Translations under genes and position numbers: made by a program | Notes under the pieces: generated by a model | What the model was told of the DNA's origin: nothing | The model's database searches: none | The model's input: the letters and a program-made list of their open reading frames with translations, nothing else | Shown: in pieces, positions 1 to 51,098 of the stretch | Position numbering within the stretch: the stretch's first letter is position 1 | Layout: each line of letters opens with the position of its first letter | Assembly (NCBI GenBank): GCA_009776735.1 | Contig: WRNG01000003.1 | Span: 1 to 51,098, forward strand | DNA: 51,098 nucleotides | DNA from: Dehalococcoidia bacterium | GTDB lineage: Bacteria; Chloroflexota; Dehalococcoidia; Dehalococcoidales; UBA1222 | Direction: 5' to 3'

Positions 1-843
1 GCTGATATGGTATTTGTAACCGCAGGGATGGGTGGCGGAACCGGCACCGGTTCCGCGCCGGTAGTTGCTCAAATCGCCAAAGAATCCGGGGCACTCACAA
101 TTGCTGTCGTTACAAAGCCGTTCTCTTTTGAAGGTGCCCATCGTATGCAAGTTGCTCAGGAGGGTGTTAGCCGTTTATTGGGCAAGGTGGATACACTTAT
201 CATCATTCCCAATGATCGTTTACTAGATTTATGCGATCCCAAGACCGGAGTTGATGCCGCGTTCAAGATGGCAGATGATGTCTTGCGTCATGGTGTTCAA
301 GCAATCTCCGAGGTCATTACGGTTCCTGGTATGATTAACTTAGACTTTGCTGATGTGAAAGCTGTCATGAAAGATGCCGGTCCCGCTTGGATGTCGATCG
401 GGCGAGGAACAGGAAAGAATCGCGCTATCGATGCCGCTCATTCCGCTTTGGCCAGCCCACTGTTGGATGTGACTATCGAAGGTTCCAAGGGGGTTTTGTT
501 TAATATTGTCGGAGGCGTTGACCTGACGCTCTTTGAGGTTAATGAAGCCGCGCAGGTGATTAGGGAAGCAGTAGACCCGGATGCCAATATAATTTTTGGC
601 GTAGCTTCGGATGCCTCGATGGGAAATGATGTTCGCATTACGCTTGTAGCTACCGGATTTGTGAACAAGACTGAGGCTTCTTCAAAGGATGATGATGAAT
701 TTACCAAAAAGCTCAGAAACATCAAAACAGAAGAAGAATTGGATATGCCTTCATTTCTACGTCGCTGGAATAAAATTGGTTCCCAGAATCGGCGAACTAT
801 TCCTCAGGAGCAGATATCTCGCCAACAGACACGTTCTTATTAA
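1..843 (+). CDS. ftsZ: Cell division protein FtsZ (5'-truncated by window edge)
   Basis: Tubulin signature [17 protein letters not shown]7 loop, C-terminal LDMPSFLR core peptide. Confidence 0.99.
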
Positions 844-874
844 TTTATGAATTAGATAATGGTATTGACCCGAT

Positions 875-912
875 AAGGAGACGCTGAAATTTTTTGGCGT
901 CTCCTTTTTTTT
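875..912 (+). terminator. Rho-independent terminator after ftsZ
   Basis: AAGGAGACGC (875-884) pairs with GCGTCTCCTT (897-906), followed by a T run. Confidence 0.9.
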
Positions 913-976
913 GAGATTTTTTTCGATACAACTTATTTTAATCCATTTGTTATGCCTTCAGACCCGTTAATTCTCG

Positions 977-1005
977 TTGACTTCCACTATCTATTGTGGT
1001 AATTT
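977..1005 (+). promoter_or_regulatory. sigma70-type promoter of nrdR-nrdJ
   Basis: TTGACT (977-982), 17-bp spacer, TGn-TAATTT (1000-1005); overlaps NrdR box 1. Confidence 0.6.
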
Positions 1006-1031
1006 ATTGGGCGCAACACAATATGTAGTAG
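984..1031 (+). promoter_or_regulatory. Tandem NrdR boxes
   Basis: CCACTATCTATTGTGG (984-999) and ACACAATATGTAGTAG (1016-1031) match the acaCwAtATaTwGtgt consensus; 32-bp spacing; directly upstream of nrdR-nrdJ. Confidence 0.9.
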
Positions 1032-1038
1032 TTATGTC

Positions 1039-1524
1039 ATGAAATGTCCTTATTGCGGTCAAGACGATTCCCGTGTGGTTGATTCTCGAGACACGCTGGA
1101 AAGCGTACGGAGAAGACGTGAATGTGTGGTATGTCAAGCACGTTTTACAACGTATGAAAAAATACAGCCGGTTTGTCTGTATGTTGTAAAAAAAGATCAG
1201 CGTCGCGAGGAGTTCAATAAAGAAAAGCTGCTTTCGGGTATTCGTAAAGCCTGCCAGAAACGTCCCTTGTCTCAAGAGGCGATAGAAACCTTGGGGGATG
1301 ATATTGAGACTGAACTACTGCAAATAGGCAAGGCTGAGGTTAGCTATTCCCTTATTGGTGATTTGGTAATGGCGCATCTTAAAAAACTGGATAATATTGC
1401 CTATATCCGTTTCGCCAGTGTGTACCGGGATTTTACAGACATCATTGATTTAAAACAGGAGGTGGATACACTGATTAACCACTATTCCCCGCCGGATAAC
1501 CAAATTATCCTGCCTATAAACTAG
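1039..1524 (+). CDS. nrdR: Transcriptional repressor NrdR
   Basis: MKCPYC..RRRREC..C zinc ribbon, ATP cone, AYIRFASVY. Confidence 0.98.
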   Translation: MKCPYCGQDDSRVVDSRDTLESVRRRRECVVCQARFTTYEKIQPVCLYVVKKDQRREEFNKEKLLSGIRKACQKRPLSQEAIETLGDDIETELLQIGKAEVSYSLIGDLVMAHLKKLDNIAYIRFASVYRDFTDIIDLKQEVDTLINHYSPPDNQIILPIN

Positions 1525-1555
1525 TGGTGGTGTGGACTCAGTGTTGAGGTTTGAT

Positions 1556-4225
1556 ATGAGTAAAAATGGTATGTCCAACAAAGGAGCTGAACTGATTGAC
1601 AGCACACATATTGCCCGCGCTATTTTCAATGCCGCGTCGGCGATGGGTATTTCAGATAGGGACCGCATTGATCATATTACCAGGCAGGTTATTTCCCGCT
1701 TAGAACGCCCGGTGATACTACCTGGTTTAGAAGAATACATCCCTCAAGGTCATAACCAATTACTTACTCCGGCATATGAGTCTGATATTTTGGAGTTGGT
1801 TAAAGAGTTTCTTGCCACAGAGAAGCCGCCCAATGAAAGCGGCATTTCGCCAATCAGTTGCGGAGATAAGAAAATTGATGAGTTGCCAGCAGAGTGCTTT
1901 GCAGCCCATTCTACAACACTTGAAACAAAAAGGAATTCAAATAAGGAGACGCCCGTTATGCCAGCCATGCCTGAATTAAAAACCCCTGCAACAATTAATG
2001 ACAATGCTCTTCGCGTACTGGAAAAACGCTATTTAATGAAGGATAAAACCGGTAGGATTATTGAAAGTCCCGAAGATTTATTTAAACGTGTCGCGCATAC
2101 GATTGCGGCTGCTGAAAAGAAGCATAACCCAAATGCCGATGTCAAGAGTTGGGAGGATAAATTCTTTGCCACAATGTCAGCCTTGGAGTTTCTCCCCAAT
2201 TCTCCCACCCTTATGAATGCCGGACGTGAACTAGGACAACTATCGGCTTGTTTCGTACTTCCCATTGAAGACTCTATGGAGTCGATTTTTGAAGCGGTGA
2301 AGAATACGGCTTTGATTCATAAAAGCGGAGGAGGCACGGGTTTTTCTTTCTCGCATCTGCGACCGGAAACAGACAGGGTGGGGACAACCGGCGGTGTGGC
2401 CAGTGGTCCGGTGTCTTTTATGCGAGCTTTTGATGTGGCTACCGATGTTATAAAACAAGGCGGCACGCGACGTGGTGCCAATATGGCTATCTTAAATGTT
2501 ACGCACCCCGATATTTATCGGTTCATTACTTCTAAAGAGGATATGCTCTCTCTTACCAATTTTAACATCTCAGTTGCTGTTACCACTGGTTTTATGCAAG
2601 CAGTAAAAGACGGAACGGATTATGAGTTAATCAATCCGCGCACCAAAGAGCCGGCGGGGAAGCAAAATGCCAGAGAAGTGTTTGATAAAATGGTGGAGCT
2701 GGCTTGGAAGACCGGTGACCCGGGCGTGATATTTATTGATCGTATAAACCAAGATAACCCTACTCCTAATCTGGGAAATATTGAGAGCACTAACCCCTGC
2801 GGAGAACAGCCGCTACTCCCATATGAGAGTTGTAATTTAGGCTCCATTAATCTGTCGCGTATGATTAAAATTAATGGAAAGGCAGAAATAGATTTTGCCA
2901 AGCTGGAGAATACAGTAAAACTGGCGTTGCGTTTCTTGGACAACGTTATTGACGTCAATCGGTTCCCGCTTCCGGCAATTGGTGAAATGACGCAGCGCAC
3001 GAGAAAAATCGGTTTAGGTGTGATGGGCTTTGCTGATATGCTTATACAGCTAGGCATTCCGTATAACTCTGAGGAAGCTCTTGATGTGGCTGAGGCAGTT
3101 ATGGGCACAATAAACGATATAGCGCATAAAACTTCTATTGAATTGGGCGAGGAGCGTGGGGAATTCCCCGCTTTTGAGGGCAGCGTTTATGACAAGCCTA
3201 ATGCTGCCAAAGTGCGCAATGCTTCTTGTACTACGATCGCTCCAACCGGAACACTTTCAATTATTGCTGGTTGTTCGGGCGGTATTGAGCCGGTTTTTGC
3301 CTTGTCTTTCACGAGAAACATTCTTGATGGTGCGAAATTTATTGAGGTGAATCCTTATTTTGAGGATGCCGCACGTAAGGGAGGGTTTTATTCTGAGGAA
3401 CTTATGCAGAGGCTGGCTGAAGGGGAACACTTGAAAGATATGGAGGAAGTGCCCGATAGTATTAAACGAGTTTTTGTGACGGCACATGATATTAGTGTTG
3501 AGTGGCACGTGCGTATGCAGTCAGCATTCCAGCATCATACCGATAATGCGGTTTCCAAAACGGTAAACTTTCCCAAAGAGGCCACTATTGAAGATGTGTA
3601 TAAAGTATATATGATGGCCTATGAAGAAAAATTGAAGGGCGTTACAATTTATCGTGACGGAAGTCGTGACGGACAAGTATTAACAACCGGAAATGGTGGA
3701 GTTAAAGAGGAAAAAACAGTCGTTAGGGGGGAGAACGCGCAGTTATCGCCGCGTAAACGTTCTAAGGTCACGAGAGGTTTTACCGAACGTGTAACAACAG
3801 GGTGTGGCTATATTTATGTTACCGTTAACTCGGATGAATACGGAATCTGTGAGGTTTTTTCTCATCTTGGTAAGACTGGAGGATGTGCGGCGGCACAATT
3901 GGAATCAGCCTGTCGGTTGATCTCGCTTGGACTGCGTTCGGGAATTGACGTAAATTCATTGGTCAAACAGCTTAAAGGCATTCGGTGTCCTTCTATTGCC
4001 TGGGAGAACGGCAAGTCAATCCTGTCCTGTGCCGACGCGATTGCCGGAGTATTAGAACGTCAAGCTGTTCTTGCTCAAGGAGAAGATGAGGGCATAAATA
4101 CTCCCATAACCCAGGATTTGGGATTAGTGAAAAATGTGGCTGGGCAATGCCCGGAATGCACCAGTTTGCTTTCATACCAGGAAGGGTGTTTGGTATGTCC
4201 GAGTTGCGGTTATACTAAATGCTAA
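1556..4225 (+). CDS. nrdJ: Class II (adenosylcobalamin-dependent) ribonucleotide reductase with C-terminal TSCPD-like domain and zinc ribbon
   Basis: PNSPTLMN, SACFV, TNPCGEQPL, ESCNLGS, TIAPTGT, LSCADAI, terminal CPEC..CPSCGYTKC. ATG 1556 chosen because GAGG precedes it; the ORF track starts at GTG 1532. Confidence 0.96.
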   Translation: MSKNGMSNKGAELIDSTHIARAIFNAASAMGISDRDRIDHITRQVISRLERPVILPGLEEYIPQGHNQLLTPAYESDILELVKEFLATEKPPNESGISPISCGDKKIDELPAECFAAHSTTLETKRNSNKETPVMPAMPELKTPATINDNALRVLEKRYLMKDKTGRIIESPEDLFKRVAHTIAAAEKKHNPNADVKSWEDKFFATMSALEFLPNSPTLMNAGRELGQLSACFVLPIEDSMESIFEAVKNTALIHKSGGGTGFSFSHLRPETDRVGTTGGVASGPVSFMRAFDVATDVIKQGGTRRGANMAILNVTHPDIYRFITSKEDMLSLTNFNISVAVTTGFMQAVKDGTDYELINPRTKEPAGKQNAREVFDKMVELAWKTGDPGVIFIDRINQDNPTPNLGNIESTNPCGEQPLLPYESCNLGSINLSRMIKINGKAEIDFAKLENTVKLALRFLDNVIDVNRFPLPAIGEMTQRTRKIGLGVMGFADMLIQLGIPYNSEEALDVAEAVMGTINDIAHKTSIELGEERGEFPAFEGSVYDKPNAAKVRNASCTTIAPTGTLSIIAGCSGGIEPVFALSFTRNILDGAKFIEVNPYFEDAARKGGFYSEELMQRLAEGEHLKDMEEVPDSIKRVFVTAHDISVEWHVRMQSAFQHHTDNAVSKTVNFPKEATIEDVYKVYMMAYEEKLKGVTIYRDGSRDGQVLTTGNGGVKEEKTVVRGENAQLSPRKRSKVTRGFTERVTTGCGYIYVTVNSDEYGICEVFSHLGKTGGCAAAQLESACRLISLGLRSGIDVNSLVKQLKGIRCPSIAWENGKSILSCADAIAGVLERQAVLAQGEDEGINTPITQDLGLVKNVAGQCPECTSLLSYQEGCLVCPSCGYTKC

Positions 4226-4259
4226 TATCGGCAAACGAAATCAACTGAAAGGAGCGCAT

Positions 4260-5015
4260 ATTATCAACAGAGACGAACGGGTAATGGTATTTATTGATGG
4301 CTCAAATATGTATCACTCATTAAAAGCCTTTTTTAAACGCACCGATCTTGATTTAGCCTTATTCAGTCGTAAGCTGATAGAAAAACGACATTTGGTGCGT
4401 ATGTATTATTACAATGCGGTAGTAGGAAAACAGGAAGAGCCGGAGCGTTTCAAAGATCAAGAAAAATTTTTTAAGAGCGTGTCTACGATTCCTTATACCG
4501 AACTGCGCTTGGGACGGTTGGTGTATACCAACCAGTGGCCTGGCAGTCCGCCATTTGAAAAGGGGGTGGACGTTCAACTTGCTACCGATATGATTACACA
4601 TGCTTTTAAAAATAACTTTGATGTAGCCATTCTAGTGGCAGGCGATAATGATTTTGTTGGTGCGATACAGGCCGTCAAAGACAACGGAAAACATGTTGAA
4701 GTAGCTCTATTCGGACAGGAGCGTACATCACGCCAACTTAGGGACGCTGCCGATAGGATTATCACGCTTGATGGGCGTATAATGCGGGGTTGTTGGAAGG
4801 GGCCGCAATCAAGCCAGGGTAATTCCAAACCTCGATTAAAACCGGTTAGTACTAATAACAACACCAAATTTCATTCTAACCGGAGTGGACAACACTCCGA
4901 ACCGTATTATGCCGAGCATTTAAAACCGGCGAATGAAATCCATGACGACGTGAATGAAAATGGGCAAGAGATTTTACCTCTGAATTCTTGGCATAATCCG
5001 TACAATGGACCTTGA
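4260..5015 (+). CDS. NYN domain (LabA/DUF88, PIN-like) protein with disordered C-terminal tail; start uncertain
   Basis: FIDGSN, EKGVDV, LVAGDNDF, GKHVEV motifs; SD AAAGGAG at 4248-4254. Confidence 0.9.
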   Translation: MINRDERVMVFIDGSNMYHSLKAFFKRTDLDLALFSRKLIEKRHLVRMYYYNAVVGKQEEPERFKDQEKFFKSVSTIPYTELRLGRLVYTNQWPGSPPFEKGVDVQLATDMITHAFKNNFDVAILVAGDNDFVGAIQAVKDNGKHVEVALFGQERTSRQLRDAADRIITLDGRIMRGCWKGPQSSQGNSKPRLKPVSTNNNTKFHSNRSGQHSEPYYAEHLKPANEIHDDVNENGQEILPLNSWHNPYNGP

Positions 5016-5153
5016 CACTCCCCATAACTCAAATCAAATGATTCCTGATTCAACGCCCATAGAGTAGCGTCTTACATGAACTCCAAAGCGCGTTGCGATA
5101 ACCTGAGCAGAACTGTTTTCTTTGTCGCATATTGAAAACATAAGCGGGATAAC

Positions 5154-6719
5154 ATGAGTAGCAGACAGGGAAGTAAAAGTAACAGCCGACTATCTGGCCG
5201 TGCCGATTTTTTCAGCGGGGGGCGTTTGCGTGAGGAGGAGGGGGTAGTCATTCGTGACTGGGGAGGGCGTTATCCCATTGCCATAATCTATCCAAACAAA
5301 TATTTTATTGGCATGTCGAATCTAGGTATACAGGCGCTATATGGGTACCTAAATGCTTGTTCGGGAATAATTGGGGAAAGAGTGTTCTGGGAGAATGATG
5401 GCAAACCGCTCTTAAGTATTGAGTCATCACGTCCCTTGATGGATTTTGCCTGTCTGGCTTTCTCTTTCTCGTACGAATTGGATTACCTTAACCTGGCTGC
5501 TATCCTACGCGATGCAGGAATACCGCTTTGGGCCAAAGATCGAGGAGACAATCACCCACTGCTTATTGCCGGAGGCCCTTGTATTACTGCCAATCCGTCT
5601 CCGGTAGCTCCTTTTTTTGATGTATTGTGTATTGGCGAGGCGGAAGCAATCCTACCCGACGTATTACCAATTTTATCTGAGGGCTTGGGACGAATCGAGT
5701 TGTTAACTAGGTTGAACTCCGTGCCGGGATTATGTGTACCATCCCTAGCCAATAGACGAACTATTCAACGTCGATGGTTAAAATCAATTAATGAATATCC
5801 GACGCATTCTGTTGTTCTTACTCGTGACACTGAATTGGGAGACTTATATCTAATTGAGGTAGAGCGCGGATGTAGTGCTTACTGCAATTTTTGTTTGGTC
5901 AGTAGAATATTCTGCCCGTTGCGGTTTCATTCCTATGATTCTTTGATACGGCAAGTGTGCGAGGGGCTCAAATATCGTACGCGGATCGGATTGGTGGGTC
6001 CAGTGGTAACCGATCATCCACAGATTGAGGATTTACTTGACGCAATACTGAAACTTGGAGCTGGTTTTTCTGTCAGTTCCATGCGTATAAAGAGCTTAAC
6101 AGAGTCGTTGTTAGGCAAAATGGTGTGTGGAGGGGTTAATTCTATCGCTCTTGCTCCTGAGGCAGGTTCGGATCGTCTTCGTTACGTAATTCGTAAAGGG
6201 TTTGACGAGAAGGAAATAATGAGCGCAATTGATATGGTGGCAAAACACCCTTTTAAACGTTTGAAATTATATTTTATGGTCGGGCTTCCTTCAGAAACCA
6301 CAGAAGACGTGGCATCCATTGTGGATTTGGCCCTGAAGTGTCAGAAACGCCTTGACAGTAAAAAACAAGGCTGTCGGATAAGACTAAACATAGCGCCATT
6401 TGTCCCTAAAGCTGGGACTCCTTTTCAGCGGATGGGAATGATGGAAGAGTCAGTTTTAAGCGAACGTATAAACTATATACGTGATCACCTTAGCGGAGAA
6501 GGGTTGGAGGTTAATGCTGAGAGCCCTCAGTGGAGTCATGTTCAAGCAACTCTCTCACGAGGCGACTCTTCTTTGGCTGGCGCCTTAGCCGTGCTTGATA
6601 AAGTTTCTTTAGCAAATTGGCGAAGCGCAGGTAAGAAAATGGGGGTTAATCTAGCGCATTTCGCATTACAGACCTGGCAACAGCAAGAGAAGCTACCTTG
6701 GGGAATGATAAGGCTTTAG
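5154..6719 (+). CDS. Radical SAM protein with N-terminal B12-binding-like region
   Basis: ERGCSAYCNFC (CxxxCxxC), YPNKYFIGMSNLG, APEAGSDRLR, KLYFMVGLP, FVPKAGTPF. Confidence 0.9.
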   Translation: MSSRQGSKSNSRLSGRADFFSGGRLREEEGVVIRDWGGRYPIAIIYPNKYFIGMSNLGIQALYGYLNACSGIIGERVFWENDGKPLLSIESSRPLMDFACLAFSFSYELDYLNLAAILRDAGIPLWAKDRGDNHPLLIAGGPCITANPSPVAPFFDVLCIGEAEAILPDVLPILSEGLGRIELLTRLNSVPGLCVPSLANRRTIQRRWLKSINEYPTHSVVLTRDTELGDLYLIEVERGCSAYCNFCLVSRIFCPLRFHSYDSLIRQVCEGLKYRTRIGLVGPVVTDHPQIEDLLDAILKLGAGFSVSSMRIKSLTESLLGKMVCGGVNSIALAPEAGSDRLRYVIRKGFDEKEIMSAIDMVAKHPFKRLKLYFMVGLPSETTEDVASIVDLALKCQKRLDSKKQGCRIRLNIAPFVPKAGTPFQRMGMMEESVLSERINYIRDHLSGEGLEVNAESPQWSHVQATLSRGDSSLAGALAVLDKVSLANWRSAGKKMGVNLAHFALQTWQQQEKLPWGMIRL

Positions 6720-6738
6720 GGAGTATAAACTGCTTATC

Positions 6739-7191
6739 TTAATTTCCAAGTAGTTCGTTGACAATGAGGTTCACTTCTTGTCCATCGGCCTTGCCTCTAA
6801 CCATGGGCATCAGCTTTGGCATAAGCTTGTTTTTTTCATGCGGACCTTGGCAACCAGTTTCGGCAATCAGTTGTTTTACAAGAGAAGTGATTTCATCTCG
6901 GCTCATTTGCGTAGGGAGGTAACTTTTCAAGATGTTCATTTCAGCTTCTTCCTTGGCGGCTAACTCAGGACGATTTGCCGAACTAAATGCTGCAATACTT
7001 TCACGCCGTTGTTTTATTTCTTTGGAGATAACACCATGTATTTCGCTATCGGTTAGAGTAGCTCGTTTAGCTATTTCTGAATAATTGATGGACGAGAGAA
7101 GCATTCGAATCACCGAGCAACGCAAAGTGTCTCCACTACGCAAAGCTTGTTTTAAATCATCATTGAACTTTGTTTTAAGAGAGATCTCCAT
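6739..7191 (-). CDS. yqeY: GatB/YqeY domain protein
   Basis: KQRRESIAAF..R.ELA.KE.AE..IL..YLP.QMS, GKADG. Confidence 0.93.
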   Translation of the reverse strand: MEISLKTKFNDDLKQALRSGDTLRCSVIRMLLSSINYSEIAKRATLTDSEIHGVISKEIKQRRESIAAFSSANRPELAAKEEAEMNILKSYLPTQMSRDEITSLVKQLIAETGCQGPHEKNKLMPKLMPMVRGKADGQEVNLIVNELLGN

Positions 7192-7276
7192 CCCCGTGCT
7201 CCTTGAATACTTTTTAGTTTTGTAACTTGACCAGAAAAACCTTCGTTAGCCATGATAAGTATATGAACTCATCACA

Positions 7277-7305
7277 ATTTTATTCTAGATGACTGTTCGT
7301 GTCAA
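7277..7305 (-). promoter_or_regulatory. sigma70 promoter for yqeY
   Basis: Minus strand TTGACA-17bp-TAAAAT. Confidence 0.7.
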
Positions 7306-7607
7306 AGCATTATTGTGGGTGCGGTGAAATCATTGTGCATGTTCGGAAAACCAATTTGTAGTAGAATAACTCAGATGTAGTTATTCTTTTTCGTGGTACT
7401 CCTTACCTTCCGTGAAGAGGCTCTCTTGGCGATATCCATGCCGCGGCCAAAGAAAAGACCGCTACTAGGAATCTTGAGCGCATCGCCAGCAAGACTGACA
7501 GAGGCTTGGAACGGGAAGCAAAAGGTAAGTCTTTTCGCACAAACTGGCGGAGCTTAATTGTTAACATTTGCAAACATTTGTGCCACGACCAATGAATTGG
7601 GATAAAG

Positions 7608-8177
7608 ATGGGTTTATTAGAGTTTTTGCTGTTGGCCATAGGGTTGTCCATGGATGCTTTCGCAGTAGCAATATGTATCGGATTGTCATATGCCCGTGTC
7701 CATGTGAAAACAGCAGTAATTGTCGGCTTATACTTCGCTACTTTTCAAGCCATTATGCCATTAATTGGCTATATGATTGCAATATTATTTGCCGACATGA
7801 TTATTATGGTTGACCATTGGATTGCTTTCGGATTGCTTTGCTTTCTCGGGGCTAAAATGATTGTTAGTAGCTTCAAAAAAGAGAGAGAGCCTTTTAAACA
7901 GTTTACTTTAGTACCATCACGTATGCTACCGCTTGCTGTTGCTACAAGTATTGATGCTTTGGCAATTGGGATATCGTTTGCTTTCCTACATGTTAACGTT
8001 GTTTCAGCTGTTTTGCTTATTGGTAGTATAACCTTTGTTATTTCAATAATGGGTGTAAAAATTGGAAGTATATTTGGTGGAAGGTTTAAATCAAAAGCAG
8101 AACTTGTTGGCGGGGTTATTTTGGTGTTGATAGGACTAAAGATACTACTTAGTCATTTAGAAATAATCAGTTTCTAA
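7608..8177 (+). CDS. mntP: Manganese efflux pump MntP family
   Basis: GLSMDAFAVA, FQAIMPLIG, DHWIAF, ATSIDALAIG, AELVGGVIL. Confidence 0.95.
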   Translation: MGLLEFLLLAIGLSMDAFAVAICIGLSYARVHVKTAVIVGLYFATFQAIMPLIGYMIAILFADMIIMVDHWIAFGLLCFLGAKMIVSSFKKEREPFKQFTLVPSRMLPLAVATSIDALAIGISFAFLHVNVVSAVLLIGSITFVISIMGVKIGSIFGGRFKSKAELVGGVILVLIGLKILLSHLEIISF

Positions 8178-8404
8178 TGCCAATGCTAAGGCTGCGTTAT
8201 GGGAGTTGTCGCCAACCATATTTTCAAGATATCTTTGTGCTATTTTATGCCTAATTATTGCTAATACTTTGCCATGCCTTTTGGTATAAGACGGCTCTAT
8301 GGGCATCGTGGGGTCGGTTTTTGTTATAGTTTCCAGTTGAATCCAGCGTTAGGCATGGATTCGTTAGTTATGACCTCAATTTTGCTAGTTGTACATATCA
8401 TGAT

Positions 8405-8519
8405 TCAACCTCCTATTCTTTCGAGGACTTCTTTAGTATAGGCCTCTCCTTGTTCAGCTGCTTTGAGACACCATTTCATGGCTTCTTTATCATTTGGGGG
8501 GCTGTTGTGAAACCATTGT
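8405..8519 (-). pseudogene. Remnant of a Sel1-like repeat protein
   Basis: Minus frame reads NDKEAMKWCLKAAEQGEAYTKEVLERIGG*, a Sel1 repeat pattern (A..W..KAAEQG); stop codon just upstream. Confidence 0.6.
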
Positions 8520-8547
8520 TAGCCTATTTCCTTGGCATAATAAGACT

Positions 8548-8576
8548 TTGACATTATTTATTCCCTTCGATAGAGT
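8548..8576 (+). promoter_or_regulatory. rnpB promoter
   Basis: TTGACA (8548-8553), 17 bp, TAGAGT (8571-8576), 7 nt before the P1 helix. Confidence 0.75.
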
Positions 8577-8583
8577 ATAAGAG

Positions 8584-8935
8584 ACCAAGCAATTCAGATG
8601 ATCGCTGGTTTTTTAAACGAGAGGAAAGTCCGAGCTCCACCAGGCATGATGCTGGATAACATCCAGGAGGGGTGACCCTACGGCACAGTGCCACAGAAAC
8701 AAACCGCCTTGGTTTTCCGAGGTAAGGGTGAAATGGCGAGGTAAGAGCTCACCGACGCACCGGGTGACCGGTCGGTCGGGCAAACCCCATCAGGAGCAAG
8801 ACCGAATAGGAGGATATAGGATGCCTGTCCTGTCCTCGGGTTGGTCGCATGAACATGGCGGTAACGCAGTGTCTAGATAGATGATCATCGCCCGCTTTTA
8901 GCGGGAACAGAACTCGGCTTATCGAATTGCTTGGT
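8584..8935 (+). ncRNA. rnpB: RNase P RNA, bacterial type A
   Basis: GAGGAAAGTCCGAGC, AGTGCCACAGAAAC, AAGGGTGAAA, ACAGAACTCGGCTTA; P1 ACCAAGCAATTC/GAATTGCTTGGT. Confidence 0.98.
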
Positions 8936-9056
8936 TATTCCTTGGTAAGGGTTTATTATGGAGAGGGAGCGTTTTGCCGTTCTCAAGTCATGTTGCTATG
9001 CTATTCCCAGATATTAATAACGCGAATTCTGCTGGTATTCAATGAAGGAGTTTACG

Positions 9057-10187
9057 ATGGCTATATTTGTGCGGCGTATCGGATTGGTGGTTGCTTCAGC
9101 GGCTTTCCTCCTTGCAGTCCTGCTGTTTGGCTATGATCTGGGGGTTGGAGCAACTTCCTCTGACAAAAACTTTGCGAGTATTGAAGAAGCATGGAAGTTG
9201 ATACACGAACAGTATGTGGGGCTAGGTAGCGTTGATTCCAATGCTCTTAGCCAGGCAGCGATTCAGGCAATGATGGAGGTGTTAAACGATGCCCATTCGG
9301 AGTATATGTCACAAAGTGAATACGAAGAGTTTATCAATAGTTTGATGGGCAATAGTTATGGTGGGATTGGGGCAATAATCGCATCGAGTAACGGAAATCA
9401 TATTGTGAATAAGGTGTACCAAGACAGACCCGCTGAAAAAGCCGGGCTTAAGGTTGGTGATATATTGCTGGAAGTAGATGGAATATCGACAAGCGGTATG
9501 TCGTTATCCGATTTGATTGATTTGGTGAAAGGAGAAGCCGGCACACAAGTCAATCTTTTGGTGCGCCATCAAGGCGATTCTACTACAACTTTAATCACAA
9601 TTACACGTGAGAATATTGTTGTCCCAACCGTTGAATTAAAGATGTACGGCGATATCGCATATCTTGAAATCTCTCACTTTAGTGTTAATACCAATAACGA
9701 GTTGGGAGAGGCATTGATTGAGATTGACAAAGAGGGGGCTAAAGGCATTGTAATTGACTTGCGAGGAAATCCGGGAGGCTTCTTAGATGTAGCGGTGAAC
9801 GCAATAAGTCGTTTTATTAAGTCAGGGGTGGTGCTTACGGAGCAAAAAAACGACGGCACTGAAGTTTCAATCAAAGCAAGTATTCAAAAAGAAACCACTG
9901 ACCTGCCAGTGGTGGTATTGGTCAATTCAGGCAGTGCCAGCGCCAGCGAGGTCTTTTGTGGCGCGTTACAAGATTATGGACGTGCGGTCATAGCCGGTTC
10001 CACAACGTATGGCAAGGGAAGTATTAATCAACTTTATGAATTGCCTGATGGTTCAGCCATTTATTTAACAGTCTCACGGTGGTTGACTCCCAATGGAAAT
10101 ATAATTGAAGGAAATGGTATAACACCTGACTATGTATTGGAAAAAGGCACGGATTGGATTCAGTGGGCGGTTGAATTCTTAAGTTAG
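9057..10187 (+). CDS. ctpA: Carboxyl-terminal processing protease (S41, PDZ domain), N-terminal membrane anchor
   Basis: DLRGNPGG, SASASE, TYGKGS, G.TPD; ATG 9057 follows AAGGAG. Confidence 0.93.
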   Translation: MAIFVRRIGLVVASAAFLLAVLLFGYDLGVGATSSDKNFASIEEAWKLIHEQYVGLGSVDSNALSQAAIQAMMEVLNDAHSEYMSQSEYEEFINSLMGNSYGGIGAIIASSNGNHIVNKVYQDRPAEKAGLKVGDILLEVDGISTSGMSLSDLIDLVKGEAGTQVNLLVRHQGDSTTTLITITRENIVVPTVELKMYGDIAYLEISHFSVNTNNELGEALIEIDKEGAKGIVIDLRGNPGGFLDVAVNAISRFIKSGVVLTEQKNDGTEVSIKASIQKETTDLPVVVLVNSGSASASEVFCGALQDYGRAVIAGSTTYGKGSINQLYELPDGSAIYLTVSRWLTPNGNIIEGNGITPDYVLEKGTDWIQWAVEFLS

Positions 10188-10265
10188 CAAGGGACAGCAA
10201 GAGTTGAATTAAAGCGCTCATTTGACCATAATGGGTCCATCCCATATAATCCGTACTTAAAATTT

Positions 10266-11324
10266 GTGAATAAGATGGATATTAAACAACAAATAATTGA
10301 ATTAAGAACGCAAGCGCTGGAGGAGCTTTCTCGGGCAGATACACTGGCCGAATTGGAAGAATGGCGTGTGCGTTACCTGGGAAAGAAAAGTCGTCTGACT
10401 GAGATTTTACGTGGGTTAGCAACTCTTTCTATTGAAGAACGCAAAGAAGCTGGGGCGGTGAGTAACAGCTTCAAACAAGAAATTGAAGAAGCCTATCGGC
10501 AAAAAGAAAAGTTAAGACGAATAGATACACTTGGTTCATCAAGTAGCAAAGAAACGATAGATATTTCTCTTCCGGGGCGTCCTTTTGCACGGGGGCATTT
10601 ACACCCTGTTGCCCAAGCTCTTAACGAAATAGTTGCAATTTTCACGGCCATGGGTTTTCAGGTTCTTGAAGGACCTGAAGTTGAATGGGATTATTATAAC
10701 TTTGATATGTTGAATATGCCCAAGGAGCATCCGGCACGAGCAGCCACGGATACTTTTTGGCTTGATGCGCCACCAAACGAAAAAGGATGGCAAATGCTTC
10801 TCAGGACACATACTTCTCCGATGCAGGTGCGCACTATGGAAAAGAGCAAACCTCCCATTCGGATTGTCGTGCCAGGCATCGTACACCGCTATGAGGCTAC
10901 CGACGCTACCCATCTCTCAATGTTCAGTCAGATTGAGGGGCTGGCGGTGGATGAAGGTATCTGCATGGCTGATCTTAAAGGTACGTTACATGAATTTGCT
11001 CGTCGATTTTTCGGTCCTGACAGAAGAGTCCGTTTTCGCTGTGATTTCTTTCCATATGTGGAACCTGGCGCAGAAATGGCGGTTGAGTGTGCGGTTTGTC
11101 ACGGAGGCGGTTGTCGCCTATGTGGCGGCGCTGGTTGGATTGAGGTGTTAGGTTCAGGGATGGTGCATCCGCGGGTATTGGAAGGAGTCGGGATAGATCC
11201 TAAAAAATATTCAGGATTTGCTTTTGGGATGGGTATTGAGCGCATACCATTATTGAAATACGGGATTGAAGACATCAGGCTTTTTTATGGAAACGACCTG
11301 CGTTTTCTGAGGCAGTTTAGATGA
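10266..11324 (+). CDS. pheS: Phenylalanine-tRNA ligase alpha subunit
   Basis: [33 protein letters not shown]. Confidence 0.99.
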
Positions 11325-13711
11325 AGTGTTCGCTGAAATGGCTTGGTAAGTATGTTGACATAAATACTGAACCGCATGAGCTGGCCAGACTTATCACGCT
11401 AGCCGGTACAGAGGTGTCACGGGTGGATGTTATCGGGGGTTGGGACAACGTTGATGTCGGGCAAATAATTGATATCAATCCCCATCCCAATGCTGACCGC
11501 TTGCGTCTGGCTACCGTGACGCTTGGTCGTGAGACTATGACGGTTGTCTGCGGTGCACCTAATCTTACTGTGGGCGACAAAATAGCTTTTGCCCGTGTCG
11601 GTGCGCATTTAATTGATGGGCATAGCGGTGAAAAAACGGTGCTTAAAGCCAATAAGATTCGCGGTGTTTTGTCTGAGGGTATGATTTGCTCAGAAATGGA
11701 ATTGGGGCTTTCACAGAATCACGACGGTATTCTGGTATTACCGCCCGACGCGCCGTTAGGCGGGGCTCTTTCTGATTATATGGGTGACGTAATCTTTGAC
11801 TTGGAAGTTACTCCCAATCGTCCCGATATGCTTTCTGTATTGGGTATTGCTCACGAGGTAGCGGCTCTCACCGGTACAGTTGTGCGTGAGCCGAGTTTAG
11901 ATTATGTGAGTGAAGGTTCGCCGGTCAGGAACAGTGTGGCCGTGGAAATAAAAGATAGCGATTTGTGTCCTCGTTATTGTGCGGGGCTTGTTACCGGCGT
12001 CAAAATCGCTCAGTCTCCCCGTTGGCTGAAGGAAGCCTTGAATGCCGCCGGTATGCGTTCCATCAATAATGTGGTTGACATTACTAATTTTGTGATGCTG
12101 GAGTATGGACAGCCACTACATGCCTTTGATTACGAGCGTTTGACAGAAGGGAAAATCGTTGTTTGCCGTGCTCAAGAAGGGGAAGAATTTACGACCTTAG
12201 ACGGCGTTGAGCGCAAATTAAATTCAAGTATGTTGGTGATTGCCGATGCCGCTCGTACTGTAGCTGTGGCCGGTGTTATGGGCGGGATGTTTTCTGAAGT
12301 TACCGAGGCGACCACAGCGGTTCTAATTGAGTCCGCAAGTTTCAAAGCTTCCAGTGTACACACTACCCAAGTGAGTCTTAAGTTACCCAGCGAGGCTTCG
12401 GCGCGCTTCGAACGTGGTATTCGGGCTGATCTGACAATTTTGGCACTGCGTCGTGCGGTGCAGCTTATGCTGGAGATATGTGGCGGTGTGGCTGCGGAAG
12501 GATTAATTGACGAATATCCGGGGCGAAAAGAAGTTGTGGCGGTGAATATTTCTTGCGTGGAAGCTAAGCGCATTCTTGGACTGGATATTGCGGCAGAACA
12601 AATAGAAAAGACGCTTCTTGCCATAGGATGCCACGTGAATCGGTTAACGCCGGAGGATTTCGATGTGGTCCCACCGTATTGGCGTAGCGATTTGCGTATT
12701 GATGCCGACTTAATTGAGGAAATCGTACGCATTATGGGCTATGAGGCTATTCCATACAGGCTTCTTTCAGGCGAAATGCCGCAGCAGAATCCGGATTCGC
12801 GTTTGGAATTACGCTTGAAGGTCCGTCAAACGCTGGCTGGGCTGGGTTTTCAGGAACTGATTACTTATGCTTTAACCAGTGGCAGGGTGCTGGAAAAAGG
12901 GTTGAATTCATCTCTGGCCATTGAACCGCTGCGAGTGGTACATCCCATGAGTAGCGACGAAGAATGCTTGCGTACCAGTTTGCGAGGGAATGTTCTCTCG
13001 GCATTAAGCGCCAATGTTCATCGCGAGGAAGGCTTAATCTGTCTGTTTGAGGTAGGACGAGTATACTTGCCCAAACAAAATGATTTGCCGGACGAACCGG
13101 AAATGTTGTGTGGCGTATTAACCTCGAATGGGGCGGAAAAGATTTGGCTCGGACGCCGTGAGCCCGTTGATTTTTTTGATACTAAAGGTGTGGTTGAAAG
13201 CTTGTTCAAAGAACTGGGAGTCCGTGCTGAGTACGAGGTTGGTAATGATGGTGGGTTACGCCAAGGGCAACAAGCATCTATTATGCTTGACAATAAAGCT
13301 ATCGGTGTTTTCGGCACATTACACAGCGATATAACCCAAGAGTTTGATCTGCCTCTGAACACTTATCTTTTCGAAATTAGCCTGGAGGAATTATTGCCTT
13401 ATGCGCGGGGCAAGGCATCTTACGAGCGCTTGCCGCGTTTCCCTGCCGTGATAAGGGATTTGGCGTTAGTATTAGATACAAGCGTTCACCATCAACAAGT
13501 GCTGGACATCATCCAGAGCTCTTCACTGGTAACGTCCGTTGTATTATTCGATGTATACGCCGGTAAACAAATTGCCGAAGGTAAGAAATCCTTGGCTTAT
13601 CGGCTATCTTTCCGTTCTCATGACCACACACTTACTGACGCTGAGGTGGATAAAGTAGTAGAGGCCATTATGCGCAAATTACAAAATTCACTGGGTGTTA
13701 CACTACGCTAA
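11321..13711 (+). CDS. pheT: Phenylalanine-tRNA ligase beta subunit
   Basis: [35 protein letters not shown]-terminal FDX-ACB; ATGA overlap with pheS. Confidence 0.99.
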
Positions 13712-15412
13712 AAAGGTGTCTCCCAGTAAAGCCTTTATTCGTGTAAGAATATCTTCCAATGCGACAAGTTCTGATTTTGCTTGTTGACGCAGTTTTATTT
13801 CCGCACTACCTTTTTCCAATGAACGCGGGCTAATGGTTATGCGTAACGGAATACCCAGAAGGTCGGCATCATTAAATTTCACACCAGGCGATTCTGTGCG
13901 GTCATCAAAAAGAACTTCATAACCCGAGTCAATCAGTTCGTTGTACAAACACTCTGCTTTTTCCTTGATAACAGGGTTATCCATGAATAGGGGGCAGAGA
14001 TAGATTTGGAAAGGGGCGACGTTGAGTGGCCAAATGATGCCTTTATCGTCATGGTTTAACTCAATTATGGCTGCCATGAGACGTCCAATGCCAATCCCGT
14101 AACAACCCATAATAATTGGGTGCAGTTCACCATTTTCGTCAGCATAGGAGGCCTCGATTTTTTCGGAAATAGATATTCCCAGTTTAAATACATGCCCTAC
14201 TTCCATACCTCGTATGGTGCGCAGCGTCCCACCGCAAATGTGGCAAGTGTCACCTGCTTTGGCTTTAGCTATATCGGCAATAACCTCCGCTTGAAAATCA
14301 CGGGGATAGTTGGCATTTTTGAAATGATAACCTTTTTTATTGGCACCCACCACATAGTTGGTTCCGGAGGCTATTGACTCGTCAGCAACGATTCTGATGT
14401 CTCTCAGTCCTATTGGAGAAGCTGAACCGGCTATTATGCCGGCGTTTTTTACTTCATCATCGCTGGCAAGCCGTAAATTAGAGGAATTAAGTACTTTCTT
14501 GAGTTTGATTTCGTTTACATCCAGGTCGCCTCTGACAACAACAAAAATAACCTCTCCGTCGATATGATACAAAACCGCTTTCAATGTCTGGTTTGCTGAA
14601 ATGCGCAGAAAAGACGTGAGCTGTTCAATGGATTCGTGTTCATAAGTCTGAATTTCTTCAAGCTCTAAGAGAGGTTGGCAGTCGGGCTTGGGTTTGATGC
14701 TGACCGCTTTCTCCACATTCGCTCCGTTGTTACAGCCGTCACAAACAATAATTTCGTCTTCACCGATTTCGGTCACTGCCATGAATTCTTGCGAATCCTT
14801 ACCACCGATGGCACCGCTGTCGGCCTCTATCATAATAACCGGCAATCCGCAACGACGATAAACATTTTTGTAGGCTTGGACCATTTGCAGGTAAGTAGCG
14901 TCAAGTTCGGTCTCGTTGGCATGAAAGCTGTAGGCATCTTTCATGGTGAACTCACGTACGCGGATAAGGCCACCACGCGGACGAGGTTCATCACGCATTT
15001 TGGTTTGAATTTGATACAAAGTAAAAGGAAGGTCACGGTAGCTTTGTACGTTGCGCTTTGCCAAGTCTGTTACCACTTCTTCGTGGGTTGGACCAAGTAC
15101 AAGATTACGTTCCTTGCGATCTTTTAGGCAAAAAAGAGTTTCTCCCATGGGAATAAAGCGACCGGATTTTTGCCAGAGTTCCACCGGTTGAAGAGTGGGC
15201 ATCAATATTTCTTGGGCTCTGGTGTGGTTCATCTCATCGCGAACAATGTTTTCGATTTTACGTAGGGTTTTAAGCGCAAGTGGCATATAAGAATATACGC
15301 CAGCCGCAAGTTGGCTTATCATGCCGGTACGCAATAAAAGGCGGTGACTTTCCGTATCTGCTTCTGACGGAATCTCTCGTAGTCTCTTGCCGAAAAGTTG
15401 TGAAATACGCAT
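13703..15412 (-). CDS. proS: Proline-tRNA ligase (bacterial type with editing insertion)
   Basis: LGPTHEE, RDEPRPRGGLIRVREF, EVGHVFKLG, MGCYGIG. Confidence 0.99.
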   Translation of the reverse strand: MRISQLFGKRLREIPSEADTESHRLLLRTGMISQLAAGVYSYMPLALKTLRKIENIVRDEMNHTRAQEILMPTLQPVELWQKSGRFIPMGETLFCLKDRKERNLVLGPTHEEVVTDLAKRNVQSYRDLPFTLYQIQTKMRDEPRPRGGLIRVREFTMKDAYSFHANETELDATYLQMVQAYKNVYRRCGLPVIMIEADSGAIGGKDSQEFMAVTEIGEDEIIVCDGCNNGANVEKAVSIKPKPDCQPLLELEEIQTYEHESIEQLTSFLRISANQTLKAVLYHIDGEVIFVVVRGDLDVNEIKLKKVLNSSNLRLASDDEVKNAGIIAGSASPIGLRDIRIVADESIASGTNYVVGANKKGYHFKNANYPRDFQAEVIADIAKAKAGDTCHICGGTLRTIRGMEVGHVFKLGISISEKIEASYADENGELHPIIMGCYGIGIGRLMAAIIELNHDDKGIIWPLNVAPFQIYLCPLFMDNPVIKEKAECLYNELIDSGYEVLFDDRTESPGVKFNDADLLGIPLRITISPRSLEKGSAEIKLRQQAKSELVALEDILTRIKALLGDTFLA

Positions 15413-15427
15413 AATGTTGTCCTTTAA

Positions 15428-15994
15428 TTAGTGTAAATTCTTCAAAAACTGGACCATATATTCCTTATTGGGAGTCATTGCTTCTTTGGAAACAAGGGGG
15501 TGGTCAGAACAGTATTGTTCGATCATTTCTTTTAGGTTGTCGGCCGACAGCATATAATCGTTAATAATCGCTTCATGTGAAAAACCATGTTTTAGCAATA
15601 AGAGCGCGGATACAACTCCTGTTCTATCTTTGCCGGCACGGCAAAAATAAATGACATTAGTTTGAGAATTCTCGATGGTGGAGAGAATCAGGTGCATTTG
15701 ATGGTCAACCATTTTGAGATAATACGGCGGTACTTCCTTCGCTGTTTGAGGTACTTCGTTACCGAAACTGACCGGCATATTTAGGTATGTGAAGGGCGGG
15801 TAATCTTGTAAACAGCAGGGTTTTTCCATGGTTTCCTTCTCGGTCCGAAGATCAATAACGGTTAAAACGTTGTTGTGCACAAGCCATGCTATATCAAGAC
15901 TGTCAAGATTAGTCAGCGCGTCACTTCGAATGTATCTGAGTGAGCCGTTGATTAGTGCTCTGGTGTTTTGGGTACTTTTAAGCAAACTTGCCAT
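15428..15994 (-). CDS. Tyrosine/serine phosphatase (Y_phosphatase3-like)
   Basis: VIDLRT, catalytic FCRAGKDRTG (CX5R), DYMLS. Confidence 0.9.
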   Translation of the reverse strand: MASLLKSTQNTRALINGSLRYIRSDALTNLDSLDIAWLVHNNVLTVIDLRTEKETMEKPCCLQDYPPFTYLNMPVSFGNEVPQTAKEVPPYYLKMVDHQMHLILSTIENSQTNVIYFCRAGKDRTGVVSALLLLKHGFSHEAIINDYMLSADNLKEMIEQYCSDHPLVSKEAMTPNKEYMVQFLKNLH

Positions 15995-16040
15995 TTAGTT
16001 TAACTCCGTCAAAATGATAAATATTTCACACATAAAGTTG

Positions 16041-17441
16041 CTATTTCCAAATGGTAATTGTGTTTAAGATTAGGTTATCACTGTCGCGGAAAAAGAGAGA
16101 ACATTGGTGACTGTCTATATTTACGTCGACAAAGCCGTATTGTGCCTGTTGATACCATAAACTGGTAGGTGAGGTGTATGTTCGTATGTGGTCGTGCGCC
16201 CCTCCAAAAGCACCGCATATGACATAAGTTACTCCGTTGTTTTGCAGCAATTCCATGTGATGGTTATGGCCCGAGAACACCAAATCAACCCCATACTTTT
16301 CAAACAGCGGAGTCAAAGGAGTAATGGTTTCAAGATTATCGAACCAATCTCTGCAGGTTTGTGTTGCTCCGGAGGAAAAGTAGTAGCCATGCCCGAGAAC
16401 GATTTTCCAGTCGTTGCGGGGAATTTCTTGGAGTTGAGATTCCAGCCAAGCTGCTTGGGCGGCAGTGTAGCTTTCGGCACTCCATTCAATATCCAAGAAC
16501 AGAAAATGGATGCTGCCAATGTCGATACGATACCAAAGCTGAGAGCCGGAAACAGTGTTTATTTCTTTCGGACTGGCAAAGTTTTTATAATTATTCAATC
16601 CGGCAAATATTGAATCGTGGTTTCCTAAAGCATAGCGTATCGGAATACTGGAAGAAGTGAGTGAGACAGTGTTAAACGCTTCAGCCCATTGATTGGCATT
16701 GAATCCATATTCAATCAGGTCACCCAGCATGAACATATAGTCAAACTTGTTATTGGGCTCAGCGATTATTTGAAGCATGGCGGTAGTCAAATCCATGCGG
16801 TTATCACCGGCTCCGAAATGAGCATCTGAGCCGATGGCAATACGCAGAGAAGTATCAGAGGGGGTAGTAAAGTTGTACACAATACCATCATTAACGCGGT
16901 ATGAGTAATTGGTTAGTGGCTCGAGGTCACTCATTATGAAAATATGCTGCCGTAAAGCTTTATCTTCACGGATGGTAACAAGGTTTTCGGCTGTACCCCA
17001 AACAAGGGTATTATACGATGCTTGGGCACTGTTAAAGGTAAGTGCCAAATCAGGTATTCCGTAACAGCCGCATTTATCGCTAATCAATAGTTGGGGAGAG
17101 GTATCACCTATTCCTCCGGAAAAAGAACCGCTGGTGTATAAATAGGCAAAAGTGGGAACCAGCAAACCCGGCACGGAACAAGTAATAAGAAGAGCGGCCA
17201 GAATGTTGATAGCAGATCTTTTTAACCTAGAATAAAATAGCAGATAACCCGTTCCCATAATCGCCAAGGCAATTCCAAAACAGCCTAAAATTTGAAACAG
17301 TAAGCGAAATAAACCGTTTACGTGGAACAGTCCGCCAGTGCCATGTAAACTGAAAGCCCATATTATAAAGATGGTAATGCATATGGCTGCCAAAATGGCC
17401 AATATTGAGGGGACAAACTTTTTGGCTTTGAATGTATTCAT
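16041..17441 (-). CDS. Membrane-anchored metallophosphoesterase (purple acid phosphatase-like, FN3 plus calcineurin-like domain)
   Basis: Three N-terminal hydrophobic segments; DAH, GDL, GNHD, GHNH motifs. Start set at MNTFK to avoid overlap with ispG. Confidence 0.88.
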   Translation of the reverse strand: MNTFKAKKFVPSILAILAAICITIFIIWAFSLHGTGGLFHVNGLFRLLFQILGCFGIALAIMGTGYLLFYSRLKRSAINILAALLITCSVPGLLVPTFAYLYTSGSFSGGIGDTSPQLLISDKCGCYGIPDLALTFNSAQASYNTLVWGTAENLVTIREDKALRQHIFIMSDLEPLTNYSYRVNDGIVYNFTTPSDTSLRIAIGSDAHFGAGDNRMDLTTAMLQIIAEPNNKFDYMFMLGDLIEYGFNANQWAEAFNTVSLTSSSIPIRYALGNHDSIFAGLNNYKNFASPKEINTVSGSQLWYRIDIGSIHFLFLDIEWSAESYTAAQAAWLESQLQEIPRNDWKIVLGHGYYFSSGATQTCRDWFDNLETITPLTPLFEKYGVDLVFSGHNHHMELLQNNGVTYVICGAFGGAHDHIRTYTSPTSLWYQQAQYGFVDVNIDSHQCSLFFRDSDNLILNTITIWK

Positions 17442-17448
17442 TGAAGTA

Positions 17449-18495
17449 TTATAGGGTTTCAATTCCTTGAAGCAAATTTTCAAGGATGTCTTCTTCCGGC
17501 ACAATCGCGACCTGCTCTCCTTTTTTGAAGAGGATTGCTTTGCCTTTTCCGCAAGCGATACCGATGTCAGCATCCTTGGCTTCTCCGGGACCATTTACGA
17601 CGCATCCCATAACTGCCACACGTATTGGTTTGGATATTGTCTGTAAGGCTTGTGATACTTTTTCAGCCAGAGGGATAATATCCACTTCACAACGGCCGCA
17701 AGTCGGGCAACTTACTAAAACAGGTCCGCGTTGGCGTAATTCCATACTCTTTAGGATTTCATAGCCGACTGAGACTTCTTCATGGGGACTGGCGGTGAGA
17801 GAAACGCGCAGTGTATCTCCCAGCCCAATATACAATAACGTGCCGATTCCTGCCGCACTACGGATTATTCCGCTACGTGGTGTACCAGCTTCAGTTATAC
17901 CAAGATGCAGAGGATAAGGGATTTTAGTGGCGATAGTTTCGTATGCCGCAATAGTGGTGAGAACATCGAATGCTTTGAGTGACACCTTGATTAAATCAAA
18001 ATCATGATCTTCCAGCAACTTTATATGTCGCATCGCGACTGCAACCATAAGTTCGGGGATTGTCTGCTTAGAAGAAGTCGCTTGTGGCAAGCTTCCCGCG
18101 TTTACCCCGATGCGAATGGGCACTTGACGTTCTTTAGCGGCGACAACTACCTCCGAAATCTTTTCGCGTTCAGAAATATTGCCAGGGTTGAGACGCAACC
18201 CGTCCACTCCGGCCGCCAAGGCTTTTAGGGCTAATCGATGGTCAAAATGGATATCCGCGACGAGAGGAATGGGGGCATTTTGTTTGATGACAGAGAGAGC
18301 ATCAGCGGCTTCGCTGTCAGGAACTGCCAAGCGCACGATTTCACAACCACAATCGGCAAGCTCTTTAATTTGCCTAATGGTTGCTTTCACATCGCGAGTA
18401 TCGGTTTTAGTCATTGATTGAACGCTAATAGGCGCTCCGCCTCCGACCTGTACGGTCCCAATGTGAATAGCTTTGGAGATACGTCTTGCCGGCAA
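17449..18495 (-). CDS. ispG: HMBPP synthase
   Basis: VQSMT, ADIHFD, RLNPGN, RIGVNAGSL, SCPTCGR, MGCVVNGPGE. Confidence 0.99.
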   Translation of the reverse strand: MPARRISKAIHIGTVQVGGGAPISVQSMTKTDTRDVKATIRQIKELADCGCEIVRLAVPDSEAADALSVIKQNAPIPLVADIHFDHRLALKALAAGVDGLRLNPGNISEREKISEVVVAAKERQVPIRIGVNAGSLPQATSSKQTIPELMVAVAMRHIKLLEDHDFDLIKVSLKAFDVLTTIAAYETIATKIPYPLHLGITEAGTPRSGIIRSAAGIGTLLYIGLGDTLRVSLTASPHEEVSVGYEILKSMELRQRGPVLVSCPTCGRCEVDIIPLAEKVSQALQTISKPIRVAVMGCVVNGPGEAKDADIGIACGKGKAILFKKGEQVAIVPEEDILENLLQGIETL

Positions 18496-18496
18496 T

Positions 18497-19579
18497 TTAT
18501 CCTCCGCTGATAATGCGACCGATGTCTTGGAAAGTAATTATTACCATTAATAACAACAGCATCACAAAACCGATGAAGTGTATTTTTCCCTCGGTTTGTG
18601 GAGCAACACGTTTCCCTCTACGGATCCATTCAATAAGCACAAAAGTTAGTCGTCCTCCGTCAAGTGCGGGCAGTGGCAATAGGTTCATTATCGCCAGGCT
18701 TAGACTTAGTACGCCGGCAAATTCCAATAGAGGGCTGACGCCGTACTGGGCTAATTCTCCGGTTAATTGAGCTATGCCAACCGGTCCGACCAATGAAGAT
18801 GAATCGGCACTGACTATCATACTTAACAAAGAGTTTTTGTAGAGGACAATTGTCTGAAATGTCTCCCTAAATCCTAGAGAAATTGCCCTAAAAAAGGGCT
18901 CGGAACGATGGGAAACCACCGTGCTATCTTCAAGTATCGTGGAATTAATTCTGATTCCGATTGCGCCTTGCCCTTTTGGCGGTTTCCAGCGAGCTTCAAC
19001 TTGAAAACTCTCCTCAGTATTTTCAGTCGTTAGAACGACAATCGTCATTTTTTTGCCGAGATTCATGGTGGTCGTGCGGGATAAGTCTCCGTAATTTTCA
19101 ATACTTTTGCCGTTGATGGATAGTATGGTATCGCCGACGCTCATTCCAGCCTTTTCCGCCGGCGAATCAAGAGCAACTTCCTCAATGGTAATCTGTTGAC
19201 TGACGATATCGTGCGGTACCATGTAAGATACCGAAAAGAGCAATAAGGGGAGAAGGGCATTGACTATGATTCCGCCAGCCAACACCAAAGCCCGCTTGGC
19301 GCAACTTTTTGATGCTAAACTACGGGAATCAGTGGGATCTTCCTCACCGGTCATTTTTGTAAACCCACCGAAAGGAATCCAGTTTATGGAGTACACTGTC
19401 TCTCCGCGCTTGTAACCGAATAGGCGGGGAGGGTAACCTAAGCCGAATTCTTCAACTCTGACACCGGAAAGCTTGGCGGCAAAAAAATGGCCAAGTTCGT
19501 GCGCTAAAATTATTCCGGTAAAAATCAGTATAAAAGCTATAGCACTAATTAGGAATTGCATTACGATTTCTCCAATCAA
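18497..19579 (-). CDS. rseP: RIP metalloprotease RseP (M50, PDZ)
   Basis: HELGH, NLLPLPALDGG. Confidence 0.96.
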   Translation of the reverse strand: MIGEIVMQFLISAIAFILIFTGIILAHELGHFFAAKLSGVRVEEFGLGYPPRLFGYKRGETVYSINWIPFGGFTKMTGEEDPTDSRSLASKSCAKRALVLAGGIIVNALLPLLLFSVSYMVPHDIVSQQITIEEVALDSPAEKAGMSVGDTILSINGKSIENYGDLSRTTTMNLGKKMTIVVLTTENTEESFQVEARWKPPKGQGAIGIRINSTILEDSTVVSHRSEPFFRAISLGFRETFQTIVLYKNSLLSMIVSADSSSLVGPVGIAQLTGELAQYGVSPLLEFAGVLSLSLAIMNLLPLPALDGGRLTFVLIEWIRRGKRVAPQTEGKIHFIGFVMLLLLMVIITFQDIGRIISGG

Positions 19580-20706
19580 ACGTTGTTTTGAATAATAGCT
19601 CTAGTCTCTTTGTCGACGCTGATAATATCATCAATTGAAGGGCAACAGATGTTCTTATGCCTAGCCAAGGCCTTTTCAATTAAACTTGGTATATAATTGA
19701 ACTCAATGCGTCCGGACAGAAATAGGTCAACCGCCGTTTCATCTGCCGCACACAGGACAGCCGGAAAAGTTCCGCCTTTTTTCCCGGCATCAATTGCCAG
19801 TTTTAGACAGGGGAAACGAGTATAGTCGGGCTCTTCAAAAGAGAGGAGATTGTTTTTCATAAGATCTAAGCGTGGCAGAGAAGGATTGTCCCATCTGTGT
19901 GGGTGGCTGAGCGCATATTGAATTGGAATACGCATATCGGCAGTGCCAAGTTGGGCTTTGATAGTTCCATCACAGAATTCTACCATGGAATGTATTATGC
20001 TTTGCGGATGCACTAATACGTCGATTTGTTCGAAAGGCATACCGAATAACCAATGCGCTTCAATTACCTCCAGGCCTTTATTTGTGAGAGTAGCGCAATC
20101 AACAGTGATTTTGGCTCCCATTTTCCATGAAGGATGCTTAAGTGCCTGTTCGGCTTTTACACTTAAGAGTTCGATGGGAGAATAACTGCGGAAAGGCCCC
20201 CCGGATGCGGTAAGTATAAGGCGAGAGGGAAGGCTTTTTTCTCCCGTAAGGCACTGCCAAATCGCTGAATGCTCACTGTCAATGGTTCTGATTTGGGCAT
20301 TATGCTTTTGTGCCAGCGGCATGATGACACTTCCGGCGGACACCAAAGTTTCTTTATTGGCTAGAGCTATGATTTTACCAGCTTGGATGGCCGAAAGAAC
20401 AGGTTTAAGGCCGGATGCTCCGGACGAAGCGGCAACGATAATAGTAGCTTCGTCAAGGGAGACCATTTCCTCTCTCTCCATAAAGATATAATCACCGGGA
20501 AGAGAGTCAGCGTTTTTGCTTAAACAGTATACATAGCGAGGATGGAATTCAGCTATTTGAGAAGCCAGCAGTTTAAGGTTGTTTCCTCCTGCCAGCCCAA
20601 GCACCTGTAATTTGTCAGGATGAGCACGGACCACTTCCAATGTTTGCTGTCCGATAGAGCCGGTACACCCAAGTATGACAAGCTTAATGGGAGTCATGTT
20701 GTCCAC
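19576..20706 (-). CDS. dxr: 1-deoxy-D-xylulose-5-phosphate reductoisomerase
   Basis: LGCTGSIG, LANKE, DSEHSA, TASGGPF, NKGLEVIEA. Confidence 0.99.
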   Translation of the reverse strand: MDNMTPIKLVILGCTGSIGQQTLEVVRAHPDKLQVLGLAGGNNLKLLASQIAEFHPRYVYCLSKNADSLPGDYIFMEREEMVSLDEATIIVAASSGASGLKPVLSAIQAGKIIALANKETLVSAGSVIMPLAQKHNAQIRTIDSEHSAIWQCLTGEKSLPSRLILTASGGPFRSYSPIELLSVKAEQALKHPSWKMGAKITVDCATLTNKGLEVIEAHWLFGMPFEQIDVLVHPQSIIHSMVEFCDGTIKAQLGTADMRIPIQYALSHPHRWDNPSLPRLDLMKNNLLSFEEPDYTRFPCLKLAIDAGKKGGTFPAVLCAADETAVDLFLSGRIEFNYIPSLIEKALARHKNICCPSIDDIISVDKETRAIIQNNV

Positions 20707-21494
20707 ACAACGTAATAATAGACGACAATTCCCGCCAAAATAATGCCGTCAATGCGGTCTAAAAGACCGCCGTGGCCAGGAAGCGCATGCCCGGAATCCT
20801 TGACTCCCATATTGCGTTTGAATAGGGATTCTGCTAAGTCGCCAGTTTGGGCAAAGATACTGGTTATAGCACTTAGAAAGGCAGCTCCCCAAAAGGAAAT
20901 GGGCAAATGAAGAGCCCATGCGGTTAAAATACCGACCACAATGGCGCCGAGTAATCCTCCAAGGGCTCCCTCCCATGTCTTTGAGGGACTGATGCTGCGT
21001 GCCATTTTGTGCTGTCCCAGTAAGCTTCCCACAAAATAGGCCATGGTGTCGGTGGCAAAAGCGCAAAATAAGGCCAGAATAACCCATTCATGACCATGCT
21101 CAAGTCTCACAAGAGTAGCATATCGGCTGGCAGGCCAGCCGATATACAGAATACCGGCCACAGTGAAAGCCCAACCGGCAAAAGCGTCGTCATTATTACG
21201 GCGCAGCAATACCCAAATCATGGGTAGGATAAAAGCGATACTGAACAGCAAACCGTTTTCATCATGCCAATTGAACAATGGAGAAAAAGTGAAAACCAGA
21301 ATAAGACCCAGACCGAGAAATAATGCGGGATGTCCCTTGCCACTGGCACCAATAATGCGATAGAACTCCCAAGCACCAAGCAGGGCGCAGATCGCAATTG
21401 TGATGGTGAATGTGGGGATATATTGGTCGGCCCACAACATGATTAACAAGGCTCCAAACAGTACCAGAGCCGTAAGAATGCGTTTAAGTAACAT
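20694..21494 (-). CDS. cdsA: Phosphatidate cytidylyltransferase
   Basis: SPSKTWEG, GDLAESLFKR..GVKDSG..LPGHGGLLDRID. Confidence 0.97.
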   Translation of the reverse strand: MLLKRILTALVLFGALLIMLWADQYIPTFTITIAICALLGAWEFYRIIGASGKGHPALFLGLGLILVFTFSPLFNWHDENGLLFSIAFILPMIWVLLRRNNDDAFAGWAFTVAGILYIGWPASRYATLVRLEHGHEWVILALFCAFATDTMAYFVGSLLGQHKMARSISPSKTWEGALGGLLGAIVVGILTAWALHLPISFWGAAFLSAITSIFAQTGDLAESLFKRNMGVKDSGHALPGHGGLLDRIDGIILAGIVVYYYVVWTT

Positions 21495-21497
21495 AAA

Positions 21498-22202
21498 CTA
21501 CAGTCTCCCGAAGCGGCGCTGGCGCATGCTAAAGGCTTGCAGGGCCTTATCCAACTCATCTCGATTAAAATCAGGCCACAATACCGGTGTGAAATAAAAC
21601 TCAGCGTAAGCTACTTGCCAGAGTAAAAAATTGGAAATACGAAGTTCGTCAGCTGTGCGGATTAACAAATCTACATCGGGCATACCTGCGGTATAAAGAT
21701 GGTCGTTGATGGTTTCTTCATTTACATCTTCAGGGGTGATATTTTCAGCGACTATTTGGCGCACAGCATCGGTTATTTCCTGTCTGCCTCCATAATTGAG
21801 GGCCAGAGAAATTGTTATTCCGGTATTATTCGCTGTTAATTCAACAGCGTCGCGAATGTCTCTAATCAGTTTATTGGAAAGGCTAGAGGTTTGTCCAAGC
21901 CAGCGGATGCGCACGTTGTTTTTATTTAGTTCCATCGCTTCGTTTTTAATGGAGTTGTTTAAGAGTTGGAAAATGCCATTCACTTCGGCTTGTGGACGCT
22001 GCCAGTTTTCGGTTGAGAAAGCGTAGAAAGTGGCGTATTTAATATGGCCGGTTTCGCCCAAATAACGCACAATATCGCGCACAGTTCTAAAACCGGCACG
22101 ATGCCCTTCCAGCCGCGGGAGACCGCGCTTGGTAGCCCATCGCCCGTTACCGTCCATAATGATGGCTATATGCTTCGGGAATTCGTATGGTTCTTTTGCC
22201 AT
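21498..22202 (-). CDS. uppS: Undecaprenyl diphosphate synthase
   Basis: HIAIIMDGNGRWA, FSTENWQRP, RISNFLLWQ; ATG 22202 follows GGAG. Confidence 0.98.
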   Translation of the reverse strand: MAKEPYEFPKHIAIIMDGNGRWATKRGLPRLEGHRAGFRTVRDIVRYLGETGHIKYATFYAFSTENWQRPQAEVNGIFQLLNNSIKNEAMELNKNNVRIRWLGQTSSLSNKLIRDIRDAVELTANNTGITISLALNYGGRQEITDAVRQIVAENITPEDVNEETINDHLYTAGMPDVDLLIRTADELRISNFLLWQVAYAEFYFTPVLWPDFNRDELDKALQAFSMRQRRFGRL

Positions 22203-22248
22203 GTTGCTCCATTTTAACACATGGGTGACTGAGTGGCTATTCTTGGGG

Positions 22249-22420
22249 ATTTTTCGTGTCGAACTCGGTGGTAGCTATCGTTACGGCTGTGGATTAATGT
22301 CTCCATGTCCGATTGCGGGAGACCCGGATTCAATTATGGAAAACATATAACCCACATGGCACGGACGTTTCTCCGCCGGTTTCATAACAGATGAAGAATG
22401 CCGAGTTTTTGGCGCAGAAA
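22249..22420 (+). ncRNA. Structured intergenic RNA candidate, possibly 6S RNA; strand tentative
   Basis: Nested long-range pairings (22262-68/22401-07, 22288-96/22348-56, 22297-306/22336-46); upstream TTAACA-18bp-TATTCT. Confidence 0.5.
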
Positions 22421-22424
22421 CAAG

Positions 22425-22982
22425 CTAAACTTGTTTTAGTTCACTAGCTTTGGTGTTTTCCAAATCATCAATCGTACTGATAAACGAATCAGTTAGTTTT
22501 TGTAATCTGGCTTCCCCGCGTTTCAAATCGTCTTGAGAGATGTCCTTGTTCTTTTCCAGTTTTTTGAGCTCTTCCATCGCGTCTCGGCGAACATTTCTGA
22601 TTGCAACCTTATTCTCTTCGGTCATACGACGCATCATTTTGGTGAGTTCGGTTCGGCGCTCTTCCGAGAGAGGGGGGATAACCAGGCGAATTACGCTTCC
22701 GTCAGAAGTGGGGTTGATACCAATGTTGGCTTTCATAATCGCTTTTTCAATCAAAGAGAGGATGTTAGGATCCCACGGTTGAATAACAAGTAAGTTAGTA
22801 CCGGAAACGGACACGTTTCCAATATGGTTGAGAGGGGTGGAAACACCGTTATAATCAACTCGAACATGTTCAACCAAGGCTGGATTAGCACGTCCCGTGC
22901 GTATTCCTCCCAAGTCCCGTTTAAGAATATCAAATGAGGTTTTCATTTTTTCTTCAGCTTTAGCGATGATTGTCTCAATCAT
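22425..22982 (-). CDS. frr: Ribosome recycling factor
   Basis: [25 protein letters not shown]. Confidence 0.99.
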
Positions 22983-23713
22983 AAATCCTCCTCATTATTA
23001 ATCAGTGTACCGATATATTTGCCGCCGATGGCGCTTTCCATACTATGTTCCGCTTGAAGATTGAATACGATAATGGGGAGCTTGTTGTCCATACAAAGAG
23101 AAAGCGCGGTAGTATCCATTACGTTTAGGCGCATATTCAGTGCTTGCATATAGGTTAGATGGTCAAATTTTTTGGCAAGAGGGTTTTTACGTGGGTCGGA
23201 ATCATAAACGCCGTCAACACAATTTTTTGTCATCAACAATACTTCTGCACCCAGCTCAATCGCACGCAGAGCGGCTGCTGTGTCGGTGGTCATATAAGGG
23301 TTGCCAGTGCCACTGGCGAGGATTACTACGCGTCCCTTTTCCATATGGCGAATGGCTCGGCGACGAATGAATGGCTCGGATACCTGCTGAATATTTAAGG
23401 CGGATTGCACACGTGTTTCAACCCCAATTTTCTCAAGGGTGTCTTGCAAGGCCAATGCGTTAATAACAGTGGCAAGCATCCCGGCATAATCAGCCGTTAC
23501 TCGATCAAAGCCAGCTTTTTCTGCAGTTGCGCCACGCCATATATTGCCAGCCCCAACAACTATTGCTATCTGCACATGCATATCAAGGGCTTGTTTTATA
23601 CGATGAGCTACATCGGAGACAACAACTGCGTCAATATCAGTATCGGCCTTGCCTCCCTTGAAAGCTTCGCCACTGAGTTTTAGTAAAATTCTTTTATATC
23701 TGGCCTGGGCCAT
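22979..23713 (-). CDS. pyrH: UMP kinase
   Basis: [27 protein letters not shown]. Confidence 0.99.
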
Positions 23714-23736
23714 ATTAAGCTCAGTCCTTTGGCAAT

Positions 23737-24252
23737 TTACTCCGGGTAAATGCCGATTTCAAAACGCATAAAGCGGTTAATACGAATATTCTCACCGGTG
23801 CGAGCGATGACTTCCATAATCAAGTCTTTTATGGTTCTGGAAGGCTCTTTAATAAAAGCTTGTTCCATCAATGAAATAGTCTCACCTGGCGTAACCTCTA
23901 AGTCGGCAGGGATTTGTTCGCATGACACATAGGAGGGATTCATAGCTGCAACTTGCATAGCTATGTCATGTGCGAGTTGCTTGAACTCTGCGGTGCGAGC
24001 AACGAAATCAGTTTCGCAATTAAGTTCTACCATAGCCGCTAATTTTCCCCCGGTATGGATATATGTCTCCACAAGCCCCTGTGCAGTTACACGGTCAGCC
24101 TTCTTGGCGGCTTTGGCGCAACCCCGCTCTCTCAGTAGTTCCACAGCCTTATCAATATTCCCATCGGTTTCAATAAGCGTGGCACGGCAGTCCATTATCC
24201 CCGCTCCGCATTTTTCTCTCAGAAGCTTGATGCTTTCAGTCGTTATTTCCAC
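23737..24252 (-). CDS. tsf: Elongation factor Ts (short form)
   Basis: [31 protein letters not shown]. Confidence 0.98.
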
Positions 24253-24267
24253 TTAAATCTCCTTGGA

Positions 24268-25026
24268 TTACAGGGTTTCTGGGGTTGCTTCAACAGGTTC
24301 CTCGGTTAAAGGAACATCGCCTTTTTCAACTTCAACAACCAATTCTCCTTTGGCCTCAAGAATGCTATTGGTAATTTTGCTGGCAACCAGTTTGATAGCA
24401 CGAATGGCGTCGTCATTGGAAGGAATAGGAGTGTCAATCTCATCGGGGTTGCAGTTAGTATCAACCATGGCTACAACGGGTATTCTCATCCGGCGAGCTT
24501 CGGCGATAGCGATACGTTCTTTGGACGGGTCTACGATGAATAGGATATCCGGGAGCATAGTCATTTCTTTAATGCCTCCGAATTGGGCATTCATCTGCTC
24601 AATCTCCTCGGTTAATTTCTGGGCTTCTTTTTTCGGAAGACGAGCTAGTTCTCCTTTGGATTGCTGGTCTTCAATTCTTACTAAATAATCAATGCGGTTT
24701 TGAATGGCTGCGAAATTAGTAAGGGTGCCACCTACCCAGCGCTGATTGACATAAAACATGCCTGCCCGTAGGGCTTCTTCTTGGACGATAGTCTGAGCCT
24801 GTTTCTTGGTGCCTACAAACAAAACCTTACCGCCTTCGGCAACAACATCTTTAACATAATCACAGGCACTAATTAACATGGAGGCAGTTTGCTCCAAATC
24901 AATGATGTGAATGCCGTTGCGTTTGGTAAAAATATATTTTTTCATGCGCGGATGCCACCTGCTGGTCTGGTGACCAAAGTGAGCCCCGGCTTCCAATAAT
25001 TCTTTTATCGTTGCAGTATCAGCCAA
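24268..25026 (-). CDS. rpsB: 30S ribosomal protein S2
   Basis: [27 protein letters not shown]; TTG start at 25026 after GGGAGG. Confidence 0.99.
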
Positions 25027-25153
25027 GAAATCCTCCCTTATGTACTTGTTTGAAACTCTTTTAACAAAGCAGTATAACACACCGCTGTATAACCAGCAAG
25101 CGGAGTATGGTGTCTTGTGGCAGTTATTTATGTCAGAAATATGACGACATTCT

Positions 25154-25921
25154 TTAAAGAGATCTAACCCAATTAACGGCGTTGTGATAAATTGCTGAAC
25201 CCAAACCGCTTATTTGCGCCTCGCCGCGTGTCCAACGTGGGTGATGAGTGTTATATATATGGTCCTCAGGATGAGGCATCAAGCCAAAAACACGCCCGCT
25301 TTCATCAGTAATACCTGCAATGTCGTTAACAGAGCCATTTGGGTTAAAAGGGTAGCCGGCTTGGCGCCGTCCTTTCATATCAGTGTAATAAAGCGCCACA
25401 TCCAACTTCTCAACCACTTCAGGCGGTGCCACTAATTTTCCTTCTCCGTGAGCCACTGGTACGTAGATGGTTTCTATGTTGCGGGTAAAAACGCATTTGC
25501 TGTTGGGATTAGCTGTTAAGTAAACCCATCTACACTCAAAGCGTCCAGAATCGTTGTTGGTGAGAGTAACACTTTGTCCGTTGGACGTGGGACCAGGGAG
25601 AATGCCTGCCTTAACCAGTGTTTGAAAACCATTGCATATTCCAAGCACCAATCCTCCGTTGCTAATAAAAGGAGCGATTTCATCCTTGAGTTTTAGATTC
25701 AGTTCGTTGGAGAGAACCCGTCCAGCTCCAAGATTATCACCATAGGCAAACCCACCCGGAAAGACCAGCACTTGGTAGTCGCGGAAACGAAAATCAGCTC
25801 TGGCCACTTGATTAATGGTAGCGAATTGCGTTACGGCACCTGCTTGTTCAAAGGCTATCGCAGTTTCTTCTTCCCGATTAATACCGGGAGCTCGAAGCAA
25901 TAATACTTTTACAATACTCAT
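25154..25921 (-). CDS. purQ: FGAM synthase glutaminase subunit
   Basis: [25 protein letters not shown]. Confidence 0.97.
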
Positions 25922-25925
25922 ATAG

Positions 25926-28784
25926 TTACCAGCGTAATGGTTTCTGCCAAGATTCCTTCAATTTTTGAATAGGGATTGAGACTACAAGATTTCCCTGAAG
26001 TCCCTCAATCTCCAACATATCAGTTGCGGTGACCTCACCAATAACAGCGAAAGCATTATCGTATAAAACATTCTCAAACTCTTCCAATTTCCGTGGGTCA
26101 ACTTCAACCAGAAAACGGCTGTTAGATTCGGAGAACAGCAAAATATCGTCTTGCTGTATGTCTTCTCCAAGAGGTAAAGTTCTTAAGGTGACTTTGGCTC
26201 CTAATCCACCGGCAAAAGCCATTTCAGATAAGGCTACCGCTAAACCGCCATCCGAAAGGTCATGACAGGCGCAAACTAACCCCTGTGCGGTGGCTTTACT
26301 CAAATCGCACATTAATTTATGTGATGATTCGGCATTAACAATCGGTGAGCGATTGCCGATATAGCCCAGCTGGGCATAATACTCTGAACCGCCTAATTCA
26401 GCGAAAGTGTTTCCCAGCACATATATTAGATTTCCCGCCTCTTTAAAATCCATGCTGATAGCTTTGGTGGCCTCTGGCATTACAGAAATGGCTGAGATAA
26501 GCAGTGTGTGTGGAATTGATATCCGTTTTCCGTTATGTTCATACTCATTATTCAAAGAATCTTTCCCGGAGATAAAAGGGGCTTTATATGCTAACGACAG
26601 ATCATGGCAGGCTTGCGTGGCAAGTATCAGGGCTCCCAAACTTTGTGATTCTTTAACGCTTCCCCAGCAGAAGTTATCAAGCAGTGCCACTTTTTCCAAT
26701 GAACCACCGACTGCAATTATTTGTCTTAGTGCCTCATCAATGGCAGATGCTGCCATCCAATAGGGGTCAATGTCTCCGTATCGAGTGTTAATCCCGTTGG
26801 AAATGATTAATCCGCAGGCAGAATCCGCCAGCGGACGAATAATGGCGGCATCCCCCGGTCCATCTTCTTGTGCCCCTACCAGTGGTTTGAGCACACTTGA
26901 GCCTTGTACCTCATGATCATATTGACGGATGACCCATTCTTTACTACACACATTCCATGCGCTCAGTATTTGTAGTAGCATTTCGTTGTAGTCATTCAGC
27001 GGCGTTATTTGTGGTTCGGGATGAATTGCTTTTTGCCAACTTGCCACAAGATTCATCTGCGGGATTCCGCCGTGCAAAAACTGCATATCTAAGTCACATA
27101 CGACGTTCTCGTTGTAACAAAGTGTTAGCTTGCGGTCATCAGTGAATTCGCCGATCACAGTAGCTTCGGCTCCTTCCTCGGCAAAGGTACAAATGAGTTC
27201 ATCCACATTCGCCGGCGGAACCGCCAGCAACATACGTTCTTGAGACTCTGAAATCCAGATTTCGGAATAAGATAGTCCGGCATATTTAAGTGGCACTTTA
27301 TCCAAGTAGATTTTGACCCCTGTTTCCTGCGCCATTTCACCTACTGCTGAGGATAAGCCTCCTCCACCGCAATCGGTTATACGTGAGTATAACTTTTTAT
27401 CCCGGGCTTTTAGTTGCCCATCCAACACCTTTTTTTCCATGATGGCGTTGCCGATTTGCACAGAAGTGAAAGAAAGGTCGGTGGAATCGCGTGTCAATTG
27501 CTCTGAGGCAAAAGTGACACCATGAATACCATCGCGTCCCGTACGCCCTCCCACCAGGACCACTTTATCTCCGGGAGATTGTTGTCCCATCTGGGACATA
27601 TCGCGGGGCATCAGACCTATTGTACCGCAGAAAATGAGCGGGTTGGTAGTATAACGTTCATCAAACAGGATGGCTCCGTTAAGAGTGGGAATACCTAACC
27701 GATTGCCATAATCAGCCACGCCAGCCCGCACTCCTTTAAAAATCCGGCGAGGGTGCAGCACTCCGGGCGGCAAACGTTCAAAATCGTAATCTGGTGGACC
27801 AAAACAGAAGACATCGGTATTGGCAATCGGTTTTGCGCCCATCCCTGTGCCCATTACGTCACGCACCACCCCGCCAACTCCGGTTGCCGCCCCACCATAA
27901 GGTTCAATCGCGGAAGGATGGTTGTGAGTCTCCACTTTGAAACAGACAGCCCAGTTTTGGTCAAAGGCAATTACCCCGGCATTATCACGAAATACTGATA
28001 AGCACCAATCAGGTGAAAGTTCTTTGGTGGCTTGCATAATGGTGTTTTTCAGCAAGTTGCCAATTTCTTGTCCTTCAAATTCGAAATGCGCTTTAAAGGT
28101 TTTATGCACGCAGTGTTCGCTCCAAGTCTGCCCCAATGTTTCCATCTCAGCGTCGGTAGGGTTACGCCCAAGGCTGACAAAGTGAGATCTTATAGCGAGT
28201 ATCTCGTCTTTGTTCAAGGTATAGTCGCGTCCAATTTGTAACAGGTTCTCTTCATCGGCGCTGAGAATATCCACCAGCTTTAATTGGAATTGATAGCGCG
28301 GGTTTTGTGGAAAGACTTTTGGTAACTCTTTAACGACACGTTGAATAATTGGATTAACGAGAAGCCTTGAGGTAATAATATCCAGTTTTTCCTGGCATAA
28401 AAGACCTTTGATTACGTAGTGTTGAGCGGTCTTGGCTGCGGAGACGGTTGTGATGCCCATTCCAGATATGGCTTGCAGAAGTGTTTCCTCCACCGGATCA
28501 GCTACGCCGGGGTTGTAAGTAACAATGACGTTATGCATATCGGGCGTGTCTGTGGTTTGTAAAGTGGAAAAACTATAAAACTGAGTAATCGGGTCCACCA
28601 GTAACTCACTGGCGATGCGTACGAGTTCTTCCGAAGTCAGTGTTCCCTCCAGCCAGTAGCAGTCATTTACAGAAACAGCAATGCCCCCGGACTGGATACC
28701 TAAATCAACAATACTATTAGCGATGCCCGTACCGCGCGGGTCAGGTTGGCTGTCTTTGAGGCCGACCTCAATGTTGTAAATCAA
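25926..28784 (-). CDS. purL: FGAM synthase PurL with fused N-terminal PurS-like domains
   Basis: WSEHCVHK, ETHNHPS, DCGGGG, SESQERM, HDLSDGG; N-terminal DPRG..LLVDPI and DPVE..LLVNPI repeats. Confidence 0.97.
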   Translation of the reverse strand: MIYNIEVGLKDSQPDPRGTGIANSIVDLGIQSGGIAVSVNDCYWLEGTLTSEELVRIASELLVDPITQFYSFSTLQTTDTPDMHNVIVTYNPGVADPVEETLLQAISGMGITTVSAAKTAQHYVIKGLLCQEKLDIITSRLLVNPIIQRVVKELPKVFPQNPRYQFQLKLVDILSADEENLLQIGRDYTLNKDEILAIRSHFVSLGRNPTDAEMETLGQTWSEHCVHKTFKAHFEFEGQEIGNLLKNTIMQATKELSPDWCLSVFRDNAGVIAFDQNWAVCFKVETHNHPSAIEPYGGAATGVGGVVRDVMGTGMGAKPIANTDVFCFGPPDYDFERLPPGVLHPRRIFKGVRAGVADYGNRLGIPTLNGAILFDERYTTNPLIFCGTIGLMPRDMSQMGQQSPGDKVVLVGGRTGRDGIHGVTFASEQLTRDSTDLSFTSVQIGNAIMEKKVLDGQLKARDKKLYSRITDCGGGGLSSAVGEMAQETGVKIYLDKVPLKYAGLSYSEIWISESQERMLLAVPPANVDELICTFAEEGAEATVIGEFTDDRKLTLCYNENVVCDLDMQFLHGGIPQMNLVASWQKAIHPEPQITPLNDYNEMLLQILSAWNVCSKEWVIRQYDHEVQGSSVLKPLVGAQEDGPGDAAIIRPLADSACGLIISNGINTRYGDIDPYWMAASAIDEALRQIIAVGGSLEKVALLDNFCWGSVKESQSLGALILATQACHDLSLAYKAPFISGKDSLNNEYEHNGKRISIPHTLLISAISVMPEATKAISMDFKEAGNLIYVLGNTFAELGGSEYYAQLGYIGNRSPIVNAESSHKLMCDLSKATAQGLVCACHDLSDGGLAVALSEMAFAGGLGAKVTLRTLPLGEDIQQDDILLFSESNSRFLVEVDPRKLEEFENVLYDNAFAVIGEVTATDMLEIEGLQGNLVVSIPIQKLKESWQKPLRW

Positions 28785-28921
28785 GTCTAATTACCAATCC
28801 TTTTAGTGGGTGGAAGGAGGAAACAGTATCTATTTGCGGCAGTATCGTAGCATATTTGAGAAAGAATGTGAAATGAAAGGAACACAAGTAACCTTTGTTG
28901 CTGGGTAACCCTTTGCTGCGG

Positions 28922-30664
28922 CTAGGACAAATCCCATCCAGCGTTAATGGTTTTCTGATACATGGCATACCAGTCATCGTTCTCATACAATTCTTCCGAT
29001 GAACCCGATTTTACAATATTGCCGCCCGCCATCACGAACACACGATCAGCATCAATAATTCCACTTAAGCGATGACTGATTGAGAAAATTGTTCGGCCTG
29101 TTCCGGCTGTTCTAATGGCTGAAAACACGCGTTGTTCAGTTTTGGAATCCATACCTGAAGTCGGTTCGTCAAGTAACAGTATCTGCGGGTTGGCGACAAT
29201 GGCTCTTGCAAGTGACAGTAACTGGGTTTCTCCGCTTGATAGTCCGGCAGCTCCCTCCCCGATGACAGTGGCAAATCCTTGTGGTAAGGCATTGATTGTT
29301 TCGCCCAGCCCCACTGCCTTAACCGCTGCTTCCACTTCCTCTTGAGAAATGGTTTCATCGCCAAGGGTGATGTTTTCCGTTACGGTACCGTCAAAGATTT
29401 GTGGCATTTGAGGTACAATACCAAGCAGACGGCGGCGTTTACGTGGGGGAATCGTATATGGATCCACTCCACAAATACGAACAAAGCCTTCTTTTGGCCG
29501 ATACAAGCCTGCCACAATATTCATCAAGGTTGTCTTGCCGGCCCCGCTACGACCGATGAATACCGCTTTTTCACCAGGCATTAACCGGGCGTGAAGTGCA
29601 TGGAGTACCGGCACTGAACCATAGGAAAAAGTTACTCCATCAATCACAAGTCCTTGGCTTTTATCAATAGGCTGATCAATATACACACGGTCTTCGATGG
29701 GCTCGCTGGCGAATTCATTTACTCTTGAAATACCGGCCATTGCTTGCTGAATTGTCTGGAACTCTTGTGCCAAGGCTTCAATAGGAGCGAAAATTCGTCC
29801 GACAAGGTCAGCAATCGCTGCTAATGTTCCTGTACTTAACGCCAGTGATAGAAAGGTTCCGTTTTTAGCTCCGAACCACAACGCTAAAGCAATGACTACC
29901 GCACGGATTGTTTGCATGAGGCAAGGGAATAAACTGTCATAAAGAGATATTTTACCGATGGCAGCAAAATGGCTTTCCAAAGGCTCACGAAACCTTTGTT
30001 TGCCATTTTCTTCCAGGGAGTAAGCTTTTACAGTATGAATTCCGCGTAGCCACTCTTGTATAAAGGAATAAATATCTGCTACTTTGGAGCGTACCAGCTT
30101 TTGAAACCTAAAAATATTCTTGCGGTAGTAATTAGAAATTAAGAATATTAGCGGGACGATAGTGATTTCCAGCCATATTAACTGGGGGGCAATAATGAAT
30201 AATGAAACCAGCAACCCCACGATTTTAAACAAATCGGTTGCCATTCCGATTATACCACTTGAGAAAAGGGTATTTATTGCGTCCACATCAGTGGTCAGTC
30301 TGGACATGATTTCGCCAACGGGAGTATTTGTGAAGTATTGAATCGGAAGCTTGGATAATCTTTGGGCCATTAACATACGTATACGATTAAGTATTTTTTG
30401 ACCAAGAACCGTTGTGACAACCGTTTTAACAAACGCCACCACATTTACTCCCGCTTGTACGGCTAAATACCATATTGCAAGCAGCCAGATGCCTTGGACT
30501 ATGCCTTTGGCGAAGTGCTCATCAATGATTTGGCGAATGATAAAAGCCGGAATCAGTTGGATGGCCATGGAAGCGATAATCGTCAGCAGAAGCAGTGCCG
30601 CAAGCCACCAGTTGCTTTTCAGCACATACACGGCGGCATCGTTGATAAAGCGTTCTTTTTTCAT
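28922..30664 (-). CDS. ABC exporter subunit (TMD plus NBD), heterodimer partner 2
   Basis: GRSGAGKT, degenerate signature LSSGETQ, LLLDEPT, SHRL. Confidence 0.93.
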   Translation of the reverse strand: MKKERFINDAAVYVLKSNWWLAALLLLTIIASMAIQLIPAFIIRQIIDEHFAKGIVQGIWLLAIWYLAVQAGVNVVAFVKTVVTTVLGQKILNRIRMLMAQRLSKLPIQYFTNTPVGEIMSRLTTDVDAINTLFSSGIIGMATDLFKIVGLLVSLFIIAPQLIWLEITIVPLIFLISNYYRKNIFRFQKLVRSKVADIYSFIQEWLRGIHTVKAYSLEENGKQRFREPLESHFAAIGKISLYDSLFPCLMQTIRAVVIALALWFGAKNGTFLSLALSTGTLAAIADLVGRIFAPIEALAQEFQTIQQAMAGISRVNEFASEPIEDRVYIDQPIDKSQGLVIDGVTFSYGSVPVLHALHARLMPGEKAVFIGRSGAGKTTLMNIVAGLYRPKEGFVRICGVDPYTIPPRKRRRLLGIVPQMPQIFDGTVTENITLGDETISQEEVEAAVKAVGLGETINALPQGFATVIGEGAAGLSSGETQLLSLARAIVANPQILLLDEPTSGMDSKTEQRVFSAIRTAGTGRTIFSISHRLSGIIDADRVFVMAGGNIVKSGSSEELYENDDWYAMYQKTINAGWDLS

Positions 30665-30667
30665 GAG

Positions 30668-32422
30668 TTAGTTACCAGTATCCATAAATCGCTGAGCATG
30701 ATAGATGTCTCGATAAAGGCCGTCATGTTGAACAAGTTCGTGGTGAGCTCCAATCTGGCTTATGTACCCCTTATCAATGACTATGACTTTATCCGTCATT
30801 TCAAAGGTGGATAATCTGTGTGAAAAGAGAAGTACGGTACGATTCTTTAGGCTAGAACGTATATTCTGCATAATGCGTTGCTCCATTGAGACATCAATAG
30901 CAGAAAAAGGATCATCCAGAAGCAGAATTTCTGCTTGTCCGTACCATGCTCTGGCCAGTGTAATTCTTTGGCGTTGCCCGCCAGAAACTCGTAGCCCACG
31001 TTCCATCAGCTTTGTCTCAAGACCATTTTCGAAAGTTGTGATGTCATCTGTCATGGATGCCAGTTCAAGCGCCGGGGAAATATCACCGTAATCACGGTCA
31101 AGTGCGACATTGAAAACCACATCAGCCGAAAAGACGAATTGCTCGTAATCCATATAAGAGATTATCCCGCTACGTTGCTCTTTTAATTCCCGCAAAGGAA
31201 CTCCTTTGACAAAGACATCTCCTTCGTAGGGAAACAATCCTGACAATGCCGCTGCCAGAGCGGATTTTCCTGATCCGATGGGACCAGTTATACCAATCAC
31301 CTCACCGCTTTGAGCAGTAAAAGAAATGGCGTGCACTCCGCTATCGTCACTGAACGGGTAGCGGAAAGAAAGAGAATTTACCTGTAACAATGGTTCTGAT
31401 GCGCGTAATGAGACTTCTGATTTGCATAAGTTATCATCGTTGTTCCCTTGAAGCTTGGCACAAATTCTATCCCAAGATGCTTTGGCTCCGTGCCAAGTGT
31501 TCATTACGCGAGCAACGGAAGGTGTTCTGCTAGTCATGGCAGTGAACATGCCCAAATAAGCGGTGAATACACCGACGGTCCATACTCCGTTAACCACATT
31601 TTCTCCCCCCATACCAACTACAACAATGATGCCGCTTGCGGCAATCAGCATGAACAAAGGGGTCGCTCCTCCCTGTAACGCAGAGAGCGCCACGCTCCAT
31701 CGAAGTTGTTCTTCTAACAGTGTGTTTAATTTGCGTCGGTCGGATCTTTCCAAGCCAAACAAGCGTAACAGCGAGATGCCTGAAACGTTATGCTGCAAGT
31801 GGATGTTTATCCCGGATGCTACTTTACGTGTTCTTTGTGACAGTTTATAAAGTGGTGTCCGCAGTAGTTGTGCTAAAACTACCACTATGGGTATCGGGAT
31901 TGACGCAAGCAGAGTGATTTTAGGGCTGAAGAGCATGCATGCAACAAAATAGGATAGAATTAATAGGATTGTATCCCAAATTTCGCGCACAGTAGTCAAT
32001 ACCGATGAGCTTACTTGTTCTACGTCACCGATGATTCGACTCATCAAGTCACCGATTTTTTCTTGGCGTAAATCGGACATGGGCATATTTAGTATTGATG
32101 CCATCAATTCGGTTCGAATGTCACGGTTCATGAGGTTTGTGATAGCGCGTGAATTTAAGCGCTTAACATAGCGAGCAAGTTGAAAAAAAATGGTGGAAGC
32201 TATGAAAGCAAAAAGATATAGATAAAAAAGTGAAAGGGGAGCTTCGTCATTATTAACAAGATTGGCTGCGTCAATGGTCTTGCCGAGGAATACTGCTCCA
32301 AATATCACTGTTGTGTTGTAAACAATTCCGCCGATAGCATGCAGAACGAATTGTTTGGGATATTTAAACAAATACGAGATGAGCCTTGGTTTATTAGTGG
32401 CGATTGGGATTATTTTTTTCAT
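30668..32422 (-). CDS. ABC exporter subunit (TMD plus NBD), heterodimer partner 1
   Basis: GPIGSGKS, VSGGQRQR, degenerate Walker B LLLDD. Confidence 0.93.
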   Translation of the reverse strand: MKKIIPIATNKPRLISYLFKYPKQFVLHAIGGIVYNTTVIFGAVFLGKTIDAANLVNNDEAPLSLFYLYLFAFIASTIFFQLARYVKRLNSRAITNLMNRDIRTELMASILNMPMSDLRQEKIGDLMSRIIGDVEQVSSSVLTTVREIWDTILLILSYFVACMLFSPKITLLASIPIPIVVVLAQLLRTPLYKLSQRTRKVASGINIHLQHNVSGISLLRLFGLERSDRRKLNTLLEEQLRWSVALSALQGGATPLFMLIAASGIIVVVGMGGENVVNGVWTVGVFTAYLGMFTAMTSRTPSVARVMNTWHGAKASWDRICAKLQGNNDDNLCKSEVSLRASEPLLQVNSLSFRYPFSDDSGVHAISFTAQSGEVIGITGPIGSGKSALAAALSGLFPYEGDVFVKGVPLRELKEQRSGIISYMDYEQFVFSADVVFNVALDRDYGDISPALELASMTDDITTFENGLETKLMERGLRVSGGQRQRITLARAWYGQAEILLLDDPFSAIDVSMEQRIMQNIRSSLKNRTVLLFSHRLSTFEMTDKVIVIDKGYISQIGAHHELVQHDGLYRDIYHAQRFMDTGN

Positions 32423-32597
32423 ACTTACTGCTATTATAGTGGAAATATTGGTTTTTGTGTCGGATCAACTGCCATTAGAGGAGAAGTATCCGTTCATATA
32501 GGCACTTCATAATTTAGAGGCATTTGAGGAAAGAATTGTCGTGTTGACCAAAATAGTTCTTTTCGCGATTTCGAGCTTTTGCTATACTTAAAGTGTT

Positions 32598-32670
32598 GCC
32601 AGCGTAGCTCAGCCGGTAGAGCAGCTGTTTCGTAAACAGCAGGTCTGGAGTTCGAATCTCCACGCTGGCT
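32598..32670 (+). tRNA. tRNA-Thr (anticodon CGT), CCA not encoded
   Basis: Acceptor GCCAGCG/CGCTGGC, anticodon arm GCTGT-TTCGTAA-ACAGC, T-loop TTCGAAT. Confidence 0.97.
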
Positions 32671-32699
32671 CTGTAGGTACAAAAAGTGGCTTAGCGGTC

Positions 32700-32855
32700 T
32701 CACTCCTTTTTGTTTATTTTTTCTGGCTCTTGATAGACGGTTACTTTTGGGCGGCTTCCACTAATGCGCGAAAGTTCCCTCATGTGTTCCCTTCCGTATT
32801 TGGCATGGCAGGCTTTACCTGCCTTTGAATTACGTTCTAACTGTGCTTGTGTCAT
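32700..32855 (-). CDS. Small basic protein (51 aa), KGG-motif-like
   Basis: AGGAG SD; MTQAQLERNSKAGKACHAKYGREHMRELSRISGSRPKVTVYQEPEKINKKE; absent from the ORF track. Confidence 0.55.
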   Translation of the reverse strand: MTQAQLERNSKAGKACHAKYGREHMRELSRISGSRPKVTVYQEPEKINKKE

Positions 32856-32933
32856 TTCTTTACTCCTGTTGAAGTTATTGGAAGAGTTGTTAAAGTCGTT
32901 AAAGAAATAGATTTATAGCAACGTATATTGACA

Positions 32934-33023
32934 TTGGTTAGTGCCACTAACCAACTGAAATTGGTAGTGGCTGACGGTAAAAAATACCTTACGGATGTCG
33001 CTGACACTGAACAAGTTTTACGG
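32934..33023 (+). pseudogene. Fragment of a Bro-N / phage antirepressor-like gene
   Basis: LVSATNQLKLVVADGKKYLTDVADTEQVLR resembles the ..NQLK...DGK...TDVADTEQLLR segment of this family (recognised from memory). Confidence 0.7.
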
Positions 33024-33044
33024 AAGAATTATTGCAACAGTCAT

Positions 33045-33073
33045 TTGAATACTACGGATGGGAATGATATAAT
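33045..33073 (+). promoter_or_regulatory. Promoter of the TA operon
   Basis: TTGAAT-17bp-TATAAT with TG extension. Confidence 0.7.
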
Positions 33074-33120
33074 TAGATATTATTATAAGTACATAATTAA
33101 GGGCTTATTGAGGTGCAAAA

Positions 33121-33378
33121 ATGATAGCAATTAGAACAGTAGACATCAGAAATGATTTCAAACGTGTTAGCAATCTTGTAAAGTCTGGCGAAAAAGTATT
33201 GATTGCTCGCCCACGCAATGAAAATATGGTTGTGTTGAGCGAAAAAGAATACAACGCCTTAGATAAAGCGCGTCGTAATGCAGAATATCTTGCGAAGATT
33301 GACAGGGCTGTTGAGCGTGTGGCTGAAGGTCGTGTTATTGTCAAAACTATGGAAGAACTTGAGGAAATGGCTAGGTGA
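33121..33378 (+). CDS. yefM: Type II antitoxin, Phd/YefM family
   Basis: 85 aa, R.DFK.V...V..GE.VLIAR....VVLS..EY; immediately upstream of a Txe toxin. Confidence 0.88.
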   Translation: MIAIRTVDIRNDFKRVSNLVKSGEKVLIARPRNENMVVLSEKEYNALDKARRNAEYLAKIDRAVERVAEGRVIVKTMEELEEMAR

Positions 33379-33635
33379 GAGTTACCTTTGATGAAGAAGC
33401 CTTAGCTGAATACATTGAGTGGCAAATCGAAGATAGAAAAACTCTTAGACGCATCAATGCTCTTATTCAGAGTATTCAACGAGAAGGTTTTATGGTTGGA
33501 ATTGGAAAACCAGAAATGTTAAGAGGACGAAATGAGTTTAGCCGTCGTATTGATGATGTAAATAGGCTGGTATACACCAGCGATGCAGCACGAAACTTGG
33601 TCATACTATCCTGCAAAGGGCACTATGATGATTAA
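33375..33635 (+). CDS. yoeB: Type II toxin, Txe/YoeB family
   Basis: EYIEWQ.EDRK..RINALI, GIGKPE.L, SRRIDD.NRLVY, SCKGHY; GTGA overlap with antitoxin. Confidence 0.92.
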   Translation: MRVTFDEEALAEYIEWQIEDRKTLRRINALIQSIQREGFMVGIGKPEMLRGRNEFSRRIDDVNRLVYTSDAARNLVILSCKGHYDD

Positions 33636-33683
33636 CTTTACGCTTATTCAAACAAACTTTGATTGCAACCTAAAGTATGGTAG

Positions 33684-33848
33684 TCAACTGACATACAGAT
33701 ACGTCATGGTTTTGTTGACGTAAACAAAACCAAAATACAAATAAAGCACGTTGATAACGGGGTTGAGTTTTGGAGAGCAAAAGATCATTTTGCCGACGTC
33801 GGCAAAATGATACAAATACCTAAAACAGCACACATGTTAGCGATGTAA
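33684..33848 (+). pseudogene. Internally deleted or mosaic DinD-like remnant
   Basis: Frame without its own start: ..HGFVDVNKT..IKHVDNGVEFWRA-KDHFADVGKMIQIPK, joining two motifs normally separated in DinD-like proteins (from memory). Confidence 0.65.
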
Positions 33849-34028
33849 GATAGACTGGAACGGATATTGACAAATGTTATATAGAATTATTAAAATTTTT
33901 GCGCAACAAACTAAGTTGCATCTTAAGTGCCCCCAAGTATTAGATAGCCCATTATACGGGTGTTTTCGAGGCTGGGGATTTTGTTATTCTATAGGAGGAA
34001 AGTTTGAATAGGACACTTTTACCTATCT

Positions 34029-34078
34029 TGTTTCGTAAACAGCAGTTCTGGAGTTCGAATCTCCGCGCTGGCTCTGTA
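34029..34078 (+). repeat. attR-like copy of the tRNA-Thr 3' half
   Basis: TGTTTCGTAAACAGCAGTTCTGGAGTTCGAATCTCCGCGCTGGCTCTGTA, 48/50 identical to 32626-32675. Confidence 0.95.
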
Positions 34079-34118
34079 TTATAATCGTTAAAAAAGTACT
34101 TTGTGCGAAAGGGGGGAA

Positions 34119-34889
34119 ATGATGAGCTGTTTGTCCGAAAAATTAAAAGCGTCGTTGCAGGTAACTGCGCCTGCCATGGGATTTTTCCGCAAAACCGCTT
34201 CTGCCAATAAGCCGCGTATGCTTTTGTTGGCGCAGGTTGCTGAGATCCCTGGTGAAACTATGATAACCAATATGCCAGCGATTGACGTATTGCTTCTTAG
34301 TTGTACAAAAAGTGTACCAGCCAAAACCTTGAACACGCTGGTCAAAGCATTGGGAAAGAGTCCTCTTGGCTTATGGGGGCCGAATAAGCTTTCGGGTAAG
34401 GTTATTTCCGAAGTGGATTTCCTCGTCTTCACGGCTGAAAGCATGTCGCTTGCAACTCAAGTGGCAGAAACTGTGGGCAAGGTGTTAGTGATTAAGACGG
34501 ATTGGTCTGATAGCATGTTAAGGACGTTGAACGAAACTTCGCTTGACGCAGTGCTTATTGATTCTGATACAATCTCAACTCTTACATTTTTAGATTTATT
34601 ATGCTTTTCAAGGGTCGGGAATATCGTTAACAAACCGCTATTGGCTCAGGTCCCGGTATCTGTTTCTGAAGGAGAAATCAGAGCTTTATGGAATGCGGGA
34701 GTAGATGCTTTAGTAGTATCTCTGTCAGAGGAAACCTTGGCGGAGACAAAAAAGCTGGCGACACTCTTGGGGACAATTTCATTGCCCGCCAAGAATAAAT
34801 GGCAGAGACCACATGCGCTTGTCCCTTCCCTAAAACAAGAGGGAGCCTCAGTAACTCACGATGATGATGAGGAAGAAGACGAAGAATAG
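34119..34889 (+). CDS. Conserved hypothetical protein, possible degenerate HpcH/HpaI-like barrel, acidic tail
   Basis: Long ORF with alternating beta/alpha pattern, L.NAGVDALVV, DDDEEEDEE tail. Confidence 0.7.
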   Translation: MMSCLSEKLKASLQVTAPAMGFFRKTASANKPRMLLLAQVAEIPGETMITNMPAIDVLLLSCTKSVPAKTLNTLVKALGKSPLGLWGPNKLSGKVISEVDFLVFTAESMSLATQVAETVGKVLVIKTDWSDSMLRTLNETSLDAVLIDSDTISTLTFLDLLCFSRVGNIVNKPLLAQVPVSVSEGEIRALWNAGVDALVVSLSEETLAETKKLATLLGTISLPAKNKWQRPHALVPSLKQEGASVTHDDDEEEDEE

Positions 34890-34897
34890 TTGCCTTG

Positions 34898-36043
34898 TTA
34901 TATCGTCGGGCGAGTGATCTGGTAAAATTTGCCCTCGCTTACTATGGATGGCGCGATGACAATTTCGGCTTTGTGGAATTCGGCAATATTGGCCGCGCCG
35001 CAAATACCCATACAGTTGCGCAAGGCCCCAACAAAATTTTGACTTCCATGAGTCAGTGAAGTCGGTCCAAATAAAATCTGCTCAAGTGAACCAGTGATGC
35101 CGACTTTGATGCGGGTTCCACGCGGGAGTGAAGCGTGAGGGTTAGCCATACCCCAGTGGCAACCATAACCGGGCGCTCCCTCTGCCTGAGCAAAAATCGA
35201 GCCCAACATCACAGCATCAGCTCCACCGGCGATAGCTTTACAAACATCACCGCCTTTACGGAATCCGCCATCAGTGATAACCGGGACATAGCGACCACTC
35301 TCTTTAAAATAGTCATCGCGAGCGAGCGCACAGTCCATGGTGGCGGTGATTTGGGGAACACCAATGCCTAAAACCTCACGTGAGGTGCAGGCCGCTCCGG
35401 GGCCGACCCCAACCAATACGGCGGCAACGCCGGTGCGCATAAGAGCGATGCATGCACTGTAACTCACACAGTTCCCGACAACCACCGGAATGGGAATTTG
35501 ATTGACTAATTCCTCGAATACTAGTCCATGGGCACTCTTGGAAATGTGGTGAGCGCTAGTTACTGTTGAGGCTACTACCAAAATATCTGCTCCGGCGGAT
35601 ACGATTGTATCAAGGTATTTTTTGGTGTTCGCGGGAGCAACGGAGACAGCGCAAATTCCACCGCCGTCCTTTATTTGCTTAATGCGCTCGGCAATTAATT
35701 CTTGTCGAATTGGGGTGGAGTACACTTTCTGCATAAGAGCGGTAACTTCAGTCTCTGCGGCATTGGCAATCTGAGACAGAATTTCGGCAGGGTTATCGTA
35801 GCGGGTTTGCACTCCCTCAAGGTTTAAGACTGCTAACCCACCTAATTTGCTCATACGAATGGCAAAAGAAGTATCGGTAACGCCGTCCATGGCAGAAGCA
35901 ATAATGGGAATTGCAAACTTGAGATTGCCAATTGAATAACTGATATCGGTTTGGTCAGGATTCAAAGTCATGTCCCCCGGGACAATCGCGACTTCATCGA
36001 ATCCGTAAGTGTGGCGTAATTCGCGGAAATGTGGATTTGACAT
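34898..36043 (-). CDS. guaB3: GuaB3-family IMP dehydrogenase-related protein
   Basis: [34 protein letters not shown]; ATG 36043 after AGGAGG. Confidence 0.92.
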
Positions 36044-36238
36044 TTTGTATCTCCTCCTAGGTTTGTTAAAAAAAGAGGATATCAAAAGCAGGTATGCTAG
36101 TCAAGAGATTTTTGGATGGGATTGTGCCTAGATATTCTTTTTTTAAAGACATTGGCAAAAAATGTTTCCAATCAATTCATAATCATCAAAGCCGTTAACG
36201 GTTTACTCTTACACTAAGCGATATGTTATAATTTCACG

Positions 36239-37054
36239 ATGGCAACACTCTACATTGTGGCGACTCCCATCGGAAATTTAGAAGACATAACCCTGCGAGC
36301 TTTGCGTATTCTGCGAGAGGTTTCACTGATTGCGTCGGAGGATACGCGTACGACTTTTCGCCTTCTCAAGCGTCATAAGATTACCACCCCCTTAACCAGT
36401 TATTTTGAGCATAACAAACAGAGTAAGCTTGAATATCTGTTGGGGAAACTGGCTGGTGGAGATATAGCGTTGGTTTCTGAGGCCGGGATGCCGGCGATTT
36501 CTGATCCTGGCTATGAGTTGGTGGTAGCAGCCAAACGAGAAGGTTTTAATGTGGTCCCAATCCCAGGTCCATCGGCTTTTATTTCGGCACTGGCTGTTTC
36601 AGGGTTGCCAACAGATGCCTGTCACTATCTTGGTTTTTTGCCGCGAAAGACGAGTGACAGACGCCGTTTATTGGAAACAGTGGCCCATGAAATGGTAACG
36701 CTTGCGGCATATGAAGCGCCACATCGCTTAATCGTGGCGTTACGTGATATAATGGACATCCTGGGAAATCGTCGGGTAGCCGTATGTCGCGAACTGACAA
36801 AATTGCATGAGGAAGTATTTTGTGGGACAGTGGGCGAGGCCATCGCGCATTTTGGGTTGCCAAGGGGCGAATTTACTCTTATTATTGATGGATTTACGAG
36901 CCCTGCCTCGTCAAATAGTGTGACTGAGGTTACGGCTCAATTGCTGGAGCTTAAAAAGAACGGGGTGACAGCGAAGGAAGCATTGGAGCTTATTGCCAAG
37001 GGAAACGGAATTTCGCGACGGGACTTATATCGCGAATGGTTGAAATTGAAATAG
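36239..37054 (+). CDS. rsmI: 16S rRNA C1402 2'-O-methyltransferase
   Basis: LYIVATPIGNLEDIT, EDTR, SEAGMPAISDPG, RELTKLHEE. Confidence 0.98.
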   Translation: MATLYIVATPIGNLEDITLRALRILREVSLIASEDTRTTFRLLKRHKITTPLTSYFEHNKQSKLEYLLGKLAGGDIALVSEAGMPAISDPGYELVVAAKREGFNVVPIPGPSAFISALAVSGLPTDACHYLGFLPRKTSDRRRLLETVAHEMVTLAAYEAPHRLIVALRDIMDILGNRRVAVCRELTKLHEEVFCGTVGEAIAHFGLPRGEFTLIIDGFTSPASSNSVTEVTAQLLELKKNGVTAKEALELIAKGNGISRRDLYREWLKLK

Positions 37055-37073
37055 TATTACCGGGGAGAATAAA

Positions 37074-37337
37074 ATGAGAAGAGGTTGCTTATCTGTCGGT
37101 ACGGTTAATTGTGATATCTGTAACCGTCACATTCCTTATCCAGAGCGTTACGTCATGGTTGACGAGGATGGTAAAGGAGATGAAGTGAGATTGGGCGGTA
37201 AGAGTGTCCGTTATTGTATAGAATGCGCTCAGAAAAAAGGCTATGCTCACTACAAAGAAATCAAAGGCGAAATGACACTTACTTTTCTGCGTGATGGTGG
37301 AGACGTGATAAGCGATCCCGTCGCAGAAAATGATTAA
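37074..37337 (+). CDS. Small hypothetical protein with two CxxC motifs (likely zinc-binding)
   Basis: CDIC...CIEC; GGGGAG SD. Confidence 0.75.
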   Translation: MRRGCLSVGTVNCDICNRHIPYPERYVMVDEDGKGDEVRLGGKSVRYCIECAQKKGYAHYKEIKGEMTLTFLRDGGDVISDPVAEND

Positions 37338-37450
37338 ATGGGACGGTTATTAAAACTGAGACAAATGTTTAACAATTGAGTCTGTTCTTTTCTCTATCAG
37401 TGGTCTATTGTCTCAAAGAATGCTAAATTTCCACTTTTCAAAGCTGAAAA

Positions 37451-39121
37451 ATGACTGAAAATATTCTAATTGCTGTTGCTTGGCCATATGCGAACAGTCG
37501 ATTGCATTTGGGACATGTGGCTGGGGCATACCTTCCGGCGGACATCTTTGCTCGTTACCATCGTATTAAAGGTAACCGCGTCATAATGGTTTCGGGCTCT
37601 GATCAACATGGTACCCCCGTGACAATCCGTGCCGAAGCTGAAGGTAAAACTCCAGCTGAGATAGCTGACAGATACCATCAATTATTCTTGGAAGATTTTG
37701 CCAAACTGGGTATTTCTTGGGATTTGTTTACTTCAACCAGTACGGATAACCATAAGAAAACAGCACAGGAAGTATTCCTCAAACTACATCAAAAAGGTTA
37801 TATTTATCAGCGGAGTGTTTGCCAACCTTGGTGTGATAAGTGCAGACGTTTTTTGCCCGATCGTTATGTTGAAGGGACTTGTCCAATCTGTAAATCAACC
37901 AATGCGCGTGGAGATCAGTGCGAACAGTGCGGTAAACCAATGAACGCTTCCGAACTTCTTGACGCCCGTTGTCGAACTTGTGGCAATGCGCCGGAATACA
38001 AGGAGTCGGAGCATTTATTCTTTAAGCTTTCAGCATTCGAAAAGCCGCTTTTGGATTGGGTCAGTACACAATCACATTGGCGTGCCAATGTGCAAAACTT
38101 TACTAAGCGCTATCTTGAGGAGGGACTTCATGATCGTGCCATTACGCGTGATATAGATTGGGGTGTGCCTCTGCCGTTGGACGGCTATGATGAGAAGCGC
38201 CTTTATGTTTGGTTTGAAGCGGTTATAGGTTATTTATCGGCCAGTAAAGAATGGTCGGAAAAATTAGGCAAGCCTGAAGAATGGCGCACTTTTTGGGAAG
38301 GTGATGCACGAAGCTATTATTTTATCGGCAAAGACAACATTCCTTTTCACACTATTGTCTGGCCGGCAATGTTGATGGGATATGAAGGGTTGGCGCTGCC
38401 ATATAATGTGCCGGCAAACGAGTTTTTAACAATCGAATCACAAAAATTCTCAAAGAGTCGCAATTTAGCCATATGGGTGACGGATTACTTTGAGCGCTAC
38501 CAAGCTGATCCGTTGCGGTATTTGCTTTCAGCGAATATGCCGGAAACAGCAGACACTGATTTTTCCTGGCGTGAATTTGTCAGACGCAACAATGATGAAC
38601 TTGTCTCTACCTATGGCAATTTGGTCCAGCGCGTGCTGACATTTACCTACGGACGTTTTGAGGCTGAAGTGCCTTTCCCCGGTGAGATTGACGAAGCAAG
38701 TCAAGTGATGTTGGGGAAAGCAACTGCGATTTTTGAGGTGGTGGGCAATTTGTTAGCCAGCTGTCATTTTAAAGAGGCTTTACGTGCCGCCATGTCATTA
38801 GCGCAAGAAGCGAACCGATATTTGGATGAAAAAGCTCCGTGGAAAGCCATTAAAACTGACCGCCAGAACTCGGCGTTGTCATTATATGTGGCTATTGCGG
38901 TTATAACGGCACTAAAGACAGTTCTGTATCCGTTTATCCCGTTCAGTTCGCAGAAAGTACATGACTATTTAGGATTACAAGGCAATATTGAGGACTCTGG
39001 TTGGCAACTAGCCTTACCGCAACCGGGAAGCAAACTAAAGCAACCACAGGTGCTTTTTACAAAATTAGAAGAGGCTGTGGTTGAAGAGGAAATGCAGCGG
39101 ATGGGGCTCATCGCAAACTAG
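37451..39121 (+). CDS. metG: Methionine-tRNA ligase (no C-terminal tRNA-binding domain)
   Basis: PYANSRLHLGH, zinc knuckles, YVWFEA, GKDN, KFSKS. Confidence 0.98.
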   Translation: MTENILIAVAWPYANSRLHLGHVAGAYLPADIFARYHRIKGNRVIMVSGSDQHGTPVTIRAEAEGKTPAEIADRYHQLFLEDFAKLGISWDLFTSTSTDNHKKTAQEVFLKLHQKGYIYQRSVCQPWCDKCRRFLPDRYVEGTCPICKSTNARGDQCEQCGKPMNASELLDARCRTCGNAPEYKESEHLFFKLSAFEKPLLDWVSTQSHWRANVQNFTKRYLEEGLHDRAITRDIDWGVPLPLDGYDEKRLYVWFEAVIGYLSASKEWSEKLGKPEEWRTFWEGDARSYYFIGKDNIPFHTIVWPAMLMGYEGLALPYNVPANEFLTIESQKFSKSRNLAIWVTDYFERYQADPLRYLLSANMPETADTDFSWREFVRRNNDELVSTYGNLVQRVLTFTYGRFEAEVPFPGEIDEASQVMLGKATAIFEVVGNLLASCHFKEALRAAMSLAQEANRYLDEKAPWKAIKTDRQNSALSLYVAIAVITALKTVLYPFIPFSSQKVHDYLGLQGNIEDSGWQLALPQPGSKLKQPQVLFTKLEEAVVEEEMQRMGLIAN

Positions 39122-39136
39122 AAAAGGTGATAACAG

Positions 39137-40105
39137 GTGGTGCTTAGTAGTATACATTCATTAGTACAAACAGGGCTATCGGGGGTCAACGCTGATTTTG
39201 CCAGCTTAATTGATAGCCAGAACAATTTTCCGGAAATGCAGAAAATGTTACGCCAAGTCTTACTTGGTGGCAAGGTAGTGCGTCCGACTTTAACACTTTT
39301 ATCCGGTTCTTTTTATAACTATAATCTCGAACAGTTACAGCCCATGGCTACGGCCACGGAACTTATGCATATCGCCACATTAGTACATGATGATGCCATC
39401 GATTCAGCCGATCTTAGACGTGGCAATTCTACCATTAATGCGCTTTGGGGAGTGGATTTAGCCATTCTTGTCGGTGATTTCTTATTTGCTCGTGCTGGTG
39501 AAATGGCGGCACGGGCAGGCAATATTCGTGTGGTAGAGTTGTTTTCGCAAACATTGGGAGTTATTGCTCGCGGTGAAGTTAAACAAGCCTTGGCTTCTTT
39601 CAGACTGGACCAAAGCATAGAGCAATATATTGAGCGGGTGGCGGCCAAAACGGCAGCTTTGTTTACCCTTTCCACAGTGAGCGGCGGGATTCTAAGCTTA
39701 GCACCTGAGGATAAGGTGCAAATACTGTATGATTACGGTTACAATCTGGGAATTGCTTTCCAGATTGTGGATGATATCCTTGATTTTGTGGGTAATGCCA
39801 GTGATGTTGGCAAACCGGTTGGAGCCGATTTGGTCCAGGGAACAGTGACGTTGCCAGCTATGAAACTATTGCAGCGTTATCCTAAAGATAATCCTTTAAT
39901 CAAAATAGCCCGCCAGGAAGATGTGGAGGACAGCATTCGTAAAGTTATTGAAATGATACGTAACTCAAACATTATTGACGAGTGCTATCAACTGGCAAAC
40001 GACTACAGTAAACTTGCTCTGCGTGATTTGAATAAATTGCCGACAAAACCCGCTTCACAGGCATTGATGTCTTTGGCTGAGTATGTGGTGAGCCGCAATA
40101 AATGA
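39137..40105 (+). CDS. Polyprenyl diphosphate synthase
   Basis: GGK..RP, LVHDDAID..LRRG, FQIVDDILD, GKPVGADL. Confidence 0.95.
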   Translation: MVLSSIHSLVQTGLSGVNADFASLIDSQNNFPEMQKMLRQVLLGGKVVRPTLTLLSGSFYNYNLEQLQPMATATELMHIATLVHDDAIDSADLRRGNSTINALWGVDLAILVGDFLFARAGEMAARAGNIRVVELFSQTLGVIARGEVKQALASFRLDQSIEQYIERVAAKTAALFTLSTVSGGILSLAPEDKVQILYDYGYNLGIAFQIVDDILDFVGNASDVGKPVGADLVQGTVTLPAMKLLQRYPKDNPLIKIARQEDVEDSIRKVIEMIRNSNIIDECYQLANDYSKLALRDLNKLPTKPASQALMSLAEYVVSRNK

Positions 40106-40126
40106 GGTAGTGATAAAGCGGACTGC

Positions 40127-41926
40127 TTACTGTTTTTTGCTCTCACCTAGTATTTTATCAAGCTCGTCCCCTTCAAGAGTCTCTCTTTCCAACAGTGTTG
40201 TGGCCAGAAAATCCAACTTGTTGCGGTATTCTGTCAGTAGACTGATAGCTGTTTCATGAGCTTTTCGAATGATGCGGTTGACTTCGTTGTCAATTTGGTC
40301 TGCAACTTTGTCGCCATAGTCTCGTTGTTCGGTAATTTCTCGCCCCAGGAATATCATTTCTTCTTTTTGGCCGAACGTACGTGGTCCAAGCAAATCACTC
40401 ATGCCATAATTGGTAACCATGCGGCGGGCCAAATCAGTTGCTTCCTTGATGTCTTGAGAGGCGCCGGTGGACATTTCTTTGAATTGCAGTTCTTCGGCAG
40501 CTCTTCCGGCGAGGTACATCGCCAAAGAATCCTCAATATAAGAACGAGTATGATACAACCTATCTTCTGTCAGCGGTTTGGTATAACCGCCGGCAAGACC
40601 TCGTGGAATGATGGTTACTTTGCGTATGGGTTCAAGATTAGGAAGCAAATGTCCCACTAGAGCATGCCCAGCTTCATGGAAAGCCGTAAGCTCTTTCTCT
40701 TTAGGGGCCATGCGGCGGCTTTTTCGCTCAGGGCCCATGACTACTCTGTCAATGCTTTCTTCGAGTTCAGCCATACTAATAACGTTCTTGTCATGCCGCG
40801 CCGCCAATATGGCGGCCTCATTTACTAAGTTGGCTAAATCGGCGCCAGAAAAACCTGCCGTCAGTTTGGCAATTACTTCAAGATTAACGTCAGACGCGAC
40901 AGGTTTATCACGAGTATGCACTTTTAAGATGGCGTTGCGACCAGTAACATCAGGACGATCAAGTACCACGCGACGATCAAAACGCCCCGGACGTAAAAGC
41001 GCTGGGTCAAGGACATCCGGGCGATTGGTGGCGGCAACAATTATCACACTGACATTAGTATCAAACCCATCCATCTCGACGAGGATTTGGTTGAGTGTTT
41101 GCTCGCGCTCATCATGTCCGCCACCCAGTCCGGCACCGCGCTGCCGCCCTACTGCATCAATTTCATCAATGAAAATAATACAGGGGGCATTACGTTTGGC
41201 TTGTTCAAATAAATCACGCACGCGGGATGCCCCAATGCCTACGAACATCTCAACAAATTCAGAACCGCTTATGGAAAAAAAAGGAACACCGGCTTCTCCC
41301 GAAACAGCGCGTGCCATCAGTGTTTTACCTGTACCGGGAGGCCCAATCAAAAGCACTCCTTTGGGGATACGAGCTCCCAGTTGCTGAAATTTTTCGCGCG
41401 ACTTGAGGAACTCAACAATTTCGCTTAGGTCTTGCTTGGCTTCATCGACCCCGGCGATATCGTCAAACTTCACGGTTGGCTTATCTTGACTGAAAAGACG
41501 GGCACGCGAACGCCCGAAACTCATGGCCTGATTATTGGCGCCACGTATTTGGCTGAACATAAAAAGGAAGAATACACAAAGCACGGCAATCGGCAGAATT
41601 ACCCCCAAAACACTTCCCCAGTCAATTCCCGAGGGGGGGGTTATTTTTAACTCAACATCTGTTAAATCAAGGTCCTTAATATCGTAGATACTGGCGTTAT
41701 TTTCTTTATTGGTGACATATTTTTTCCCGTCTTTCCCGGTGATATTGATTTTGTTAATGCTGACTTCAATGGACTTGATTTCGTGAGCCTGAGACATGCT
41801 GACCATTTCAGACAATGACAGTTTATTTGGGTTATCGCTATTCTGGGAGACCACAGTAAAAAGAGCCACTGCCGATATAATGATTACGAGATAAACAATC
41901 CAACTACGTCTTAGATTTATTTTCAT
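40127..41926 (-). CDS. ftsH: ATP-dependent zinc metalloprotease FtsH
   Basis: Two TM segments, [22 protein letters not shown]. Confidence 0.99.
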
Positions 41927-42093
41927 GGAGAATGCTCCTGTTAATTGCTTCTGATAAGTATAGCATTAAAGCTTTTATCGCGTCACTTGAAGCCCCGGCG
42001 CTTGTTTTTCTTGTGAGATGTTTGATTGCATACACTATCAGCATGTTTTACTATTTAACAAACAAGGATTTCTTTGTGTGAAAAGGTGAATTA

Positions 42094-42930
42094 ATGGGAG
42101 AAGGTCTTATTCAAGGCGGGGCGCTGGTTTTTTTGTTGATAGGCATTGGGTTTATTGCCGGAAGTTATGGGACACTGGTAGGTTTGGGTGGGGCAGTGAT
42201 ACTGACCCCGGTGCTGCTACTGCTTTTTCCACAGGCTGACCCGATTGTGTTAACAAGTGTTACCATGGGAGTGGTGTTCTTAAACGCGCTTTCGGGGACG
42301 GTGTCATACATTTCCCAAAAGCGCATTGATTATCGCAATGGCATATATTTTGCTTTGGCTACCATCCCTGGAACAATCATCGGGGTTTGGACTTTGCAAT
42401 TCATATCTCCCAAAGCGTTCTCGGTAATATTTGGTTTAGTGTTACTTATCTTTGCCGTTATCATTTGGTTTCGTCCTTTGCCAAAGCAAATACAAACAAT
42501 TACGAACACTCCTGATGGTAATAAGCTGGAAAACGATAATAAAGGCCTTAATTACAATTGCAATCGTCCGCTGGGGGTTGCATTGAGTTTTATTATCAGT
42601 TTTATAGCTGGAATATTAGGGATTGGTGGCGGCATAATGCATATGCCGATGATGTTATATGTACTTTCCTTCCCGCTCCATATAGCCACAGCTACTTCGC
42701 AGTTCATGCTGGTTTTTACCGGGCTTGCCGGAACGATTACTCATGCTACTGCCGGAACCTACATGCAAAGCTGGCAAATTCTGTTATGGATTGCGCTGGG
42801 GGCCATTCCTGGGGCACAAATTGGAGCCAGGTTGTCGAAAAGAATTAACAGCATTATACTCGTCAGACTTTTAGTGTTAGGACTGGTTTTAGCAGGGTTG
42901 CGGCTGGCAGTGGCTGGGATTGGGATGTGA
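42094..42930 (+). CDS. TSUP (TauE/SafE) family membrane transporter
   Basis: G.LVGLGGA..P and GILGIGGG..P duplicated motifs, ATATS. Confidence 0.92.
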   Translation: MGEGLIQGGALVFLLIGIGFIAGSYGTLVGLGGAVILTPVLLLLFPQADPIVLTSVTMGVVFLNALSGTVSYISQKRIDYRNGIYFALATIPGTIIGVWTLQFISPKAFSVIFGLVLLIFAVIIWFRPLPKQIQTITNTPDGNKLENDNKGLNYNCNRPLGVALSFIISFIAGILGIGGGIMHMPMMLYVLSFPLHIATATSQFMLVFTGLAGTITHATAGTYMQSWQILLWIALGAIPGAQIGARLSKRINSIILVRLLVLGLVLAGLRLAVAGIGM

Positions 42931-42963
42931 GGCAATCTGTCGGAGTGTGTTGAAAGCATGCTG

Positions 42964-43791
42964 TCAGATTTTTTGATAGCTTTCTTTAAGCAAGAGAGCG
43001 TCTTCTTCTCTGTTAGGACTTTCACAGATTACACTCCCACTGATGTTATAGTCTTTCAAAGCGCGTAACAAGTCCTCGTATTTAAAATCCGATGAACGAA
43101 GTGGGAGATGCTTTCTCTCTCCACTCTTGCTATATTCAATTCCTGAGACATGGATATGCATATTACTTAGTGCGTCTTCTCCCAGGTTTTTTCGGAGTGA
43201 GTTTAGCAACCCGCGAAATTCGTCATATGAATTATTCTTACCGCTACGTGCGTGCAAGTGGGCAAAATCAATACAAGGGGCAACATTTGTCAGCGAAAGA
43301 GAAAGAGCAAATAACTCATCCAAGTCGCCGAATTGACTGGGTTTCCCTGAGCTTTCTGGTCGAAGCGTAATATCAATTGATTCTTCTTGTAACTTCTGTG
43401 AGACGACAGCCAGCGTTTCCAATACCATGGCACCGGCTTTTTCCGGGCTGTCACCAAGGTAAAACCCGGGATGAAATACGACATTTTTGGCGCTACACAG
43501 AGCAGCAATGCGAGCAGCTTTGAGGAGTATTCCTTGACTGGCGTGAAGCTTGGCTGGCTCGTGAGCGTTGAAATTTAGATAATAAGGTGCGTGAACAGAT
43601 ATTCTGACACTGTTGTTTTTGGCAATACCAGCTATAGCCTTAGCTTGAGCCTCGTTTAAATAAACACCCTTCACAAACTCGATTTCTAGGCAGTCTAGTC
43701 CCAGCATGGCAACCCGCCTGATCCCTTCGCCAGTCTCCTGCGGCCAGGTACTTAGTGGAATTCCAGCGGTGCCGAATAGTAATTGTGCCAT
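42964..43791 (-). CDS. nfo: Endonuclease IV-like TIM-barrel protein
   Basis: FGTAGIP, SVHAPYYLN, FHPG, ESSGK..QFG, DFAHLHAR, ICESP. Confidence 0.85.
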   Translation of the reverse strand: MAQLLFGTAGIPLSTWPQETGEGIRRVAMLGLDCLEIEFVKGVYLNEAQAKAIAGIAKNNSVRISVHAPYYLNFNAHEPAKLHASQGILLKAARIAALCSAKNVVFHPGFYLGDSPEKAGAMVLETLAVVSQKLQEESIDITLRPESSGKPSQFGDLDELFALSLSLTNVAPCIDFAHLHARSGKNNSYDEFRGLLNSLRKNLGEDALSNMHIHVSGIEYSKSGERKHLPLRSSDFKYEDLLRALKDYNISGSVICESPNREEDALLLKESYQKI

Positions 43792-43875
43792 GGTTTGCAG
43801 AGTATAGCAGGAAAAAAGCGTTGGATACTAATATCCCAAAATATTTGGATTGAGTCGCTATGATATAATTGGGAT

Positions 43876-44241
43876 ATGAGAACCAAGGTTACAAGCTTGA
43901 ACGCATTGGATGTTGCGCATGCCGTTGTTGAAGTTGCTAGCGAAAAGTTCGCTAGTGATATTGTGTTACTTGATGTTCGTACTCTCAGTAGTCTGTCCGA
44001 TTATCTGGTAATTGTAAATGGCGAGTCCAATCGGCAATTGGAAGCCATTGCGGAAGAAATTGTACGGGGCATGAAACGGAGCGAAGTAAAGCTCTCGCAT
44101 CGCGAGGGAACGGCTGTCTCAGGTTGGATACTGCTTGATTTCATTGATGTCATCGTACACATATTCGCTCCCGCCGAACGAGCGTATTACAAACTGGATG
44201 AAATGTGGAGTGCTGCCCACTCAGTAATGCGCTTAGCCTAA
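43876..44241 (+). CDS. rsfS: Ribosome silencing factor
   Basis: DIVLLDV, WILLDF.DVIVHIF, R.YY.LDEMW. Confidence 0.96.
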   Translation: MRTKVTSLNALDVAHAVVEVASEKFASDIVLLDVRTLSSLSDYLVIVNGESNRQLEAIAEEIVRGMKRSEVKLSHREGTAVSGWILLDFIDVIVHIFAPAERAYYKLDEMWSAAHSVMRLA

Positions 44242-44335
44242 TTTGACGGCTAACTTTGCTTGTTGTATTCCATTACGATGACATATTTATGGGTCTTCAA
44301 CGCTTAGTTGGACAAAATCACTAAGTTAAAGATTG

Positions 44336-46250
44336 TTAAGACTCTCTTGCGCGCATTACAATCATCACAACCAGCGCAATGCCAAGGATTGCCGCCAGAA
44401 TTACGAGCCACCACGGGAAATCCGATGTATCTTGCCCTGTCACAGTGTCGGTTACTGTAACCATTCTCTGAACGCCAGTCGAAACAGTTGTGGTAACAGT
44501 GGAAGAAGAAGTCACTGTTGTCGTAGCGGTATTGGTAACAGCTGTTGTTGAAATAATCGTTGTAGGGATAGCGCTGGTAACAGCGCTGGTGACGGTTGTG
44601 GGCACTGTATTGGTAACAACTGTCGTATTGGTTCTGGTAACTGTTGTAGGTACCGTATTTGTTACAGCAGGAAATGTTGCTGTAGTTGTTACGGTAGTGG
44701 TAATTGGGGGAACAGTTACAGTAACAATCATAACAAAGCATTTTAAGACAGGATACCCATTGTTTAATGATGGGGATATACCCCAAACCGAAATGAAATC
44801 AAAGCCCACGAAACTTGACAGAACCTTCATTTCCGAGTCAGAAAGAGGAGTTGTGGTATCTACTATCCCACTATCAACACCTTTTTGCGTTAGTTCGTCA
44901 CGGGGGGCACCGTTAACAATTTGGGCACTATCAATGTTATAGTAGCAGTTGGTGATGCTACTACTAGTATAGCCAGCAACACCTCCAACATATGCATTTG
45001 AAATGACAGTAGCATTAGCAGTCGCATCTCCAGTGTTATAACAGTTGGTGATAGTACTAGTAACATTGCCGGCAATACCACCAACATATGCATAGGCATC
45101 AGCATTAGCAGCCACATCTCCAGTGTTATAGCAGTTGGTGGCAGTGATATCACCGCGGCTAGCAATGCCGCCAGCATATGCATTTGAATTGACAGTAGCA
45201 TTAGCAGTCACATCTCCAGTGTTATAGCATTTGTTGATATCACCACTAAGAAATACGGTGTAACCAACAATGCCGCCAGTATTTGCACTTGAAGTGTTAG
45301 AAGCGTCAGATGCGTTGCCAGGAGCGTCAGTAGTAGCAGTTACAATGCCCATGTTATTGCAACTGGTGATATCACCACTCATAAGCATGGCGTAACCAAC
45401 AATGCCGCCAGCACTTGCGAGTCTTCCACTGGTTCCATTAGCATATGCAGTTACATTTCCCATGTTGTAGCAGATGGTGATAGTGGAAGTGCCATACAAA
45501 TCAAAAAATGAAGGCGTAGCCAACAATACCGCCAGCATATGCATTTGAATCGACAGGAGCATTAGCAGTCACATCCCCAGTGTTGTAGCAGTTGGTGATA
45601 GTGATACTATTCGTATAGGCAGTGCCAACAATGCCGCCAGCACTTGCCCATGCACCACCACTAGTATTAGCAGTCACATCTCCAGTGTTATAGCAGTTGG
45701 CGATAGTGGAACCAATAGCAAAGCCAGCAATGCCGCCGGCACATGCGCCGTGAGGATTATTCTTATTAATGACAGCAGTAATATTAGTGTTTTCCATACC
45801 GACATTCTTTATCGTTGCATTGTCAACAAAACCAAATAAACCAACATACTGATAATCGCTGCCAGTGATTGTCATGTCGCTGATTACGAAGCCCTGTCCA
45901 TCAAAAGTTCCCGTAAAGCGACTTGCGTTTGAGTCGGTGGAATTATCGCCAATCGGCACCCACTCTCCACCGGACAGGTCTATGTTCTGAGATAGGTGAT
46001 ATACGCCGTTCAGCGGATAGCTGGCATCATCACCTATCTTTTCAAGTTCAGCCCTGCTTGATATAGGTTTTGAACCTGTTACAGGTGCTTCAATTGGTGC
46101 GATGAACTTACCATTGGAGCCGTACTGAGGTGCTAAAGGTGTTTCAGCAGCAACTGCCGGCACAGAGGCTGGAGCAATAAACGACAACAACCCCACCCCC
46201 AGAAATGCCGTGAGAAGTACCCCTATTAACCGTTTAGATGTATTACTCAT
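44336..46250 (-). pseudogene. Surface protein (signal peptide, GLUG-like repeats, Thr-rich stalk, C-terminal TM anchor) split by a +1 frameshift
   Basis: ORFs 45501-46250 and 44336-45562 fuse into ~637 aa if one base of the A6 run at 45503-45508 is removed; FTGTFDGQG and VGLFG motifs, repeated NCYNTG..AGGIAG. Confidence 0.85.
44930..45760 (-). repeat. Intragenic tandem repeat units encoding (N)CYNTGDVTANA..AYAGGI.G
   Basis: About 8 units; near-identical DNA blocks around 44990-45050, 45170-45230 and 45530-45600. Confidence 0.85.
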
Positions 46251-46307
46251 ATCTTCTCCTGACTGTACATTTATGCAGTATTTGCTACCTGTGAATGGTT
46301 GCGATAT

Positions 46308-46730
46308 TTATGTACAGGGTAATAACTCAGCGTCGCTAAAGTAGAGTTTGATTTCCTGTTCCGCCGTTTGTGCGGAGTCTGAACCGTGAACGGCGTTACG
46401 CTCGATGTCTATGCCATAGTCCTTACGGATGGTGCCTTCACTGGCCTTGGCAGGATCAGTTGAGCCCATGGCGGAGCGAATAGTGTTTACAGCGTCATTC
46501 CCTTCAAAAACAGCTGCTACAATTGGGCCGGAAGTGATGTAATTGATTAATCCATCAAAGAAAGGGCGTTCTCTATGCGGAGAGTAATGACGTTCGGCTA
46601 ACCCTCTATCCATTTGTAGCATTCTTAAAGCTACTAATGTCATGCCAGTCTTCTCTAACCTGCCAATTATTTCACCGCTTAGTCTGCGCGCAACAGCGTC
46701 AGGCTTAACCAATACTAAAGTTTTTTCCAT
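46308..46730 (-). CDS. ndk: Nucleoside diphosphate kinase
   Basis: LVKPDAV, GTIR.DYG, NAVHGSDS. Confidence 0.99.
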   Translation of the reverse strand: MEKTLVLVKPDAVARRLSGEIIGRLEKTGMTLVALRMLQMDRGLAERHYSPHRERPFFDGLINYITSGPIVAAVFEGNDAVNTIRSAMGSTDPAKASEGTIRKDYGIDIERNAVHGSDSAQTAEQEIKLYFSDAELLPCT

Positions 46731-46789
46731 GTTGTCACTCCTTTCTATTCCGATATATAGTATCTCAATTCAATAGCAAATTTTCAATC

Positions 46790-47503
46790 TTAGGAGCAGG
46801 TTGTTCCATCTGGTTCATTGGAAAATAGAACTGTTCTTGACTTTGGTTGACTGATACGTGGTTTGCGTAGATATAAAGGCTGTATTAAGCTTACATCGTC
46901 TATCATGCTGTTTAGAATACGCTGTTCACCTAGATTTACTAGTGCTGTAATTCGACTGCAAGACGTGTTATCAAATTGAGCGAATGGCAGTAGTTTTTGC
47001 TGTATTGCGGATACCATCTCGCTGTTTATTTCTCCGCCAAAGATAGTGGGTTGAGTTATGCGCGAGAATAATGTGTCTAATGTTGTTATGCACTCTTTCT
47101 CTAAGCATGTCCACTCGTTTTGTTTTTGGTATATGGCCGAGGCGATTTCTTGGTGACCTGCCGGCATGATGACACAGATTGGTAGAGTGCTGTCTGAATG
47201 TTGGTAGGCAGCAGCTTCAAGAGTACTAATGCCGACTATAGGCACATTGAGGCTAAATGACAACCCTTTGGCGCTCCCGATACCGACCCGTATTCCGTTA
47301 AAACTTCCCGGTCCACGCGCAACAATTATGCCTTCAATATCATTGATAGTGATGAGAGTTTGCTTAAGTAGGGCATCGATGTGTGGTAGTAACTCGACAG
47401 AGTGGTTACGATTGCATCTCCATGAGTTCTCAGCGATAACTTTCTGGTTGTGGAATAAAGCTAATCCGGCCGTTTCTGAGGAGGTGTCAATAGCCAAATA
47501 CAT
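46790..47503 (-). CDS. tsaB: t6A biosynthesis protein TsaB
   Basis: LAIDTS, HS..LLP, GPGSFNGIRVG, PLYLR. Confidence 0.96.
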   Translation of the reverse strand: MYLAIDTSSETAGLALFHNQKVIAENSWRCNRNHSVELLPHIDALLKQTLITINDIEGIIVARGPGSFNGIRVGIGSAKGLSFSLNVPIVGISTLEAAAYQHSDSTLPICVIMPAGHQEIASAIYQKQNEWTCLEKECITTLDTLFSRITQPTIFGGEINSEMVSAIQQKLLPFAQFDNTSCSRITALVNLGEQRILNSMIDDVSLIQPLYLRKPRISQPKSRTVLFSNEPDGTTCS

Positions 47504-47509
47504 TTTGTT

Positions 47510-47998
47510 TTATCCTTTGTCTTCCTGTCGAGGTATTTGCGGTGGTATCTGAGACAAAAGTGTTTGATAGCGCTCTCCGCAAAGAGTGAATTTAATTTCT
47601 CGAGAAGTGTCTTGATTATAGCTTAACTCCACTAGCAAATGACATTCTTTAATGAGATTTGAGTTTCGTTCAGCCCATTCAATAACACATAAGCCCTTTC
47701 CGTATAAATAATCTTCTATGCCAAGTTCGTCAATTTCGTCCAGTTCCACTCGGTATAGATCCATATGATAAAGCGGAATGAGCCCGTAAAGCTCGCGCAC
47801 AATTATGTATGAAGGACTGGCAGTCCCTGCCGTTATACCTAATGCGGTGGCAATTCCTTGTGTGAGGCAGGTCTTGCCAACTCCCAGAGGGCCACTGAGC
47901 AGTATAATATCACCCGGGCAGGCTAACTTGCCGATTTCCTGCCCAATTTGTTGTGTCTGTTCGGCGGAGCAGCTGGAGACTGTAAAATAGTTAGGCAA
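47510..47998 (-). CDS. tsaE: t6A biosynthesis ATPase TsaE
   Basis: GPLGVGKT, SPSY, HMDLYR, IEWA; TTG 47998 chosen over the start deep inside thiL. Confidence 0.95.
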   Translation of the reverse strand: MPNYFTVSSCSAEQTQQIGQEIGKLACPGDIILLSGPLGVGKTCLTQGIATALGITAGTASPSYIIVRELYGLIPLYHMDLYRVELDEIDELGIEDYLYGKGLCVIEWAERNSNLIKECHLLVELSYNQDTSREIKFTLCGERYQTLLSQIPPQIPRQEDKG

Positions 47999-48983
47999 AA
48001 TGGTCCCAACCCGTTTTTTCAAGATGATATTTGCCGCCATTGCTGTTGAATAAATGCACTTCCCCATTTTCTCCGTTTTCAATAGTACCGATTACATGAC
48101 AAGGAGTGGTCATGGCACCTGCAATAGATGACATAATGTGTGGTGCTGCGGTGAATAGTAATTCGTAGTCTTCGCCTCCGTTTAATGCCAGATTAAGCGC
48201 TTCTTGGTTGAAATGCTCTTGGAGAGTAGGGTGGAGTGGAATTGCTGAGAGATATAAGTGGGCACTTACTTCACTTAAGTGGCAGATGTGTTTTAAATCT
48301 GAGACAAGCCCGTCACTAATATCAATACAAGCACTGGCGCCTTTTTCTTGCAACAGAGTGCCTTCAGCAAGCCGCGGAATTGGTTGCCAAAAAGACTGCT
48401 TTAGTAAATCTCCGCTGGCGGGTGCGCTTCCTCTCTCACTTATCAAGTTCAGCCCACCGGCCGCTAAACCAAGATATCCTGTAACAGCAATTTGGTCACC
48501 CGGTTGAGCGCCATCACGTTTCAAAATTCTGCCGTGTGTGCTTCCAGTCAAAGCAACGTTTATAAATATAGTGGCGGAAGAGGAAATGTCTCCTCCAACT
48601 ATGATGGTATCGGATTGTTGTGCCAGGTCCAATATCCCATAATATATTTCTTCCACATTTGCCACAAGGCAGTCGGGAGGAAGCCCCAGTGTTACTAGGG
48701 CATATTCGGCTTTTCCTCCCATAGCGGCGATGTCACTTAGATTTACACTGAGTGCTTTCCAACCTAAAGAATACCAAGAAGTTTCTTCAAGACGGAAATG
48801 GATGTTTTGTACCAGACAATCGGTGGTGGCCAGCGTGGTGTGCGATGTATTATGCCATGCGGCAGTATCATCGCCTATGCCGAGAATCAAGTTCTGGAAT
48901 AACGGCTTTCCACCTTGTTTTTTGGCTATAAGGGAGGATAGCCGCTTGATCAGAGCGAATTCGCCGATTTCTTTTACTTTCAT
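47991..48983 (-). CDS. thiL: Thiamine-monophosphate kinase
   Basis: GEF.LI, GIGDDTA, NLSDIAAMGG, DISDGL, GGEDYEL. Confidence 0.97.
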   Translation of the reverse strand: MKVKEIGEFALIKRLSSLIAKKQGGKPLFQNLILGIGDDTAAWHNTSHTTLATTDCLVQNIHFRLEETSWYSLGWKALSVNLSDIAAMGGKAEYALVTLGLPPDCLVANVEEIYYGILDLAQQSDTIIVGGDISSSATIFINVALTGSTHGRILKRDGAQPGDQIAVTGYLGLAAGGLNLISERGSAPASGDLLKQSFWQPIPRLAEGTLLQEKGASACIDISDGLVSDLKHICHLSEVSAHLYLSAIPLHPTLQEHFNQEALNLALNGGEDYELLFTAAPHIMSSIAGAMTTPCHVIGTIENGENGEVHLFNSNGGKYHLEKTGWDHFA

Positions 48984-49130
48984 TATTTTGGATTATAGCA
49001 TGCGTAAAGTTTAACTCCAATCAAAAACAGGTACAGGATTGGAGTTATTAAGAATTTTTTTGGAAATATCATGAACGGATATATCATTTATTTGACTTAA
49101 GTGTTAAAATAATATGAGGGGGGATTTGAA

Positions 49131-49760
49131 TTGGGGGTGGGTTGTGTTTCAGAGATTGGGGGTATTATTCTCGCCGGCGGAAAAGGTCAAAGGCTCGGCC
49201 AAGAGAAGGCCTGTGTTGATATTGGTGGGCGTAGCCTACTTGAGAGAGCAATTGCAAAGCTGGAATGTTTCGTCAATGAAATCGTGATTGTGAAATCACT
49301 GGGAAGTCACACTCCATTTGCCAGTGAGGGCTCCACAAAAGTGGTGAATGACCATGTAAGTGGTAAAGGTCCTTTGGCGGGAATTCATGCCGGTTTAGTA
49401 CACTCCTCATTTTTGACCAATGTCGTTTTAGCTTGCGATATGCCTTTGGTGAGCAGTGAATTATTAAGTTATATGGTCAAAATGAGTGCAGGTTATGATA
49501 TTGTTGTCCCGCGTATAAACAGGTGTTATGAACCTTTGGCGGCAGTTTATTCAAAGGAATGTATATGCGTGATTGAGGATATGCTGTCCCAAGATGTTTT
49601 AAAGGTTGAGGCATTGTTTCCAAGGATGCGGACGCGGTTTGTTGACAAGAAGGAAATAATAAGATTTGACCCTGAGAATTGTGGTTTTATGAATATTAAT
49701 AGGCCGGCCGATATTGAAAAGGCCAGGAGGATTTTGGGAGGAACTAGGATTGGTATTTGA
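49131..49760 (+). CDS. mobA: Molybdenum cofactor guanylyltransferase
   Basis: IILAGGKG.RLG..K, GPLAGI, ACDMP, EPL.AVY, NIN.P.D. Confidence 0.92.
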   Translation: MGVGCVSEIGGIILAGGKGQRLGQEKACVDIGGRSLLERAIAKLECFVNEIVIVKSLGSHTPFASEGSTKVVNDHVSGKGPLAGIHAGLVHSSFLTNVVLACDMPLVSSELLSYMVKMSAGYDIVVPRINRCYEPLAAVYSKECICVIEDMLSQDVLKVEALFPRMRTRFVDKKEIIRFDPENCGFMNINRPADIEKARRILGGTRIGI

Positions 49761-50481
49761 TTCGGATTGTTTTGTATTCAAGGCGCCGCCTAGTATTGCT
49801 AGAGCACGGCGAGTTTTAATTAAGCCTGCTGCTGGTGTAAGTGCGCCGTACCCGCTCACGACAAGTCGCGAGATGATGGTTTCAATTATTATGGGCATTC
49901 GACAAATCAGCGATGCCGATATTCTTATCCTTGAAGGGACACCCAGCGGAGAGCCTATGGCCTCAGTCTATAAAGAGTTACGCTATGATTTTCCCAGAGT
50001 ATTAACACTTGACGTGCGTGACACAACTCTGGTGGAAGTGGAAAATCCTTTGTCAAAACCGCTTGTTATGCCAACTTTCATGCTGCCAAACGTGATTCTT
50101 TCCAGTGATTACCTTATTAGTGTAACTCCGCTGAAAGTGATTAATGGGATAGGACGGCTCAGTATTTCCAATTTGCTAGGTTTAATTCCATCTAACAGAT
50201 ATGGTAGTGGGAACAATGGTGGATGGGAAGAATTGTATGCCTTAGGGATTGATAAAGTGTTAACGGATTTATTTTATACCATGCCCTTTGATTTAGGAGT
50301 AGTAGAAGGCAGAGAGAAGTTTAGTGCAACTTCTGGTAATAATGACGGACAAAGAGAACCGGTAGGTAAAGTATTCGTTGGCGAGCCGTATATGGTGGAT
50401 TTGGAAGTTTCACAATCCTTGGGAATAAAGGTAGATTACCTTAAGTCAATAGATGAAGCTAAAGCTGACTTGGAGTTATAG
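49714..50481 (+). CDS. DUF362-like protein; true start probably near 49750
   Basis: RVLIKP, TT, D.LIS..PLK pattern; overlaps the end of mobA. Confidence 0.7.
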   Translation: MKRPGGFWEELGLVFDSDCFVFKAPPSIARARRVLIKPAAGVSAPYPLTTSREMMVSIIMGIRQISDADILILEGTPSGEPMASVYKELRYDFPRVLTLDVRDTTLVEVENPLSKPLVMPTFMLPNVILSSDYLISVTPLKVINGIGRLSISNLLGLIPSNRYGSGNNGGWEELYALGIDKVLTDLFYTMPFDLGVVEGREKFSATSGNNDGQREPVGKVFVGEPYMVDLEVSQSLGIKVDYLKSIDEAKADLEL

Positions 50482-50626
50482 AAGGTATTTGGTAGATTCT
50501 CACTCCATTAACCTCTTGCTTTTAGAACTAAGGAATACAGCCTTGTCTTGCTTTGGATAGTAGTACATATTTTTTGCAAAGTGATTTAAGATTTGCTACT
50601 CTTTTGCGGAGATTAAGGAGGAAATT

Positions 50627-50767
50627 ATGGGAAATCGTGATATGGGTCATAAAGAAACTAAGAAACCTAAAAAGGGGTGCAAAAGGCCTTCAGTCGGTGG
50701 GATGATTGTGCCAACGCCTGAAGTAGAGGTTATCAAGAAAAAGAAGAGAGTTGATTCAGATAATTAA
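50627..50767 (+). CDS. Small Lys-rich hypothetical protein (46 aa)
   Basis: Strong SD TAAGGAGG; MGNRDMGHKETKKPKKGCKRPSVGGMIVPTPEVEVIKKKKRVDSDN. Confidence 0.7.
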   Translation: MGNRDMGHKETKKPKKGCKRPSVGGMIVPTPEVEVIKKKKRVDSDN

Positions 50768-51001
50768 TAGGGTTCTGTATATGCTGGGGTTGTCAACGTC
50801 AATACTTTTTGGGGCAGAGAATTAAGCACTAGTTTTCCGTAGCCATAGAAATTCCAATATTTAAGTCAGATAGTTTATCAGAGACAGATTAGCAGATAGT
50901 ATTTCAATATTTGACACTCTAGGTAAAATAACAGGTGAATTCTTGTGATAAGGAGATGTTTCAAAGAGCACAGAATTTGATACCACTTATTGGTTCCAAA
51001 A

Positions 51002-51098
51002 GGACGTTACCCCCAAAATTAAAGCCAACAGGATTTAGAGTTCTCCGCTAAAATATATAAGTGGAGGGCTTAAATGAAAGCCAAGCGTTACACAGAGG
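51002..51098 (+). mobile_element. Probable left end of an IS3-family element with start of OrfA (truncated by window edge)
   Basis: GGACGTTACCCCC...GCCAAC...TAGAGT resembles an IS3/IS407-group left inverted repeat; GGAGG SD then ATG 51074 encoding MKAKRYTE. Confidence 0.55.

Follow-up and report, generated by a model that had tools for sequence, protein, structure and literature searches.

The three in-frame palindromes of a small tRNA-associated island from a Dehalococcoidia bacterium belong to a family-wide, DNA-level feature of Bro-N genes, and the comparison of DinD and Bro-type homologues supports that this feature is kept by compensatory changes. We hold with about even confidence that the palindromes are cognate sites of dimeric Bro-N proteins, comparable to the aba element of the BstA system, that they are collected as decoys by mobile elements, and that the island is a stranded mixed cluster of such sites. 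The palindromic element is real and, as far as a search of openly available full texts reached, undescribed: no description of the palindrome or of its free copies was found.

The island itself is an ordinary relic that carries this real palindromic element. In the window, which is the whole analysed stretch of 51,098 nucleotides, the insertion comprises 1,353 bp (about 1.35 kb) with 38% GC, compared with about 45% for the window, and no integrase frame was found among its open frames. The corresponding site is empty in the same-genus genomes G001 and G003, where the insertion is absent. The overlapping frames and their family matches identify a YefM-YoeB type II toxin-antitoxin pair, and the Rfam search returned the tRNA match only, plus one sub-threshold match at E 0.53. 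The 50-nt att duplication, low GC, intact pair and empty site in relatives are shared with other tRNA-integrated YefM-YoeB island remnants, from which this otherwise ordinary island differs in its three palindromes. A DNA search of 41 genomes for relatives of the island retrieved only tRNAs, one palindrome in genome G007, and a Bro-type paralogue on contig C12 of the source genome. We also identified a 72% direct repeat (32909-32940 and 33848-33879) with a perfect -35 hexamer in each copy, and palindrome 1 starts directly after the hexamer of the left copy. Directly left of the tRNA, two low-GC ABC-transporter genes (28922-32422) make up a neighbourhood unlike that in same-genus genomes. The features of the island are listed in Table 1.

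Table 1. Features of the island at tRNA-Thr(CGT), with positions in the window.
Feature	Position	Strand	Basis or remark
tRNA-Thr(CGT), integration target	32598..32671	+	tRNA prediction and Rfam match
attL-like copy (tRNA 3' part) of 50-nt direct repeat	32626..32675	+	96% identical to 34029-34078
Scrap 1, from Bro-type (PDC-S13) gene	32931..33023	+	palindrome codons and predicted wing hairpin; no start region, no C-terminal domain
Palindrome 1, Bro-type, odd centre, perfect 10-bp arms and 1-nt centre	32934..32954		inverted-repeat search
Sigma-70-like promoter with extended -10, upstream of toxin-antitoxin pair	33045..33073	+	consensus match only
YefM/Phd antitoxin, open frame	33121..33378	+	PF02604, E 6.8e-7, just below curated cut-off
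Txe/YoeB toxin, open frame	33375..33635	+	PF06769, E 3e-22; TIGR02116
Palindrome 2, DinD-type allele A, 12/13 pairs	33707..33732		inverted-repeat search
DinD N-terminal piece of scrap 2, about residues 17-30	33741..33782	+	in-frame junction to palindrome 3 at shared Asp codon
Palindrome 3, DinD-type allele B, perfect 28 bp (14 pairs)	33784..33811		followed by about 6 DinD-like codons
Promoter-like site (11/12) pointing to attR	33867..33896	+	followed by ribosome-binding-like motif and short frame entering the repeat
attR-like copy of 50-nt repeat	34029..34078	+	96% match to tRNA 3' end

The palindromes were found with the coordinates, arms and peptides given in a preliminary description of this DNA, and all three lie in codon register, as it had claimed. 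As a chance control, 20 Markov shuffles of the whole 51-kb window were searched: a perfect 14-bp arm never occurred, perfect arms of at least 10 averaged 0.3 listings per window, and arms with 12 matches and one mismatch 0.15. Because such arms are rare or absent in the shuffles, three palindromes of this kind within 880 bp are not chance. Palindromes 2 and 3 differ at nine positions, eight of which are paired, and the palindrome 1 allele differs from that of the C12 paralogue by paired changes as well.

The families named for the gene scraps in the preliminary description were recovered. Scrap 1 matched the PDC-S13 Bro-type model PDLC04920 (E 3.5e-7) and also PDC-S04 (E 6.9e-7) in PADLOC, as well as a Bro-type profile built here (32931-33023, E 4.5e-5); a Pfam search of the scrap itself gave no match. 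For scrap 2, the best protein search hit had an E value of 0.13, with 12 matches of which nine carried a Bro-N domain and three were named DinD, and model NF008573 gave E 0.057 and 12.7 bits against a cut-off of 242 (379.5 for reference P0004). Its alignment contains two DinD blocks with motifs in order, joined across a 33-residue gap, and the order of parts in the scrap is free allele A palindrome, 14 DinD N-terminal codons, the 33-residue jump, palindrome 3 and about six further codons. The scores are weak but the motifs exact; scrap 2 is a DinD fragment, not a member gene, and no start codon was found ahead of it. Palindrome 2 precedes the N-terminal scrap and so departs from the gene order, which marks it as a solitary copy. 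The scraps had also been described as centred on the palindromes, which needs correction. Homology of scrap 1 starts at the left arm and extends about 23 codons beyond, and the second DinD block starts at the left arm of palindrome 3, placing the palindromes at the scrap edge.

Near-full Bro-type genes are also present elsewhere in the source genome. Three paralogues (L016, C12:18000-18870; L017, C16:13628-14437; L018, C84:583-1398) are all broken in the C-terminal half, with two frameshifts and one stop among the three, and keep the palindrome, and no intact Bro-type copy was found in this 83%-complete assembly. Three further Bro-type scraps in the same family (L729, L734 on G008:C89, L727 on G007:C12) retain the N-terminal domain and the palindrome and end soon after.

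The preliminary description had regarded DinD and Bro-type genes as two unrelated families. However, both carry the Bro-N domain PF02498, and both match PADLOC PDC-S13. No significant BLASTP match linked DinD to the Bro-type paralogue, and the relationship emerged from profiles: the profile-profile alignment gave 95.5% probability and E 1.4e-8 over the C-terminal domain. PF02498 was matched by 40 of 40 full-length relatives of the Bro-type gene, and the family comprises 8,465 cluster representatives at E 0.001. Both scraps thus derive from families already covered by PDC-S13, NF008573 and PF02498; they differ in being scraps only, and the palindrome and its free copies are absent from the family descriptions found. 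A literature search on PDC-S13, a candidate defence family, found nothing on function. In a table of PMC6590174, DinD appears only as a LexA-regulated gene, and in PMC10327210 dinD serves only as a reporter.

Homologues for the analysis of symmetry were retrieved via motifs outside the palindrome (at least 120 rows per family), and removal of duplicates, broken frames, unanchored rows and short flanks left 70 DinD and 49 Bro-type segments. Among the matches listed, at least 10 of 13 pairs were kept in 61 of the 70 DinD and 41 of the 49 Bro-type segments, whereas synonymous codon shuffles reached this level in 13% and 4.7% of cases, respectively, and other in-register sites in about 0%. Homologous segments are therefore far more self-complementary than codon-shuffled controls. 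In disjoint sister pairs, with trees built from the downstream protein, the stem differed in 29 of 36 (DinD) and 22 of 26 (Bro-type) pairs, and Watson-Crick-to-Watson-Crick double changes numbered 38 against about 4 expected in DinD and 77 against about 17 in Bro-type genes, the expectations being rough. The idea that symmetry is maintained through compensatory two-sided changes is borne out by these counts. Pairs at second codon positions occur in three different Watson-Crick forms, and therefore both amino acids change together. Should only the structural constraint hold, a palindrome that persists across phyla even though amino acids change for it would still be an unusual double code.

The central pairs of the palindrome are the weakest. 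Coding-strand G.T and A.C mismatches stand at 17:22 in DinD and 7:8 in Bro-type segments; because these ratios are near even, no RNA-wobble (G-U) bias is seen in the stem mismatches of either family. E. coli K-12 dinD has 11 of 13 pairs, and the palindrome is absent from a Riemerella phage DinD, where the best site reaches 7 of 13. Actinophage antirepressor-type genes, which join a DinD-like Bro-N domain to another C-terminus, have 9-11 of 13 pairs in eight of eight cases (best in-register centre), indicating that the site follows the DNA-binding domain and not a toxic domain.

Whether a palindrome lies outside any gene was determined by masking the motif and running the family profile over the flanks. 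Among 92 distinct viral loci with the DinD palindrome, 76 were gene-free, 15 lay in genes and one in a scrap, and the Bro-type palindrome was gene-free at 21 of 26 viral loci. Control motifs were gene-free at 0 of 78 and 0 of 64 viral loci, and the reversed pattern, which is also palindromic, had no viral match, compared with at least 121 for the original pattern. The preliminary description had supposed that the palindromes are retained or shuffled independently of the protein, and the contrast with the controls supports such a spread. For the palindrome 1 allele class, 23 viral matches were found, a few of which may be chance by estimate, and a Bro-type gene surrounded none of the 23. In cellular genomes, 29 of 123 DinD palindromes were free, seven were in scraps and 87 in genes, so that free copies are commoner in viral contigs; the matched control motifs covered the viral contigs only. 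Allowing up to two mismatches, the DinD palindrome pattern matched one of 301 genomes of the class, namely the source genome, which makes free copies of these alleles a rarity there; full DinD occurs in three of the 301. The weight-matrix scan missed palindrome 1 itself and accordingly under-counts Bro-type alleles.

Free copies tend to be stacked. A second family palindrome was located within 150 nt of 23 of 126 solitary copies but of none of 106 in-gene copies, and the loci L115, L202 and L203 mix DinD- and Bro-type palindromes, like the island here. The 16 viral DinD clusters come mostly from one phage group, which also has the three mixed-type loci. Beside intact genes, additional copies were seldom found and then carried a different allele (2 of 29 for DinD, 0 of 19 for Bro-type). 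The 99 free copies with usable flanks form 68 flank clusters, 44 of them viral. No common phage neighbour of the free copies was found among 70 flanking frames, and tRNA neighbours were present at 4 of 56 loci.

Several arrangements of the copies were observed besides. In the phage group of L090, L111, L115, L195 and relatives, three or four different alleles, some of both types, share one short frame near lysis genes. In L106 (1170-1260) and its relatives, phage tRNA genes adjoin a larger paired frame that encloses the palindrome and has covarying flanks; it may be an unknown RNA. In the Bacteroidia loci L496, L516, L517 and L498, dinD lies between an S24 repressor and dinB and has identical palindromes on its two sides, and the frame after dinB presumably encodes a protein resembling an error-prone polymerase alpha subunit.

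RNA or peptide might be considered as the working form of the element, either as an mRNA hairpin with antitoxin or translational-control function or as a peptide mimic made from small phage frames. The weak, loop-like centre would suit a hairpin, as would the copy in a larger paired frame beside tRNA genes in one phage group, and the array in frame behind an ATG in one phage group would suit a peptide. We nevertheless consider this very improbable, since a G-U excess is absent on the coding strand, scrap 2 has no start codon ahead, and open frames of at least 150 codons are absent around 34 of 51 viral copies with long flanks, only five of which have a long frame in DinD register.

A match between phages and satellites was seen in streptococci. 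With a 30-base query, satellites of streptococci yielded dinD genes, and phages of Streptococcus, Flavobacterium and Fusobacterium yielded intergenic copies that are not annotated; E. coli gave no match when searched at the nucleotide level with a distant dinD. In each of the pneumococcal phages EJ-1, Javan316 and phiARI0468-1, the lysin gene is followed by two tandem copies with a spacing of about 45 bp. The dinD allele of the pneumococcal satellite Javan727 matches one copy, and that of the satellites Javan743/416 matches the other, in each case together with the flanks. The phage-satellite alignment scores were 41-62, compared with 17-27 for MissC and Javan362, which lack copies, in a comparison of a few hand-picked, related records and not a survey. 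Javan224 matches Javan416/743 over 35-40 bases.

Neutral physics offers another account, in which template switching matches the arms, hairpin fragments survive degradation and are captured, and the copies in the island and in phages are unselected debris. According to PMC5941160, template switching perfects inverted repeats in proteobacteria, and the paired changes in both arms and the lack of strand bias among mismatches described for quasi-palindromes there are shared by the palindromes here. The deletion junction in the island lies at an arm's edge, and 10 of the 99 free copies retain a few DinD-like flanking codons (null 1.9%), so some of them are gene fragments with ragged ends. Template switching could supply the paired changes; it predicts neither a fixed site across families nor a phage excess nor allele matching. 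One fixed site with a prevalence of about 85% in either family, present in E. coli dinD as well, the phage excess, and the tandem capture of two alleles present in satellites of the same host would all be left unexplained, and we judge this account improbable.

The palindrome might also be an autoregulatory or loading site only, where a Bro-N dimer on a symmetric site in its own gene acts as a roadblock or in feedback and free copies are operators or passengers with no part in counter-defence. Agreeing with this, even antirepressor fusions keep the site together with the Bro-N domain, the identical copies in the Bacteroidia loci L496 and L516 bracket dinD beside dinB and the S24 repressor, and a 44-bp copy in genome G007 overlaps an integrase start. 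However, for a choice of 39 of the 97 viral free-copy loci, 38 phage records were examined, and 35 of these have no Bro-N gene to regulate (10 of 11 among near-complete records); neither the mixed-allele clusters nor the phage-satellite allele match would be predicted. On balance, a purely autoregulatory role seems rather unlikely.

The preliminary description had proposed functional DNA sites of two kinds, operators or recombination/capture sites. The operator reading is not supported for the toxin-antitoxin pair: as an operator or fixed partner of YefM-YoeB the palindromes were rejected, since none of 80 YoeB relatives, checked in available flanks with many short contigs, has one nearby. Between palindrome 1 and the promoter-like site of the pair (33045-33073), which lies downstream of it, there are 90 bp, and the link between palindromes and pair is local to this island. 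Recombination or capture is retained as a minor rival, with an att-like hairpin at which gene halves exchange or insert, leaving scraps and bracketing copies. At L490 a second, diverged dinD fragment begins at the palindrome just past the intact gene, the scraps here begin at a left arm, and a 29-nt direct repeat encloses copy L113, all of which would be expected of such a site. Scrap ends are ragged, though, with no break at the centre, no recombinase is consistently adjacent, and flanking direct repeats of at least 9 nt are limited to 4 of 99 free copies (compared with 1 of 89 in-gene copies), which makes this role very unlikely in our estimation. A CRISPR mini-array or target-duplicating element was likewise rejected on the 4 of 99 free copies with such repeats, target-site duplication not being general.

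In the DinD model (pLDDT 92), the residues encoded by the palindrome (64-73) make up a short helix plus the opening strand of a long hairpin, which, judging from such folds, would be the DNA-contacting wing. A DinD homodimer is supported by prediction, with a score of 0.54 compared with 0.00 for the best of three controls; run agreement was at least 92% and pLDDT at least 87. Of the solved pairs, 20 of 30 reach the dimer mark, as does 1 of 23 single chains. The long hairpin begun by residues 64-73 lies outside the predicted dimer interface. A fold search gave weak matches to Deinococcus DdrC (E 6e-5, TM 0.37-0.46), which serve as a lead only.

Bro-N-family genes (DinD and Bro-type PDC-S13) carry the palindrome as a conserved DNA feature within the coding sequence. 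In the cognate-decoy mechanism that we propose, the encoded protein, as a predicted dimer, would bind its own palindrome as its cognate DNA site. The palindrome would then restrain the cognate protein, as aba DNA suppresses BstA, and phages and islands would carry free copies, likely as decoys that switch off candidate defence proteins. The island would be a stranded mixed cluster of three copies, the relic of the mobile element that brought it. Free, stacked and allele-matched copies in phages without the gene would be the expected look of stolen immunity sites. Phage mimicry of defence nucleic acids is known from the pseudo-ToxI of phage TE and from solitary CRISPR repeats, where a phage likewise harbours copies, stolen or repeated, of an element of host defence; those act as RNA, whereas the mismatch pattern here has no sign of RNA-level selection.

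The closest known system is BstA-aba. As reported in PMC8585504, aba is a DNA element overlapping the coding start of bstA whose suppression, exerted in trans and at high copy, is restricted to the cognate protein, and a single chromosomal aba gave no immunity; for this reason, the cluster here, a single chromosomal copy, may be idle. Both systems pair a gene for an N-terminal DNA-binding domain (KilA-N-like in BstA) with a short cognate DNA element in its own locus, and the action in trans on a replicating element may be common to both by analogy. The aba element of that paper is 63 bp with terminal direct repeats, spans the start codon, and is described in a main text from which the word stem "palindrom" is absent. 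The palindrome here, in contrast, is 21-30 bp, lies wholly in frame about 65 codons into the gene, and accompanies a Bro-N domain, and no BstA model in PADLOC matched either family at E 0.1. Copies here are also free in other phages, which PMC8585504 argues is prevented by cognate specificity. With its different element and domain, the palindrome system is not a member of BstA-aba, yet by analogy it may work like one. Perfect inverted repeats with both arms protein-coding are also reported from mitochondria of Nematomorpha (PMC6649704); those reach lengths of 284 bp, occur many times per genome and are eukaryotic, and neither free copies nor a cognate protein are mentioned in the abstract.

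Several observations count against the cognate-decoy reading: the site is present in antirepressor fusions, the Riemerella DinD lacks it, extra copies near intact genes are few, and the pattern is confined to one of 301 genomes of the class. At several pairs the base identity varies freely, as would suit a structural requirement more than base-specific reading. It is also hard to rationalise that many alleles should each read their own coding DNA. More tentatively, and with less than even confidence, Bro-N proteins, including E. coli DinD, may be a widespread defence superfamily that encodes its own DNA off-switch in the codons of the DNA-binding wing, with protein allele and site co-diversifying, phages stacking stolen, allele-matched decoys, and islands of this kind representing cast-off cassettes. 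If true, this would provide a testable function for DinD, an E. coli SOS gene with no settled role, and would extend DNA-based self-immunity of the BstA-aba kind to a family of thousands of clusters. The counter-defence would consist of 25-30 bp of non-coding phage DNA that is invisible to gene-based searches.

Finally, we also identified further palindromes in the window and in the genomes compared. Two more perfect palindromes in the window (21118-21147 and 35-56, with 12- and 10-bp arms) lie outside these families according to the weight-matrix scan. In genome G007, a 44-bp perfect DinD-type palindrome with extended arms (L019:1525-1568, contig G007:C4) has a HicAB pair on one side and the start of a tyrosine integrase on the other. 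The source genome has two adjoining in-frame palindromes at G000:C63:1545-1608, one of them DinD-like by weight matrix, within a long frame that presumably encodes a protein resembling a restriction-modification enzyme.
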